A stretch of 64,000 bases of DNA from Octopus vulgaris (lineage: Eukaryota), in contig OX597826.1 of assembly GCA_951406725.2 (NCBI GenBank), positions 77,996,001 to 78,060,000 on the forward strand, given 5' to 3'. Shown piece by piece: positions 1 to 64,000 of this stretch (positions are counted from its first letter, which is position 1; every line of letters begins with the position of its first letter). The translations under genes and the position numbers were made by a program. The notes under the pieces were generated by a model. It did no database searches, was not told the origin of the DNA, and saw only the letters and a program-made list of their open reading frames with translations.

Positions 1-1790
1 GCGTAAACGAGTGCGCATGCTGAATATGCATCCTACCCAGAGTTCTATTAAATTTAGGATTTAATAGAGTTCTGTATAAGGTCTATGTGTCACTCTGTAT
101 CGTTGTAGTTATTGATGGAAAATTTAGTGTAATATACGACACTTTTTTATTGAGGCGTTTACTGTTTAAAGGGCAAATACCTCAGTGGGGACAATTGCAT
201 TAAGTTGAAGTATCGCATGTAATAAAAGGAACAAATTTATTCCAATTAATTCGAGATAATGAAGAAGCGAAATTATCTGTACAGCTGTAACTTCAAGGTT
301 ATGGCTATCAAATATTTTATGGAACTTACGGTTTCGGAAAGTGCTTATTAACTAAACTTATAAAGGATCGGGTAATGATAAATATGACATTGGAAATGAA
401 AGAAGGAGGTTTCCATATAACATCCCTTCTTCTGGTGTTGATAGCATTAGGGATTTTGTGTGTGGTGTTGGGAAGGAATATATTCTATTCTATTGCTGTT
501 GCCGTTTTCTAATTAAAGCTTCATAGTAAAATACAGGAGCCTGGTTAAAAGTCTCACCCTCAGAAATTCTGGAAATTTTATCATTAATTCTTCAGAATGG
601 TAAAGGATAATTCGATTCTTTGTAAAGATAACCTATGACTTCATTTGGTTTTCTACTAGTGCTGTAATGTCTAAAGAGTTGACTATATTAGCATTGACAC
701 ATACAGTAATCTTAGGGTCAAAATTTTTATAAGTATTAATTAAATTGTTTTCGAAGTCTGTCTAATTTATGGTCATTCTTATTACAGGTTAAGTTCCGAC
801 AGACGTCACTGTATAACCATAATTCTGTGAAATCAAATTTGGAGAGCAGTTGTCTAAAATAAATAATCCACTTGAATGACAGGCTTCGGTTCCATCAAAG
901 ACGCCCACAGGGAGATCAAAACGCTCTGAGCTTTAGGAAAAAGGATCATCGACAGATTGCGGAATCTTCTAGCAAGCATAATGACAGCCATGCCCTAATG
1001 CATGATAATAACATATCTGCTGCTGAATTGTAAGGCTTTCATTAACAGCATTTCGCTAACAGAGGGGGAAAATTCAACGATGTCGGATTGTGTGAATTTA
1101 GTTTTGTTTGTTGTATAAATTATATAACCAACCTATTACTGAAGAGCAACCTTTCTAGAATGGATTGGTTAGAAAATTACATAATTCTATAATTAGTTCT
1201 ACCAAGTATGACATTGACAACACTACCTAAATCCCTTTTAGTAAGATTAATAAGCTTGCATTAAGGATCAGCTATAAAATTAGGTTTATAGTATTTTAAG
1301 GTAATCCGTGGAAACCTAACAACTAAACCGTCAATTTTATTGTCTAACTTAAAGACCAAAGTTAACTGTTTTGTTTCTTTGTTAATAAGGTATTAGCACT
1401 AGCTTTCTTATAAGTCTTTGTAATGTTACAATTTTTCTCAACCTCATCAATGCTTTATTCTATTTGAAGCGACTTGCAATTTGCTAGAATTACGGCAATG
1501 CTTCAAGTCACTCATTAAAATTTCCTGGAAGGTATCAGAATAATTTTCTGAACTTTATCTTCCTTATCATATTCAGGAGGTCGAATTAAAAAGCTTTCGG
1601 TGCTCTAAGCTTTGAGGGCAATTTTTTGTCTTTGATCTAAATTTTCATTTAGATAATTCATCATGCAAATTTTTACGTAACAGTACACTTTCCAACTTAC
1701 GTTTTGAAAAAGATGCTCGCATTTGCGATGCTTCCTCATATGACCATTGCTCTCTGGGATAGTGATGACGGTATAGTTTTTATTGAGTAT
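1..1790 (-). mobile_element. Degenerate Penelope-like retroelement ORF (RT plus start of GIY-YIG region, Neptune-like), runs off the window start
   Basis: Manual minus-strand translation gives PLE motifs in the expected order despite stops and frameshifts: FDLLNMIRKIKFRK, ITLKYYKPNF, CKLINLTKRDLG, SDIVEFSPSV, FDLPVGVFDGTEAC, LYSDV (cf. GLYRDD), VNSLDIT, RKPNE..YLYKESNYP, RRRDVIWKPP, LVNKHFPK, CNCPH*GICPLNSK..VVY. Confidence 0.88.
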
Positions 1791-1983
1791 AGATAGGAAT
1801 GAATATGCGTGTGTGTGTGTCTGCGCGTGATACATAGATCTATACATTAGTATATCTAAATTATCTATCTCTTTGTCTCTATCTTTTTATATCCGTCTCC
1901 ACCTCTCTCTCTCCCTCCCTCCCTACACACACACACATATATATAAAGAGAGAAAGAAAGAAAGAAAGAGAAAGAGAGAGAGA

Positions 1984-2318
1984 GGCGCATGGCTCAGTGG
2001 TTAGAGCGTCGAGCTCACAGTCATGAGGTAGTGAGTTCGCTTCCCAGACCGGGCTGTTAGTTGTGTTCTTGAGTAAGACACTTTATTTCATGTTGCTCCA
2101 GTTCACTCACCTGTAGAAATGAGTTGCGATATCATCGGTGCCAAGCTGTATCAACCGTTACCTGTCCCACGGATAACATCGGTGGCGTGGAGATGGAAGG
2201 CCGGTATGCATGGGCGGCTGCTGGCCTTCCATAAACAACCTTCCCTGGACTTGTGCCTCGGAGGGTAACTTTCTAGGTGCAATCCCAATGTCATTCACGA
2301 CCAAAGGTGGTCTTCTCC

Positions 2319-2320
<2 letters not shown>
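1984..2320 (+). mobile_element. tRNA-derived SINE, family A (Meta-domain-like), full length
   Basis: tRNA-like head GGCGCATGGCTCAGTGGTTAGAGC (A box) and GAGTTCGCTTCC (B-box-like); central TGTGTTCTTGAGTAAGACACTT..CCAGTTCACTCA; inverted copy at 11616-11910. Confidence 0.85.
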
Positions 2321-2366
<46 letters not shown>

Positions 2367-2373
2367 ATGTATG

Positions 2374-2407
<34 letters not shown>

Positions 2408-2476
2408 TGTATGTATGTATGTATGTATGTATATGTATGTATGTGCACATATAGATGGATAGATAGACAGACAGAC
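2321..2476. repeat. Compound microsatellite (TA)n-(TATG)n-(GATA/GACA)n
   Basis: Direct inspection. Confidence 0.95.
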
Positions 2477-2982
2477 ATTATGATTTTGCTTATATAATAC
2501 CAATAAGCAGCTGTTAGAACTGAATAAACTTATGCTCCAGAGTAAAGCGTTAGGCGAGTACAGAGCAGACTATCAATTAATGAATGACAAAAGGACAGGA
2601 GTCACGTAATCACCTCAAATTAGCTTACGGCTGTTTCTGCTGTAACAAGCAGTGCACTCAGAGCTGAGTGCACAAAATGCTCGCAGTAATTTTCTGGTGT
2701 ATTTCTACGTGTATATATAAATTATGTACAAATGTGTGTTTATGTTGTTTATGATGCATAGGAGAGATCTATTAGTGTATATTGTATGCATGTGGGTAGG
2801 TGCATTGGGATATGGGAGAATGTATGGGTGTAATATGTGTGTGAATATTTGAGACAACACGTGTGTGAGGGTATTTCATGTGTACAAAGGATATTGCGGT
2901 TTGTGTGTGTGTGTACATTAGTATTGCAGAGAATAAAGGAGCGAGGGGTACATGAATAGATAGGTAAAGATATATGTATCAT

Positions 2983-3269
2983 AGAGAGAGACAGAGATAA
3001 GAGACAGAGAGAGATAAGAGACAGAGAGAGATAACAGAGATAAGAGAGAGAGAGAGATAAGAGACAGAGAGAGATAACAGAGATAAGAGAGAGATATATA
3101 CATAAGAGAGAGAAAGATAAGAAATTGAGAGGGAAGAGAAAGAAAGAGAGAGGAAGAAAGTATGTGTACTTATTCTGTACATCATTGATTTCTTCTCTGT
3201 CCCCGAGGGCAGCAATTACATAATGAGACTAATAGAATTTTGAAAATACCATTAAAACCATAAATAGAC

Positions 3270-3339
<70 letters not shown>

Positions 3340-3394
3340 GTAGATAGATTGAAAGAAGGATGGATAGATGGATAGCTAGATTGATAGACAAGAT

Positions 3395-3440
<46 letters not shown>
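2983..3440. repeat. GA-rich GAGAGATAA-type array, then (GATA)n and (GA)n
   Basis: Direct inspection. Confidence 0.9.
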
Positions 3441-3444
<4 letters not shown>

Positions 3445-3593
3445 CAAAAAGGGAGAAATAGAAAGATACCTGTGTATGAGCTCCTATATTTATTTCTAAT
3501 AATACATGTGTGTGTGTGTGTGTGTGTTCATGTTACCACGGAAGCCGTATGTAGTGTTGTGAATGTGCAAATGCGCACGTGTATATGTATGTG

Positions 3594-3648
<55 letters not shown>

Positions 3649-5209
3649 GCATACGCACACACACGCATATATGCATACATATAAACGTTTGAATTTGGCG
3701 ACTAAACTACTGGACGGAATGTGCACAGATGCACATTCATACACCACATCACGCACTCACACAATCCTCTATGAATGCATCGTGTATACATCTGCATGTG
3801 TTTTCACGTGCTCTGTGTATGTGCATATATATATACATGTGTGTGTGTGTGTGCGTGCGTGTGGCTATATACTGAATGGAGATAGATTCAGGAATGAAGA
3901 AATCCGTCATCATCATCGCATCATTACTTTCGGCGTTCTTTAGCGTCACGTTTAAAGACGCTCGTTGGTCGGTCTTCAACTGTTTATTGCCATCGATGTG
4001 AAGATATTTAGGAATCTTCATTATTCTGAGATAATTACGTAAAACAGATGCCTGTATTAAGTTCTAGCTATAATATTTTCCACTGAAAGCTGTGTCAATT
4101 AAGCAAGACGCGGACAGAATATAAAGGAAATAAGATTTGTATTTATAATACTCCAAATGTTTTACTGTATTAAACAGTAATATATAAAGAAGTCGAAAAT
4201 CGTTATTTGCTCCGTGTTCACCAAGAGCTAATACGATGGTATGCATATTTATTCGTAATACCTTCCGGCGGATTCGAACGCAAATATGCTAGAGAGAGAA
4301 ACATCTCGCTTTTACAACGACAATGTGTTCATAATACTCTCGGTTCTTTGGTGCAAGGGATTCTCGGACATGTGGGTATCGATACGTTGAGTTTTGTCAG
4401 CCAGATTTCCAGGAACTTTGAGCTTAAGCTGCTGGCTTTGTTTATAATTTCAGCGAAGAAACTGTTTTTCTCTGCTCAGTGCTGATATCTGCCAGTCAAT
4501 AAAAATTTGTTATTTTGAAATTTCGCTGTACACAGTGCAAAGAACGATATTTAATCGGTTTGCAGATATCAGCACTATTTGTTTTATGCTCAAAGTTACT
4601 GGCACTTCTGACTGACATGACACAACATATCGAAACTCCATCTTCTCAGAGTGAGACGAGTGTGTTATCAACACGTTGTCGTCGTAATAGGGTGAGGTTG
4701 TTATTCAGTGACATACACAACAGTGTCTAGTATACTTGCGTTCAAATCTGCCAAAACGCATAAAGAATACGGATGCAGTTCATCTTTGTAATAAAGAAAT
4801 AGATTTACTGCAAATACAGAAAATTATAAAATAGTTTAAGGCTACAAAAATATCTTGTAAAGGCCAAAAGCAATGGCATGCAAATAGCAACATTGCATGG
4901 TAAAACAGCTTTCCGAAGTCAGAAATTGTTGTGGAAAAGATGATATTTTTTTTTCAGTTATTCGATCAACGGTTCATTGGCTGATTGACTGAGTGCGATG
5001 AGCCTTTAAATTGCAAGTACAATTCACACAAAGGGATTCTGCACAGTCTCCGTCGATCCGAATTTACTGACAAGGTTTGAATAGCTGCGAGGCTGAGATA
5101 AAATTATTTGACACAAATTTCACGTGGTCGGATTGAACCCGGGAGCTCATGATTGTGTAGCAGACAACTTAACTAATTAGCCACGCAGCGAGCACATGAA
5201 ATTATTACA

Positions 5210-5402
5210 ACAACCAACACCACAACTGCAACACTACCACCACCACTAACACAATACAACCACCAACACCACCTCCACTAACACCAGTACCATCACCACC
5301 ACCAATACCACCGCCACCAACACCAATACCTCCCACACTAGCACTAGCACCACCACAACATCAATACCAATGCCACCACCACCAACAACAACAACACCAT
5401 CA
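5210..5402. repeat. Degenerate (ACC/AAC)n trinucleotide tract
   Basis: Direct inspection. Confidence 0.85.
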
Positions 5403-6035
5403 TTACTTTTGTAGGATTTTATTCAAGTTTCGACTGCACGTACTTCAGATTTCCAGTTACCAGAACTCAGTTGTTGAATTATTGTACAACTGGCCGAATA
5501 TTCCACACACACTTACCTGTAACATCAACGCGATCCTCGGACAGATTAAAGCTAACGGCGTACGAGAGAAAGACCAACCGCTTTTAATCACTGGTACCAT
5601 CCATTCGAATAAGCTTCCGAACAACGCATCGTTTCCATAGAGACATACCTCTCATAATACTTGAATTATTAGCACACGACTCTGGTAGAACACACGTACA
5701 TAAGGTTTCATACTGTAGAATCGAACCCCGGAACTTGTGGTTGAGAAAAGAACTATTTAGCTATTGGGCCACGATGCGTTCCGCCGCCATCATGCACGTG
5801 ATTTACGTCAGCGATACTTCAACTCTGTTTGCTTAAGTGTTTCCAGCGCGTGATAATGGCGGTGAAATACGAGGGATGGCGGGTGGTGGGGGGCGAGGAG
5901 GAGGAGGAGGAGTAGGAGGAAGTGGCGGATTTATAATCTAATGCATTGTAATAGAATAATTCCTCGTAACTGCATGTCTTCGTCTTCTTTAGAAGAAGCA
6001 ACATCTTTAAAACGATTACGTTGTTTATGTCCACG

Positions 6036-6660
<625 letters not shown>

Positions 6661-7149
6661 CTATTATGTTTACGAGAACTGTTATGATTATGATGATTAG
6701 ACTTATGATTATAATGGTCATTCTCTGTGATTACGGGATGCGACAGGTAAGGACGGGAGTTTGTAAAGCCGTGCCGTATCGGTGTGCTCATTAGCTTGGT
6801 CAATCTAGCCAATAATACTGTTAAGTTGACCTCTACTTCGCTGTATTCATTGAAGTAATTTCTATGAATTTATTGCTAAAATCGTTGCACTTAAAACTAA
6901 GCCCCTTGAAGGCAAGCTGACAGTTTAGTCTATAATTCTATTATCCGATATTTGCAGGGACATATTGCCATTTAATACATCAAACTTCTATGGTTTGCTT
7001 AGCTATTTTCATAGAAATACTAGAGGTGATTCTGTTAGCAGAGTGCTGATGGTGATGGTGCTGTTGTTGTTGTTGGTGGTGGTGGTGGTGGTTTTGTTGG
7101 TGTGCAAATTCACGTTTTCGCGTTAACCGGCTCCTCTCTGCCTGTCTCC

Positions 7150-7400
7150 AGCAATTTGAAGAAATGCGAACGAGATGTGGGTTCCATCTACCGCCGGAGA
7201 GAAATGTGTTCTAATCGTAAAAAAAGAATATCTTTGGTCGTCGGAATGATGGAACCGTGTAGTCCCGATTATGGAAACACTCTTCGATTCCATCCGCTTT
7301 GTTGCCGTTCTTTGCAGTTGTAGAAACCAATGTAGAAGCCATGCGCTGCCTATTCAAAGCTTAAACCAACTTGGGAGCCTTTACTCTGCATGGCTGCAGG
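7150..7400 (-). mobile_element. Possible highly decayed CR1-type LINE fragment
   Basis: Minus strand gives FE*AAHGF..LQRTATKRM..LEHISLRR, resembling LEYAS..VQRRATK..L.SL..RR. Confidence 0.3.
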
Positions 7401-8184
7401 ATTTGTTAGAAATACTAGCCAAATCTTTCTCAAGTTACGTTCTGTTGTTTAAAACAAATGGGGAAGGAAATTTTTTTAAACAATACTGTATGGTCACAGA
7501 TGGAACGTCTTTGCTGTTGGAGTCTAAATAAAACAGTAACAGCAGTAATAACAACAATATAGCATGAGTCAACGAGGGAGTGTCTAAGGAGCGGTTTGAC
7601 CTTCTAGAAATAGCAGCCAAATATCCTTTATTCCTACTTTGAATAAAATGTAGACACTTCAGATCGTGTTGGTTGGTCAAAATTGGAATGCATTTGTTAA
7701 TCCAAAGTCAGCCGGATTAGGGCTGATCTGGGATAAACAACAGCAGCAACAGCAACAACAACAACAACAACAATAACCGAACAGCACTCTTCCTCAGATA
7801 GAATCCCAACATGAACAAATTCCACCGATGCATGACGCAACTCCGACACCACAACCGAATCATTAACATTCTGCACATTCGTCCATTCAATGTATTTATC
7901 GATGGAGATACAGAAATAAATATATAACAGGGAAAGTTTATTTCCGTGACCTTAACTCTGGAACTCTATACGTATATATAGAACCACAGTTTGCTCAAGG
8001 GGAACATCCAGACTACACATGACTTATTTCTCCTTCCTAACAATGCATTTCAATCACAGACACTTTTGTAATGTTTAACAATAGAACTTATGATTTCTTA
8101 ATGAGATTTTGACGCGTTAGCTAAATAGAGTTAACTGTCTTGCCGAAGAATATAATACGGCGCTTGCAGTGGCAGATAAAAATA

Positions 8185-8225
8185 CAATAATAATAATAAT
8201 AATGATAATAATAATAATAATAATG

Positions 8226-8288
<63 letters not shown>
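8185..8288. repeat. (AAT)n microsatellite
   Basis: Direct inspection. Confidence 0.97.
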
Positions 8289-9506
8289 GATTAAATATCT
8301 TGGTTAAATAATGTTCCAGCGAGCTATTCTATTGATGAACAAATATCGATTTATTGATTGCCAATTACATTCTTCAGCCAATGTGTAAAACAATAGCTGA
8401 AGCTCAATAGAATGTTTTGGCTGAGAGGAGAGGTAGATGTGACGTCATTGATATATTATAGGGTTTAATATTTGCAGCAACCGCCAGTAGGGGGAGTTGT
8501 AAAAACGATTAAGCACCGAACTAGAATGCTACACAGTATTTTAATTCCGTCAGAAATCAAAATGAAAAATAATAAAGGACCGTAATTAAATATGAAATAC
8601 CCTTGAGGTATACAGTTGCGGCTCTTTGCATTGTGAGTTCAAATTCCGATGAGGTCATCGTTACATTTACTCCTTCCATAATCGATAAAACGTAATAGCG
8701 GTCAAGTGTTAGCGTTAGTTTAATAGATTTTGCCGACCCGTTCACCTCCACCCCAATCTCAGCACTTTCACATCATCGGACATCAATTTCTGCTGTAACT
8801 ACTGCTTTAGTTCAGATAACCCATGAACGCCACAACATTTCATTTCTTCCTTCCAATAAGCCTATTTTTTTTTATTTAATTGAATAACATGAACATCACA
8901 ACACCTCAGAAATATTGTTCTAGCAGAAAAGAAATATTTCCTTGTCCTATCAAAGGTGAAGCCGCTTTGAATGTAGTTTCAGTTTAATTCAATTAAGCTT
9001 CGTCCGGAAATGTTTATGAAGAAGACACGCTTACTTCAATTTATTACCCCAACTCTACTGAACATTAACGATAACAAAAACTCTGTGGCTGAGTATAGCC
9101 GGGAATAGTATACGTAAACTCTTACCAAAACTGAATATCAAACCCCGTTTCTGTCTTCGCTTGTATCGGAAATATATTTAAGAATACACCTAATTCTTGT
9201 GTCTCTTCTAATCTTAAAAAACATGTCTGTGTAAGAAAATGACGCTCGTCCATTTCAGTAAACCGTCGAAGCGGAGGCCATAGCACGCGTACTTTATTTA
9301 GATTCTGCAGGTTGCAACAGGAGATAGATAGATCACTCATACAGGAAACTTGTGTATGGGGAATTACACCACCGTAAACCGTTTTTCCTGCTAAGGTATC
9401 TTCAGCATATCAAACATCTTGAAGCTTGTTGCTAAATATTTAATGAAAGTCTTGAAGCGGGTTTGAACTCTTGACACTTGGGATCGTAATTTACTACCGT
9501 AGCTAT

Positions 9507-11307
9507 AAAGACTGCTATAATTACTATTTCTGCTACGAGCTTTTTCACTGATGTGTCATCATAATTAATGAAACCAGATATAAATGTATATAAAGCCTCT
9601 CAAATATACCTGGATGAGAAACAATGCCATCCTTAAAACCCACTACATCTCCTCCTCCATCAAGACACACATAAAAACAACACATATACGCCAAAGTAAC
9701 TGTAGTATTAACAGGTTGTCTGGAGCCAAGTACTGTGCTCAGATGCACAAGTGCAGAGGAAATACAGCTGTTGCACTCTGACCGTGCGTGTCAACTTTGC
9801 CCGTCTTTAACTGTTGCCATTTCCAGAATCTTCAAACATTAAGAAATGGACTTCAGAAGACAAGAACACAAAATATGTAGAATGTAATAAAGCATTCTGT
9901 TGGCTTCACTGCAGAATATCGTAGTATGCAGTATTGTCATATGCCAGACAGAAACGGGGTCTAACTGTAGAAGAACAGGGCTTTGTCCTCAACAAGTTAT
10001 TCGGACCGTCTGCCTGCGCTCCGTAGTCATCTGAGTAACCCAACAACACCTATATTGATTGATATTGTTGTTGTTTAGCAAGAGGTTGGTTCTGGAAGGA
10101 AAGATGCGTTTCAATTGCAACCAAGCATCGCATTCTCCTGCCAATGTACGACATTATCCATTGTTTCATTTTCTTTATGACAGTATGGTAGACATCAGGA
10201 AAATTTGGTTTGAAGCACAGGCCGCCATTGTAGTTATGCGTATCGAAGAGAATTATGACAAACGATATCCCAGACACGACCAATTCGTTGAATGTTTATT
10301 CAGATGTAATGATTAAAATTACATTTTTCCAATGAGTCGTTCATCTTTTTTAAAAGTGTCTCGTGACGTTTATTATTTCTCCGAAATTTCGACCTTTTTG
10401 CACGGTATCTAATCAACTCATTGACAGTTCAATCAATAGGGTCGGTAAGGTTCTACGCTAGGTTCCGAACTGGGGGAGAGATATGGGGGAATGTATAATT
10501 TGCATGAAGTGTACGCTGAGTCTAAAGGCACCGCATTGTCTGTTTTGGACAGCACCATTTAGCAAAGGTTACAAACAGGAGGACTAATGTCTACCTGGAA
10601 AATGACAAACTATAAATCACCAAACACCAATAATGAAAAGAACAAGAAAACAAACCTTGCTGATGCAGTATGAAATTTGTATTAACTATTTTAGGGTTGC
10701 AAGTCACCGGTGACGTTGTACATCACGTGATTGTCTATTATCCTGTAATTCGGTTCAACAACTACAAGTTCGCTGAAGATCTCTTTCTTGAAATTCCTGG
10801 ATTCTGGCCCGAAATCATGACAAAGAAGTTTACTAAATACCTGTGGTGATTTTGATATATTCATGTCTAGATATGTATTTTTCTGTCACTGAATCCCTCT
10901 CTTTATGCTTTTGTATTGAGCTCTCCTTTATCTAACACATGGAAACAATATACTGAGTTCTTTGGTGTTAATATTTAGTTCTCTCGTGTCTTTCACACAA
11001 TCGAACACCACCTCACCACAATTTGAATTTTTCAATGAGGAATGCAGGACCGCTTGTGTTTGTAAAAACGAAATAAAGAAACATTAAATCGTCATACATA
11101 GACGCCCGATCGGTTACAAAATATCTAAAGAACTTCGAAGTTCTGTGGGGATAATTCTGTAAGTTTAGAGTAGGCAAAGACTTCTATAATTACTGTTTCT
11201 GTTACGAGCTTTTTCACTGATGTGTCATCATAACTAACGAAACCAGACATAATTAGGAATATTCTAAATGTCTATAAAGACTCTCAAATATACCTGGATG
11301 AGAAACA
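9507..11307 (+). mobile_element. Probable decayed PLE bounded by ~120-130 bp direct repeats (pseudo-LTRs at 9507-9623 and 11176-11307)
   Basis: Direct repeats share TTACGAGCTTTTTCACTGATGTGTCATCATAA.TAA.GAAACCAGA-like and CTCTCAAATATACCTGGATGAGAAACA blocks. Interior has faint PLE-like peptides: DSMVDIRKIWF, FWTAPFSKG, KKTNLADAV*NL. Confidence 0.5.
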
Positions 11308-11615
11308 TATTTTTGGATATGTATAAGACATGGTGAGGGGAATCCTTTTGTGAGTGTAAATAACAATAGTTGGAGTCCAATATAGACCATCACCCTCGAT
11401 AAAATTGCTTCTGATTTTCAGACATTTATCTTTCCTACGCCTACGATAATGTTATTATTAGATTCACACTTACTGCACTCTACCGCTCACTGAATTCATC
11501 GATCTATCTATCGATCTGTCTGTCTACACATATGTCCATATCTATTTATCCATCTATATATGTATCCTGCTAAATAAGCAACTAACTGACTATACATCCT
11601 TATATATAACTATAA

Positions 11616-11910
11616 GACCCCGTTCGGTCATCAATGACAATCGGATTGCGCCCAGAGGGTTCTCCTCCGAGACACAAGTCCAGGTAAGGTTGTTTATTGA
11701 TGACCAGCAGTCGCCCACGGCAACGATGTTATCCAACAGAAAGGCAAATGACGATACAGCTTGGCACCAGTCACGTCGAAACTCATTTTCTACAGCTGAG
11801 TGAACTGGAACAAAATAAATAGTTTTGCTCAAGAACACCAACACGCAGTCCAGTTCGGGAATCGAACTCACTATCGCATGAGACCGACGCTCTAACCACT
11901 GAGCAATGCG
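11616..11910 (-). mobile_element. tRNA-derived SINE, family A
   Basis: Reverse complement matches the SINE at 1984-2320, including the head (CATTGCTCAGTGGTTAGAGCGTCGG..GAGTTCGATTCCC). Confidence 0.85.
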
Positions 11911-11916
11911 ACTTTT

Positions 11917-11917
11917 G

Positions 11918-11965
<48 letters not shown>

Positions 11966-12108
11966 ATATATTATATTTAATATTATATATATATTTATAT
12001 TTGTATATATATATGTATGTATACATATATAAATAGATATATACATATATGTATACATATATATATGTATACATATATAAATAAATAAATATATAAATAT
12101 ATATATGT

Positions 12109-12139
<31 letters not shown>

Positions 12140-12174
12140 CCAATCATTGGTCGAAACACATCTAAGTTTATCTT

Positions 12175-12253
<79 letters not shown>

Positions 12254-12352
12254 GCACAGTACATATGACAGGTACATGGGGATAGACACATGGATGGACA
12301 GACAGACAGACAGACAGATAGACAGATAGATGTGTGTGTGTGTGTGTGTGTT
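11917..12352. repeat. Long (TA)n-rich tract, then (GACA)n and (TG)n
   Basis: Direct inspection. Confidence 0.95.
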
Positions 12353-12565
12353 TGAGCGTGTGCATACGTACACATACACTGGTACACACAAGTAATTATG
12401 TAAATGTATAAAGGGAGAGAGAGAGAGAGAGACCCTAAAGGAGAGAAAGAGGAACAAAGTCAAATTTGAACGCAAACTTGCATTACATAAACAACGCATG
12501 CTCATGAGAATACACGTACACGATACGCACACACACATAAACTCATATACATGTGTGGGTGTGTG

Positions 12566-12634
<69 letters not shown>

Positions 12635-12951
12635 ACAAACGCGCACAGTACACAGTATTTGAGGATATGTAGAAGTAAAGAGTCTTATGAGTGTATGGTA
12701 AAATGGGTGTGTGTATATGGATGTATGAATGTATGTGTAGGCGCGTGTATGTTGTAGTTAGGTGTGTATAGGCTTCGATAAATGTACACAATGTAAACAC
12801 GTGTGTCATTAACACAAATCACTGATTCCTTGCCTGAATCATTCGCGAAAATTGAACATTACGCAAGATGTAACGTTTGCGACACACTAATCTAATAATC
12901 CGACCAGATTTGAATGACATTCATAAGCCAGGCCCTTCTATAGAATGATCT

Positions 12952-12996
<45 letters not shown>

Positions 12997-13073
12997 GAGA
13001 GATATAATATTATATAGATAATTATAAAATATCTACATGTATATATACACACATATATGTGTGTGTACACATG

Positions 13074-13124
<51 letters not shown>

Positions 13125-13339
13125 GCGTGTATGTGCGTGTGTGTGCGTGTGTGCCTATGTGTGAGTACATGTATATGTATGTATACATATCTTCATACGC
13201 ATTTATATATTAGACATGTTTGCGTATTTCGGGAGGTGAGAGTTTTGTATGTGTGCGTGCGTGTGTGTGTGTGTTTCTGTTTCTGTGTGTGCATATATCT
13301 GTACACTTGTATCTCTCAGTTATTCCTCAAGCATACTCA

Positions 13340-13427
<88 letters not shown>

Positions 13428-13428
13428 C
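13340..13428. repeat. (CA)n microsatellite
   Basis: Direct inspection. Confidence 0.97.
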
Positions 13429-13546
13429 TCGATATATACATATTTATATAAATGAATTCTATGACGAGATCTGCAGGAAGGAGCGCATAATCGGAGTTAT
13501 ATAACACAGCGCCTCTCTCTCTCACCTTCTCTCCCTCTCTCACTGA

Positions 13547-13600
<54 letters not shown>

Positions 13601-14247
13601 ATGTTTGTATTTATTTATGTAAACGTCAACAGCATGTTTACCGTACGAGAGCACACACCAGCATTTAGGTTTTTCCTAGCTTTGCTGCCGCATGAAAACC
13701 CGTCCATTTGTGTCAACACCCAGAGACGGTTAACCCATGTCACCGGTGTTCTCTACCCACAAAGGAAAACAATCGAAGAACCGTAAGACATATTCAGGCA
13801 ACTGAATTTTGCGTCAATGCCTTTAACAACTAGTAACCCCGTATGACGTGAGGAACTTCCATGGATCGAGCCTACGTACCTGAGGTGAATTACATCGTTT
13901 TGTGGTGGAAGTTTTCTGACTGATGACAGAGGATGCACACGAAGAATCGTTTCACGGCTCTCCTGCAATATGTCAGCAGAATGTCAGGCATTAGGATGTC
14001 GTCTGAAAGCTTCCGAGTAAAAATGACGTCGATAAACATGAGATTAGCCGACCATGGACGAACCGTTGTTGTATTAGCTCTCGCTTTGTAGGGTGAGATT
14101 TTGTAATCCAGTGACTACAAAATGAGAAGATTAATATAATACAGGATGCCGGAAAAGGATAGGGTGGCAGATAAGCCACTAAGTGTTTGTTTGTTTTTTT
14201 TTTCTGCAACATAACCGATGTTCTCTATTGAATTATCAGTTTATATA

Positions 14248-14630
14248 AGGCGACCAGCTGGCAGAACCGTCAATACGCCGGACGAAACGCATAGCGACTG
14301 TTCGTCCGTCATTACATTCTGTATCCCAATCCTGCCGTAGTTGACTTGGCCTTTCACTCTTTCGGAATCGATAAAATTTGCACCAGCTGAGCACTGGGAT
14401 GTAATCGATTTATTTCCACCCACAAAATTTCTGGCCTAGTGCCATCAATTTATGTAAGGTGGCGATCTGGCAGAATCGTTAGCACGTCGGGCAAAAGGCT
14501 TACCGGTATTTCGTCCGTCTTCATGTTCAAATTCTACCGAGGTCAATTGTGACTGGCATCCTTTTGGGATCGATAAAATAAGGACCAGCAGGGCAAAAAC
14601 TGCTGGCCCCTAGCCAAAATTTAAAGCCAT
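14248..14630 (+). mobile_element. Two tandem degenerate SINEs, family N (Nin/Deu-domain-like)
   Basis: Heads GGCG..CTGGCAGAA.CGT.A at 14248 and 14458; core similar to GTCGACTTTGCCTTTCATCCTTTCGGGGTCGATAAAA. Confidence 0.75.
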
Positions 14631-15006
14631 TGTTATGAATTTATATAAATCACACAAACAGCTGTCTCGAAAATGTCATCTCCATAGTATCTGCGATTTA
14701 CACCAAGCTGTGATGACTAAAAGATCATATAATGCGATCCGCCGAAGGAAAGTCCTGAAGGAAAAAACTATAAATTATAGACCTGAAATAGACATACATG
14801 TAATATATATGAGTATATTGGCCCAATATACCCATTAATATCCCTCTTTAAAATCTAGTCGTAACAGAGCAGATATAATAAGGAATGAATGAATGTAAAG
14901 TAGTGGAAATACGTCGCCCAAAAGACATTAACGAGGACGTAATCAAACCAACACCGTTTGTCAAGCAGTGGCAGGGGGGCCAAATACAAATACACATGTA
15001 AATATA

Positions 15007-15145
15007 TACGACGGGCTTCTACATAGTTTTCATCGACCAAATTTACGCTCAAGGTATTAATCGGTCCGGGGTTTACACAAGGTGCCACACACTGGAACCG
15101 AACCCCAAAACACCTGACTGCAAAGCGAGTTTCTTAGACACACAC
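15007..15145 (-). mobile_element. tRNA-derived SINE, family B, degenerate
   Basis: ACGACGGGCTTCT..AGTTT..TC.ACCAAAT matches the copies at 45957 and 48076. Confidence 0.7.
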
Positions 15146-15659
15146 CCCTAATCCCTAACCCTATCCCTTACTCTGAGCCAATTGATAAGCGCTTTTTAAA
15201 TATATAACAAGTACATACAAAAAGTAACAAAGAAAAGTTTTAAAATAAAATAAGTGGACCCTACGCCTGTTTCGATGGTGATTATTGCAATTGTTTGGTC
15301 ACCTGGACTGCCTACTCATAGTACTCCTCTGTCGTTTATCGCCAGCTTCACACCCTTTCAGCCTGGCAGTGTTTAACAAGGCTGTTCCCATCAATTTTGA
15401 ATACAATCTGTGTAACATGATTGAAGACACATTCCGTCCCCATGATCTCCTTTAATAAGGTTTTGGGATTGATCTGGGGTTACAGGAAAAGACGCATACC
15501 CAAAATGCTTGGCCGTGAGATTGAAACCAAGACATCATGACTGCATGGCTAACTTCTTAACAACTCCTTCATGCCTACAAACACACTCACACACACGCAC
15601 AATACAAGCGTAAATATATTTTCATATGTGTGTATATAAATATATACATGCATACGCAT

Positions 15660-15778
15660 GCACACATACATACATGCATACATACATACATACATACATA
15701 CATACATACATACATACATACATACATACATACATACATACATACATACGTACATACATACATACATACATACATATA
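15660..15778. repeat. (TACA)n microsatellite
   Basis: Direct inspection. Confidence 0.97.
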
Positions 15779-15978
15779 GAATACAATGTAGAAGAGAACG
15801 GAATATAGGTTTCCATATATCTGTATCTAGGTATGTCTATGCATATACATGTATACACGATGGTTGTCCTCTCCTGAAGTCCAAAAATGACAGTTCTAAA
15901 ATTTCTTGTTGAGCAGCTTGCGCAAATGCTTCGATTAGAGTGCTCATGTGTTCGTGTCACACAATAGCTCCCTCTCTC

Positions 15979-16061
<83 letters not shown>

Positions 16062-16710
16062 CATCAAATCGACTTTGTCTCAACAGGTTCCCTCTGTACC
16101 ATACGTCAAGTGTTGAAGTGGTCACAAAGCAACGCGACATGAAGTGATTTGCTCAAGACCACCATTGTTTTGTTTCTTATTGACAACAAACTTTTGCGTA
16201 AACGAATTCTTGCCTGTTTTACAATAAAATCCTTTTGATTTCAATATATTTTCTCTAATGAGACCCATTTTCTTGCTGTATATAACATCTCGATTCCATT
16301 GTACTCTTTCTAACCGTTAATTTCAAACCTTTCCGTACAATTCCATCAACTTTTGTCCATTTAGTAGGATGGTAGTAATTATTAATTTCTTGAGATTTCG
16401 TGTGATGAGATTTTGGATTCTTAGAACAAGCTAGGATTTCTGTGACATCTTAAGAATACAATATTTAAGGTGCTTACCGTTATTATTTTTGTTGTCAATG
16501 TAATCCTAGATCTGTGCGTTTCCTTGATTGCTGCTAAGCCGTTGTCATCGTCGCGAGGCTTTCTCCTATATATGTATATGTATATGCGGTCGCATTTGTT
16601 TTCAGTTTATTAGATTTCTTTATAAACATCCTTTTATAACCTGTTCTTGACATGAACGCTCACTAATCGAAGTTGTATCAATAATAAATAAAAGATTATT
16701 TTTATTTTTA

Positions 16711-16713
<3 letters not shown>

Positions 16714-16751
<38 letters not shown>

Positions 16752-16802
16752 GTTATTGTTGTTATTGTTGTTATTGTTATTATTGTTATTATTATTATTA
16801 TT

Positions 16803-16835
<33 letters not shown>

Positions 16836-16884
16836 ATTGTTATTATTATTATTATTATTATCATCATCATCATCATCATCATCA

Positions 16885-16948
<64 letters not shown>
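16714..16948. repeat. Compound (TTA)n/(TTG)n/(TCA)n microsatellite
   Basis: Direct inspection. Confidence 0.97.
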
Positions 16949-16949
<1 letters not shown>

Positions 16950-17070
16950 GAGTGAGAGAGCAGTGCATGCCATCAAAGTGACACGGGTAAAATATACGAA
17001 GCCCAATATACCTATCATGACTACCCGTCTGATAAAGGTACACCAGGCTATTATTGTTATTATTATTATT

Positions 17071-17385
17071 GCCTTTGCACAGCGTCTAACGCTACAGATG
17101 CACTACGGTATCAGCTGTTCACTACCTGTGAACTAAGGTAACACCTTTATCTTTCGAGCACTTTCCAGAGTATTCGAGTGGTTCCAAACAGTGCTGTTTT
17201 CTGCAAGTGCTCCACCCTTATTGCAGCCCCTATTTGTTCCACGTACTTCTCCAGATATTTGCTCACTGTTCCCAAGGCTCCGACAATTATTGGTACTACT
17301 GCTGCCACCTTTTTCATCGACCACAACTGCTTAACCTCCCAAGCTAACCTGTCATATCTTTCGATTTTTCTTTCTTCCTTATGTC
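17071..17385 (-). mobile_element. 3' end of an R4/Dong-type non-LTR retrotransposon (restriction-like endonuclease C-terminus plus 3' UTR), ending in (TAA)n
   Basis: KEERKIERYDRLAWEVKQLWSMKKV..VVPIIVGALGTVSKYL..LQKTALFGTTRILWKVL matches the family's K..KY..L..E...LW..VP.VVGALG..LQK..LLGT.RILRKVL pattern; abuts (TAA)n. Confidence 0.88.
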
Positions 17386-19097
17386 TAGAAAGGAAGCAGT
17401 TAACGGGATTTACCTGCGCTCCTTTGTTGCCTGAATACAATCATCGTCAAACTCTCTTTTTTCGTATTGGTGGAAGTCAGGTTATATAATTAATGGCTTC
17501 CAACTTGACTTCGAAACTAAGTACCGAGCATTAATTGCAGTGGATGCAGTCAAACGCGGACCTTTTAAAAATATATATAAACTAGGTCTTTATTCGATCG
17601 TATTCACTCTAGTGTAGGCCTAGTACTTCGTTTGCATATCATGTTGGTATGTATACAATGGTTGGTTTCGTTGATTGAAAAGGATCCAATTATTTGCCAC
17701 AAAACGTTTCTTCGATCTTCTGTTGGTTTCATCAATCACCGATCTCCGATCTCACATTTATAGAATAATATCGAACAGCTTTGAAATACTGAAATATTAA
17801 ATATTATACACTGCTTAAAAGATCTGAAGTGCTTATTTTTTATAGCATCCACTACATAAAGAGAAACAGGAAAATACAGTCTAATGTCTAAAAAATACAA
17901 TTAATAGAGACATTTTTGTCATGCCTAATGTAATAATCCGAGAAATTACACCTTATCTTTAATGAGAAGGTAAAAGAAATTTTCTTTTGGACCAAAAATA
18001 TTCAAGGGAGACAAACACGGAATTTAAAATAGTAAAACTGGTGAAGCATACAAGTTTTAATGAATTCAAATCACATGGCTCTTTGTATTGAGCTCTCGCC
18101 CACTTTATGAAATAATTACATTTAAGCATATCACTTTCTGATATCAAATTTTGCTGCTGTTCGATTTTGCCCCTTACCTATACAAAGTCAATAATAAAAT
18201 TACAAATAATATAGTGTGATCTACTCAATGACAAATAATCCTTCTCAGACAAAAATATCGGCCGCCTTGGAACGAGCAGAAATCAATATTTATCTATTGA
18301 GATATTGTATAACAACATTTGACATTCTCATCACTGTGTATATTGAATACAAGATGTAATCTAATAACTACAAGATTGAGTTTAGATACTCTCAACATCT
18401 TGTCACTTAATAATTACTACTTGAAAGTGCGGATGAAGAAGTGGATAAGATAAGAGACAACTAACCAGGAGATTGGTAGTTTGTTCCTTCTCGCCATTAA
18501 TGCGTTATGCGCATGGCCAAGACACATAAATCTCAAATGGATCACTACAGATTGCTAATACTGAGTGGGAACAACTTTACTTGTGCAACAAGTTGGAGCA
18601 GCATTGTAAACTTATCAAATGGTTAATTAGCTTCCGATGCTAAATTCAACACGTCTCATAACTTCAGTATTAATCAGCACTCAACCGAGAGTGGAGTTTC
18701 AGTTGTCACAGTATTTGGTTTCGAGTACGAGTTATAGGTTGTGTGTAGCAGTGTCTTGTACATTAAATACATCAAATAAATGCAGGGGAGCAAGAGAAAC
18801 GGCTCACTCACAAACATGCGCGCACACACAGGGAATAAATACACATTTGTAAATGGAGAAGATGATAAAAGATGTTCTAAATAAAAGACGAGCTGAAGCT
18901 TCGCAAATCATGAGAAAGGTGACAAACACTTCCAAGTTTGCGCTAAATAACGTCTTGAATTTTCTCCCCTATTTACGCACGGCATACATCCATCAATACA
19001 TACATATATACATACATAAATACATACATACATACATACATACATACATACATACATACATACATACATACATACATACATACACACTCTCTCTCTT

Positions 19098-19128
<31 letters not shown>

Positions 19129-19207
19129 TATATATATAAATTTTTTTTTCGTAATGAGATAAAAAAAACCAAGGCCGTGTAGATTTGAGAACATTTATAG
19201 ATAGAAG

Positions 19208-19254
19208 GTCGTACAGCTGTTTCCAGGATATTTATTATATCCCTTCATCGGAGA
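19208..19254 (-). ncRNA. Type I hammerhead ribozyme motif, variant core, in a short PLE-like insert between microsatellites
   Basis: gtct-CCGATGA-a-gggatat(aataa)atatcct-g-GAAA-CAGCTG-TA-cgac; palindromic stem III ACAGCTGT; U4->C variant; one stem I mismatch. Confidence 0.65.
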
Positions 19255-19491
19255 CGGTGTGAGAGGATGGTTAAGTCATAGTTAATTTAGATGGGATACA
19301 AAAGAGCGAGTGAGGTGGAGGAAAGAAAATAGATGTAGAGATATCGTATTTGTAGGTTCATATTTTTTCAGGCAGAATGGTTTACATATAAGATTCCAAT
19401 ACCTTCCGGGTAAAACCAATAGTATTTAAAATTGGTCATTCCAAGTATAGAGTTTGTACACTGTGTTATCGAATCAAGGGTTTTATTTAAA

Positions 19492-19569
<78 letters not shown>

Positions 19570-19687
19570 ATGTATATATATATATACACATATACACACA
19601 CATACACACACACACGCATGCATACACGCATGCACACTCGCAGACACACACACGCACACATGCACACGCACACACACACATATATAT

Positions 19688-20100
19688 TGTTATATTTCGG
19701 GACAGTCATTTGTTATTTGCCTGCTACACACACGTACAATGTATTCATTCTTCACTCATTTATTATTGTTCTTATTTTATCTTTTGTTCATTGTCTGGAA
19801 AACTTTCATCACACACCTGTAACCTCTTCAACGACTCTTCCATACCACGAGTCTCTTCCTGTGAATACCACGGAAACTTTGGGTCATACCAGCAGATGGT
19901 TTTCTACACCATTTTGCATATAGTCATAGAAGGCGATTTAGTTTGCACCTCGCCTCGATTCGAGTACTCGATATTGACAAATCACAAAGATAACGAAACA
20001 TTAATGTCTATGCGAGTTATGTCGCTTGTCTATTACTTCCTGGTGTTTAAGCACTAGGCCAAATAACGAGAATATATTCTCTTAATCGTACAATTGCAGC
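19688..20100 (+). repeat. Dispersed repeat starting TG (possible solo LTR); homologous copy at 42974-43140
   Basis: Both copies share TATTTCGGGAC.GTCATTT..ACACACG.AC.AT.TATTC.TTCTTC.CTC.TTTATTA.TGTTCTTATT; 3' boundary uncertain. Confidence 0.5.
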
Positions 20101-20160
20101 TCGTCCACGAACTAACAAATCATATACATTGTGTATGTGTGTTCAATATCGTTTATATAT

Positions 20161-20470
20161 ATACATAGAAGTCGGAATTTACCACTATGTGGAAGCACTT
20201 ATGCTAGAAGAAGATCCGCAATGGTCTTACCACTAAGAATTGTTCTCTAGAAAATTTAGCAAACACCAGAAACGTAAGCGAATATATATTCATAAACAAA
20301 TGTTTCACTATCAACAAATTACGTAATTTGTTGATAGTAAAACATTTGCTTATGATTAATCTATACACACAGGGGTAAATTCCATCAGTTTTTTAATATG
20401 CTAGACCACTGGTGTTAAATTGATGTTATCAAATTAATATTCAATTTTTCAGCCTCATTTTAATATTAAT
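20161..20470. repeat. Decayed fold-back insert between (TA)n tracts; central 66-bp palindrome at 20290-20355
   Basis: TCATAAACAAATGTTTCACTATCAACAAATTAC|GTAATTTGTTGATAGTAAAACATTTGCTTATGA (2 mismatches, no loop); both arms resemble the repeat at 53545-53790. Confidence 0.75.
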
Positions 20471-20476
20471 ATATAC

Positions 20477-20535
<59 letters not shown>

Positions 20536-21332
20536 CATGCACATTTCGATGCACTGCAATTCAATTAGTATTGGTTACCATAAATAAAGTTATGCTATCT
20601 AAGTTTATGTGTAGTGATGAAGTGAAAAGCTGAACCCATCTCATTCACAATATTGACACCTTTTTGATGCAAACTAAACGAAGGAAGTGTATTGTTTGTT
20701 TAGATATAAGATGGAATTATATAAACAAACATTATTACTTAGAAAATGAAAGTGAAACGGAGCAAGCCGATATGTAGATATTTAATAGCAATGTAGTCTT
20801 AGTATTACTTATATTGAAGAGAAAAATACTAAAAATATACTTACCATTTTTAACATTGTGAAATAATAATATTCAGTAAAACATCGGCAAAGCATGTAAC
20901 ATTTGAAAATTTAAAATTTAAAGCAGACAGATATGAGATGAGATTTTGCAAAGCGGTTTTTAACAGAACGTGCATTTAATATTTAAAATGACGATAAATA
21001 AATGAAAACTATTAACAGCAAAAAGAAAAGGCAATGGAACATAAGCTGTAATAAGAACACTGAATCTCATGAAAGTTTTTCAACACCAAAAGTTGTCAGC
21101 CACTGAATCAGGTCTAAAACAAAATATTCTTCGAGAAAATTACTATTTTTTCAACCTCAACCTCACAACGTGAGATATTCAGCAACAGTACTTTGTAGTA
21201 AAGATTGTTTGCCAACATAACATGGCAGTCCTGGTTTAGGACTAATGTTGCTGCAATTTAGCTCCAGGAGACATCGTCTCCAGCTGGCTATACGGCACGG
21301 TCTGTGTCCTTACATTTTCGAACAAGGGAATC

Positions 21333-21515
21333 TATTCTTTTCTACACTAGGCACAAGGCCTGAAATTTTCGGGGGAAGGGGTCAGTCGATTAGATCGACC
21401 CCAGTACACAACTGGTACTTAATCTATCGGCACCGAAAGGCGGAATTTAAACGCAGAACGTAAAGATAGACGAAGTACCGCTAAGCATTTCCGCCCGTCG
21501 TGCGAACATTTCTGA
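21333..21515 (-). mobile_element. SINE, family N
   Basis: AGGCACAAGGCCTGAAATTTT..TAGATCGACCCCAGT..CTGGTACTTAAT..GCTAAGCATTTC. Confidence 0.75.
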
Positions 21516-21898
21516 AGAAAACATACACTGTTAATGATAATAAATATGTAAGAAAAACAAAAGCAATGGAAATTTTGAGTGTCTTATATTAAACACAAAC
21601 AGCAAATGGAATTGTTGATATATTCGAACAAGTACTGATTACCAAGTAGAATTTCAAATGAGAGTTTACTAATGATCGTACATGCGCTCAATCAGTGCTT
21701 CGGTCATGAATATTTTACTCCAAAAGAGGTAAATATATATCATTGCACATGCGTTACCAGAAGTCCACAATGAACGTGTACTTTTAAAAATAATATCGAA
21801 GATACACACGCACATACACACACACACACACACATATATATAAATACATATATATATATGTGTGTGTGTATATATATGTGTATATACACACACACACA

Positions 21899-21956
<58 letters not shown>

Positions 21957-22098
21957 GCAATAAAGATTCAAGTTAATTTAAATGAATTTACTTGAATATG
22001 GTACCTAACTTAGATGCACCAAAAAAAACTATACTGATTTAACAATACAGTAATGTGGGGTGATTATAGCGAGAATGAAGCAACAAGAATGGATAGGT

Positions 22099-22189
22099 TT
22101 TTAGTACAATCGTTTCATACAAGGACAGGTTTTATTAAAAGTTGCAAAAATTACAGCATATAAACGTGTCCCGTACTCATCAGCTAAAA
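22099..22189 (-). ncRNA. Type I hammerhead ribozyme (mirror copy in the left palindrome arm)
   Basis: Exact reverse complement of 22506-22596. Confidence 0.8.
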
Positions 22190-22505
22190 TACATGTGAGT
22201 TCTCTAGACATCCTAGTGGTTGAGGCTATACTCATGAAGTAATGTAGATAATTAAGTAACATAAACAGATTTCAAAAGTTCATTAAAGTTCTTTAAAGAT
22301 GATGTACAGTCTTATCACAGAATTTTAAAAAAGTCTTAATAGCATCACTATGCTATTAAGACTTTTTTAAAATTCTGTGATAAGACTGTACATCATCTTT
22401 AAAGAACTTTAATGAACTTTTGAAATCTGTTTATGTTACTTAATTATCTACATTACTTCATGAGTATAGCCTCAACCACTAGGATGTCTAGAGAACTCAC
22501 ATGTA

Positions 22506-22596
22506 TTTTAGCTGATGAGTACGGGACACGTTTATATGCTGTAATTTTTGCAACTTTTAATAAAACCTGTCCTTGTATGAAACGATTGTACTAAAA
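22506..22596 (+). ncRNA. Type I hammerhead ribozyme
   Basis: Stem I TTTTAG/CTAAAA (6 bp), core CTGATGA (22512-18), long stem II GTACGGGACA..TGTCC(T)TGTAT, GAAA (22579-82), stem III AC-GATT-GT, cleavage triplet GUA ending at 22590. Confidence 0.8.
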
Positions 22597-22654
22597 ACCT
22601 ATCCATTCTTGTTGCTTCATTCTCGCGTATATATATATATATATATATATATAT

Positions 22655-22810
22655 ACGAGAGGGTTCTTTCAGTTTCCGTCTACCAAACCCGCTCACAAGG
22701 CTTTGGTCAGCCCGAAGCTATAAGTAGAAAACACTTGTACAAAGGGGTAAACAGTGGAATTAAACCTGGAATCATGTGTTCGGGAGCAAATTCCTTACCA
22801 CACAGCCACC
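22655..22810 (-). mobile_element. tRNA-derived SINE, family B
   Basis: TTCTTTCAGTTTCCGTCTACCAAA.CC.CTCACAAGGCTTTGGTC..TTACCACACAGCCAC. Confidence 0.8.
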
Positions 22811-23639
22811 TCAAAATCTGATTTTTTTCTGATCCTTCAATCCCGCTGTCCTTTACCCATCTCTCCTCCTTCCATGTGACCGGTGTCCGGCCAGTCATGA
22901 TCTTTCTTTCTTGGCCTGACTGCCAACCGTCAACACCTCTTGTATCCAACTCCCATGTCCCTGCCTTTAGACTTTCACTTCTTACACGCCAGCTCAATTC
23001 GATTCGTTTTCAGTCGAAAGACGCCTATTGTTATTTCTTGTTATTTGTATTCGTAACTGTGTACCATGTTCTCCGTTTTTTTTTTTTTTTTTTGCTTATT
23101 TGCCTTTTTGTCTTGTTACCATACCCATTCGCTAGCTTTCTTACAAAGAAGTCTAATGCTCTTAGACGTTTTGGGGGGCAACCAGCTCGAACCATCTCAA
23201 GTGTAACTGCCCGAAATAGTCGTGACTTCTGGGGCCTGACTGATGAAAGAAAGCCAAGAATGACCCGTCTTTTTTTTTGCATGTCCTTCTAATTGTTGTT
23301 TCTCTTTTCTGCCCTTATATCGTCTATCTGTCCGAACGTTTTAATGCCCTCTATTGCGCTTTTGTTCCATTCATATATACATATATATATATATATATAT
23401 TAGAAGGTTTAGAGATGATGTACAGGTATTTTATATTAGAAGAAATAAGGTACTCAGAAATTCGGATGGTTTTATATTTACAGATATTTATTTGTATATT
23501 ACATGTTTTTATACATCATATACCATATATTGGCGCTTTCGTCCATTCTAGTGGAGTTTTCAAATTGAACTAAGTTCTTGTGGAAAAATTTGACCATTTT
23601 TATAGTGTTATTGAGTCTGTAGTTATAGAGAGGGATATG

Positions 23640-23716
<77 letters not shown>

Positions 23717-23739
23717 CGTGTGTGTATGTGTGTGTGTGT

Positions 23740-23779
<40 letters not shown>

Positions 23780-24105
23780 ATGCTTGCATATCGATTACTA
23801 GTGCATGATTAGCTCCAGAAATGGGAGTTTTATTTTTTACTTCCTGACATTACCAACGTCATCCGCGTAAAGTTCGTAACAAAAGCATGTTCTTGTAGTT
23901 CAGCCATCTTTCATGTTGTTCTGAAGGAGAAAAAGGGGGGAAAAACAGCAATTTAGACAAACAAAAAAACAACAACAAAAAAAACGCATAAATCTGCCAA
24001 ACATTCTCTGAATCTACGATTTAATTCGTAAATGGTGGATATTGATATTGACAACACTGAAATAAAACACTTTGACCAATGTTTTATATAAATAAATTTA
24101 CAAAC

Positions 24106-24122
24106 GTGTGTGTGTGTGTGTG

Positions 24123-24215
<93 letters not shown>

Positions 24216-24308
24216 TGTGTGTGTGTGTGCGTGCGTGTGTACGTGTGCGTGTCTGCGTGTGTCTGCGTGTGTGTGTCTGCATTTGTGTCTGCGTGTGTGT
24301 GTGTGCGT
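24106..24308. repeat. (TG)n microsatellite
   Basis: Direct inspection. Confidence 0.97.
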
Positions 24309-24720
24309 ATGGATGAGCTATTCCCTATCACTTTAGAAGATGAAGATTCGAAGTACAGTAAACTTACATACCTGTTTTTGAATTAACATCACTGTGGTCG
24401 AGTATTCCACAGACACGTTGCACCCTTAAAGTAATTCTCTGAAGAATCAGTGCAACAAACGTAACCTGTGATAGGGTTTGTACGTTTGATTTACGATTTC
24501 AATTTATCCGGCAGGCTTCAGTACATTTTCCGCTTATTTATATTTCTTACACATGGCGTGGAGCCTCATGAGTCTCTCGAATATGATATTTGCTCAGTAT
24601 GCTACACAGTGGAGTCGAACCGGGAACACTATGGTTGTGAAGCAAACCTCCTGACCTTTTGACCTTCTACGTGTGTGCATGTATCCGAAGTTTTTTTATA
24701 ATATTTATGCATAGATATAC

Positions 24721-24778
<58 letters not shown>

Positions 24779-24854
24779 TTATGTGACGCTGTCGTACGTT
24801 AAATTCGACTTACGGTGAAAGTCAGCAGACAAAGTTTGCTTTGAAGTGCTGAGA

Positions 24855-25115
24855 TTTATTCTCAAACGCAGGATAAGGCTAATAATATAACATGAACAGG
24901 ATAAACTATCCATATTTTGCAGAAAAATCTGTCGGCAGCCACCCATGAGACTTGAACTGTGATTACGCGTCAAGTGCTTTACGATTAAGCTAAACTGCCC
25001 CAACGACAAATTCTTCTGCAAATTTACGATTTATAAATCAAGCTTTATAAGAACGATATCGTATATTATCCTGTTCTTGTTATATTATTGGCATTATTCT
25101 GCGTTTGAGAATAAA
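24855..25115. mobile_element. MITE-like element with ~50-bp imperfect terminal inverted repeats
   Basis: Left TTTATTCTCAAACGCAGGATAAGGCTAATAATATAACATGAACAGGATAA; reverse complement of right end TTTATTCTCAAACGCAGAATAATGCCAATAATATAACAAGAACAGGATAA. Confidence 0.65.
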
Positions 25116-25520
25116 ATTATTTTCTGGTAAATTTATGTATTTTGTGAACCCCAGAAATTTCCATTACAACAAAACTGACACACCCGATTACTACATTTTT
25201 AAATACTGGACTGAACTTTGTGGCTTTCACATTTTCGTTGCCAACACAAAGGATTGAATCCAAATCTGCCAAAACCACCTAAAACAACTGATACTTCCTA
25301 AACCTGCCTACGAAAATTGACACACCTAAATATTCTCACCTGCTTACAAAGACCTACAAAATTCTAAACAAAAGCATAACTTGTAAATTTAACCCCCAAA
25401 ATTTTGTTCAAATCCCTCTCCGTAACAATCCACCCTAAAACTCCACTCAGACCCACACACCCAAGAAAGATTTTAAGCTCAACAGGGACTATATAAAGTC
25501 AAGATTAACTACAATGCATC

Positions 25521-25564
25521 GAGTCCTACGACGACACAACGGGTCGAAACTTCGAAGTCCCTGT
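25521..25564 (+). ncRNA. Degenerate hammerhead motif (ACTTCGAAGT stem III family)
   Basis: gagt-CCTACGA-cgac(acaacgg)gtc-GAAA-CTTCGAAG-TC-cctgt; downstream ~75 bp homologous to 54040-54120 (minus). Confidence 0.5.
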
Positions 25565-25678
25565 CAGTAATATTCTTGTTTAAGAATACTAAATTTGTAC
25601 TCCACAAAAGTATAGAGTAACCCATCAGATTAAGGTGAAATATAATTGTGTATTGTGATGTGGAGGAGGAGGTGGTGG

Positions 25679-25960
25679 AGCACTCCGTCGGTTACGATGA
25701 TGAGGGTCCCAGCTGATACGATCCACGAAACAGCTTGCTGGTGAAATTAACATGCAAGTGGCTGAGTACTCCACAGACACGTCTACCCCTAACGTAGTTC
25801 TCAGAGAGATTCAGCATGACACAGAATTTGCCAGTTGAGTGGACTGGGGCAACGTGAAATAAAATATATTGTTCAATAACATAATGCGTCGCCGGGAATT
25901 GAATTCACGACCTTACAATCGTGAGTCGAATACCCTAACCACTAAGCCACGCACCTTCAC
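25679..25960 (-). mobile_element. tRNA-derived SINE with family C tail
   Basis: Minus-strand head GTGAAGGTGCGTGGCTTAGTGGTTAGGGTATTCGAC; tail GCACTCCGTCGGTTACGA.GA.GAGGGT shared with 60840-61216. Confidence 0.8.
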
Positions 25961-26259
25961 ATATGCATCGTATATATGACCTGTATATATGTATTGCATA
26001 CATGTATTGTATGTATGTGCTGTGTAGACTGGAATAAGATCACGTGGTGAGTCTGAATTAATGTCACAGCGTCCCATACAGGTGAGATATCGAATCCAGG
26101 AGCCTATGATCATAATCCCAATATCATAATCACTAAGCCACAACCCTTAACGCTCATACACACGCGCGCCCACATACGCACTCGCAGATCACTGATCGTA
26201 CAACTAACGGAACGTTAAACATTGTGATCTGCTTCTGCTGATGCCGTTTGTTGATGCCA

Positions 26260-26729
26260 ATGTTGTTGTTGTTGTTGTTTTAGTTGCTATTGTCCTTTTG
26301 ATAATATTTGTAATTGTTCGTGTTGTTATGATAACAGTCGTTGTTATTGCTGTCACAGTAATATCTTATGTTAGCTATTGTTGTTGTTGTTACTGCTACT
26401 GTTGTTGTTGTTGTTGTTGCTGCAGTTGTGGTGACAGTGACGATATTGCTTGCATTCATTCTTGTCATCGTCGTTATGATGGTAGCGCCATCTATTGGAT
26501 GTTATTCTTGTTGCTGTTATAGTCGTTGTAGTTGCTTTTATAGCTGTTGTTGTTGTTGCTGTTGTTGTTCATGTTGTTGTTGTTGTTCTTCTTCTTCTTC
26601 TTCTTCATTTCTCCTTCTTCTTCTACTTCTTCTCCTTCTTCTCCGCCTTCTTCTTCTTCTTCTTCTTCTCACTCTTCCCATTCTTCTCCTCCTCCTTCTT
26701 CTTCTTTTTCTTCTTCTTCCCCTTCTTCT

Positions 26730-26761
<32 letters not shown>

Positions 26762-27055
26762 TTCATTTCTCCTTCTTCTTCTGTTTATTCTTCCTCTTCT
26801 TCTCCTTCTTCTTCTTCCTTCTTCTTCTTCTTCTTCTTCTTCTTCTTCTTCTTCTTCTTCTTCTTCTTCTTCTTCTATTAACATATTTCTTGCTGTTATG
26901 GTTGTAATAATAATGTTATTCTCATTGTTGTTGTTGTTGTTGTTGCTGTTGTTGTTGCCTTTTGTGGCTGTGTTTGTCTTTCCAGCCGTTATTGTTACCA
27001 GTGTTGTTATGGCAGCCATTGTTTGTTATTGCTATTGCTGTTGTTGTTGTTGTGG
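26260..27055. repeat. Compound (GTT)n-(TTC)n-(GTT)n low-complexity tract
   Basis: Direct inspection. Confidence 0.93.
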
Positions 27056-27442
27056 TCGATAACGACCGTTTATGTCCGGCGATAGAGATCAGGCATCTTT
27101 CTTTATGGCTGACATTTTCAACACCTGAAGGAATCATAAGCAATAAATGAGATAAAAGCCAGACCATCAAATATTGGCAAGAATCTACGGAAGACGAAAA
27201 GCGAAGCAATCTTGACGCACACAGCACGTGCTGCCAGCACTGGAGAATCTCAGAATAGGAATGCGGACGAAAGCATAGACACACACTTACACACACACAT
27301 ACGCTCACACATATACACATACATGTATATACAGTTGTACATCCACACGTGTGGGGCGCTCACACACACACAAACACGTATATCTACGATGCTGAGATTC
27401 TGAAGTGTAGAACTCATATATCTTCCTATACTACTACTACTA

Positions 27443-27483
<41 letters not shown>

Positions 27484-27587
27484 GCCAACAACAACAACAT
27501 TGATAGCATTAATAATACTACAAATGACACTCAGCAAGAAATAGAAAGTGAAGATTTTTATAATAATAATAATAATATTTCTTTTAT

Positions 27588-27619
<32 letters not shown>

Positions 27620-28833
27620 AATGATGATGATGATTATTGTTTATTTGTTACAATGGCCTAAAAATATATGGTATAATACAAGAACAGGAAGCGAAGAAAC
27701 ATGCAAAAAATAAAGCAAAAACAATCAACAAGAAAATTGATAACAAAATTCCTCAAAAAAAGTGATTCCTACCCGTGACCAAACGAGGAACTCCAGTGAT
27801 CCTGGATCATTCAAACTGCGAAGAGGTATCAAATGGAGGTGCTCTTCTCCTCCAAGACGCATGCATACAATGCAAACGGTGTCATAAAATAGCTGTTACA
27901 TAATATGTGGCTATGTACAAATACATACATACATATACACACGCCCACACACATTCACACAAAGCTCGCGCACATGCACATACACTCACACAGAACTATA
28001 GAAGGTGGAACAGGTTAATAAATTTATTTAAGAAAATAAATAAAATGAGTTATGAAGTATCCTGATCCTTAGTAGAGATCAGAGTACCCCATGACTTCAA
28101 TCTTGCTCCGATCATCCACTGAAAACCGGGTCTTTTGAAATAACACAAGAATATGATGGGCCTTAGTTGCTCCATGAAATCTCTCATATTTCCCCAAAGT
28201 AGTGCTCCTTTAGCTGTCGATAGAAACCCTATTCCTCACCTTACTGGATTCTTTTGTTTCGTTCCGGTTAGTATCGAAGCTGCGACCAGCAATACTTTGG
28301 AAAACAGCATCAGTCATCAGGGCCTTGACTTCTGCAACCAGCTGCTGTCGCTATCTCTATCGGTGTATGCTAACCCGATTTTAATTTTTGTTTTCTTTTC
28401 CCTCTGTCTTGGAGACCTTCAAGAGAAATTCACATCTACTCGGGACTTTTACTTTGCATCACCAGTCCGATAGGCCTTTTCCATAATCCTTCAAAGCGGC
28501 ACATTTCCGGGATATTCCTGTGTTCTTCGGAGGTCACAAGACCTAGATATTCACGAAGACGGCTCTACAACTGCTTCCGAGTAAATATGAAATTGGGATG
28601 TGTCATATAATTTGAAACAGTTGTGAAATATCGTAACTTCATCCAATACACGCCTTCAATCTAAGAGATTTTGTCCAAAGGAAGTTGCCTTCTGACATCT
28701 TGGTAACTATGCAGATAATTGTTGTCAGCAACTGTCGCACATCTTCGCTTTCACATTCTTCTTTTATTGTACGAAAAACCTTGCCAGCAAGTCAAGAGAT
28801 TAACATCAATAGCGATATTTCTGGCCCTGATCA

Positions 28834-29030
28834 AGGCGGTCAGCTGGAAGAATCGTTAGCACGCAGAGCCAAATGTTTAGCGGCTTTTCCTTCGTCTTCA
28901 CGTACTGAGTTCAAATTCCGCTGCCGTCGACTTTGCCTTTCATCCTTTCGGGGTTGATAAAATAAGTACCATTGGAATCGACTTAACCTCTAAACTTGCA
29001 AACCTTATGCCAAGATTCGAAACCAAAATC
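28834..29030 (+). mobile_element. SINE, family N
   Basis: AGGCGGTCAGCTGG.AGAATCGTTAGCACG..GAGTTCAAATTCCG..GTCGACTTTGCCTTTCATCCTTTCGGGGT.GATAAAATAAGTACC. Confidence 0.85.
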
Positions 29031-29389
29031 AATGGCTCTGATCCTTGCATTCCCTTGGCTCATCTACTGCAGCACCCACCCGTACTCGAGGCAAAACATG
29101 AATTGTAATTAGTTCTCGCTATGTACTCGATATTAATCATCAAGTACAACACTTCTATATTCTCTGTCTCAGTCGTGTGAGCACACGTCCAGCCCAACAC
29201 TAGTCAGAACTCTCTCGAGCATATGAACAAACTCAATCTTTTAAATGGAGATCCATATTATTTCCTTCCATTCGTAAGTTCATCTTCCAAGTTCTTTCGC
29301 TTGAAGTTCACCCATGTCCAAGACTACCACTTGACTCGCGACAAAAGTATTTGCTTTTGTTTGTGCTGACGTTTTCTTTTACCTTGGCG

Positions 29390-29932
29390 TCTTTATCACC
29401 TTTTTCCGGTTTTACTTCTCGCATCTTCACCACCTTTTTCTGGTTTAACATCGCATCTTCACCACCTTTTTCCGGTTTAATTTAGCGCCTTTGCCACCTT
29501 TTTTCCAGTTTAACTTAGCATCTTTACCACCTTTTTTCCGGTTTAACTTAGCATCTTTACCACCTTTTTTCCAGTTTAACTTAGCATCTTTACCACCTTT
29601 TTTCCAGTTTAACTTAGCATCTTTACCACCTTTTTTTCCAGTTTAACTTAGCATCTTTACCACCTTTTTCCAGTTTAACTTAGCATCTTTACCACCTTTT
29701 TTTCCAGTTTAACTTAGCATCTTTACCACCTTTTTTCCAGTTTAACTTAGCATCTTTACCACCTTTTTTTCCAGTTTAACTTAGCATCTTTACCACCTTT
29801 TTTCCGGTTTAACTTAGCGCCTTTGCCACCTTTTCCCAGTTTAACTTAGCGCCTTTGCTATCTTTTTCCGGTTTAATTTAGTGCCTTTGCCATCTTTTTC
29901 CGGTTTAACTTCGCATCTTCACCACCTTTTTT
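29390..29932. repeat. Minisatellite, about 16 copies of a 32-34 bp unit TTTTTTCCAGTTTAACTTAGCATCTTTACCACC
   Basis: Counted by eye; central copies differ mainly in T-run length, edge copies diverged. Confidence 0.95.
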
Positions 29933-30289
29933 CGTTTCTGCTTTACAAACTGTAAATGTTTATCTTTATAACAGTATCAGCCATTTTTCTGGCTTTAACT
30001 CTTTTTCATTTAATTTGTATTTCCAAAAGTCTAAGGGTTGCATTCTATGCTACCATCCTTTCTTACTCCCACAACTGCGGTCATTTTGGATCATGAATAA
30101 ATAATAAAAACGGTCACGGTGCAAAAATATCGACAGTTAAATACAATGTTTGGACCAATCAGATAATAGTGTGGATGTTTAACACTTTGAAGCTCTTTGT
30201 TAGTAAAATAGAGACGAAGCAAATACTTTCATCTTATCGAGTAATCCAATAAGATAATATCTTTTAAATACGATGAATCCGACCGTGAA

Positions 30290-30610
30290 CCACAAACTGC
30301 AACGAGACATTGTAAACCTAACATTATTTCTTCTTTGCAAAACTGGAAATAGCACATTAATTATCGACATAGCACTAACACGTGACTATGATATTTTGTA
30401 AAAGCAAAGTGAAAAAGCTATGCAGTTACATCGACCTAAATGTAGAATTAAAAGTATTATGGCAGTAAAGGAAAGCCTATTATCAATTTGTAATTGTCAC
30501 ACAACTCAAGTGATACAATATAATTTCCGTAATGACATTGCCAAATTATCTATATAGATAGACTTGGTCACGTTCCAGTAAATAGCCATTCTTGTATTTG
30601 TAAGCTACGT
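30290..30610 (+). mobile_element. Decayed R4/Dong-type RLE domain fragment
   Basis: RHCKPNI..LIIDIALTRDYDI..KQSEK..YIDLNVELKVLW, cf. RPDI..LIDIA.P.D..KE.EK..KY.DL..E...LW. Confidence 0.6.
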
Positions 30611-30849
30611 TAGATCGCCCGCACGCATCGTTTGTAGGATTTGAACGGTTTCGTTAACCACAAATAGACTTGTCAATGCTAAACATTCTCGTTAACCTTG
30701 AATTATCTTCGTTAATCCTGAATACGTTAAGTTTTTAACTGAAGAGTTTTCTTAAACATTTTCCTGAAGCATAAATTTCCATTTAATATTCTCTACGATG
30801 CACCAAATTTATCTTTCGAAAAACGAAAAAAATGATAATAAGTTTTTCT

Positions 30850-31015
30850 AATTTTGGCGCAAAGTCAGCAATTTTGAAGGAAGAGATCAGTCGATCGGTC
30901 GGTTATATCGACCCAAGATTTAGCTGGTATTTTATTTAATTGACTCCGAAAAATGAAAGCAAAGTTGGCTTCCACAGGATTTTAACTCTGAACGTACGAT
31001 CTGCCAGCTAACCGC

Positions 31016-31017
<2 letters not shown>
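30850..31017 (-). mobile_element. SINE, family N, degenerate
   Basis: TATATCGACCC..GCTGGTA.TTTATTTAAT.GAC.CCGAAA.ATGAAAG. Confidence 0.65.
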
Positions 31018-31083
<66 letters not shown>

Positions 31084-31139
31084 TATCGGCAAGAAATGGA
31101 AGCAAATTTGAAAGAAGAAAAAAATAAGTAATAATAATG

Positions 31140-31192
<53 letters not shown>

Positions 31193-31319
31193 TGTAATAA
31201 CAATAATAAACCTGTTGCCAGAAGTATCACAGGATGTCTTTCCACATCCAATTACCAAATCTTATAGTTTAAGAAAAGAGACCATTTAAGACCTCTGACA
31301 ACAGATTGCAGTCCGCTCT

Positions 31320-31430
31320 CACAGAAAAAACGCAGGCAATATTGTGTAGGTATTGTTGACCTGCAGAAAAATACCATCCTCTTTTCTGGAAGAATTCTAA
31401 GGAAGATTCTTGATATTCGAGGAGACTTGT
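31320..31430 (+). mobile_element. R4/Dong-type 3' end fragment
   Basis: VDLQKNTILFSGRILRKILDI. Confidence 0.6.
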
Positions 31431-32826
31431 GGTGGTGGTGGTGGTGGTGATGATGATGATGATGATTTCTTTTGTCAGTCAAAGCGACAAGAACATTATA
31501 TGAAGGTTCCACCCAAGAGTAAGCATGGAGACCCATATATTATGTATCATACTGATTCCCCCTCTTCCGTCTACTCCTTCCATTCTCACTGCGCAAGCTT
31601 AGAATAGAGCTATTCATACGACCCAATCTTGTACAATCACCCATTTTTACCAACAAATCTGTAAAACCTTCGTCTCAACTTTTCTTTTCTTTTCAAGTGA
31701 AACTTGAAAAGTGAATGATATCGTTGAGTGATATGTATGTCAGCAGCACACTCGTTGTGAGGCGGCTAAAGTTACCTTGTTCCATAGTCGATGTTGTGTC
31801 GTGAATTTCTGCAGTTAGTTGACTTAAGTTATGTCACGACCACTGACTAGTTACAAACGCACCATCTATCTAGAGCCAAAGTCTGTCAAAGAAAAGGTAC
31901 CAAAGACGAAATTGTTGATGAGATTTACTAAGAATACCGACTGCTACCACAGCATTTACCACCATCGATAACCACATTCACCACCACTGTTGTCAACCTA
32001 CTGCCGGTGTTCAACCATCACCTGCAGTGTGAGCTCTATGGCACCAACACCACCATCATTTGGAGAGCTGCTGCCACTAACACAAGCACCGGAGTTACAG
32101 CTCATCCGGTTATCCAAATGGTAGGATCTAAGTAGACACACATTTCTTTGACTTTACACTTTTAAAGATAGGCTTTTACCCTCACAATATACAAAGGTTT
32201 CCCAACGTTCGTCTCTGCAATGTTAGACGTGTTCTTCATTTCGCTTTTCATTTATTATTCTATTGCAGTATGTTGTTTATCCAGAAATTATTAGATTAAT
32301 TGTTCGTGGGGACACTGTATTTCGTTGTGCAACCTTAATATACTACCAAGAGTATTAAAGGCTTTCTAAGTCTACTGTGTACTATCGTGTTAGCAGTGCG
32401 ATTCAATCACGTTTTAATGAATGCTATCACCACATATTTTCTATCGAGATTATACCCATCACTCTTGTTCCGTTGTTGAGACTCCTTGTTGGATGTCGTC
32501 ATGTTGTAGTTGCTGGAAGTGTTCATGATGTTACCGGAATACACCATGTTATTACTGTTGCTAAAATTATTGCTTTAAAGAAGTCGCATTTTAGTTTCGC
32601 TTTCAAATATCTATTTAACGTAAATGCTGCTATTAGCATAGGCGTAAATTTACTGTAAATTTATTGTGCCATGTTGTATTTTTAACAGAGACTTTTTAAG
32701 TTCATGACCATAAAATTTATATCATTACTCAAAATAATATAATCTTACAAACATAACACGCCACAACAACACATGTAAAAACAACCAACTACCTAATCAC
32801 TACGTATATACACACATATATATATA

Positions 32827-32965
<139 letters not shown>

Positions 32966-34598
32966 ATGCATATATGTATATAAATTTATAAAGCCTATTT
33001 TTCGATAAATCGACTCTATATAAACATGTTTTATTAAGGATATTTATTTATATAGTTTTGAATAGTGGAATTGACGAAAAAAAAAATGAAAGCTAAAACT
33101 TAATTCATTGGATAATAATACTGGAAATAATACGAAAAATCCATCGACAAACATACACGCTTATGCACCCATGCGTAAGTAGAGACGAATAGAGAACCGC
33201 TATCAACGCATGTTTGTACATAACCTCAAACACACATACACACACTATATGAGCATTTCATTATATTTTCATTTCAATAGGTTATTTTCTTTTTTACGGA
33301 TTTGCTTGCATTTTCCTTTGTGTTATCAGTTTAATTTTTATAGTTGTTTTAATTCGATTTTTCCTCTTTTGCTTACGAGATTTTATTGCTTATTCTCATG
33401 TAATCAGAGTGATTGTTAAATTGAAAATGGTTATAAAACTTAAATAATAAAGTTTTATTTATGTTCGTGGTAACACAAACGTTAATGATACTATTAAATA
33501 GCAGTTAAAACAATCATGAGATAGCTATTATGTTATAGATCTTGATTGCTTCCATATGATATATTTTCTCCAATAAATTATTTAGAGGGGCCCCCGAACA
33601 AACAGATCAATGGAAATGGTCACAAGAGACGTTGTGCACTTTGTATTCTTTCTGTGTATTTGTGTGAGTGTCTGTGTCTGTCTGTCTGTCTATCTGTCTG
33701 TCTGTGCGTGCGTGCTTGTGTGTGCGTGTTTGTGAATTGGTTGTTGCTGTTTAGCTTTCTGTCAACTCTGATTGATAAAATCTAAAATCAAAGGCATTCC
33801 ATGCGTGGCGATCACTGTTTAAGTGGCATATAACTATCTTCGCTGTGTTCTGCCTTGATTTGAGGCGTTAGATAAAGTGTGATTTTGAGGGGGTTTTTTT
33901 AGTTATTATTTCTGCTAGATCGAACAACGATCTAGAGGTTCCTATGTTGGTTCGTAACGGTTAAGCCAATACAAGGGGAGGTTATCCATGAAATTCCTTG
34001 GGAACAGAATATTATCGAGAAATTGGCGTCTCTATAAAGATAATCACGTGTCTTCTGCGAAAGTAAGAATCGTATTAACATCATATATTCTACTTCATCC
34101 ATTCCATGAACAGATTATGCAGTTTGTCAGCAATAAATTAAACGAAATGATGCTCATATCTAATTCATTTATAATGAAAGCATCTGTAATGTCAACAGCA
34201 TCGCTTGAGACGAGTGAATATTTTGGATGCCAATGTATTAATAATGGTTTCTTCACCTGGCAGAAGATGAATTGATAACCTCTACCAAGGGACGGGATCG
34301 ACGAAGCTGGACCCGTCTACATGCCTGGTATTTATTCCCAGAAAATATGACGTTCAAAGTTGTTTTTTTTTTGTGTTTGTGGAGTTTGAACTCCATCCAT
34401 TTATCCATTTTGCTGGCCACTATTCCTGGATTGGGGGCTGGAAGGAAGTCCTCGAGCACCTCACCCCTACGGGTCCATCAGAAACAGCTGCCATTCATCT
34501 TTCCTGCTGGATTACAAAGTGTGACGAACAGACACTATGTATATTATCCAACCATCTCCCTCGCGCTCTTACACTAAGTCTCTTACTACCTCGCTGGC

Positions 34599-34790
34599 CG
34601 GTTGGCTGGTTGGCTGGTTGGTTGGTTGGCTGGTTGGTTGGTTGGTTGGCTGGTTGGTTGGTTGGTTGGTTGGTTGGTTGGTTGGTTGGTTGGCTGGTTA
34701 CTTCGTTCGCAGGCTGGCTGGCTGGTTGGTTGGTTGGTTGGTTGGTTACTTCGTTCGCAGGCTGGCTGACTGGCTGGCTGTTTAGTTGGT
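34599..34790. repeat. (GGTT/GGCT)n tetranucleotide repeat with a duplicated TTACTTCGTTCGCAGGCTGGCTG block
   Basis: Direct inspection. Confidence 0.93.
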
Positions 34791-34799
34791 CGATTGGCC

Positions 34800-34940
34800 A
34801 CGAATGCAAGCGGCCGAAACGGTGTTTCTCCGAAGGATCTCTGGAGAAGCATTACTTGACAAGGGTGGTAGCTAGGAATTCGGAGAGTCTTCCAAATCCA
34901 GCCGCGACCTTTCTATCGAGCGTTCACAGCTCCGGTCCGA
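34800..34940 (+). mobile_element. RTE-clade LINE fragment (C-terminal to RT)
   Basis: [32 protein letters not shown], cf. RTE consensus RIQAAEM.FLRR..G..L.D.VRS..IRE.L..IERSQLRW. Confidence 0.75.
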
Positions 34941-35123
34941 AATTACTGGTCTTATGCCAAAATTTGAAATCAGTTTTAGTATCTTGGCCATTATATCTAA
35001 ACGGATTTCCTCGCTTAAGTCTATGTATTATCAGCAGCAGTGTTTCTAGTTATTTTTTATCAACAGATTACCATATGAGATCGCACATATACGATAGCTG
35101 CTCACTTGTCTTTCTATAGTATT

Positions 35124-35537
35124 TATTTCTTTATTGTCCGCAAGGGACTAAACATAGAGGGGACAAACAAAGGGATTAAGTCGATTACATCGCCCCCCCC
35201 CCCCAGTGCGTAACTGGTACTTATTTAATCGACCCCGAAAGGATGAAAGGCAAAATCGACCTCGGTGGAATTTGAACTCAGAACGTAACGGTAGACAAAA
35301 TACCTATTTCTTTACTACCCACAAGGGGCTAAACACAGAAGGGACAAACAAGGACAGACAAACGGATTAAGTCGATTATATCGACCCCAGTGCGTAACTG
35401 GTACTTATTTAATCGACCCCAAAAGGACGAAAGGCAAAGTCGGCCTCGGCGGAATTTGAACTCAGAACGTAACGGAAGACAAAATACTGCTAAGCATTTC
35501 GCCCGGTGTGCTAACGTTTCTGCCAGCTCGCTGCCTT
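35124..35537 (-). mobile_element. Dimeric SINE, family N (one head, core plus tail duplicated)
   Basis: Two tandem TATTTCTTTA..CACAAGGG..GAACTCAGAACGTAACGG units; same structure at 59998-60414. Confidence 0.9.
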
Positions 35538-35753
35538 ATAGTATTTGTGCCAGAGTTCAGTCTGACGAATATGTTCCAAGATGCTGGTAGTGCAAAGCAG
35601 AAAAAGAGTGGAGATGAGATCTTCGAGGACGACTCCTTTTCTAATAGAGACTAGGTAAGATTATATAGTTCTCACTTTTGCCGGTACCAATAACGTTGTT
35701 TACCAATTTGTTAACGTTTCCACTTAATATTGGTAATATTTTGGCAAAGACCT

Positions 35754-36120
35754 GGCGGCATCTTAGCAGAATCGTTAGCATGTATGGGTAAAATGCTTAG
35801 CAGCATTTCATTCGTCTTCGTTCTGAGTTCAAATTCCAGCGGGGGTGATTTTTCCTTTCATCCTTTGGGGGAGGGAGGCGTTTTGTTAAAATAAGTACCA
35901 GTTGAAAACTGAAGTCGATTTAATCGACTTAGCACCTCCCCCAAACCTGTTCGCCTTGTGCTAAAATACGTAAACAATATCAAACGGTGAACTGTCGGAT
36001 TGTTAGTACGCCAGGCTAAATGCTTAACGGCACTTCGTCTCTCTTTACATTCTGAGTTCAAATTCCGCCGGAGGTGACTTTGCCTTTCATACTTCGGAGT
36101 CGATAAAATAAGTACCAACT
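35754..36120 (+). mobile_element. Two tandem degenerate SINEs, family N
   Basis: AGCAGAATCGTTAGCA..TTCTGAGTTCAAATTCC..CCTTTCAT occurs twice. Confidence 0.75.
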
Positions 36121-36479
36121 TGAAACCAATATCTTAACCAAAACTGATGTTTCTGAGAATCACTTGTCTTAAATATTCTGATTGCTACGTCTTTACCTTT
36201 TTCCTTCTTCAGTCTTCACTTATGATGCCATCGATTCAATGATCCGTAATTGGATTAAACTACCCGTGGATGAATGGGTTATAGTACCGAGTGTTAATTA
36301 TATAACAGTATGAGATATGGATGTTGAAATCTCGTATCCTATCCCGCTGAAAAGGTCCCTGAATATTATTATTAGTATTATTGTTGTTGTTGTTGTTGTT
36401 GTTGTTATCGTTGTCAGCGTCATCGTCGCCGTCGTCTTCGTCGTTATTTTTGTTGTTTCATATACGCACAACAGATTTG

Positions 36480-36670
36480 TCTGTTGAAACAAATGTCCTA
36501 CCATTGGGCTACAACAAGTCACCCCAGATGCCAAGAACCTTCCTAAGTATCCTCGCTGTCACCAATAACACAGTTTTCTGGATTTGTTCCAAACTAAAAG
36601 TTTTATGTCTATTTCCTCTATCCATCTGTCCAAATGATTAAGAAAGGTTCCTGATGCACATATAACTACA
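36480..36670 (-). mobile_element. R4/Dong-type 3' end fragment
   Basis: VVICASGT..HLDRWIEEID..LEQIQKTVLLVTARILRKVLGI. Confidence 0.75.
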
Positions 36671-37276
36671 GAAGCCGAGGTCAACTTTGCCTTTTATCTT
36701 TGAAATATCGCCAAAATAGGTACTGGTCGAGTAGTGGAGTCGACGTAATTGACCAGCGCCTTTCATAAAAACACCAGGCCTTGTGCCTACATTACAAAGG
36801 ATTATTATTATTATTATAAAAAAAAATCATTTTTAAGACACGATTAAAACTTTCTCCACTATAAGATTTGACGTTAATTCTTGAGAAGAGTTTTGGTATT
36901 AATGTCCAAAGTGTAGCTAATCTTATGTACTGATTCCTTCCTTCGATACACATCTGCATTACTTTCAAGAGTGCCAAGATGCTCTAAAGCTATGATTTAT
37001 TATAAAACTTATATTTATCATCCGGAGAGATTTATCGCATATATAGCACAATCGGACACACAGACACAAAAAATATAGACAAACATACACAGAACCAATA
37101 TATACTCTTAGGCACGTACAAACACACACGCGTATACATACAGATACTTAGATATATGGAATAAACCGCGCTCTGCGGAGGGGAAAGAGAAAGTTTAACT
37201 CTTCTGATACAATCTTTCATTGATTTCAAAGACTGGAGCCGGACGCATCTTTTTTCTCAGCTTTCGTGCTGGTGGT

Positions 37277-37326
<50 letters not shown>

Positions 37327-37499
37327 GCACGCGCACATACATACGCGCACACACGCACGCGCACATACACACACGCACATATACACACACATGCACATAT
37401 GCAAATTATGAGCGCGCATACACACTCACTATATGTACATATATACATACATACATACATACATACATAGTCACACATGCGTATATAGAGAACTAAAAA

Positions 37500-37778
<279 letters not shown>

Positions 37779-38462
37779 TACAAACTGTTATGGACAAGAC
37801 TATGTTACTCAGAGTTCTCTGCCAAATTTAGCAATGCATTAAACATTTGTTAGATAATATATTTGATCGATTCTTGTTGAAATATTGCAAAAAAACCAAA
37901 AAAATCCTTCGGCTTGAGTTGATCAACTATATTGTCTATGAATGGTTAATTAATCGCCTAATTGGGCAAGAATGTTTAAGTAACGATGCGAAATACAACA
38001 TCGTTTGCATATATGTGTATGCATGAGTGTGTGTGTATACATGTAAACACACACACCCACACATACACACACACACGCACACAAACAAATACACATACAT
38101 GTATACAGAGAGAGGGAGAGAGGGAAAGAGAGAGCCAGAGAGCAAGAACAAATAGAGAGTACTTTACACTGTTGTACACTTGATACGCATCCTCTACCAG
38201 GGATACCCGGCGTTGCACTGCTGAACACTATGATGTGGATGTCACCTTGCCCCATTACCTGAGATATTATTACAGATCTGACTGTGAGGGAAACATGGAC
38301 GCACAGGACTAGCCCTGAGAGATACGAAAGATCATTGAAGATGACCGTGTCACTAGAAATGATGTTTTTGAGCCACTGTGCTCATTCAATCTAATCATCA
38401 TAGCTTACCTCATAACCACTACCTACCCGAAATTACACGCAGATATTACACGCAAAACTCAA

Positions 38463-38670
38463 AGGCGATGACCTGGCAGAATCGTTAGCACGCCAGGTAA
38501 ATTGCTGATTGACATTTCTTCTTGTTTCTTACGTACTGAGTCCAAATACCACCGAGGTCAACTTTGCCCGATATCATTTCGCCATCGATGAAATACATAT
38601 CAGCTGAGCCCAGGGGTCAATGTTATCGACTAGCCCCTTACCCCCAACACTTCAAGCATTCTGCCTATAG
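38463..38670 (+). mobile_element. SINE, family N, degenerate
   Basis: AGGCGATGACCTGGCAGAATCGTTAGCACGCC..CCGAGGTCAACTTTGCC. Confidence 0.75.
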
Positions 38671-39562
38671 CCGAAATAGCACAGAGGACTATTCACGATT
38701 TGTAAGGTTGAGTGAGAGCTGAAAGCCAGTATTAACAGTCCTGCCTCTTGTAAGCAAATTTGCAGAAACTACCGAGGAGACCAACGAAAAAGTAACCTTC
38801 TTGAGAAACTTTTAAGTTGGGCCAAAAAAAGAATCTATTGCTCCACCAGCATCATGTAAATCGATTTCTTTGGAACCAAATGTCAACAAGTGCGTGATCC
38901 TTGTACGCAATCAACAGCACCTGGTAAACTAAAAACTCAGAAATGATTGATGGACAAATTTCTAGACATATGCAACTCAGCAGTGCAAATCGCTGACTGG
39001 AAAGGAACTGTCGAATCGGAATTAAATGCAACGGATTATACTAAGAAATAAACAAGCAATAAGTTAATAGAATAAAGCGTTATGGTGATGTGGCGTATAT
39101 CTAGAGGCATAGGGACATGTTAAATGCTTTGAGACAATCTCTTAAAATGTCTTACATAAGAAGTACTCAGCTGAAATTTGATCGAATGGCAATTGACCAC
39201 AAATGTGTGGAATGGAGATTTAAATCTCTGGTGGATCTTGTAATAAACAAACAACTTTACTGGGTGCCACAACGAAAGGATATAGAGTACAGGTGATGAA
39301 AGAAGTACTTCAAACAGTTTCTCTTAATTTGGGGATTATGGAAATAATATAAGATAGCTCAGACAGATCTGAAACACTGCGATTACGAAAAGGAGGAGCA
39401 CTTTCCATGTTTATATAGATAGGAGAAAATGGCCAGAAAGCGGAAGGAATATGATAAAGCCTGATAGTTATTGAGCAGCAGTGTGGATAATGCTGTAGTT
39501 AACGGACGTGAAAGAATGCATATACTCTAAGAGGGACTATAATCGTCCGAAAAGTGCACATT

Positions 39563-39609
39563 TTAATACGGTTGTCAGTTTCGGCAATTCCCGTTGCTTC
39601 ATCAGTTAA
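39563..39609 (-). ncRNA. Type I hammerhead motif
   Basis: ttaa-CTGATGA-a-gcaa(cgggaa)ttgc-c-GAAA-C(tgacaacc)G-TA-ttaa; intact core, 4-bp stem I. Confidence 0.65.
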
Positions 39610-39900
39610 GCCCTCTCGATTGTTCAGCTCTTTCCTGACTCGCTTTGCCATTAGTATTTATATTTTCGTCATGATTGGATGATTTAGCGATTCGCTAATG
39701 TGTATATATAAACCGCAATTTAGGTTTTCCTTTGAAAATACAAGCATTTAGTCGCTAATCATCGGTGAAAGACGAACGCACATACACACACATGTAGGCT
39801 CATATATTTAATAAACTCAAGAGACATTGTTATTCATGTGCTTAAATATATTTGTGTTTGTATGTATAAATTTATGAATATGATATATATATATCACCAT

Positions 39901-39944
<44 letters not shown>

Positions 39945-40077
39945 ACATATATGTATATATATATAAATATACAGATATATATATACATGCATACAAATAC
40001 ATAGAAACATACATACAAATATATATATATATTATATGTGTATGTATATATATATATATATATACATACATACATAC

Positions 40078-40120
<43 letters not shown>

Positions 40121-40189
40121 CATATATACACACAAACACACACAAGCGCACAAACACAATTATATACACATGTATATGAATATATATAT

Positions 40190-40481
40190 ATGATCACGTG
40201 ATCAACCGGACTATCGCAGGTTATACATCGCTTGCCACAATACGCTTTTGCATTGTTTTTAGCATTCAAATGATGCTGCTCGCTGGCCAGGCGAGCAGGT
40301 CAACATTGGTACTGATCGAAGGATAAGTCTGTCACAGGGTGAGCTATTTACAGCTGAGTCGACTGGGGCAACGTGAAATGAAGTGTTTTGCTCATGGATA
40401 CAACATGCAACCCTGGGAATCGAATCGACGACCTAGCGATCGGGAGTGCAATACCCTAACCACTGGGCAACGCTCTTTCAC
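40190..40481 (-). mobile_element. tRNA-derived SINE (Meta-domain-like)
   Basis: Minus-strand head GTTGCCCAGTGGTTAGGGTATTGCACTC..TCGATTCCCAGG; CACTTCATTTCACGTTGCCCCAGTCGACTCAGCTGTAAAT. Confidence 0.75.
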
Positions 40482-41192
40482 CCCATCCATATATGTATAT
40501 ATATTGCTGACGTTGAGACGTTGTAAAACCTTTCGTTTTTGGAACTGGTTCTCGAAGCATATAGTTTTTTTTTAGAGAGTTTGTGAAAGTGTTTATGTCA
40601 ACACATGATGTATGTCGTTTATGATTCTATCAGCAAGCACGTGTTTGTGATTGTATGGTTATATGCATATCTTGATGTCTGTATGAGAAATAGTGAGAGA
40701 CAGAGATATATATAGAGAGAGATAAAGAGACGTAGGGATTATGTGTGAGAGAGAGAGAGAGAGAGAAGGTGTAGAGATCGAGAGATGTCGAGGAGCAGTT
40801 AGAGTAGAAAATAAGCTAAGACGTAGTTAAGAGCAAGGCGATTGGAGAAACTGGACTGGAAAGAAGGAAGAAATGATGGTTTATTGACTATAGGCAAATG
40901 TAAGCGGAGTTTTTATATGACGTGTTGTGATAGAGAATAACGAAGACGATGATATATATATATAGGAAGAGAGTATAAGAAATAAAGACAGAGACAGGGA
41001 CAGAGAGAGAGAGAGAGAGGAAGGGGAAGGGAGGCGGAAGGAGTGCATGGAGTTTACAGTCAGTGATGTGGAGTCGATATTCACTCACCTGTACTTGTAC
41101 TTTTGCTTATCTTACATCATGTAAAAATGTAAGACTAACTGCAACGATTATTCATCCATAAACTCGACCATTTTCTCATCCAGTTACTCCTC

Positions 41193-41228
<36 letters not shown>

Positions 41229-41405
41229 TTCTCTTTCTCTCCTCTACCTCCCTTTTTTTAATCTTGAATCAGAAAAAGTGAAGGAGATGGAAAAATATCT
41301 AGTTCCTTCTCTCGTGTTACGTCCCCCTTTCGTTTTCCATATCCATACACACGTCATGTGCGTGTGTGTATATATACGTATATAAATTCCTTTTCAACCT
41401 TCCAC

Positions 41406-41478
<73 letters not shown>

Positions 41479-41518
41479 CACACACACATATATATATATA
41501 TACACATATATGTATGCA

Positions 41519-41557
<39 letters not shown>

Positions 41558-42409
41558 AATATATGTATAAATTTATTTATATATAAATATCGACATTTAT
41601 ATTTATACATAGGTATGCATATATGTAAACACAAGTAAACACACACAAACACACACACACCCACACACACACACACACACACACACATATGCTTCATTAA
41701 ATACACGCTCAAGTTTTATCGGTTTTCTTTGCGATTCTTCATATTCTTTCTACTGACATTATACAGTTGGTTTGAAAGAAAACAGTTTTTAAGTCCGTAT
41801 CCAACGTTTCCCAGACATTTCACGTGGCCACTGACATAAAAAGAAAAAAACAGAACGTAACTGTCAAAATTTCAGCTCGACAAACACTTCAGCACATAAC
41901 TGCTGCTACTGAAGCTAACGTTACAAAGTCCCTTGGCGCGAAGTTTAGCTCAAGTTCAACCAATAAGCAAAGTGTCTAGTAGTCTATGTTTGTTGTTAGT
42001 TTGAATGTCCTTTTTGGAATTAGCGCTGTGTTACTGATACTATTTTGTAGCTATAAGCTGTCATTATTTGTTTAATCTGATGTATTTACTTGTAATAATT
42101 TGGTGGATTCTCAGGCAGCGTTTATATTTCTAATGCAATAGACACTGCTGGATTAAATGGTAGTGCCCAGGTGTCGAAACCACAGTGACATCTGCTTGGG
42201 TAGCTGATGATGGGAATGCACGTCTGTCATACTCGATTGTAAATTTGTTATATTTAGTTTCCTTATTCTTGGTTGTCATTTGTGGGGATGGGTTGTTTTG
42301 GTATTGTTTGCTATTCTTCATAGGTAACTTAATTTGGCTTGGACAATGCTTAAGTGTTGGTATCTAGTTTTCGGACGTTCACTGGCAGATAATTAAGAAC
42401 ATAATTGCC

Positions 42410-42580
42410 CGTGGGTGCAAGTCGATGACATCGAACCCCAGTGCTCAACAGCTATTCATTTTTTCGTCTCCGAAAGGTTGAAAGGCAAAGTCGACTCCAG
42501 CGGCATTTCAACTTAATATCAGATTAAATGTCGCCATGCATCTTGCCAGGCGCAGCAACGATTCTACCAGCTCGCCGCCT
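42410..42580 (-). mobile_element. SINE, family N
   Basis: GAAAGGCAAAGTCGAC..AACGATTCT.CCAGCTCGCCGCC. Confidence 0.75.
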
Positions 42581-42897
42581 TTTAGACACCAATTTGTTAT
42601 GGGGATAATTGTAATAATAGAACACCCCTCCCACATAACGAGTTATATGTTATAGTCATTATAAATACTGTCAGTCAGTGTCAGTATAATGTAGAGAGTA
42701 CAATATAGACGGTCATATATAGTCGTGGTCTTACTTGTCTAACTATACTGTTGTAGCGGAGTTGGTGTTATAACAGTCCGACAGAGGATTACTACACAAT
42801 TGTTTCGAATTCTTGTGAATGAGACTGCTTGGATATGTCGGCATGGGTGATAAATTGCGATTATAAATGTAAAGATTTTAGTTTCTAAAATACCGCA

Positions 42898-42977
<80 letters not shown>

Positions 42978-43790
42978 GGTGTATTTCGGGACGGTCATTT
43001 TTTTTCTTTTTTGCCAAATGAACACACGCACTATATATTCGTTCTTCCCTCGTTTATTACTGTTCTTATTCTAACTCATGTTCATTGTTCGAAAATCTTT
43101 CTTCACACATCTGTGACCGATTCAGAGACACTTTCTGTCTTTGTGTGTGCTCTTACACCGCTTATTCCATTCTGTTCATCTATGGTCTGTATCCTAATAT
43201 GCGCATGTGTTTGCGTCTGTCTGTGTGTATGTGCGAGCGTGTGTGTGATGGTTCTTAGAAGCACTATGACCCTCTCCTCAGCCCCTTCCCCTCCCCGTTG
43301 CCGCTGCTGCTGCCATTGTACCCGACTTTTGTTACCGTTTTTGTATCTCTGTGTTTGTGGAAGTTCTTGCTGCTGCCGCTGGTGTTGCTGTTGTCATTGG
43401 TCGTGTTGTTGATGTTGTTGGTGTCGTCTATGAGAGTACTGTATGTGTGTTTGTGTGTGTATATAGGTTCGCTTTCTATGTTGTTTGTATCCGTACGCTT
43501 TATACAGTTTTTTTTCCTTTTATTTGTCTCTATTTCTTATATTTATCTATTGTGTGTGTACTACAGTTTGTATCTGGAATTTTTTTCTCCTTTCTATCTT
43601 TAGTCCTCATGTCGTATGGTGTGGTGGTGGGTGTTACTATTCCATTCATGTTTTCTGTGGCGGCTCGGTCAGTCAGTTGCTATGTGTGTAGCCTCTGTAA
43701 ACTGTCTAAGTGTCGTGTCAGTTTTATGCGTTGATAATACCTTAACCTCTATAGTATTGACCGAGCCTCTATGTTCTGCTTGAGTATGTT

Positions 43791-43850
43791 GATAGAGCAC
43801 TGACGAGCCATTAGTGTACAACTATACGTTCCCCTACGGCGTGTGCTATC
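43791..43850 (+). ncRNA. Hammerhead remnant with GAAA/stem III deleted
   Basis: gatagagca-CTGACGA-gcc...ggc-G[deletion]-tgtgctatc. Confidence 0.4.
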
Positions 43851-44038
43851 TCTTCAATGTAAGTAGTTGACATGTTTCTGTTGTGTCTCTCCAATTCCGT
43901 AGGGTCGCACATGCGAGACACATTCCTCATTCTATGTATGTATATATATATATATATACATACACATAGGTATACATATGCATATATATACATTTACACA
44001 TTTATTTGTATATGTATATATATATATGTATGTATCTA

Positions 44039-44141
<103 letters not shown>

Positions 44142-44227
44142 GCGCACGCACATACGCAGATCTATTCTCACACAATCATACACATACACACACACACACA
44201 TATATATATTTATCTATGTATCTATTT

Positions 44228-44965
44228 ATGCCCTCAGCTGCGCGGATAGCTACCCTCGCTAGCTACGCAGATGATACGAAAGTCTCGCAGAAAATACAAA
44301 ACCCCAGCGATGTTTCATACCTGCAGCAGGAGTTGGACTCAATTTTCAGATGGGCCGAGGACAATAATATGCAGTTTAATGCTGAAAAATTCCAAGCGCT
44401 GCGCTACCAGCGTGCAAAACTGAATATAAAACTTACAGGGTACACTTGCCCACAGAGGATTACAATTCCAGAGCCTAAATCAGTGAGGGATCTGGGTATC
44501 GACATGAATTATGATACCTCTTTTCAAGTGCACATCACTAGGATGGCGACAAAGTGCAAACGAGTGGCTGGATGGATTCTGAGAACGTTCGGAACCAGAG
44601 AAAAAGAAACCACGATGGTCCTCTGGCTGACATTCGTCTTCAGCCGCCTGGACTACTGCTCACAGCTATGGTCACCCACCAGTGTGAAACTAACAGCGGA
44701 CCTTGAAGCAATCCAGAGAAGATTCACAAAGAAGATCGTCTCTTTGCAACAGCTCAGCTACTGGGAAAGGTTGAAATAGCTAAGACTCTTCTCTCTGGAG
44801 CGAAGACGGGAGAGGTATGCAGTAATATACATTTGGAAGATCCTGAAAGGAACTGTGCCAAATTTTGGCATTGAAAGCTACACTAATGCCAGAACGGGTC
44901 GACACTGCACAGTGCCACACATCCCAGCAATGCCATCACGCTTCAGGACCAGTTACTGCAACAGT
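44228..44965 (+). mobile_element. 5'-truncated CR1-group LINE ORF2 fragment (RT C-terminal part)
   Basis: [92 protein letters not shown]; one stop (44777-79), no frameshift. Confidence 0.93.
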
Positions 44966-45800
44966 CTTCCTCTCCTACGGTGGCCGCTACCTTCTGTCGT
45001 CTATTCTTTTAGCAATTCAACCCTAACTAAATAACCGCCACCCGTCGCTTTTTTTAATGAGTTGTTCTCACTCCATGTTTTTTTTCACTTTTGTTATATA
45101 ACATGCTCATGTTATCCGCATAAAAAGTACCAACCTTAAAATGTTATGTTTAGTACCATATATTGATTATATGCAGTGATTTATTTCCTTGTAGTACTTA
45201 CATGATTATGTCCAGATCTTTATGTACATAAGATTCACTCTAACAGTTATGTTTGATGAACGTTGTTCTATTAATTTATTGGACGTACGTGAAAATGTAA
45301 ACGATGGGGTTAAAATATTTGAAAACTCAATTAAACTTTACTGTGGTCGTTGTCCATACACTCAACCCACCTCAGATACTGAACAGCCAATGAAGAATAT
45401 ATTACTAACAGCTACGCTTAACCTCCCTCTTTCTCTCTCTATCCCTCCCTCTCTTTTTTTCTCTCTCGCTCCCTATTTATCTATCTATCTCACTTATATG
45501 TGCGCGCGTGTGTGTGTTTGTCTATGTGTGTCTCTATGGGTGCCTGAATATGCGATTATATGCATATATAAATACACATTTACAGATATACATAACTATC
45601 AATGTATTTATATATCTTATGTATACACTCACACACAAATACATCTACGAATATATATATATATAAATATATATATATAAATATATATATATATGAAAAA
45701 ACGGAGAAACAAGGAAAATGCCACTTATATTTGAACAGTATACAAATATTCTTTTAAAAAAACCTTTCTTTTAATTTTTCTAAATTTAATTATTTAATCG

Positions 45801-45844
45801 TTACAGTTGAAAAGGTCTCAAAATTACTGAAACCGGTACTGAAA
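45801..45844 (+). ncRNA. Degenerate type I hammerhead motif in a short insert between (TA)n tracts
   Basis: cag-TTGAAAA(mutated CTGAAGA)-ggt(ctcaaaatt)act-GAAA-CCGG-TA-ctg; palindromic ACCGGT. Confidence 0.5.
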
Positions 45845-45923
45845 TGATCTTTATAAAATTATTTTATCGTTTTCTATCTTGACTTGTTTTTTCATATATA
45901 TCAACTCGTGTGTTCCTTTTCAT

Positions 45924-45956
<33 letters not shown>

Positions 45957-45959
<3 letters not shown>

Positions 45960-46122
45960 GACAGGGTTCTTTCAGTTTCCGCCTACCAAATCCACTCACA
46001 AGGTTTTGGTCGGCCTGAGGCTCCTGTAGAAGACACTTGCCCAAGGTGCCACGCAGTTGGGATTGAACCCGGAACCAAGTGCTTGAGAAACAAGCTTCTT
46101 ACCACACTGCCACTCCTGCGCC
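45957..46122 (-). mobile_element. tRNA-derived SINE, family B
   Basis: Minus-strand head GGCGCAGGAGTGGCAGTGTGGTAAG..GGTTCAATCCC; GCACCTTGGGCAAGTGTCTTCTAC. Confidence 0.88.
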
Positions 46123-46603
46123 TATATATGTGTGTGTGTGTGTGCGTATGTATGTATGTGTGTGTCTGTGTGTGTGTGTGTGTGTGCTTATGTATGTATG
46201 TGTGTGAGAGTGTGTGTCTTTGTGTATGTGTGTTTTGCATATCACAGTCATTAGTACACAGGTACACTATCGTCAATACATGTTCATTAGGAATTTGATT
46301 TTTTTTGTGGCTTCCTATTATCGCTCTATGATCTCTCGTGCACGTGATAACAAACGAAGTGAATTATGAGGAAGGGAGCACTTCGTATTACCCCATTGAA
46401 AATTAGTTTTGTTGGTCGAGAGGGCTTAGGTCTTGGAGACAATACTGTCGTTAACTTTACAACAAATTCACACATTCTGATGATTACTCTACGTATGAAA
46501 GCGCTAAGTTAGCTTTATGTGCATTACAAAAGAAGTTTTCAATGTTAAAATATCATAATAATAAACGTGAAAACCAGATCATGTCTTAACTTTATTCAGC
46601 TGA

Positions 46604-46762
<159 letters not shown>

Positions 46763-46963
46763 GCATGTTTGTATGCATGTATGTATATGAATATACGAGC
46801 ATATACACCTGCACTTATATATGTATATAAATGCACGTGTTTGTGCGTATATGTATATATATATATATATAATAATAAATAAAACACATGCCTATACATG
46901 TTTTATTTATTATTTTGTTATTATATTATAGAACGCACGCATCCACTTCTAAGTAAGTTTTAT

Positions 46964-47005
<42 letters not shown>

Positions 47006-48023
47006 GCACACACAAATTTCTGTCTTCAGATGTGTATGTTATCCTTTTTCTCCCCCACAGATTTATATACATATGTGTACATATATGTATAACAAATGCG
47101 AATATATATAAATGTGGTTATGCGTATATACATGAGTGTGCGCCTGCTCGTGCGAGTGCGTCTAAATGCATTTGTATTCAGAATATTATCACACTACATG
47201 TACTATACACTCCCCTGCCACCACCACCCCTCAAAAAAATCCACGTGCATGCAATATAGTGCTCAGGCAGACGTGTCGAAAATAAGAATGCTAGAGAATG
47301 ATTTAGCAACACTGAATATAATGTGAACTTGTTAAGCATTTAAGTGAAACCTTTCATCAAATGTTAGCATAACTGACCCGAGAAAGGCATCGAAGATTGA
47401 AGATCAGATGCAATGCAAATAAATAAAGTAAACAACAGATCTAATAAAAGATTCAAGGAAACGCATTATTAAAAGAATTAGTTGCTAAGCAAATGTGCAA
47501 AACTCGCGAAATACCGAAAGAAAAACTGCAAACAATATAACGTTTAGAGAGAGATTTGCTTCTATGGCCTGAGTTTCCCTATAAACATCATATTACTGTG
47601 TTTCTATGTTCGTTTTTATTTGTTTCGGATTATGTATAATTTTTGTTGTTGTTGTTGTTGTTGTTGTACATTTGTGATGCTGAAGCAAAATAAAGAAACC
47701 AACTTGCCAATGTAGCCTTCCTTCGAAATGTTAGAAGTTCATGGTAAGCCTTAGTTAAAGTAGACTATTGATAGATGTGTGTGTGTGTGTGTGTGTGTAC
47801 ATATATACATACGCATACACACGCATGCATACATACACATGCATATACATATACGTGTATATATATACATATATTAAGAGAGAGAGAGATACACATATAC
47901 GGTAGGCATAATATATTTATTAGATATGTCTAATTGACTTTTGTTGTTTTTCCTGTCTTTTGATCTTCGATTTCTTTATATGGCACGCACACACACACAC
48001 ATATATACATATATATATATATG

Positions 48024-48057
<34 letters not shown>

Positions 48058-48075
48058 TGTATGTATGTATGTATA

Positions 48076-48470
48076 TAGCTTGTTTACCAACCACATGGTT
48101 CCGGGTTCAGTCCCACTGCGTGGCACCTTGGGCAAGTGTCTTCTACTATTGCCTCGGGCCGACCAAACCCTTGTGAGTGGATTTGGTAGACGGAAACTGA
48201 AAGAAGCCCGTCGTATATATGTATATGTATATGCGTATGTGTGTTTGTGTGTCTGTGTTTGTCTCCCCAACATCGCTTGACAACCGATGCTGGTGTGTTT
48301 ATGTCCCCGTTACTTAGCGGTTCGGCAAAAGAGACCGATAGAATAAGTACTGGGCTTACAAAAGAATAAGTCCCGGGGTCGAGTTGCTCGATTAAAGGCG
48401 GTGCTCCAGCATGGCTGCAGTCAAATGACTGAAACAAGTAAAAGAGTAAAAGAGTAAAAGAGTAAAAGAG
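48076..48470 (+). mobile_element. SINE, family B, long form with (GTAAAAGA)n tail
   Basis: GGTTCAGTCCCACTGCGTGGCACCTTGGGCAAGTG..GAGTGGATTTGGTAGACGGAAACTGAAAGAAGCCCGTCG..GCTCCAGCATGGCTGCAGTCAAATGACTGAAAC plus 8-bp tandem tail. Confidence 0.9.
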
Positions 48471-48499
48471 TATATGTATATGTATGTATGTATGTATGT

Positions 48500-48647
<148 letters not shown>

Positions 48648-49009
48648 GTAGGTAGGTAGGTAGGTAGGTAGGTAGGTAGGTAGATAGATACAAGGTCTTG
48701 GTAGGGTTGGCGTATATTTATTATTGTATTATATTTGGATTATATATGATTTTTTCTTTTATTTCTTTCCAGTTTCAGTCCGAGGATTGCGGCCATGCTG
48801 GGGTACTGCCCGTTGCTTTGTTATGCTTTCACTAAAACCTCCTTTGATATGTGGCTTCTCGTGAATGAGAGAGTTTAACATTGCTACCTTCGTCTGTGTT
48901 TCTTGCTTTGGGGTAGGTTAATCCGGAACCCTTGCAGAACAACGTCGGAAAATTAAACCCGATTTCCATATATACAACTAAATATAATAAACGCTCATGC
49001 AGAGATAAA

Positions 49010-50010
49010 TAAAGATGCCCATTGATGAACCACTTTTGTACGATTAGAAATCTTGTACATAAATGCACCGTACACACAAAGACAGGACTGTACGTTCACA
49101 GAGGGGCATCGGCTGTTTCATTCAAGAATCGTTACTGCAGCTTCAAGAAAATCATTAAGAGACATTCAACATCTTTGGCCGATTTTGTGTGGCGACTTAA
49201 GGAAGATACAACTAAGTATAAAATAACTTAGTCCATAGTAAGGCAGGCAAACTACAATATCATTTCCAGAGATATCGACTCTTCTCCGAGTAATACCTGT
49301 CTATTCTGTGGACCAATGAGAAGAAAGATCGTTCAGAGAATTTCTGAACGACTTTCAGATGCTTACATGCATATTAAAGCACTTTCGCGCAATACAGTGG
49401 GAATGAATTTGAGAAACTGTTAACCTAATTAATTATCATAATTCATCTTAAGGTATGGATGAATTAAATTTAGTTTTAACCTCCCCGTTCTTATAAACAC
49501 CAAGTAGCTATTTAATTCGCTATGTGAAGATATGTAAACCTCAAGTAGATGCTTGCATGAGAGAGTGTACATGTGCCATACAGCCTACGCAGGGGCGTTT
49601 ATGCATCCATATCCGTTAACGGTTATGTTTAATACTTTTCTAGCCAAATTGAGTGTTCGTTTCTTTTTTTATGCATCAGTTATTTTTTTTATTATTGATC
49701 TTCTGTATAAATGAAGCTACATTCTTTAGTCTTCTGCTTTTCTTTACACACACTGAGAAGATATTTTGCAGAACTGCTATTTTGACGAGTTATATACTGT
49801 TATCACCGGAAAAGACACATCTACACTGTTGAATGATCTTGAACCAGTTGTTAAGTATTCAACCTGTGAGGGATCGATGTATGATGGATCGAAACAATTG
49901 TAGTGATTAATAAAAATCCTCGTATCTTCTATATTCACAGCGAACACTGTGATAGTGAACGTGCTTTGCCAGTAACCTACCAGTTATAAACCACTCGATC
50001 TGTTATTTAG
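49010..50010 (+). mobile_element. 3' part of a PLE: GIY-YIG endonuclease remnant plus 3' region with hammerhead, ending at (TA)n
   Basis: RCPLMNHFCTIRNLVHKCTV..YVHRGASAVSFKNRY..HSTSLADFVWRLKED..YKIT*SIVRQA, cf. CPL.G.CL...VY...YIG....FK.RY..ST.LS..IW.LK...W.I. Confidence 0.8.
49859..49906 (+). ncRNA. Degenerate hammerhead motif at the PLE 3' end
   Basis: tcaac-CTG-TGA(1-nt deletion)-gg-gatc...gatc-GAAA-CAATTG-TA-gtga; palindromic ACAATTGT. Confidence 0.55.
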
Positions 50011-50038
50011 TATATGTACATATCTATATCTATCTATC

Positions 50039-50070
<32 letters not shown>

Positions 50071-50188
50071 ACATACATAAATACACACACAGACACACAG
50101 CGATAGATATAAATATATACAATATATTTGCATATGTGTGTGTGTATGTATATATAGATGTATATATGTATATATACGTATAAAAACG

Positions 50189-50220
<32 letters not shown>

Positions 50221-50231
50221 CATATATATAT

Positions 50232-50314
<83 letters not shown>

Positions 50315-50449
50315 AACTCACACGTGCGTGTACGATGATATTTACCATATTCGTGTTCACCTGAACGCAGCAAGGTCTTTTGCAACGGAACATAGATGAC
50401 ATGTGTGAAAACCTGTCTTTGAGTTATGTACGATGCCATCATATCGTAG

Positions 50450-50488
50450 GACGCACATGTTTCTGCCTCATTACGCTTCATCGGCTTC
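50450..50488 (-). ncRNA. Degenerate hammerhead motif
   Basis: gaag-CCGATGA-agc(gtaatgag)gca-GAAA-CATG-TG-cgtc; palindromic ACATGT; GUG triplet is not expected to cleave. Confidence 0.4.
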
Positions 50489-50667
50489 GAACACCAACTC
50501 AGTCTTCCGCTGCTTTGTAAAAACGATTGTTTTGTGTATCAGAAACGCAAATGAGACTTTCGCTGAGGTATGGAAAGCTGGTTAATCTGAAATTGACTGG
50601 AGGTGCGCGAAGCAATCTTCAATGAAATATAGATAGACAGACAGACAGATGGATATATAGATAGATG

Positions 50668-50753
<86 letters not shown>

Positions 50754-51414
50754 GAGATATAAGTACACATACATACTTCTAAACATACACATGTCTGTGT
50801 GCATGTATGTGTATGTGTGTGCGTGTGTGTACAAACACACACCTATAAGTGACAGATAGACAGACAGACAAACAAAATTATACATTTCCGCTTAAATGCG
50901 CGCACATAATAGCACAATTCGGTTAATTGCATGCCGAAGCAATTCTTGTTTTCGCTATTTGCATTATACTATCCAAATTATGAACAAAAAATATTGATGA
51001 AACGAAGCATATAATTGAACATTTTATTTGATATAAATAAAGAGATTCACTAAGCTTCCGTTTGTCTGATAAGTCTTTTATGACAGTAGTTAGTACTTCA
51101 TATTTACACACAACTGTTGTCAACTCACTCCAGTGTAGTCAAGTTATTCACTTCAACGAAGAAAAGCGATTGTTCTTCAGATTTCTGTACAATATATGTT
51201 ATGTTTAACTGGGCTATACATTCCTTTAATAAATATTTCTTCATTATAGATAGTAAGCATATGTGCAAAACAAAAAACAGAGAATGGTGCTTTTGTCTCA
51301 GTGGGTGAATGGGCGCCATTATCTTGTATTCATTAACGATTAGATTAACCCGTGATTAACGGAAAACATCTTTGGAAAATTTGTGTGTTTCTTATTACAA
51401 AGCAGAGACGCAGG

Positions 51415-51690
51415 CACGGCAACTTGAGCAAGTGTCTTTATGATAGCCACGAGCCGACCAAATCTTTGTGAGTGGGTTTCGTGGACGAAAACTGTAAAAA
51501 GTCTATCGTGTATAATGCGTGTGTATGTGTGTGTGTGCGTATGTGTCTGTCTGTGTCTCTGTCTATGTCTGTGTGCCTGGCTGTTCGGCAAAGGAGATTG
51601 ATAGAATAAGTACACGGCTTAAAAGAAGAAACTCTGGAACCGATTCATGGCCGCAGTCTAATGACTGTAACAAGTGGAAGATGAAAGACA
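51415..51690 (+). mobile_element. SINE, family B, degenerate
   Basis: CTTGAGCAAGTGTCTT..CCGACCAAA..TTGTGAGTGG..GATAGAATAAGTAC..CATGGCCGCAGTCTAATGACTG. Confidence 0.75.
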
Positions 51691-52648
51691 AAACCATATC
51701 GTTGTAGGGCAGTCATGATGAGGATGCTTTATACGGATGCAGCATTGATATTTAAAGGATACCAAAGGGACTTGAGGAAGCTCACAAGGGATAAGTCAAA
51801 CGAGTTTGCCACCATTTTATATCAAGAAAATATTAACCCGAACCGGATTAAACCTGATCAAATTATGTATTAACCTAATTAAATTATGTATTAACACAGA
51901 CTACTGAAATGAAACACAGTGGATTCTGGTTCTTTTTTATTTCATATCATCGGATATATACAGCGATTATTATAAGCGTTATGCACTGGAGTCATATCAA
52001 AATTTCGTAATTAGTCGCTCACAATTTATTTTCGGTTAATATCTTATTCTAGTTAACTGTTTAAGAATTCCATTCCCCGTTCCGATATAATGCAATCTAT
52101 ACATATACACACACACACGCATACACACACACATACACACACATGCACACACATACATATACATATATATATATATATATATATGTGTACACACACATAT
52201 ATATACATATATATGTGTGTGTGTGTGTGTATGCGCTGCGCACAGACAAAAACACAAAACACACAAGCATACACATAAGCACGCACACACACACACTCAC
52301 ACTAAGGAGAATATAGTGAATATGGTTTATTACATTAATTTACAATTGTTTCATGGGAATTTTGAACTCATGTGTTTTGTTGTATTATGCAAAAATATAT
52401 ACAACTAAATGAAGTTGTGTGTGTTTATGCGTGTGTCTGTATGCGCGTGTGCCAGTGTGTGTGTGTGCATCATCCCACAAGCTACAAACATACTTTCCTT
52501 CTAACATCTATATGTTAACGTCTTACACAGCTATTTCTAGACTTACCTACACCACAAGTAATTATCTTTCAGCAAACCTCCACCTAACCTCCACTCAATG
52601 AAACAACTTACCAAAGAATATATAAAACGGAAGATCCCAACTAAAGCA

Positions 52649-52690
52649 CAGTCTGATGAGCGTGAGCTAGCCGAAACTTCGAACTCACTG
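52649..52690 (+). ncRNA. Type I hammerhead motif (ACTTCGAAGT family)
   Basis: cagt-CTGATGA-gcgtgagctagcc-GAAA-CTTCGAAC-TC-actg; intact core, 4-bp stem I, weak stem II. Confidence 0.6.
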
Positions 52691-52788
52691 GTGAACATTC
52701 CTTCTCCTTTATTCCTATATGCATATAAACTTATATGTTTATATAAGTGTGCGTTTATCAATCTGTGTGTGTATGCATGCATGAATAT

Positions 52789-52858
<70 letters not shown>

Positions 52859-53544
52859 ACGTATGTGTCTAGATAGATAGATAGAAATGTATGTGTTCAT
52901 ATATATATATATGCACGTGTGTGAATACATCAGTGAGAGAAACACCCACACACGCATGTTTACATGGACATAATCTATAGAATTTTCGGAGATTTTGATA
53001 CATGTAAATCACTTAACAATATATTCCAGTAAACATGGAAAGAGATAGACAAAGACGTCAAAAGAATCAAAGCCACTGGCGTGAAGGCAACCATGTAGCC
53101 TTAGTTACCGAACATCATTCCAATATCTATTACATAAAATGCATGTGATACCGTATTGTTTTGCAGTATTACATTCAGTACATAAGAACTGAAAGTTGAA
53201 CAGGAATGCTACTCCACAGTCACCACGCCCACTATACGCACAATCAAATGTTTTATCTTTAAGGAAAACGACACAGACGTATTTAAATAGATTTCTTCAA
53301 ATATGTGCGTAGGTGAACTTCTGTGCGTGTAATTATTAAAATCAAAAAAAATTTGTTCTTAAGTTCAGCTTGTTCATAATTTTAGTTTCTTAAGTTTAGG
53401 CGAATTGTGTCTTTGAAAGTAGAAGCTTTGATACATTGATAACAGAATATCTCACTATCTCTGGCTTAATTGGAGGCTAGAGAAGACGAAAAACGTAGCT
53501 CAATCAATGAACACCTATATATGTATATATATACATATATATAT

Positions 53545-53790
53545 TTAAAATTAAATAAGGGTAGAAATTGATATTAATCAATTAAAACCAGTGGTCTAGC
53601 ATATTTTTTTAAAATCCGAAGATTAAATTTTTTTTTATTTTTACATACAAAATTTAGAGGACTGACCACTAAAAGTAGACAGCCCCTATGCTTGATATAG
53701 ACGTCAAAATTGCCATTTTCCACGAAGAATGTGTTCTCAAGAAAAAAAAATCAGCAAAAATCCAAAGTGTAAAAATAAGCAAGTGTAAAA
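53545..53790. repeat. Dispersed repeat in (TA)n; same family as both arms of 20161-20470
   Basis: Shared CAATT.AA.ACCAGTGGTCTAGCATATT and ACCACTA..TATGCT.GA..CCAC.AAGAAT..TTCTC.AGAAAA. Confidence 0.7.
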
Positions 53791-54039
53791 TATATATATA
53801 TATATATATATATACCTATTATATACATTATATTATTTTTGTAATTTACTCAATCTTTACTTTTTAATTGTTATTTTAATTTTAATATTTCTATTATATG
53901 TAATTTTCTAGATGCTGTACTTTAATTATTCCTTTTGAATTGATAAAATATGTTTTTTTTTCTAATATTTTATATAAATATATATATATATATTAACGTT
54001 TGTTTCCATGTTCCGTTATAATAAAATCAATTTTACATT

Positions 54040-54890
54040 ATTCTGATGGGTTACCCTATACTTTTGTAGAGTGCAGATATATTTTTCTGAAACAAGAATA
54101 TTGTTGACAGTGACTTCAGAATTTCTCCCAGCTAAGCCATCTTAAGACTGCAGCACCGTCGTATTACATAACTACCCAGAATTTCCCATTCTTTTGCTAA
54201 GTGAAAATTCTTCGATAATAACAACATGACGGTAATGGTGAATAGTATTCTATTTAATTTCCATTGGTCATCTAATACGATGTAGTTTAATAATTCGTAC
54301 TTTGAAAGACGTGTTCTACACAGGGAAATAAGTATCAATCAACAAAGCATACTATATTTCTTGGCTTTTAAAGAAAATCACACACTATACTTAATTTTAT
54401 AGAGAAGATCACTATCCAGGTACAGCCATATAAAAAAATAATCACCCCATACAAATGAAACCAAGCCATGTATTTGAAACGCGAAAGAAGGAATCTTTCC
54501 TGTGTAAGCATATAGAGAGTATCTCTCTTCTTCAATTTAAGACATTTATTAGTGCGGTAATATTCTCTATTTTCACTACAAATTGTATGAAATTTCCTTG
54601 CCATTATGCAACTTAGATTTCTCTTCGAGACAAAATTGATTCCTTTGTCGTTATGATTCTATATATATTGGACAATGATGCCGATTAAATTATATTCTAG
54701 AAGTTGAATAAATGAATAATTTATGTAAAACGAGCTTTCAAGGTGTTTTCTACGAACCCTAATAGCATTTCAGTGACAGTTGCTGCATTTGCCATTTCAC
54801 CTTTGATAGGTATAATATCTCCAAGTAGTGTAGTTCACGTAGAGCTTCACTCGCCAATATGTAGTGCATAGATTTTCTTTCCTATTTGAA
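54040..54890 (-). mobile_element. 3' part of a decayed PLE (GIY-YIG remnant plus hammerhead-bearing end)
   Basis: Minus strand: PIKGE, Y*GS..ENTLKARF, FCLEEKI; hammerhead-like gcagt-CTTAAGA..GAAATTCTGAAGTC-actgt at 54107-54151. Confidence 0.6.
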
Positions 54891-54903
54891 ACAAAAGGAA
54901 AGC

Positions 54904-55086
54904 ACAGGTATAGAGATACATATACACCGGCACATACAAACATTTATGCACTCGTACTTACACATTCCACACCCCCACCATATATATATATATATATATT
55001 TTATATACATTCTTGACGTCTTATTTTACATGCTGTTCTGGTGGGCTTCGTGAGATATTATTCCCAATAAATAAATATATATACAA

Positions 55087-55129
<43 letters not shown>

Positions 55130-55414
55130 CGTGCGTGTGTGTGTGTGTGTGTGTGTGTGCGTGTGTGAAGTATATTTGCCACTTAAATGTGGCTAACTAC
55201 TAAGGGTGGATGCTACTGTAGCTTGTAGCCCCAGGAGAACAGGTATAGAGATACATATACACCGGCACATACAAACATTTATGCACTCGTACTTACACAT
55301 TCCACACCCCCACCATATATATATATATTTATATACATTCTTGACGTCTTATTTTACATGCTGTTCTGGTGGGCTTCGTGAGATATTATTCCCAATAAAT
55401 AAATATATATACAA

Positions 55415-55450
<36 letters not shown>

Positions 55451-55758
55451 ATATATGCGTGCGCGTGTGTGTGTGTGTGTGTGTGTGTGCGTGTGTGAAG
55501 TATATTTGCCACTTAAATGTGGCTAACTACTAAGGGTGGATGCTACTGTAGCTTGTAGCCCCAGGAGAACAGGTATAGAGATACATATACACCGGCACAT
55601 ACAAACATTTATGCACTCGTACTTACACATTCCACACCCCCACCATATATATATATATTTATATACATTCTTGACGTCTTATTTTACATGCTGTTCTGGT
55701 GGGCTTCGTGAGATATTATTCCCAATAAATAAATATATATACAAATATATATATATGT

Positions 55759-55822
<64 letters not shown>

Positions 55823-55900
55823 GTGAAGTATATTTGCCACTTAAATGTGGCTAACTACTAAGGGTGGATGTTACTGTAGCTTGTAGCCCCAGGAGAACAG
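54904..55900. repeat. Near-identical tandem triplication of a ~330-bp unit (starts at 54904, 55239, 55569)
   Basis: Copies differ almost only in (TA)/(TG) lengths. Confidence 0.96.
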
Positions 55901-56241
55901 CTTCTCCAGCTGGCTATTGACACACTTTCTGTGCCCTATCAGTATTTGCAAAGGGAAGCCATCCTTCCCATCGTCGACCTGGCGTGATACGCACGGACCC
56001 GGGTTTCTGGGTATTTACCCGTCGCCAGTGCACGACATTCACCGGTCTTCGATGCGAAGGGGTCCCAATGCAAATACGTATATCCTTTTTCCAGTGATGA
56101 AAAGTCACTGATCTCGAAAAAGTGTAAACAAACAATAATAAATCTCTGAAGGAGGAATAAAGATGTTCTCCTGGGGCTACAAGCTACAGTAGCATCCACC
56201 CTTACTGGTTAGCCACATTTAAATGGCAAATATACTTCACA
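55822..56241. mobile_element. Non-autonomous element with ~78-bp terminal inverted repeats (MITE-like)
   Basis: TGTGAAGTATATTTGCCA..TAGCTTGTAGCCCCAGGAGAACA (55822-55899) is inverted at 56164-56241. Confidence 0.85.
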
Positions 56242-56280
56242 TTGTCGTACAGCTACTGTTTATACCTCATTCAAAGAGTT

Positions 56281-56332
<52 letters not shown>

Positions 56333-56433
56333 TACATAGTAAATTCTAAAAAGAACAAACACAAACAAGCAACAATACGAGTACGTGGTACATGTAATAT
56401 ATTAACAGACGCTTAGGAAAGGAAAGAAAGATG

Positions 56434-56469
56434 GTTTAACGTTTCGAGTAGACGCTCTTCTTCGGAAAC
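56434..56469 (-). ncRNA. Minimal type I hammerhead motif (dimer-type) in a short insert between (TA)n tracts
   Basis: gttt-CCGAAGA-a-gag(cgtcta)ctc-GAAA-CG-TT-aaac; stem III reduced to palindromic ACGT. Confidence 0.6.
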
Positions 56470-57624
56470 AGAGGAAAGTCCAAAAGAAGGGAAGACGGAG
56501 GAAGAAAATCACCAATGATTTACATGTGGCAACATTTTATATATATATAAAAAATTGGTGATAAGCCATGTACGTCCTGCACAGGTTACATCATTATAAG
56601 TCATTCTGGAATATTCATCACCAAAGGGCTCAAGAAATATTCATATAAAATATTTAGGGCCACCATGTTATGTCGTTCTTGTGAATCCATAAACAGAGTG
56701 AACTTCTGGGACGTAAACGTGAGAAACGTAATCTTACCTTGCATCAAGTCTCGCGGAACGTTTGGCTTCGGTGTAAAGCTAAGTATTACTCTAGTGTAGA
56801 AATGAGATTGCTGGGCACAGACGTATTTACCAAACGAAAACAGACAGTTTTTGTATTCAGATAGTGCAAATACACTTTTTTAACGTCTTTTCAGTTTGCC
56901 AAAGAATTAGTTTTCATTCACAATTAGAAAGAAATCATATTGCTATTCCCAGAGGGGCATGAAAAATAGTTTAGTGACACATTTTTCACTAAAATGCCGA
57001 AGAACGTTTCATATCAAATATTAGTTTGAAGGCGATGACAATACAAATTTTGTGTTTGAAGCAACTCAATAGTGATCTGTTTTGGGATTTTGCCTTACTT
57101 GTAGGACGCTTTTGCCCATCAGCATTTTAGTATGCATATTTATGGCTGGTTGATGCGATTTTGCTCCAAGATGGCGATGTACGTGACATTCATTGGCGGA
57201 AATAACGCGAAGCGCCGGTGTTATCATTCTCCTTCACTTCTATGGCGATTTCGTTTCCCCTAACTGTGTTTTTTAACACTATAACGTTTTTAAGATCTCC
57301 TTTGGAAGAAATACCAAATGATCGTAGTTTTGAATCATTTAACAACGCGTATATATATGTGTGTGTATGTAATGGTTGGTGGGTGTTGTGTTGAGACGTT
57401 GTATAAGATAAAAATTGAATTATTGGTTCATGTGAAAGTAATGTGAGTGATACACACACACGTACATACATACATGCACACACACACACATATGTATATG
57501 TATATACAGTCATGTATACATATATACTTATATACATACATTCATACAGAGAGTAAAGAGAAGCAGAGAGAAACAGAATGAGAGAACAGAGAGAGAGAGC
57601 GCGGCATAGAGAGCAAGATAATGA

Positions 57625-57664
<40 letters not shown>

Positions 57665-59250
57665 ATGAATGAATGAATGAATGAAAGGAAAGAAGAGATA
57701 GAAAACGGTATAAAAAAGAGGGCAGTATTAAGATATTAATATAATTCTTACTTAAACCCCAACTTAAACCCTTTCTCTTTTTATTTGATTAAATGGTGAC
57801 AGAGTTTTGAAGAACAAAGTGCATTCTGGGTTTTATTGATGTGTCTTTAAGAACGGAGTTGAAATCCCAACGGTATGGAGTTTCTTAATTATGTTGATTG
57901 GTTCATTATTTTATAATTAATTCAATTCATTGAAGTGGCTGACAAAATGCCTTCAGATATTTCGTTCCGTTCCTTCACATTCGAATTCGAAATCTCGCTT
58001 GGGATTGATTACTTCCACTGTTATTTTGGTGGTTTTTGATTTGAGAAGAACCTGTAGCACACTTCGAATGATAAAATGAAGTCTGTTCTTTGTTCTCAAC
58101 TTCTGATGCTTTATTTTAAAATCCGTGTTTTCTAAAAGGGGCTTCGAGCTGGCAGAGTCGTTAGCATGCTAGGCAAAATGTTCAACAGCATTTCCTCCGT
58201 CTTTACGCTCTGCGTTCAAATTTCGCCGTGATGAACTGTGCCTTTCATCCCCTTTACGATCGATAGGACAGAATGATCACTGGCGTCGATGTAATCGATT
58301 CACCCCTCTTCAGAGGGGTTGTTGTTGTTTGCCTCCAAGTGAAGCTTGACCAAAATTGTTCCGGTAGTGACCGTCTTAAATTTTGCTTGCCTGTCACAAT
58401 GTATCTTGGACTAAATTATCAAATGTGCCCTCCTTTTACAAACAGTAGGATATTCAGCTGTCTTTTATTATTATTATTTTGCAGCCTATCGCTGGAGCGA
58501 TGTATTAAAAGCTGGCATAATATTGATGCTGTTGTTGCTGATCTTAACCTAAGGTCATCCTTGATTGACTCGACCTATAATCTAAGACGTTCCAGCAGGG
58601 GCTCGCCCAACTTTTATTTGAATATAGAGCATCCAGCACCCCGTTTTCCACTAAGTTCTTTCTCTTTTAAGACGGTAAGCAATAATTTGCGAAAGGTTTG
58701 CTCGCTAATTCTCGTCGGCTGAGCGACTGCATAGAGGCTTCCATTGTGCATTATTCAATGTGAATGGCATTTTAATGGATTGATCTTTCGCTACAATTTC
58801 CAACTTTGTGAAAAATGGCATTTGCTGTAATCGTCGTAAGTTCCCGATTTAAAGCTTCTGCCGAGATTGTCTTTACCTTTTACCGTTGGTGACTCTATAT
58901 GCGATGCAGCTCTGTAAAACTGCTTAGCTTCTTTTCTTGTGTTCTAATACGAATTTATGAAAGAACATAGAAACATCAGCACAAATTCCGAGAAAGAAAC
59001 ACTCAAATCGACAAAATTACATGATTGGTTCTTAAGTTGACTTCGGTGCGATTTGAACTCAGAACGTATAACCACCGAAAATGTCGTTTTTGCTCGATAC
59101 TCTAACGAGTCTGCAGACCTGAGTTGCTTTCTGTAGTGGCTTTTTGTTGTTTCTTTTTGTATTCTTTTCTTTTCTTTTCGCCAATTAAGAAGAAAATTTC
59201 AGCTGTTGAAGAATTCTTTTACACACAGCATTCAATATTTCATCTTGCAA

Positions 59251-59455
59251 AGGCGGCGAGCTGGCAGAATCGTTAACACGCCGGGCAAAATGCTTATCAG
59301 TATTTCGTCTGTCTCTGCGCTCTGAGTTCAAATTCCACCGAGGTCGACTCTGCCTGTCATCCTTCCAGGGTCGATAAATTAAGTACTAGTTTCGTCCTGG
59401 GGTCAATCTAATCGACTGGTCCACTCCCCCAAAATTTCAGGCCTTGTACCTAGAA
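59251..59455 (+). mobile_element. SINE, family N, well preserved monomer
   Basis: AGGCGGCGAGCTGGCAGAATCGTTA.CACGCCGGGCAAAATGCTTA..GAGTTCAAATTCC..GGGTCGATAAATTAAGTAC..AAAATTTCAGGCCTTGT; weaker copies at 58140-58310 and 59557-59760. Confidence 0.9.
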
Positions 59456-59997
59456 TCGAAAAGAATATTTCAGCTTTCATTTAGTTATCCAAATTCATTC
59501 CAATTCTAGTTATTTCCCTCGGCTCGGTGTATTTTATTTTTTTATTACGGTTTCTAAGGCGACGAGCTGCCAAAATCGTTAGCGCGTCGGATAAAAATGT
59601 TTAGCAGCATTTTTTCTGTTTTATATATATATATATATATGTTCTGAGTTCAGTTTTCGTCAATGTCCACTTTGTCTTTCATTCTGCCTGAATAGATAAA
59701 ATAACTTCTTGTTGAGTACTGCATTCGACATTCCCGTTTCCTTTAGAATTGCTGTACCAATATATGAAAGAATTAAGTTTGAACGTTGTAATTTTCAAGA
59801 GCATTAGGACTGCTAAACAACAGACCACGAAAGCGCCTTGTTGTTTCTCAGTTGACAGGACAATAATTTGAAACTAGGATTTTTTCATCGGTCGATAAAA
59901 CAAGTAACAGTCATATGCTGGTAAACGGAATCAACTAAATCTCTTACCTACTCACCAATATTTTTCGCCTCATAAGTTCTGATACGCCCGTTCCATA

Positions 59998-60414
59998 TTT
60001 ATTTCTTTATTGCTCACAGGAGACTAAACATAGAGGGGGACAAACAAGGACAGACAAAGGGATTAAATCCATTACATCGATCCCAATGCGTGACTGGCAC
60101 CTATTTAATCGACCGCGAAAGGATGAAAGGCAAAATCGACCTCGGCTGAATTTGAACTCAGAACGTAGCTTCAGACAAAATACCTATTTCTTTACTACCC
60201 ACAAGGGGCTAAACACAGAGAGGACAAATAAGGACAGACAAACGGATTAAGTCGATTATATCGACCCCAATGCGTAACTGGTATTTATTTAATCGACCCC
60301 GAAAGGATGAAAGACAAGGTCGACCTCGGCGGAATTTGAACTCACAACGTAACGGCAGACGAAATACCGCTAAGCATTTCGCCCGGCGTGCTAACGTTTC
60401 TGCCAGTTCGCTGC
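59998..60414 (-). mobile_element. Dimeric SINE, family N
   Basis: Same duplicated architecture and junction (AGACAAAATACCTATTTCTTTACTACCCACAAGGGGCTAAACACAGA) as 35124-35537. Confidence 0.9.
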
Positions 60415-60839
60415 CCCCACCCCCGTTCAATATTGTAGTGAAATATATTTGAGTCGAGGTTCTGTTTCTTTTTAATATCTCTTAACCACATCAACTGCCA
60501 AAATCGTTCAGTACGCCAGACAAAATACTTAGCAGCATTTCGCCGTTTTTACGTGAAAAGCAGAATGCATCTGTCTGGGAAGCTACTGGAATTCTTCCCT
60601 CGATTGAGAGCACTAATAGAAAAAGGAATGTAGTAGTTAAAAGAGTTCTGACTGCCATTTCTAGCACATTGAGCTAACATAAACAAGAATGTTCACTTAC
60701 TGGTTCGAAAATTGCTTCGTTGTGACCTGAGGTGCGGGCTGTTGTAAGTTTTTAATTTATAGTTTGTTGTAAAGCGGTCTTTTGCCACTGTTGTATCTGC
60801 CTTTTGACAACGGTGGCCGCTCAGACAGATATTGTTTTC

Positions 60840-61216
60840 TGTGGCACTCCGTCGGTTACGACGACGAGGGTTCCAGTTGATCCGATCAACGAAACAGCCA
60901 GCTCGTGAAATTAACGTGTAAGTGGTTGAGCACTCCACAGACACGTGTACTCTTAACGTAGTTCTCGGGGAGATTCAGCGTGACAGAGTGTGACAAGGCT
61001 GGCCATTTGAAATACAGGTGCAACAGAAATAGGAAGAAAGAGAGAAAGTTGTGGTGAAAGGGTAAAGCAGGGTTCGCCACCAGCCCCTGCCGGAGCCTCA
61101 TGAAGCTTTAGGTGTTTTGGCTCAATAAACACTCACAACGCCTGGTCTGGAAATTAAAACGACGATCCCACGACCGCGAGTCCACTGCCTTAACCATTAG
61201 GCCATTGCGCCTCCAC
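60840..61216 (-). mobile_element. tRNA-derived SINE, family C, full length
   Basis: Minus-strand head GTGGAGGCGCAATGGCCTAATGGTTAAGGCAGTGGACTCG; tail shared with 25679-25830. Confidence 0.85.
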
Positions 61217-61659
61217 AGATATTGTTATTATATTCCGAAGTCTTCATTAAAATGGTTCTATCTGGCATTATACGACACCCAGTAGTACACTGTTATTATC
61301 CTCAGAAGGTTGGATCGTTATAACGTCCACTCAGTATCACAGTATAATTACTATATGAGCACAGACACGACTGTCAACGCAGTCGACATGTACTCTCGAC
61401 CTTCCTGACCTTCTCCGTGTCGACATGCTACTGGTCTACTTATAATGGCTAGCTACTACCACTTTATACCGGGTGGGGTGTACGTTTCACTATATAGCAT
61501 AGTTCTAACTCAAGTAGACTCTCATTATTATGTTTGGTAGCAATTGGTGTAATATATTCAAAGTTGAAAACAGAGCGAGGTGGAAGGGTAGAAGGGAATG
61601 TAAGGAGAGAGAGAGAGAGAGAATAAAAGCAGAAACTTTATAATATGTCCATGAAGATA

Positions 61660-61677
61660 TATTATATATATATATAT

Positions 61678-61717
<40 letters not shown>

Positions 61718-61719
61718 AC

Positions 61720-61790
<71 letters not shown>

Positions 61791-61929
61791 CAAATGCATA
61801 TGTGTATAAACAGATAATGAGGCATAGTATAAATAGATACAGAAATATATGGCGAACGGGAGGAAGAAGAGGACAGAAAGAAGACCAGAAGAAGATTGAA
61901 ACACAAAGAGACATACGTACAGGCAGACA

Positions 61930-61963
<34 letters not shown>

Positions 61964-61966
61964 GAC

Positions 61967-62056
<90 letters not shown>

Positions 62057-62064
62057 ATAGATAG
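61660..62064. repeat. Cluster of (TA)n, (GATA)n, (CA)n and (TACA)n microsatellites
   Basis: Direct inspection. Confidence 0.95.
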
Positions 62065-63132
62065 AAAAAAGAAAGAACTATAAAGACGAAATATCGAGAA
62101 AGGAAGAAGGAGAGAAACAAGCAAGGAAAGAAAAGGAAGGAAGGAAGGATATATATTTTTAAAAAAAGCGAAAAAAAGAAAGAATGTAAAAGAGAAAGAG
62201 CAAGAGTTCTGCGCCAATTCCACGGTGAACGTATTTTGGTTTGGTTTCAGGAATTAACCTCGCCGATTATTAACTGTTCACACTTGATCTTTGACCAATT
62301 AGTTGTGATCCGAAACCATTGTTTGGAATTAATGTTAACTGATAGAAGTGATGGTGGTGGTGGTGATGATGATACTTGCGGTTATGGTGAGGGTGGAAGT
62401 GTCTTAAGTGGGATGATGAGGCCGACGGTGGCGGATGGGGATATTTTTTAAAATATATTTGCTAATACAATTTAAAACCACAAAAAAAAAAAACGAAAAC
62501 ATTGAATTATGATGATGATAATGATGATGATGATGATGATGATGATGATAGCAGATTTTTGTTTTCGTCTTCTGATATTTTTCCTGCTCCAAGTCAACAT
62601 AGGTTAAGCATATGGTTTTTAGATTTATAGCTCAACATTAAAAAAAATTCTCCATGAGACTGTGTTGACGTCTGCGCCTTTTTCGAAAAAATTAATGTAA
62701 TTAACGAAGCGATATGACTTACTTAATAAGAAATGAACTTCGGTCTGGAGGCTAGTCTTGCTGGCAACGTTCCCCCAAACTGCTCTTCCATCCTTGCGTT
62801 CATGTTTGTATTCCAAAACAGGCACTGCCAGCAGTTTGTGTTAACCCCGATTTAATTGTTATCCCTGTTTCTTTGAGACGGAGCCATTGGCAGCGTGTGT
62901 CAGAGCATGAGAATAATTTGTGGTTTGTCTGAAACAAAGAATTTCTCGATATTCCGATAGAAAACTAATTCTAATTTCACCATCACGTGATGCGATTCTA
63001 CTTAATGGAAGACAGGCAGAAACATAGAGGCATTTCTGCCTGGAGAAAAGTCAAAGTCTTCCGAGATGCAAAACTTAGTCTTCCACAGCGCATAAGGATA
63101 AAAATCCTGTAGGCAGTCTGCTTTAAATAAGA

Positions 63133-63210
63133 TGTATGTATGTATGTATGTATATATATATATACATACATACATACATACATACATACATACATACATA
63201 CATACATACA

Positions 63211-63267
<57 letters not shown>
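63133..63267. repeat. (TATG)n-(TA)n-(TACA)n-(TA)n microsatellite
   Basis: Direct inspection. Confidence 0.95.
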
Positions 63268-63271
<4 letters not shown>

Positions 63272-64000
63272 AGTTCAAACAAACAATCAATAAAAGAGCA
63301 AAAAAAAGAAATATAGTAACGTGAGGTCATGCACAAGAAATATATTAATTTGACTCTCGGTTAAGGGAGAGAGTTGCTGTTAATATTTCAAGCATAGCTC
63401 TTTGTCGGGAACAGGAATATTCAAAGAGAAAGAAGGAAAAATAAGGAAAATCGCTAACAGTCCACATATATACATATATTCAAATATGCATATTTTCTGC
63501 CTGAGGTTAGCTCATCATTTTTCGGTCATTTATTTATATTTAAAAATTGTCGCTTCAAATCGGAGAATAAATATCATTGTGATATATATATACTGTAGCA
63601 TGACCGGTGATAAAGATCCACATAATGTGATATATGGTCGGTATAAGAAATGAAAAAAAGCCCTTGCACAAGAGTCGTGGGCGTGTCCCGTCTAGTGACG
63701 CTGTGTGTGTGTATGTGTGTGTGTGTGCGTGCGTTTCTCTCTACGCATACACATGCACCCACGCATATATACAAATGTAAATATATGTAGCGGCGCAAAA
63801 GCACCAATCTGTATGACCTATGTGTATGAATAACCATATTGTTTATAAAATAGAACACAAAGATGATGATGATGATGACGACGACGACGACGAAGATGTT
63901 GACAGTGGTGGTGGTGGTGGTGGTGGGGTGAATACTGATGGCGATTAAGAAGACCAATAGTTCCAATGTCTAGAATAAGAATGGTATTTATAGAACGTCT

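Follow-up and report, generated by a model that had tools for sequence, protein, structure and literature searches.

The insert between the two parts of a (TA)n microsatellite in the octopus window (the whole 64,000-nt stretch of DNA analysed here) is likely a dead head-to-head stub of a Penelope-like element (PLE), and its two arms were probably made as two cDNAs, primed from both nicked (TA)n strands and copied from one RNA. Judged from its sequence, the insert is the very young, 5'-truncated end of a Hydra-type PLE.

Structure of the insert and its flanks

In the assembly, the two arms (22,069-22,345 and 22,350-22,626) are 277 nt each, 100% complementary and 4 nt apart, as the preliminary description had it (a 558-bp fold-back with mismatch-free 277-bp arms and a 4-nt loop). 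It had also let the left arm run about 115 bp further than the right and had placed both outer ends in (TA)n, and both statements hold. The one-sided left extension, or tail, measures 116 bp (21,953-22,068, minus strand) and spans the interval from the long (L) to the short (S) end of the element. The outer neighbours are the left part of the target, a (TA)n-rich microsatellite (21,834-21,952), and its right part, (TA)14 (22,628-22,655). (TA)n is found at nearly all ends of the family, and no target-site duplication of this insert is readable inside it. The L-ended arm (22,069-22,348, minus strand, with the cDNA orientation on the plus strand) is the 3' region of the element and matches the parent until 22,348, and the S-ended arm (22,350-22,626, plus strand) is the exact reverse complement of 22,069-22,345. 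The 4-nt centre (22,346-22,349), which occurs once in the genome, consists of three parent bases of the L arm and one untemplated T. At the S end, an additional G (22,627, plus strand) is absent from the parent and from the left arm, and this is the commonest S-end form of the family.

The insert has no open reading frame, and each of its strands consists of one sense ribozyme with its antisense upstream; no convincing coding frame was found near the insert. Because an inverted copy with a one-sided tail is published PLE architecture, the locus is an ordinary one, a piece of common debris. The insert is most likely inert. At 22,066-22,068, the left arm lacks one T of the S site that is present in the parent, in the other aligned copies and in the independent runs, and either a mutation or faulty polishing under the influence of the mirror arm could account for this. 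The right flank (22,656-22,810) is a very high-copy SINE-like repeat with a depth of about 1e6, and the insert sits in the TA run next to this repeat.

The parent element and its clade

The genome-wide search with one arm that the preliminary description had suggested led to the parent PLE. The left arm has 1,722 first-look genomic candidates, of which the 40 scored are 99-100% identical, and about 1,000 ribozyme-bearing arms are present in the genome. The insert is thereby one among hundreds of short stubs with this head-to-head form, a pattern already known. Two earlier claims are supported: the insertion is very young, its arms departing from the family majority by 0 substitutions at the 262 sites compared, and it is the 5'-truncated end of a PLE, whose parent, with a reverse transcriptase (RT) and GIY-YIG frame, is present in the genome. 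The parent unit, taken from the longer loci, is 4,646 bp (4.65 kb), with an open frame of 970 aa in L039 and of about 980 aa in several loci. Its protein carries RWK at 55, ADKT at 141 and YRDD at 372, followed by the linker motif CKCRIKSKC at 831, VIY..YIG at 850 and, in the nuclease end, CQLC at 928 and CVH at 958. Only one Cys lies within VIY..YIG, and the cysteine pair of the CCHH motif is missing there. In L039 (L039:5106-8018), RT and nuclease are separated by an Asn-rich stretch of about 330 aa that keeps the frame open, in a linker that is 29% Asn; Asn-rich inserts are described for rotifer Penelope elements in the available part of PMC3846280.

The family has the single ORF with RT and C-terminal GIY-YIG of an EN+ PLE, together with a partial tandem (pLTR), an inverted 5'-truncated copy and a one-sided tail. 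Pfam profiles matched pieces of the protein below their cut-offs (RVT_1, E 0.006; GIY-YIG, E 0.004), and neither Pfam on the entire 970-aa ORF nor a protein search among longer proteins returned anything; the database relatives are 34-44% identical. In the part of PMC8557442 used here, the Hydra clade is characterized by RWK, DKT, a CxCx5C linker, the lack of a cysteine pair between GIY and YIG, a C-terminal CxxC and CxH, a hammerhead and insertion in (TA)n. The octopus family shows RWK, DKT, CxCx5C, CxxC and CxH, lacks the CCHH cysteine pair, inserts in (TA)n and carries a canonical hammerhead. Its 4,646-bp unit exceeds the usual Hydra length of less than 3 kb, a tendency and not a diagnostic according to the same excerpt (PMC8557442). 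Based on this motif match and a by-eye comparison, we assign the family to the Hydra clade. Assignment to Nematis or Neptune, which have a CX2-5CxxC linker and a CCHH motif, was rejected, as the protein has no CX2-5CxxC and no cysteine pair between GIY and YIG. The octopus hammerhead differs from the one listed for Hydra-1_Obim, indicating a separate family; by sequence, then, the family appears to be new and the clade already known.

A second young family (L135-L144, L154) is about 65% identical in RT and has its own hammerhead and many open frames. The L and S ends of the first family recur in it, at L141, L143 and L154, with a tail of about 80 nt.

Long and short ends of the family

The family was sampled through a 30-mer of the ribozyme: the first 100 of 919 matches, on contig 1 and part of contig 2, gave 60 loci, all of which were read. 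Two-armed loci make up 42 of the 60, in a sample that somewhat favours them and misses very short arms owing to the exact 30-mer selection (41 were classed directly and L090 was completed by the overlapping L091). Each of the 42 has one L and one S end, and none has two L or two S ends. Of the remaining loci, nine have an S end only and eight an L end only. In L066, an S arm is accompanied by a lone 42-nt fold-back and no L end. The tail is about 115 nt long in the family. A templated G follows the L end in 34 of 49 cases. The S ends of the pairs read CTCGCG joined to TA in 26 of 41, CTCG joined to TA in 6, a template-like form in 5 and other forms in 4, and the form with the extra G is also found at 4 of the 11 S ends outside such pairs.

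The arms end within 30 nt of each other in 18 of the 39 simple pairs. By permutation, the mean number of such symmetric pairs is 2.8 and the maximum 10, and 18 or more were reached in 0 of 20,000 permutations, showing that the arm lengths are coupled. In the lopsided pairs (more than 30 nt apart), the L arm is the longer in 13 of 39 and the S arm in 8 of 39, the latter by up to 3.07 kb.

The preliminary description had proposed that a single cDNA folded back on itself. In its general form, one L-primed cDNA would fold back, self-prime the second strand and join the target at S, with lopsided copies arising by later one-sided deletion. We consider this unlikely. It yields symmetry naturally, and the excess of symmetric pairs, the lone fold-back of L066, the variants common to both arms of single loci and centres that may have been remodelled (L012/L013) all speak for it. 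As a general mechanism, however, it does not accommodate the S arms that exceed their partners by more than 30 nt. In six full-length loci (L175, L177, L178, L179, L182 and L185), S arms longer than the unit, or more than 4.5 kb, stand beside L arms of 65-527 nt, which would need a kilobase-scale loss of one arm everywhere, and the lopsided pairs are not more diverged than the others. Lone S copies (9 of 60) also count against it, as does the G at most S ends (26 of 41, including this locus): it cannot be templated from the first arm, and an S end copied from the L arm would instead show a natural TTATA join. What may survive of the fold-back idea is a local snap-back at the centre, in keeping with the symmetric pairs and with L066.

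It is rather improbable that the pairs arose by self-priming on antisense RNA, or from an extrachromosomal hairpin DNA cut at L and S by the endonuclease and then integrated. Parts of two papers lean this way, with PMC3846280 explaining the palindromes at junctions by self-priming from an antisense template and PMC8557442 attributing the tail to an intermediate that the endonuclease resolves, and the S site does lie in an AT-rich stretch. Such an origin leaves unexplained the 21 of 39 pairs that are lopsided, in both directions, and the recurrent extra G, and the RT starts seen in vitro on sense RNA match the ends of the tail (PMC11167929, in part).

Variants shared by the two arms

Variants were compared in 61 two-armed loci (39 sampled and 22 best-match loci, two of which duplicate one insertion). 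The two arms of a locus differ at 43 of 19,848 sites (0.22%), compared with 1.3% between loci, and the differences are similar in symmetric (0.23%), L-longer (0.19%) and S-longer (0.15%) pairs. At diagnostic subfamily sites, the arms agree in 459 of 462 cases, where random pairing would be expected to give 126.5 discordant ones. In addition, 26 variants are private to one locus and common to both of its arms; their pattern is as compatible with one arm having been copied from the other, or with gene conversion, as it is with one RNA.

These data bear on whether two different RNAs were copied, one for each nicked strand, and the cDNAs then joined, which we regard as very improbable. Both ends do resemble independent first-strand starts, the self-complementary stem III of the ribozyme suggests RNA dimers, and variants would be shared by RNAs that stem from a single source locus. 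Against this, no L/L or S/S pair occurs among the 42, 459 of the 462 diagnostic sites are concordant, and the arm lengths are strongly coupled.

A fold-back artefact of reads or assembly is scarcely credible as the source of this palindrome. In its favour, no contig of four independent runs bridges the centre, and the T missing from the left arm might stem from polishing. On the other side, the unique flanks show no mirroring, the outer ends differ from each other in the family-typical manner, 42 of the 60 loci have the same layout with different centres, and contigs of the independent runs carry further joints that link the two arm orientations of the family, several with inserted letters. 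A 31-mer of run X2 that seemed to carry the centre base was discounted because it adjoins an adapter-like loose end. An A>G/T>C pair was likewise dismissed as RNA editing, since it was seen in a DNA-labelled run of a multi-copy family.

Many palindrome centres contain short templated insertions, which resemble polymerase-theta end joining. One insertion is present twice (L012 and L013, G000:C31; 98.3% identical over 3.4 kb) with different centres, one of them more symmetric, indicating that centres can change after insertion or be mis-assembled. Copying via a palindromic master was rejected, given that the pairs of arm extents in the 39 simple loci are all different and that the centre of this locus is unique.

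The hammerhead motif

A type I hammerhead pointing outward from each arm had been described, and the layout is found on both strands as a prediction from sequence. The plus copy (22,506-22,596, predicted cut after 22,590) has stem I formed by 22,506-22,511 and 22,591-22,596, the core from 22,512, a long stem II, GAAA and the stem III sequence CGATTG. Its mirror on the minus strand (22,099-22,189) has the core at 22,183 and a predicted cut between 22,105 and 22,104. The type I core CUGANGA / GAAA / NUH with stems I to III is thus complete. The Rfam check that had been suggested, run on the window, returned 0 matches at the gathering score, and the hammerhead family is absent among 53 Rfam matches with E up to 10, a miss that is likely due to the long stem II. 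Rfam microRNA matches lie below their cut-offs and reflect the hairpin only. The support for the motif comes from sister families and not from Rfam: the hammerhead is kept in at least five of them, with stem I changed yet still paired. Furthermore, the 919 exact genomic copies of the ribozyme 30-mer, compared with 0 for the reversed control, show that the motif is not due to chance. An unrelated compact hammerhead-like motif lies elsewhere in the window (about 39,550-39,611, minus strand), outside any local inverted repeat.

Stem III is self-complementary in all sister families (CGATTG, CGATCG, CAATTG, CATATG). It fits the dimer model of PLE ribozymes, in which the hammerheads are proposed to act as dimers with a short palindromic helix III (PMC4209133, cited from part of its text). 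In free folding, the stability of the monomer ribozyme is not above that of shuffles (z -0.2 to 0.5), and enforcing stems I and II costs about 1 kcal/mol. The earlier claim that the hairpin buries the ribozyme in either direction of transcription is supported by the computed folds, with predicted energies of about -496 and -501 kcal/mol for the hairpin vs about -12 kcal/mol for the hammerhead. In this stub, the hammerhead would be a passenger, blocked by its own antisense arm.

Tandem junctions and the predicted fold of the junction RNA

The genome contains 15 exact tandem junctions in 14 loci, all of which were read. Six of the 14 are the loci described above, in which the S arm exceeds one unit and the inverted L arm measures 65-527 nt; four have an L arm longer than the unit with an inverted S arm, one has both arms longer, one is S only, and two are obscured by N gaps. 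The upstream overhangs at the junctions range from 33 to 1,341 nt, and the 15 junctions never stand head to tail in pairs on one strand. L090/L091 (G000:C2:37.617-37.628 Mb) is a 10.6-kb head-to-head insertion with both arms longer than the unit and a 981-aa frame in one arm. A circular RNA template has been proposed for PLEs and predicts more-than-unit copies (PMC4209133, in part). The more-than-unit arms, the variable overhang and the lack of a tandem array would fit a circular RNA template made by the ribozyme, and they may also come from linear read-through of L-ended partial tandems, from template jumps or from an unassembled array.

The RNA from the ribozyme cut to the start codon occurs at tandem junctions only. 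Compared with 100 shuffles, its fold has z values of -5.8 to -6.5 in two families; in a third family, z is -3.1. In the predicted fold, the L and S sites are located within unpaired linkers or next to them. A predicted long-range helix of 13 bp joins the bases just downstream of the cut to those around the AUG (L033:4875-5110, L145:8357-8592, L150:8368-8575), and it could also control translation. Across four sequences, 98% of cells pair, with two compensatory changes, in a structure derived from these same sequences, and the covariation of the domain in the four is not above that of shuffles (64 of 500 as high).

The 25-mer after the cut is carried by 1,010 arms, nine of which differ in the preceding three bases, six of these being true junctions. 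Arms extend at least 7 bases past the cut in 976 of the 1,010. In several very short copies (L156, L157, L159, L160, L162, L163, L165, L169-L171), the arm ends 0-6 nt upstream of the cut, which suggests a mild pause or microhomology hot spot. Since arm ends show this mild clustering and no pile-up at the cut, cleaved linear RNA ending there was rejected as the main template.

Probable priming from both target strands on one RNA

In the reading that we favour, the endonuclease of the element would nick both target strands, and the RT would begin at L and S, two internal sites separated by about 115 nt that lie in unpaired linkers of a domain folded from the RNA between the ribozyme cut and the start codon. 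The cDNAs from the two nicked strands would copy the same RNA, and the tail would be the stretch between the two start sites. PLE RTs are not known to have an RNase H. Both cDNAs would then stop, and their 3' ends would be joined by microhomology or a short snap-back. Ends that stop together would give a near-perfect palindrome, as at this locus, and ends that stop apart a lopsided inversion. The ribozyme would have its role in the parent RNA, where it likely acts as a dimer and may give rise to a circle of unit length.

The 4.5-kb S arm beside a 214-nt L arm, the lone S copies and the untemplatable G argue that S ends are first-strand starts like L ends, and the strict L/S pairing, the common variants and the coupled lengths argue for one RNA. 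Counting against this reading, the 18 symmetric pairs of 39 need a shared stop or a snap-back bridge, and the L066 fold-back, the 26 private common variants and the different centres of L012 and L013 are further difficulties. Sequence alone cannot separate a snap-back bridge from co-terminating ends, and the fold-back idea may thus hold in part at the centre. Because this locus is symmetric, we infer its own history from the family and from one base (22,627).

A more specific version is tentative, and we think it possible though somewhat doubtful: paired hammerheads would excise a unit-length RNA, this RNA would be circularised, a dimeric RT-nuclease would prime both DNA ends on one circle whose folded domain presents the starts 115 nt apart, and the second RT would displace the first cDNA. 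If true, it would offer one explanation for the tail, the L/S pairing, the palindromes, the lopsided inversions and the more-than-unit tandems.

The family is of value for its youth, its intact frames of about 980 aa and its hundreds of near-unmutated insertions, and its ends discriminate between published ideas on the origin of PLE inverted pLTRs and tails. If two thirds of the insertions are kilobase-scale inverted repeats, the family could contribute substantially to dsRNA and to DNA instability in this genome.

Comparison with known systems

In L1 twin priming, both target strands prime cDNA and a 5' inversion results. In L1, the two arms derive from separate stretches of the RNA that do not overlap, whereas the arms of the octopus family overlap and start at two fixed sites. 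No report of twin priming applied to PLEs was found in the open-access literature searched.

The structure itself is already known. The available parts of PMC8557442 and PMC3846280 present an inverted 5'-truncated copy, joined through a palindrome and tailed on one side only, as typical of PLEs; the preliminary description had likewise called PLE pseudo-LTRs often inverted. Pen2a_Av of Adineta vaga shares the head-to-head 5'-truncated copy, the palindromic junction and the one-sided tail. Its type of tail is 30-40 nt long, compared with about 115 nt in the octopus (PMC3846280, PMC8557442), a length that alone stands out, and the octopus insert has no readable target duplication. Antisense self-priming was proposed for Pen2a_Av (PMC3846280), whereas the octopus family data favour twin priming. 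Within the Hydra clade, the motif blocks of Hydra-1_Obim match those of the octopus family by eye (PMC8557442), and the octopus family is set apart from the clade as described there by its frame of about 970 aa, the 29% Asn linker and a 1.8-kb 3' region. The dimer hammerheads of PLEs (PMC4209133) have the short palindromic helix III in common with the octopus motif, whose helix II is about 60 nt long and whose activity is a prediction.

The closest biochemical parallel is Poseidon of Anolis carolinensis. According to the part of PMC11167929 available, both strands are nicked and extended in vitro, and reverse transcription begins at two internal positions, which mark the limits of the tail. 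Both elements have an AT-rich target and an RNA signal at the pLTR-ORF junction. In Poseidon, the hammerhead overlaps the start codon and the RT starts inside the ORF (PMC11167929), whereas both octopus starts, about 115 nt apart, lie upstream of the AUG, so that each could be mutated without a change of protein, which makes twin priming, one or two RNAs and a circular template directly testable.
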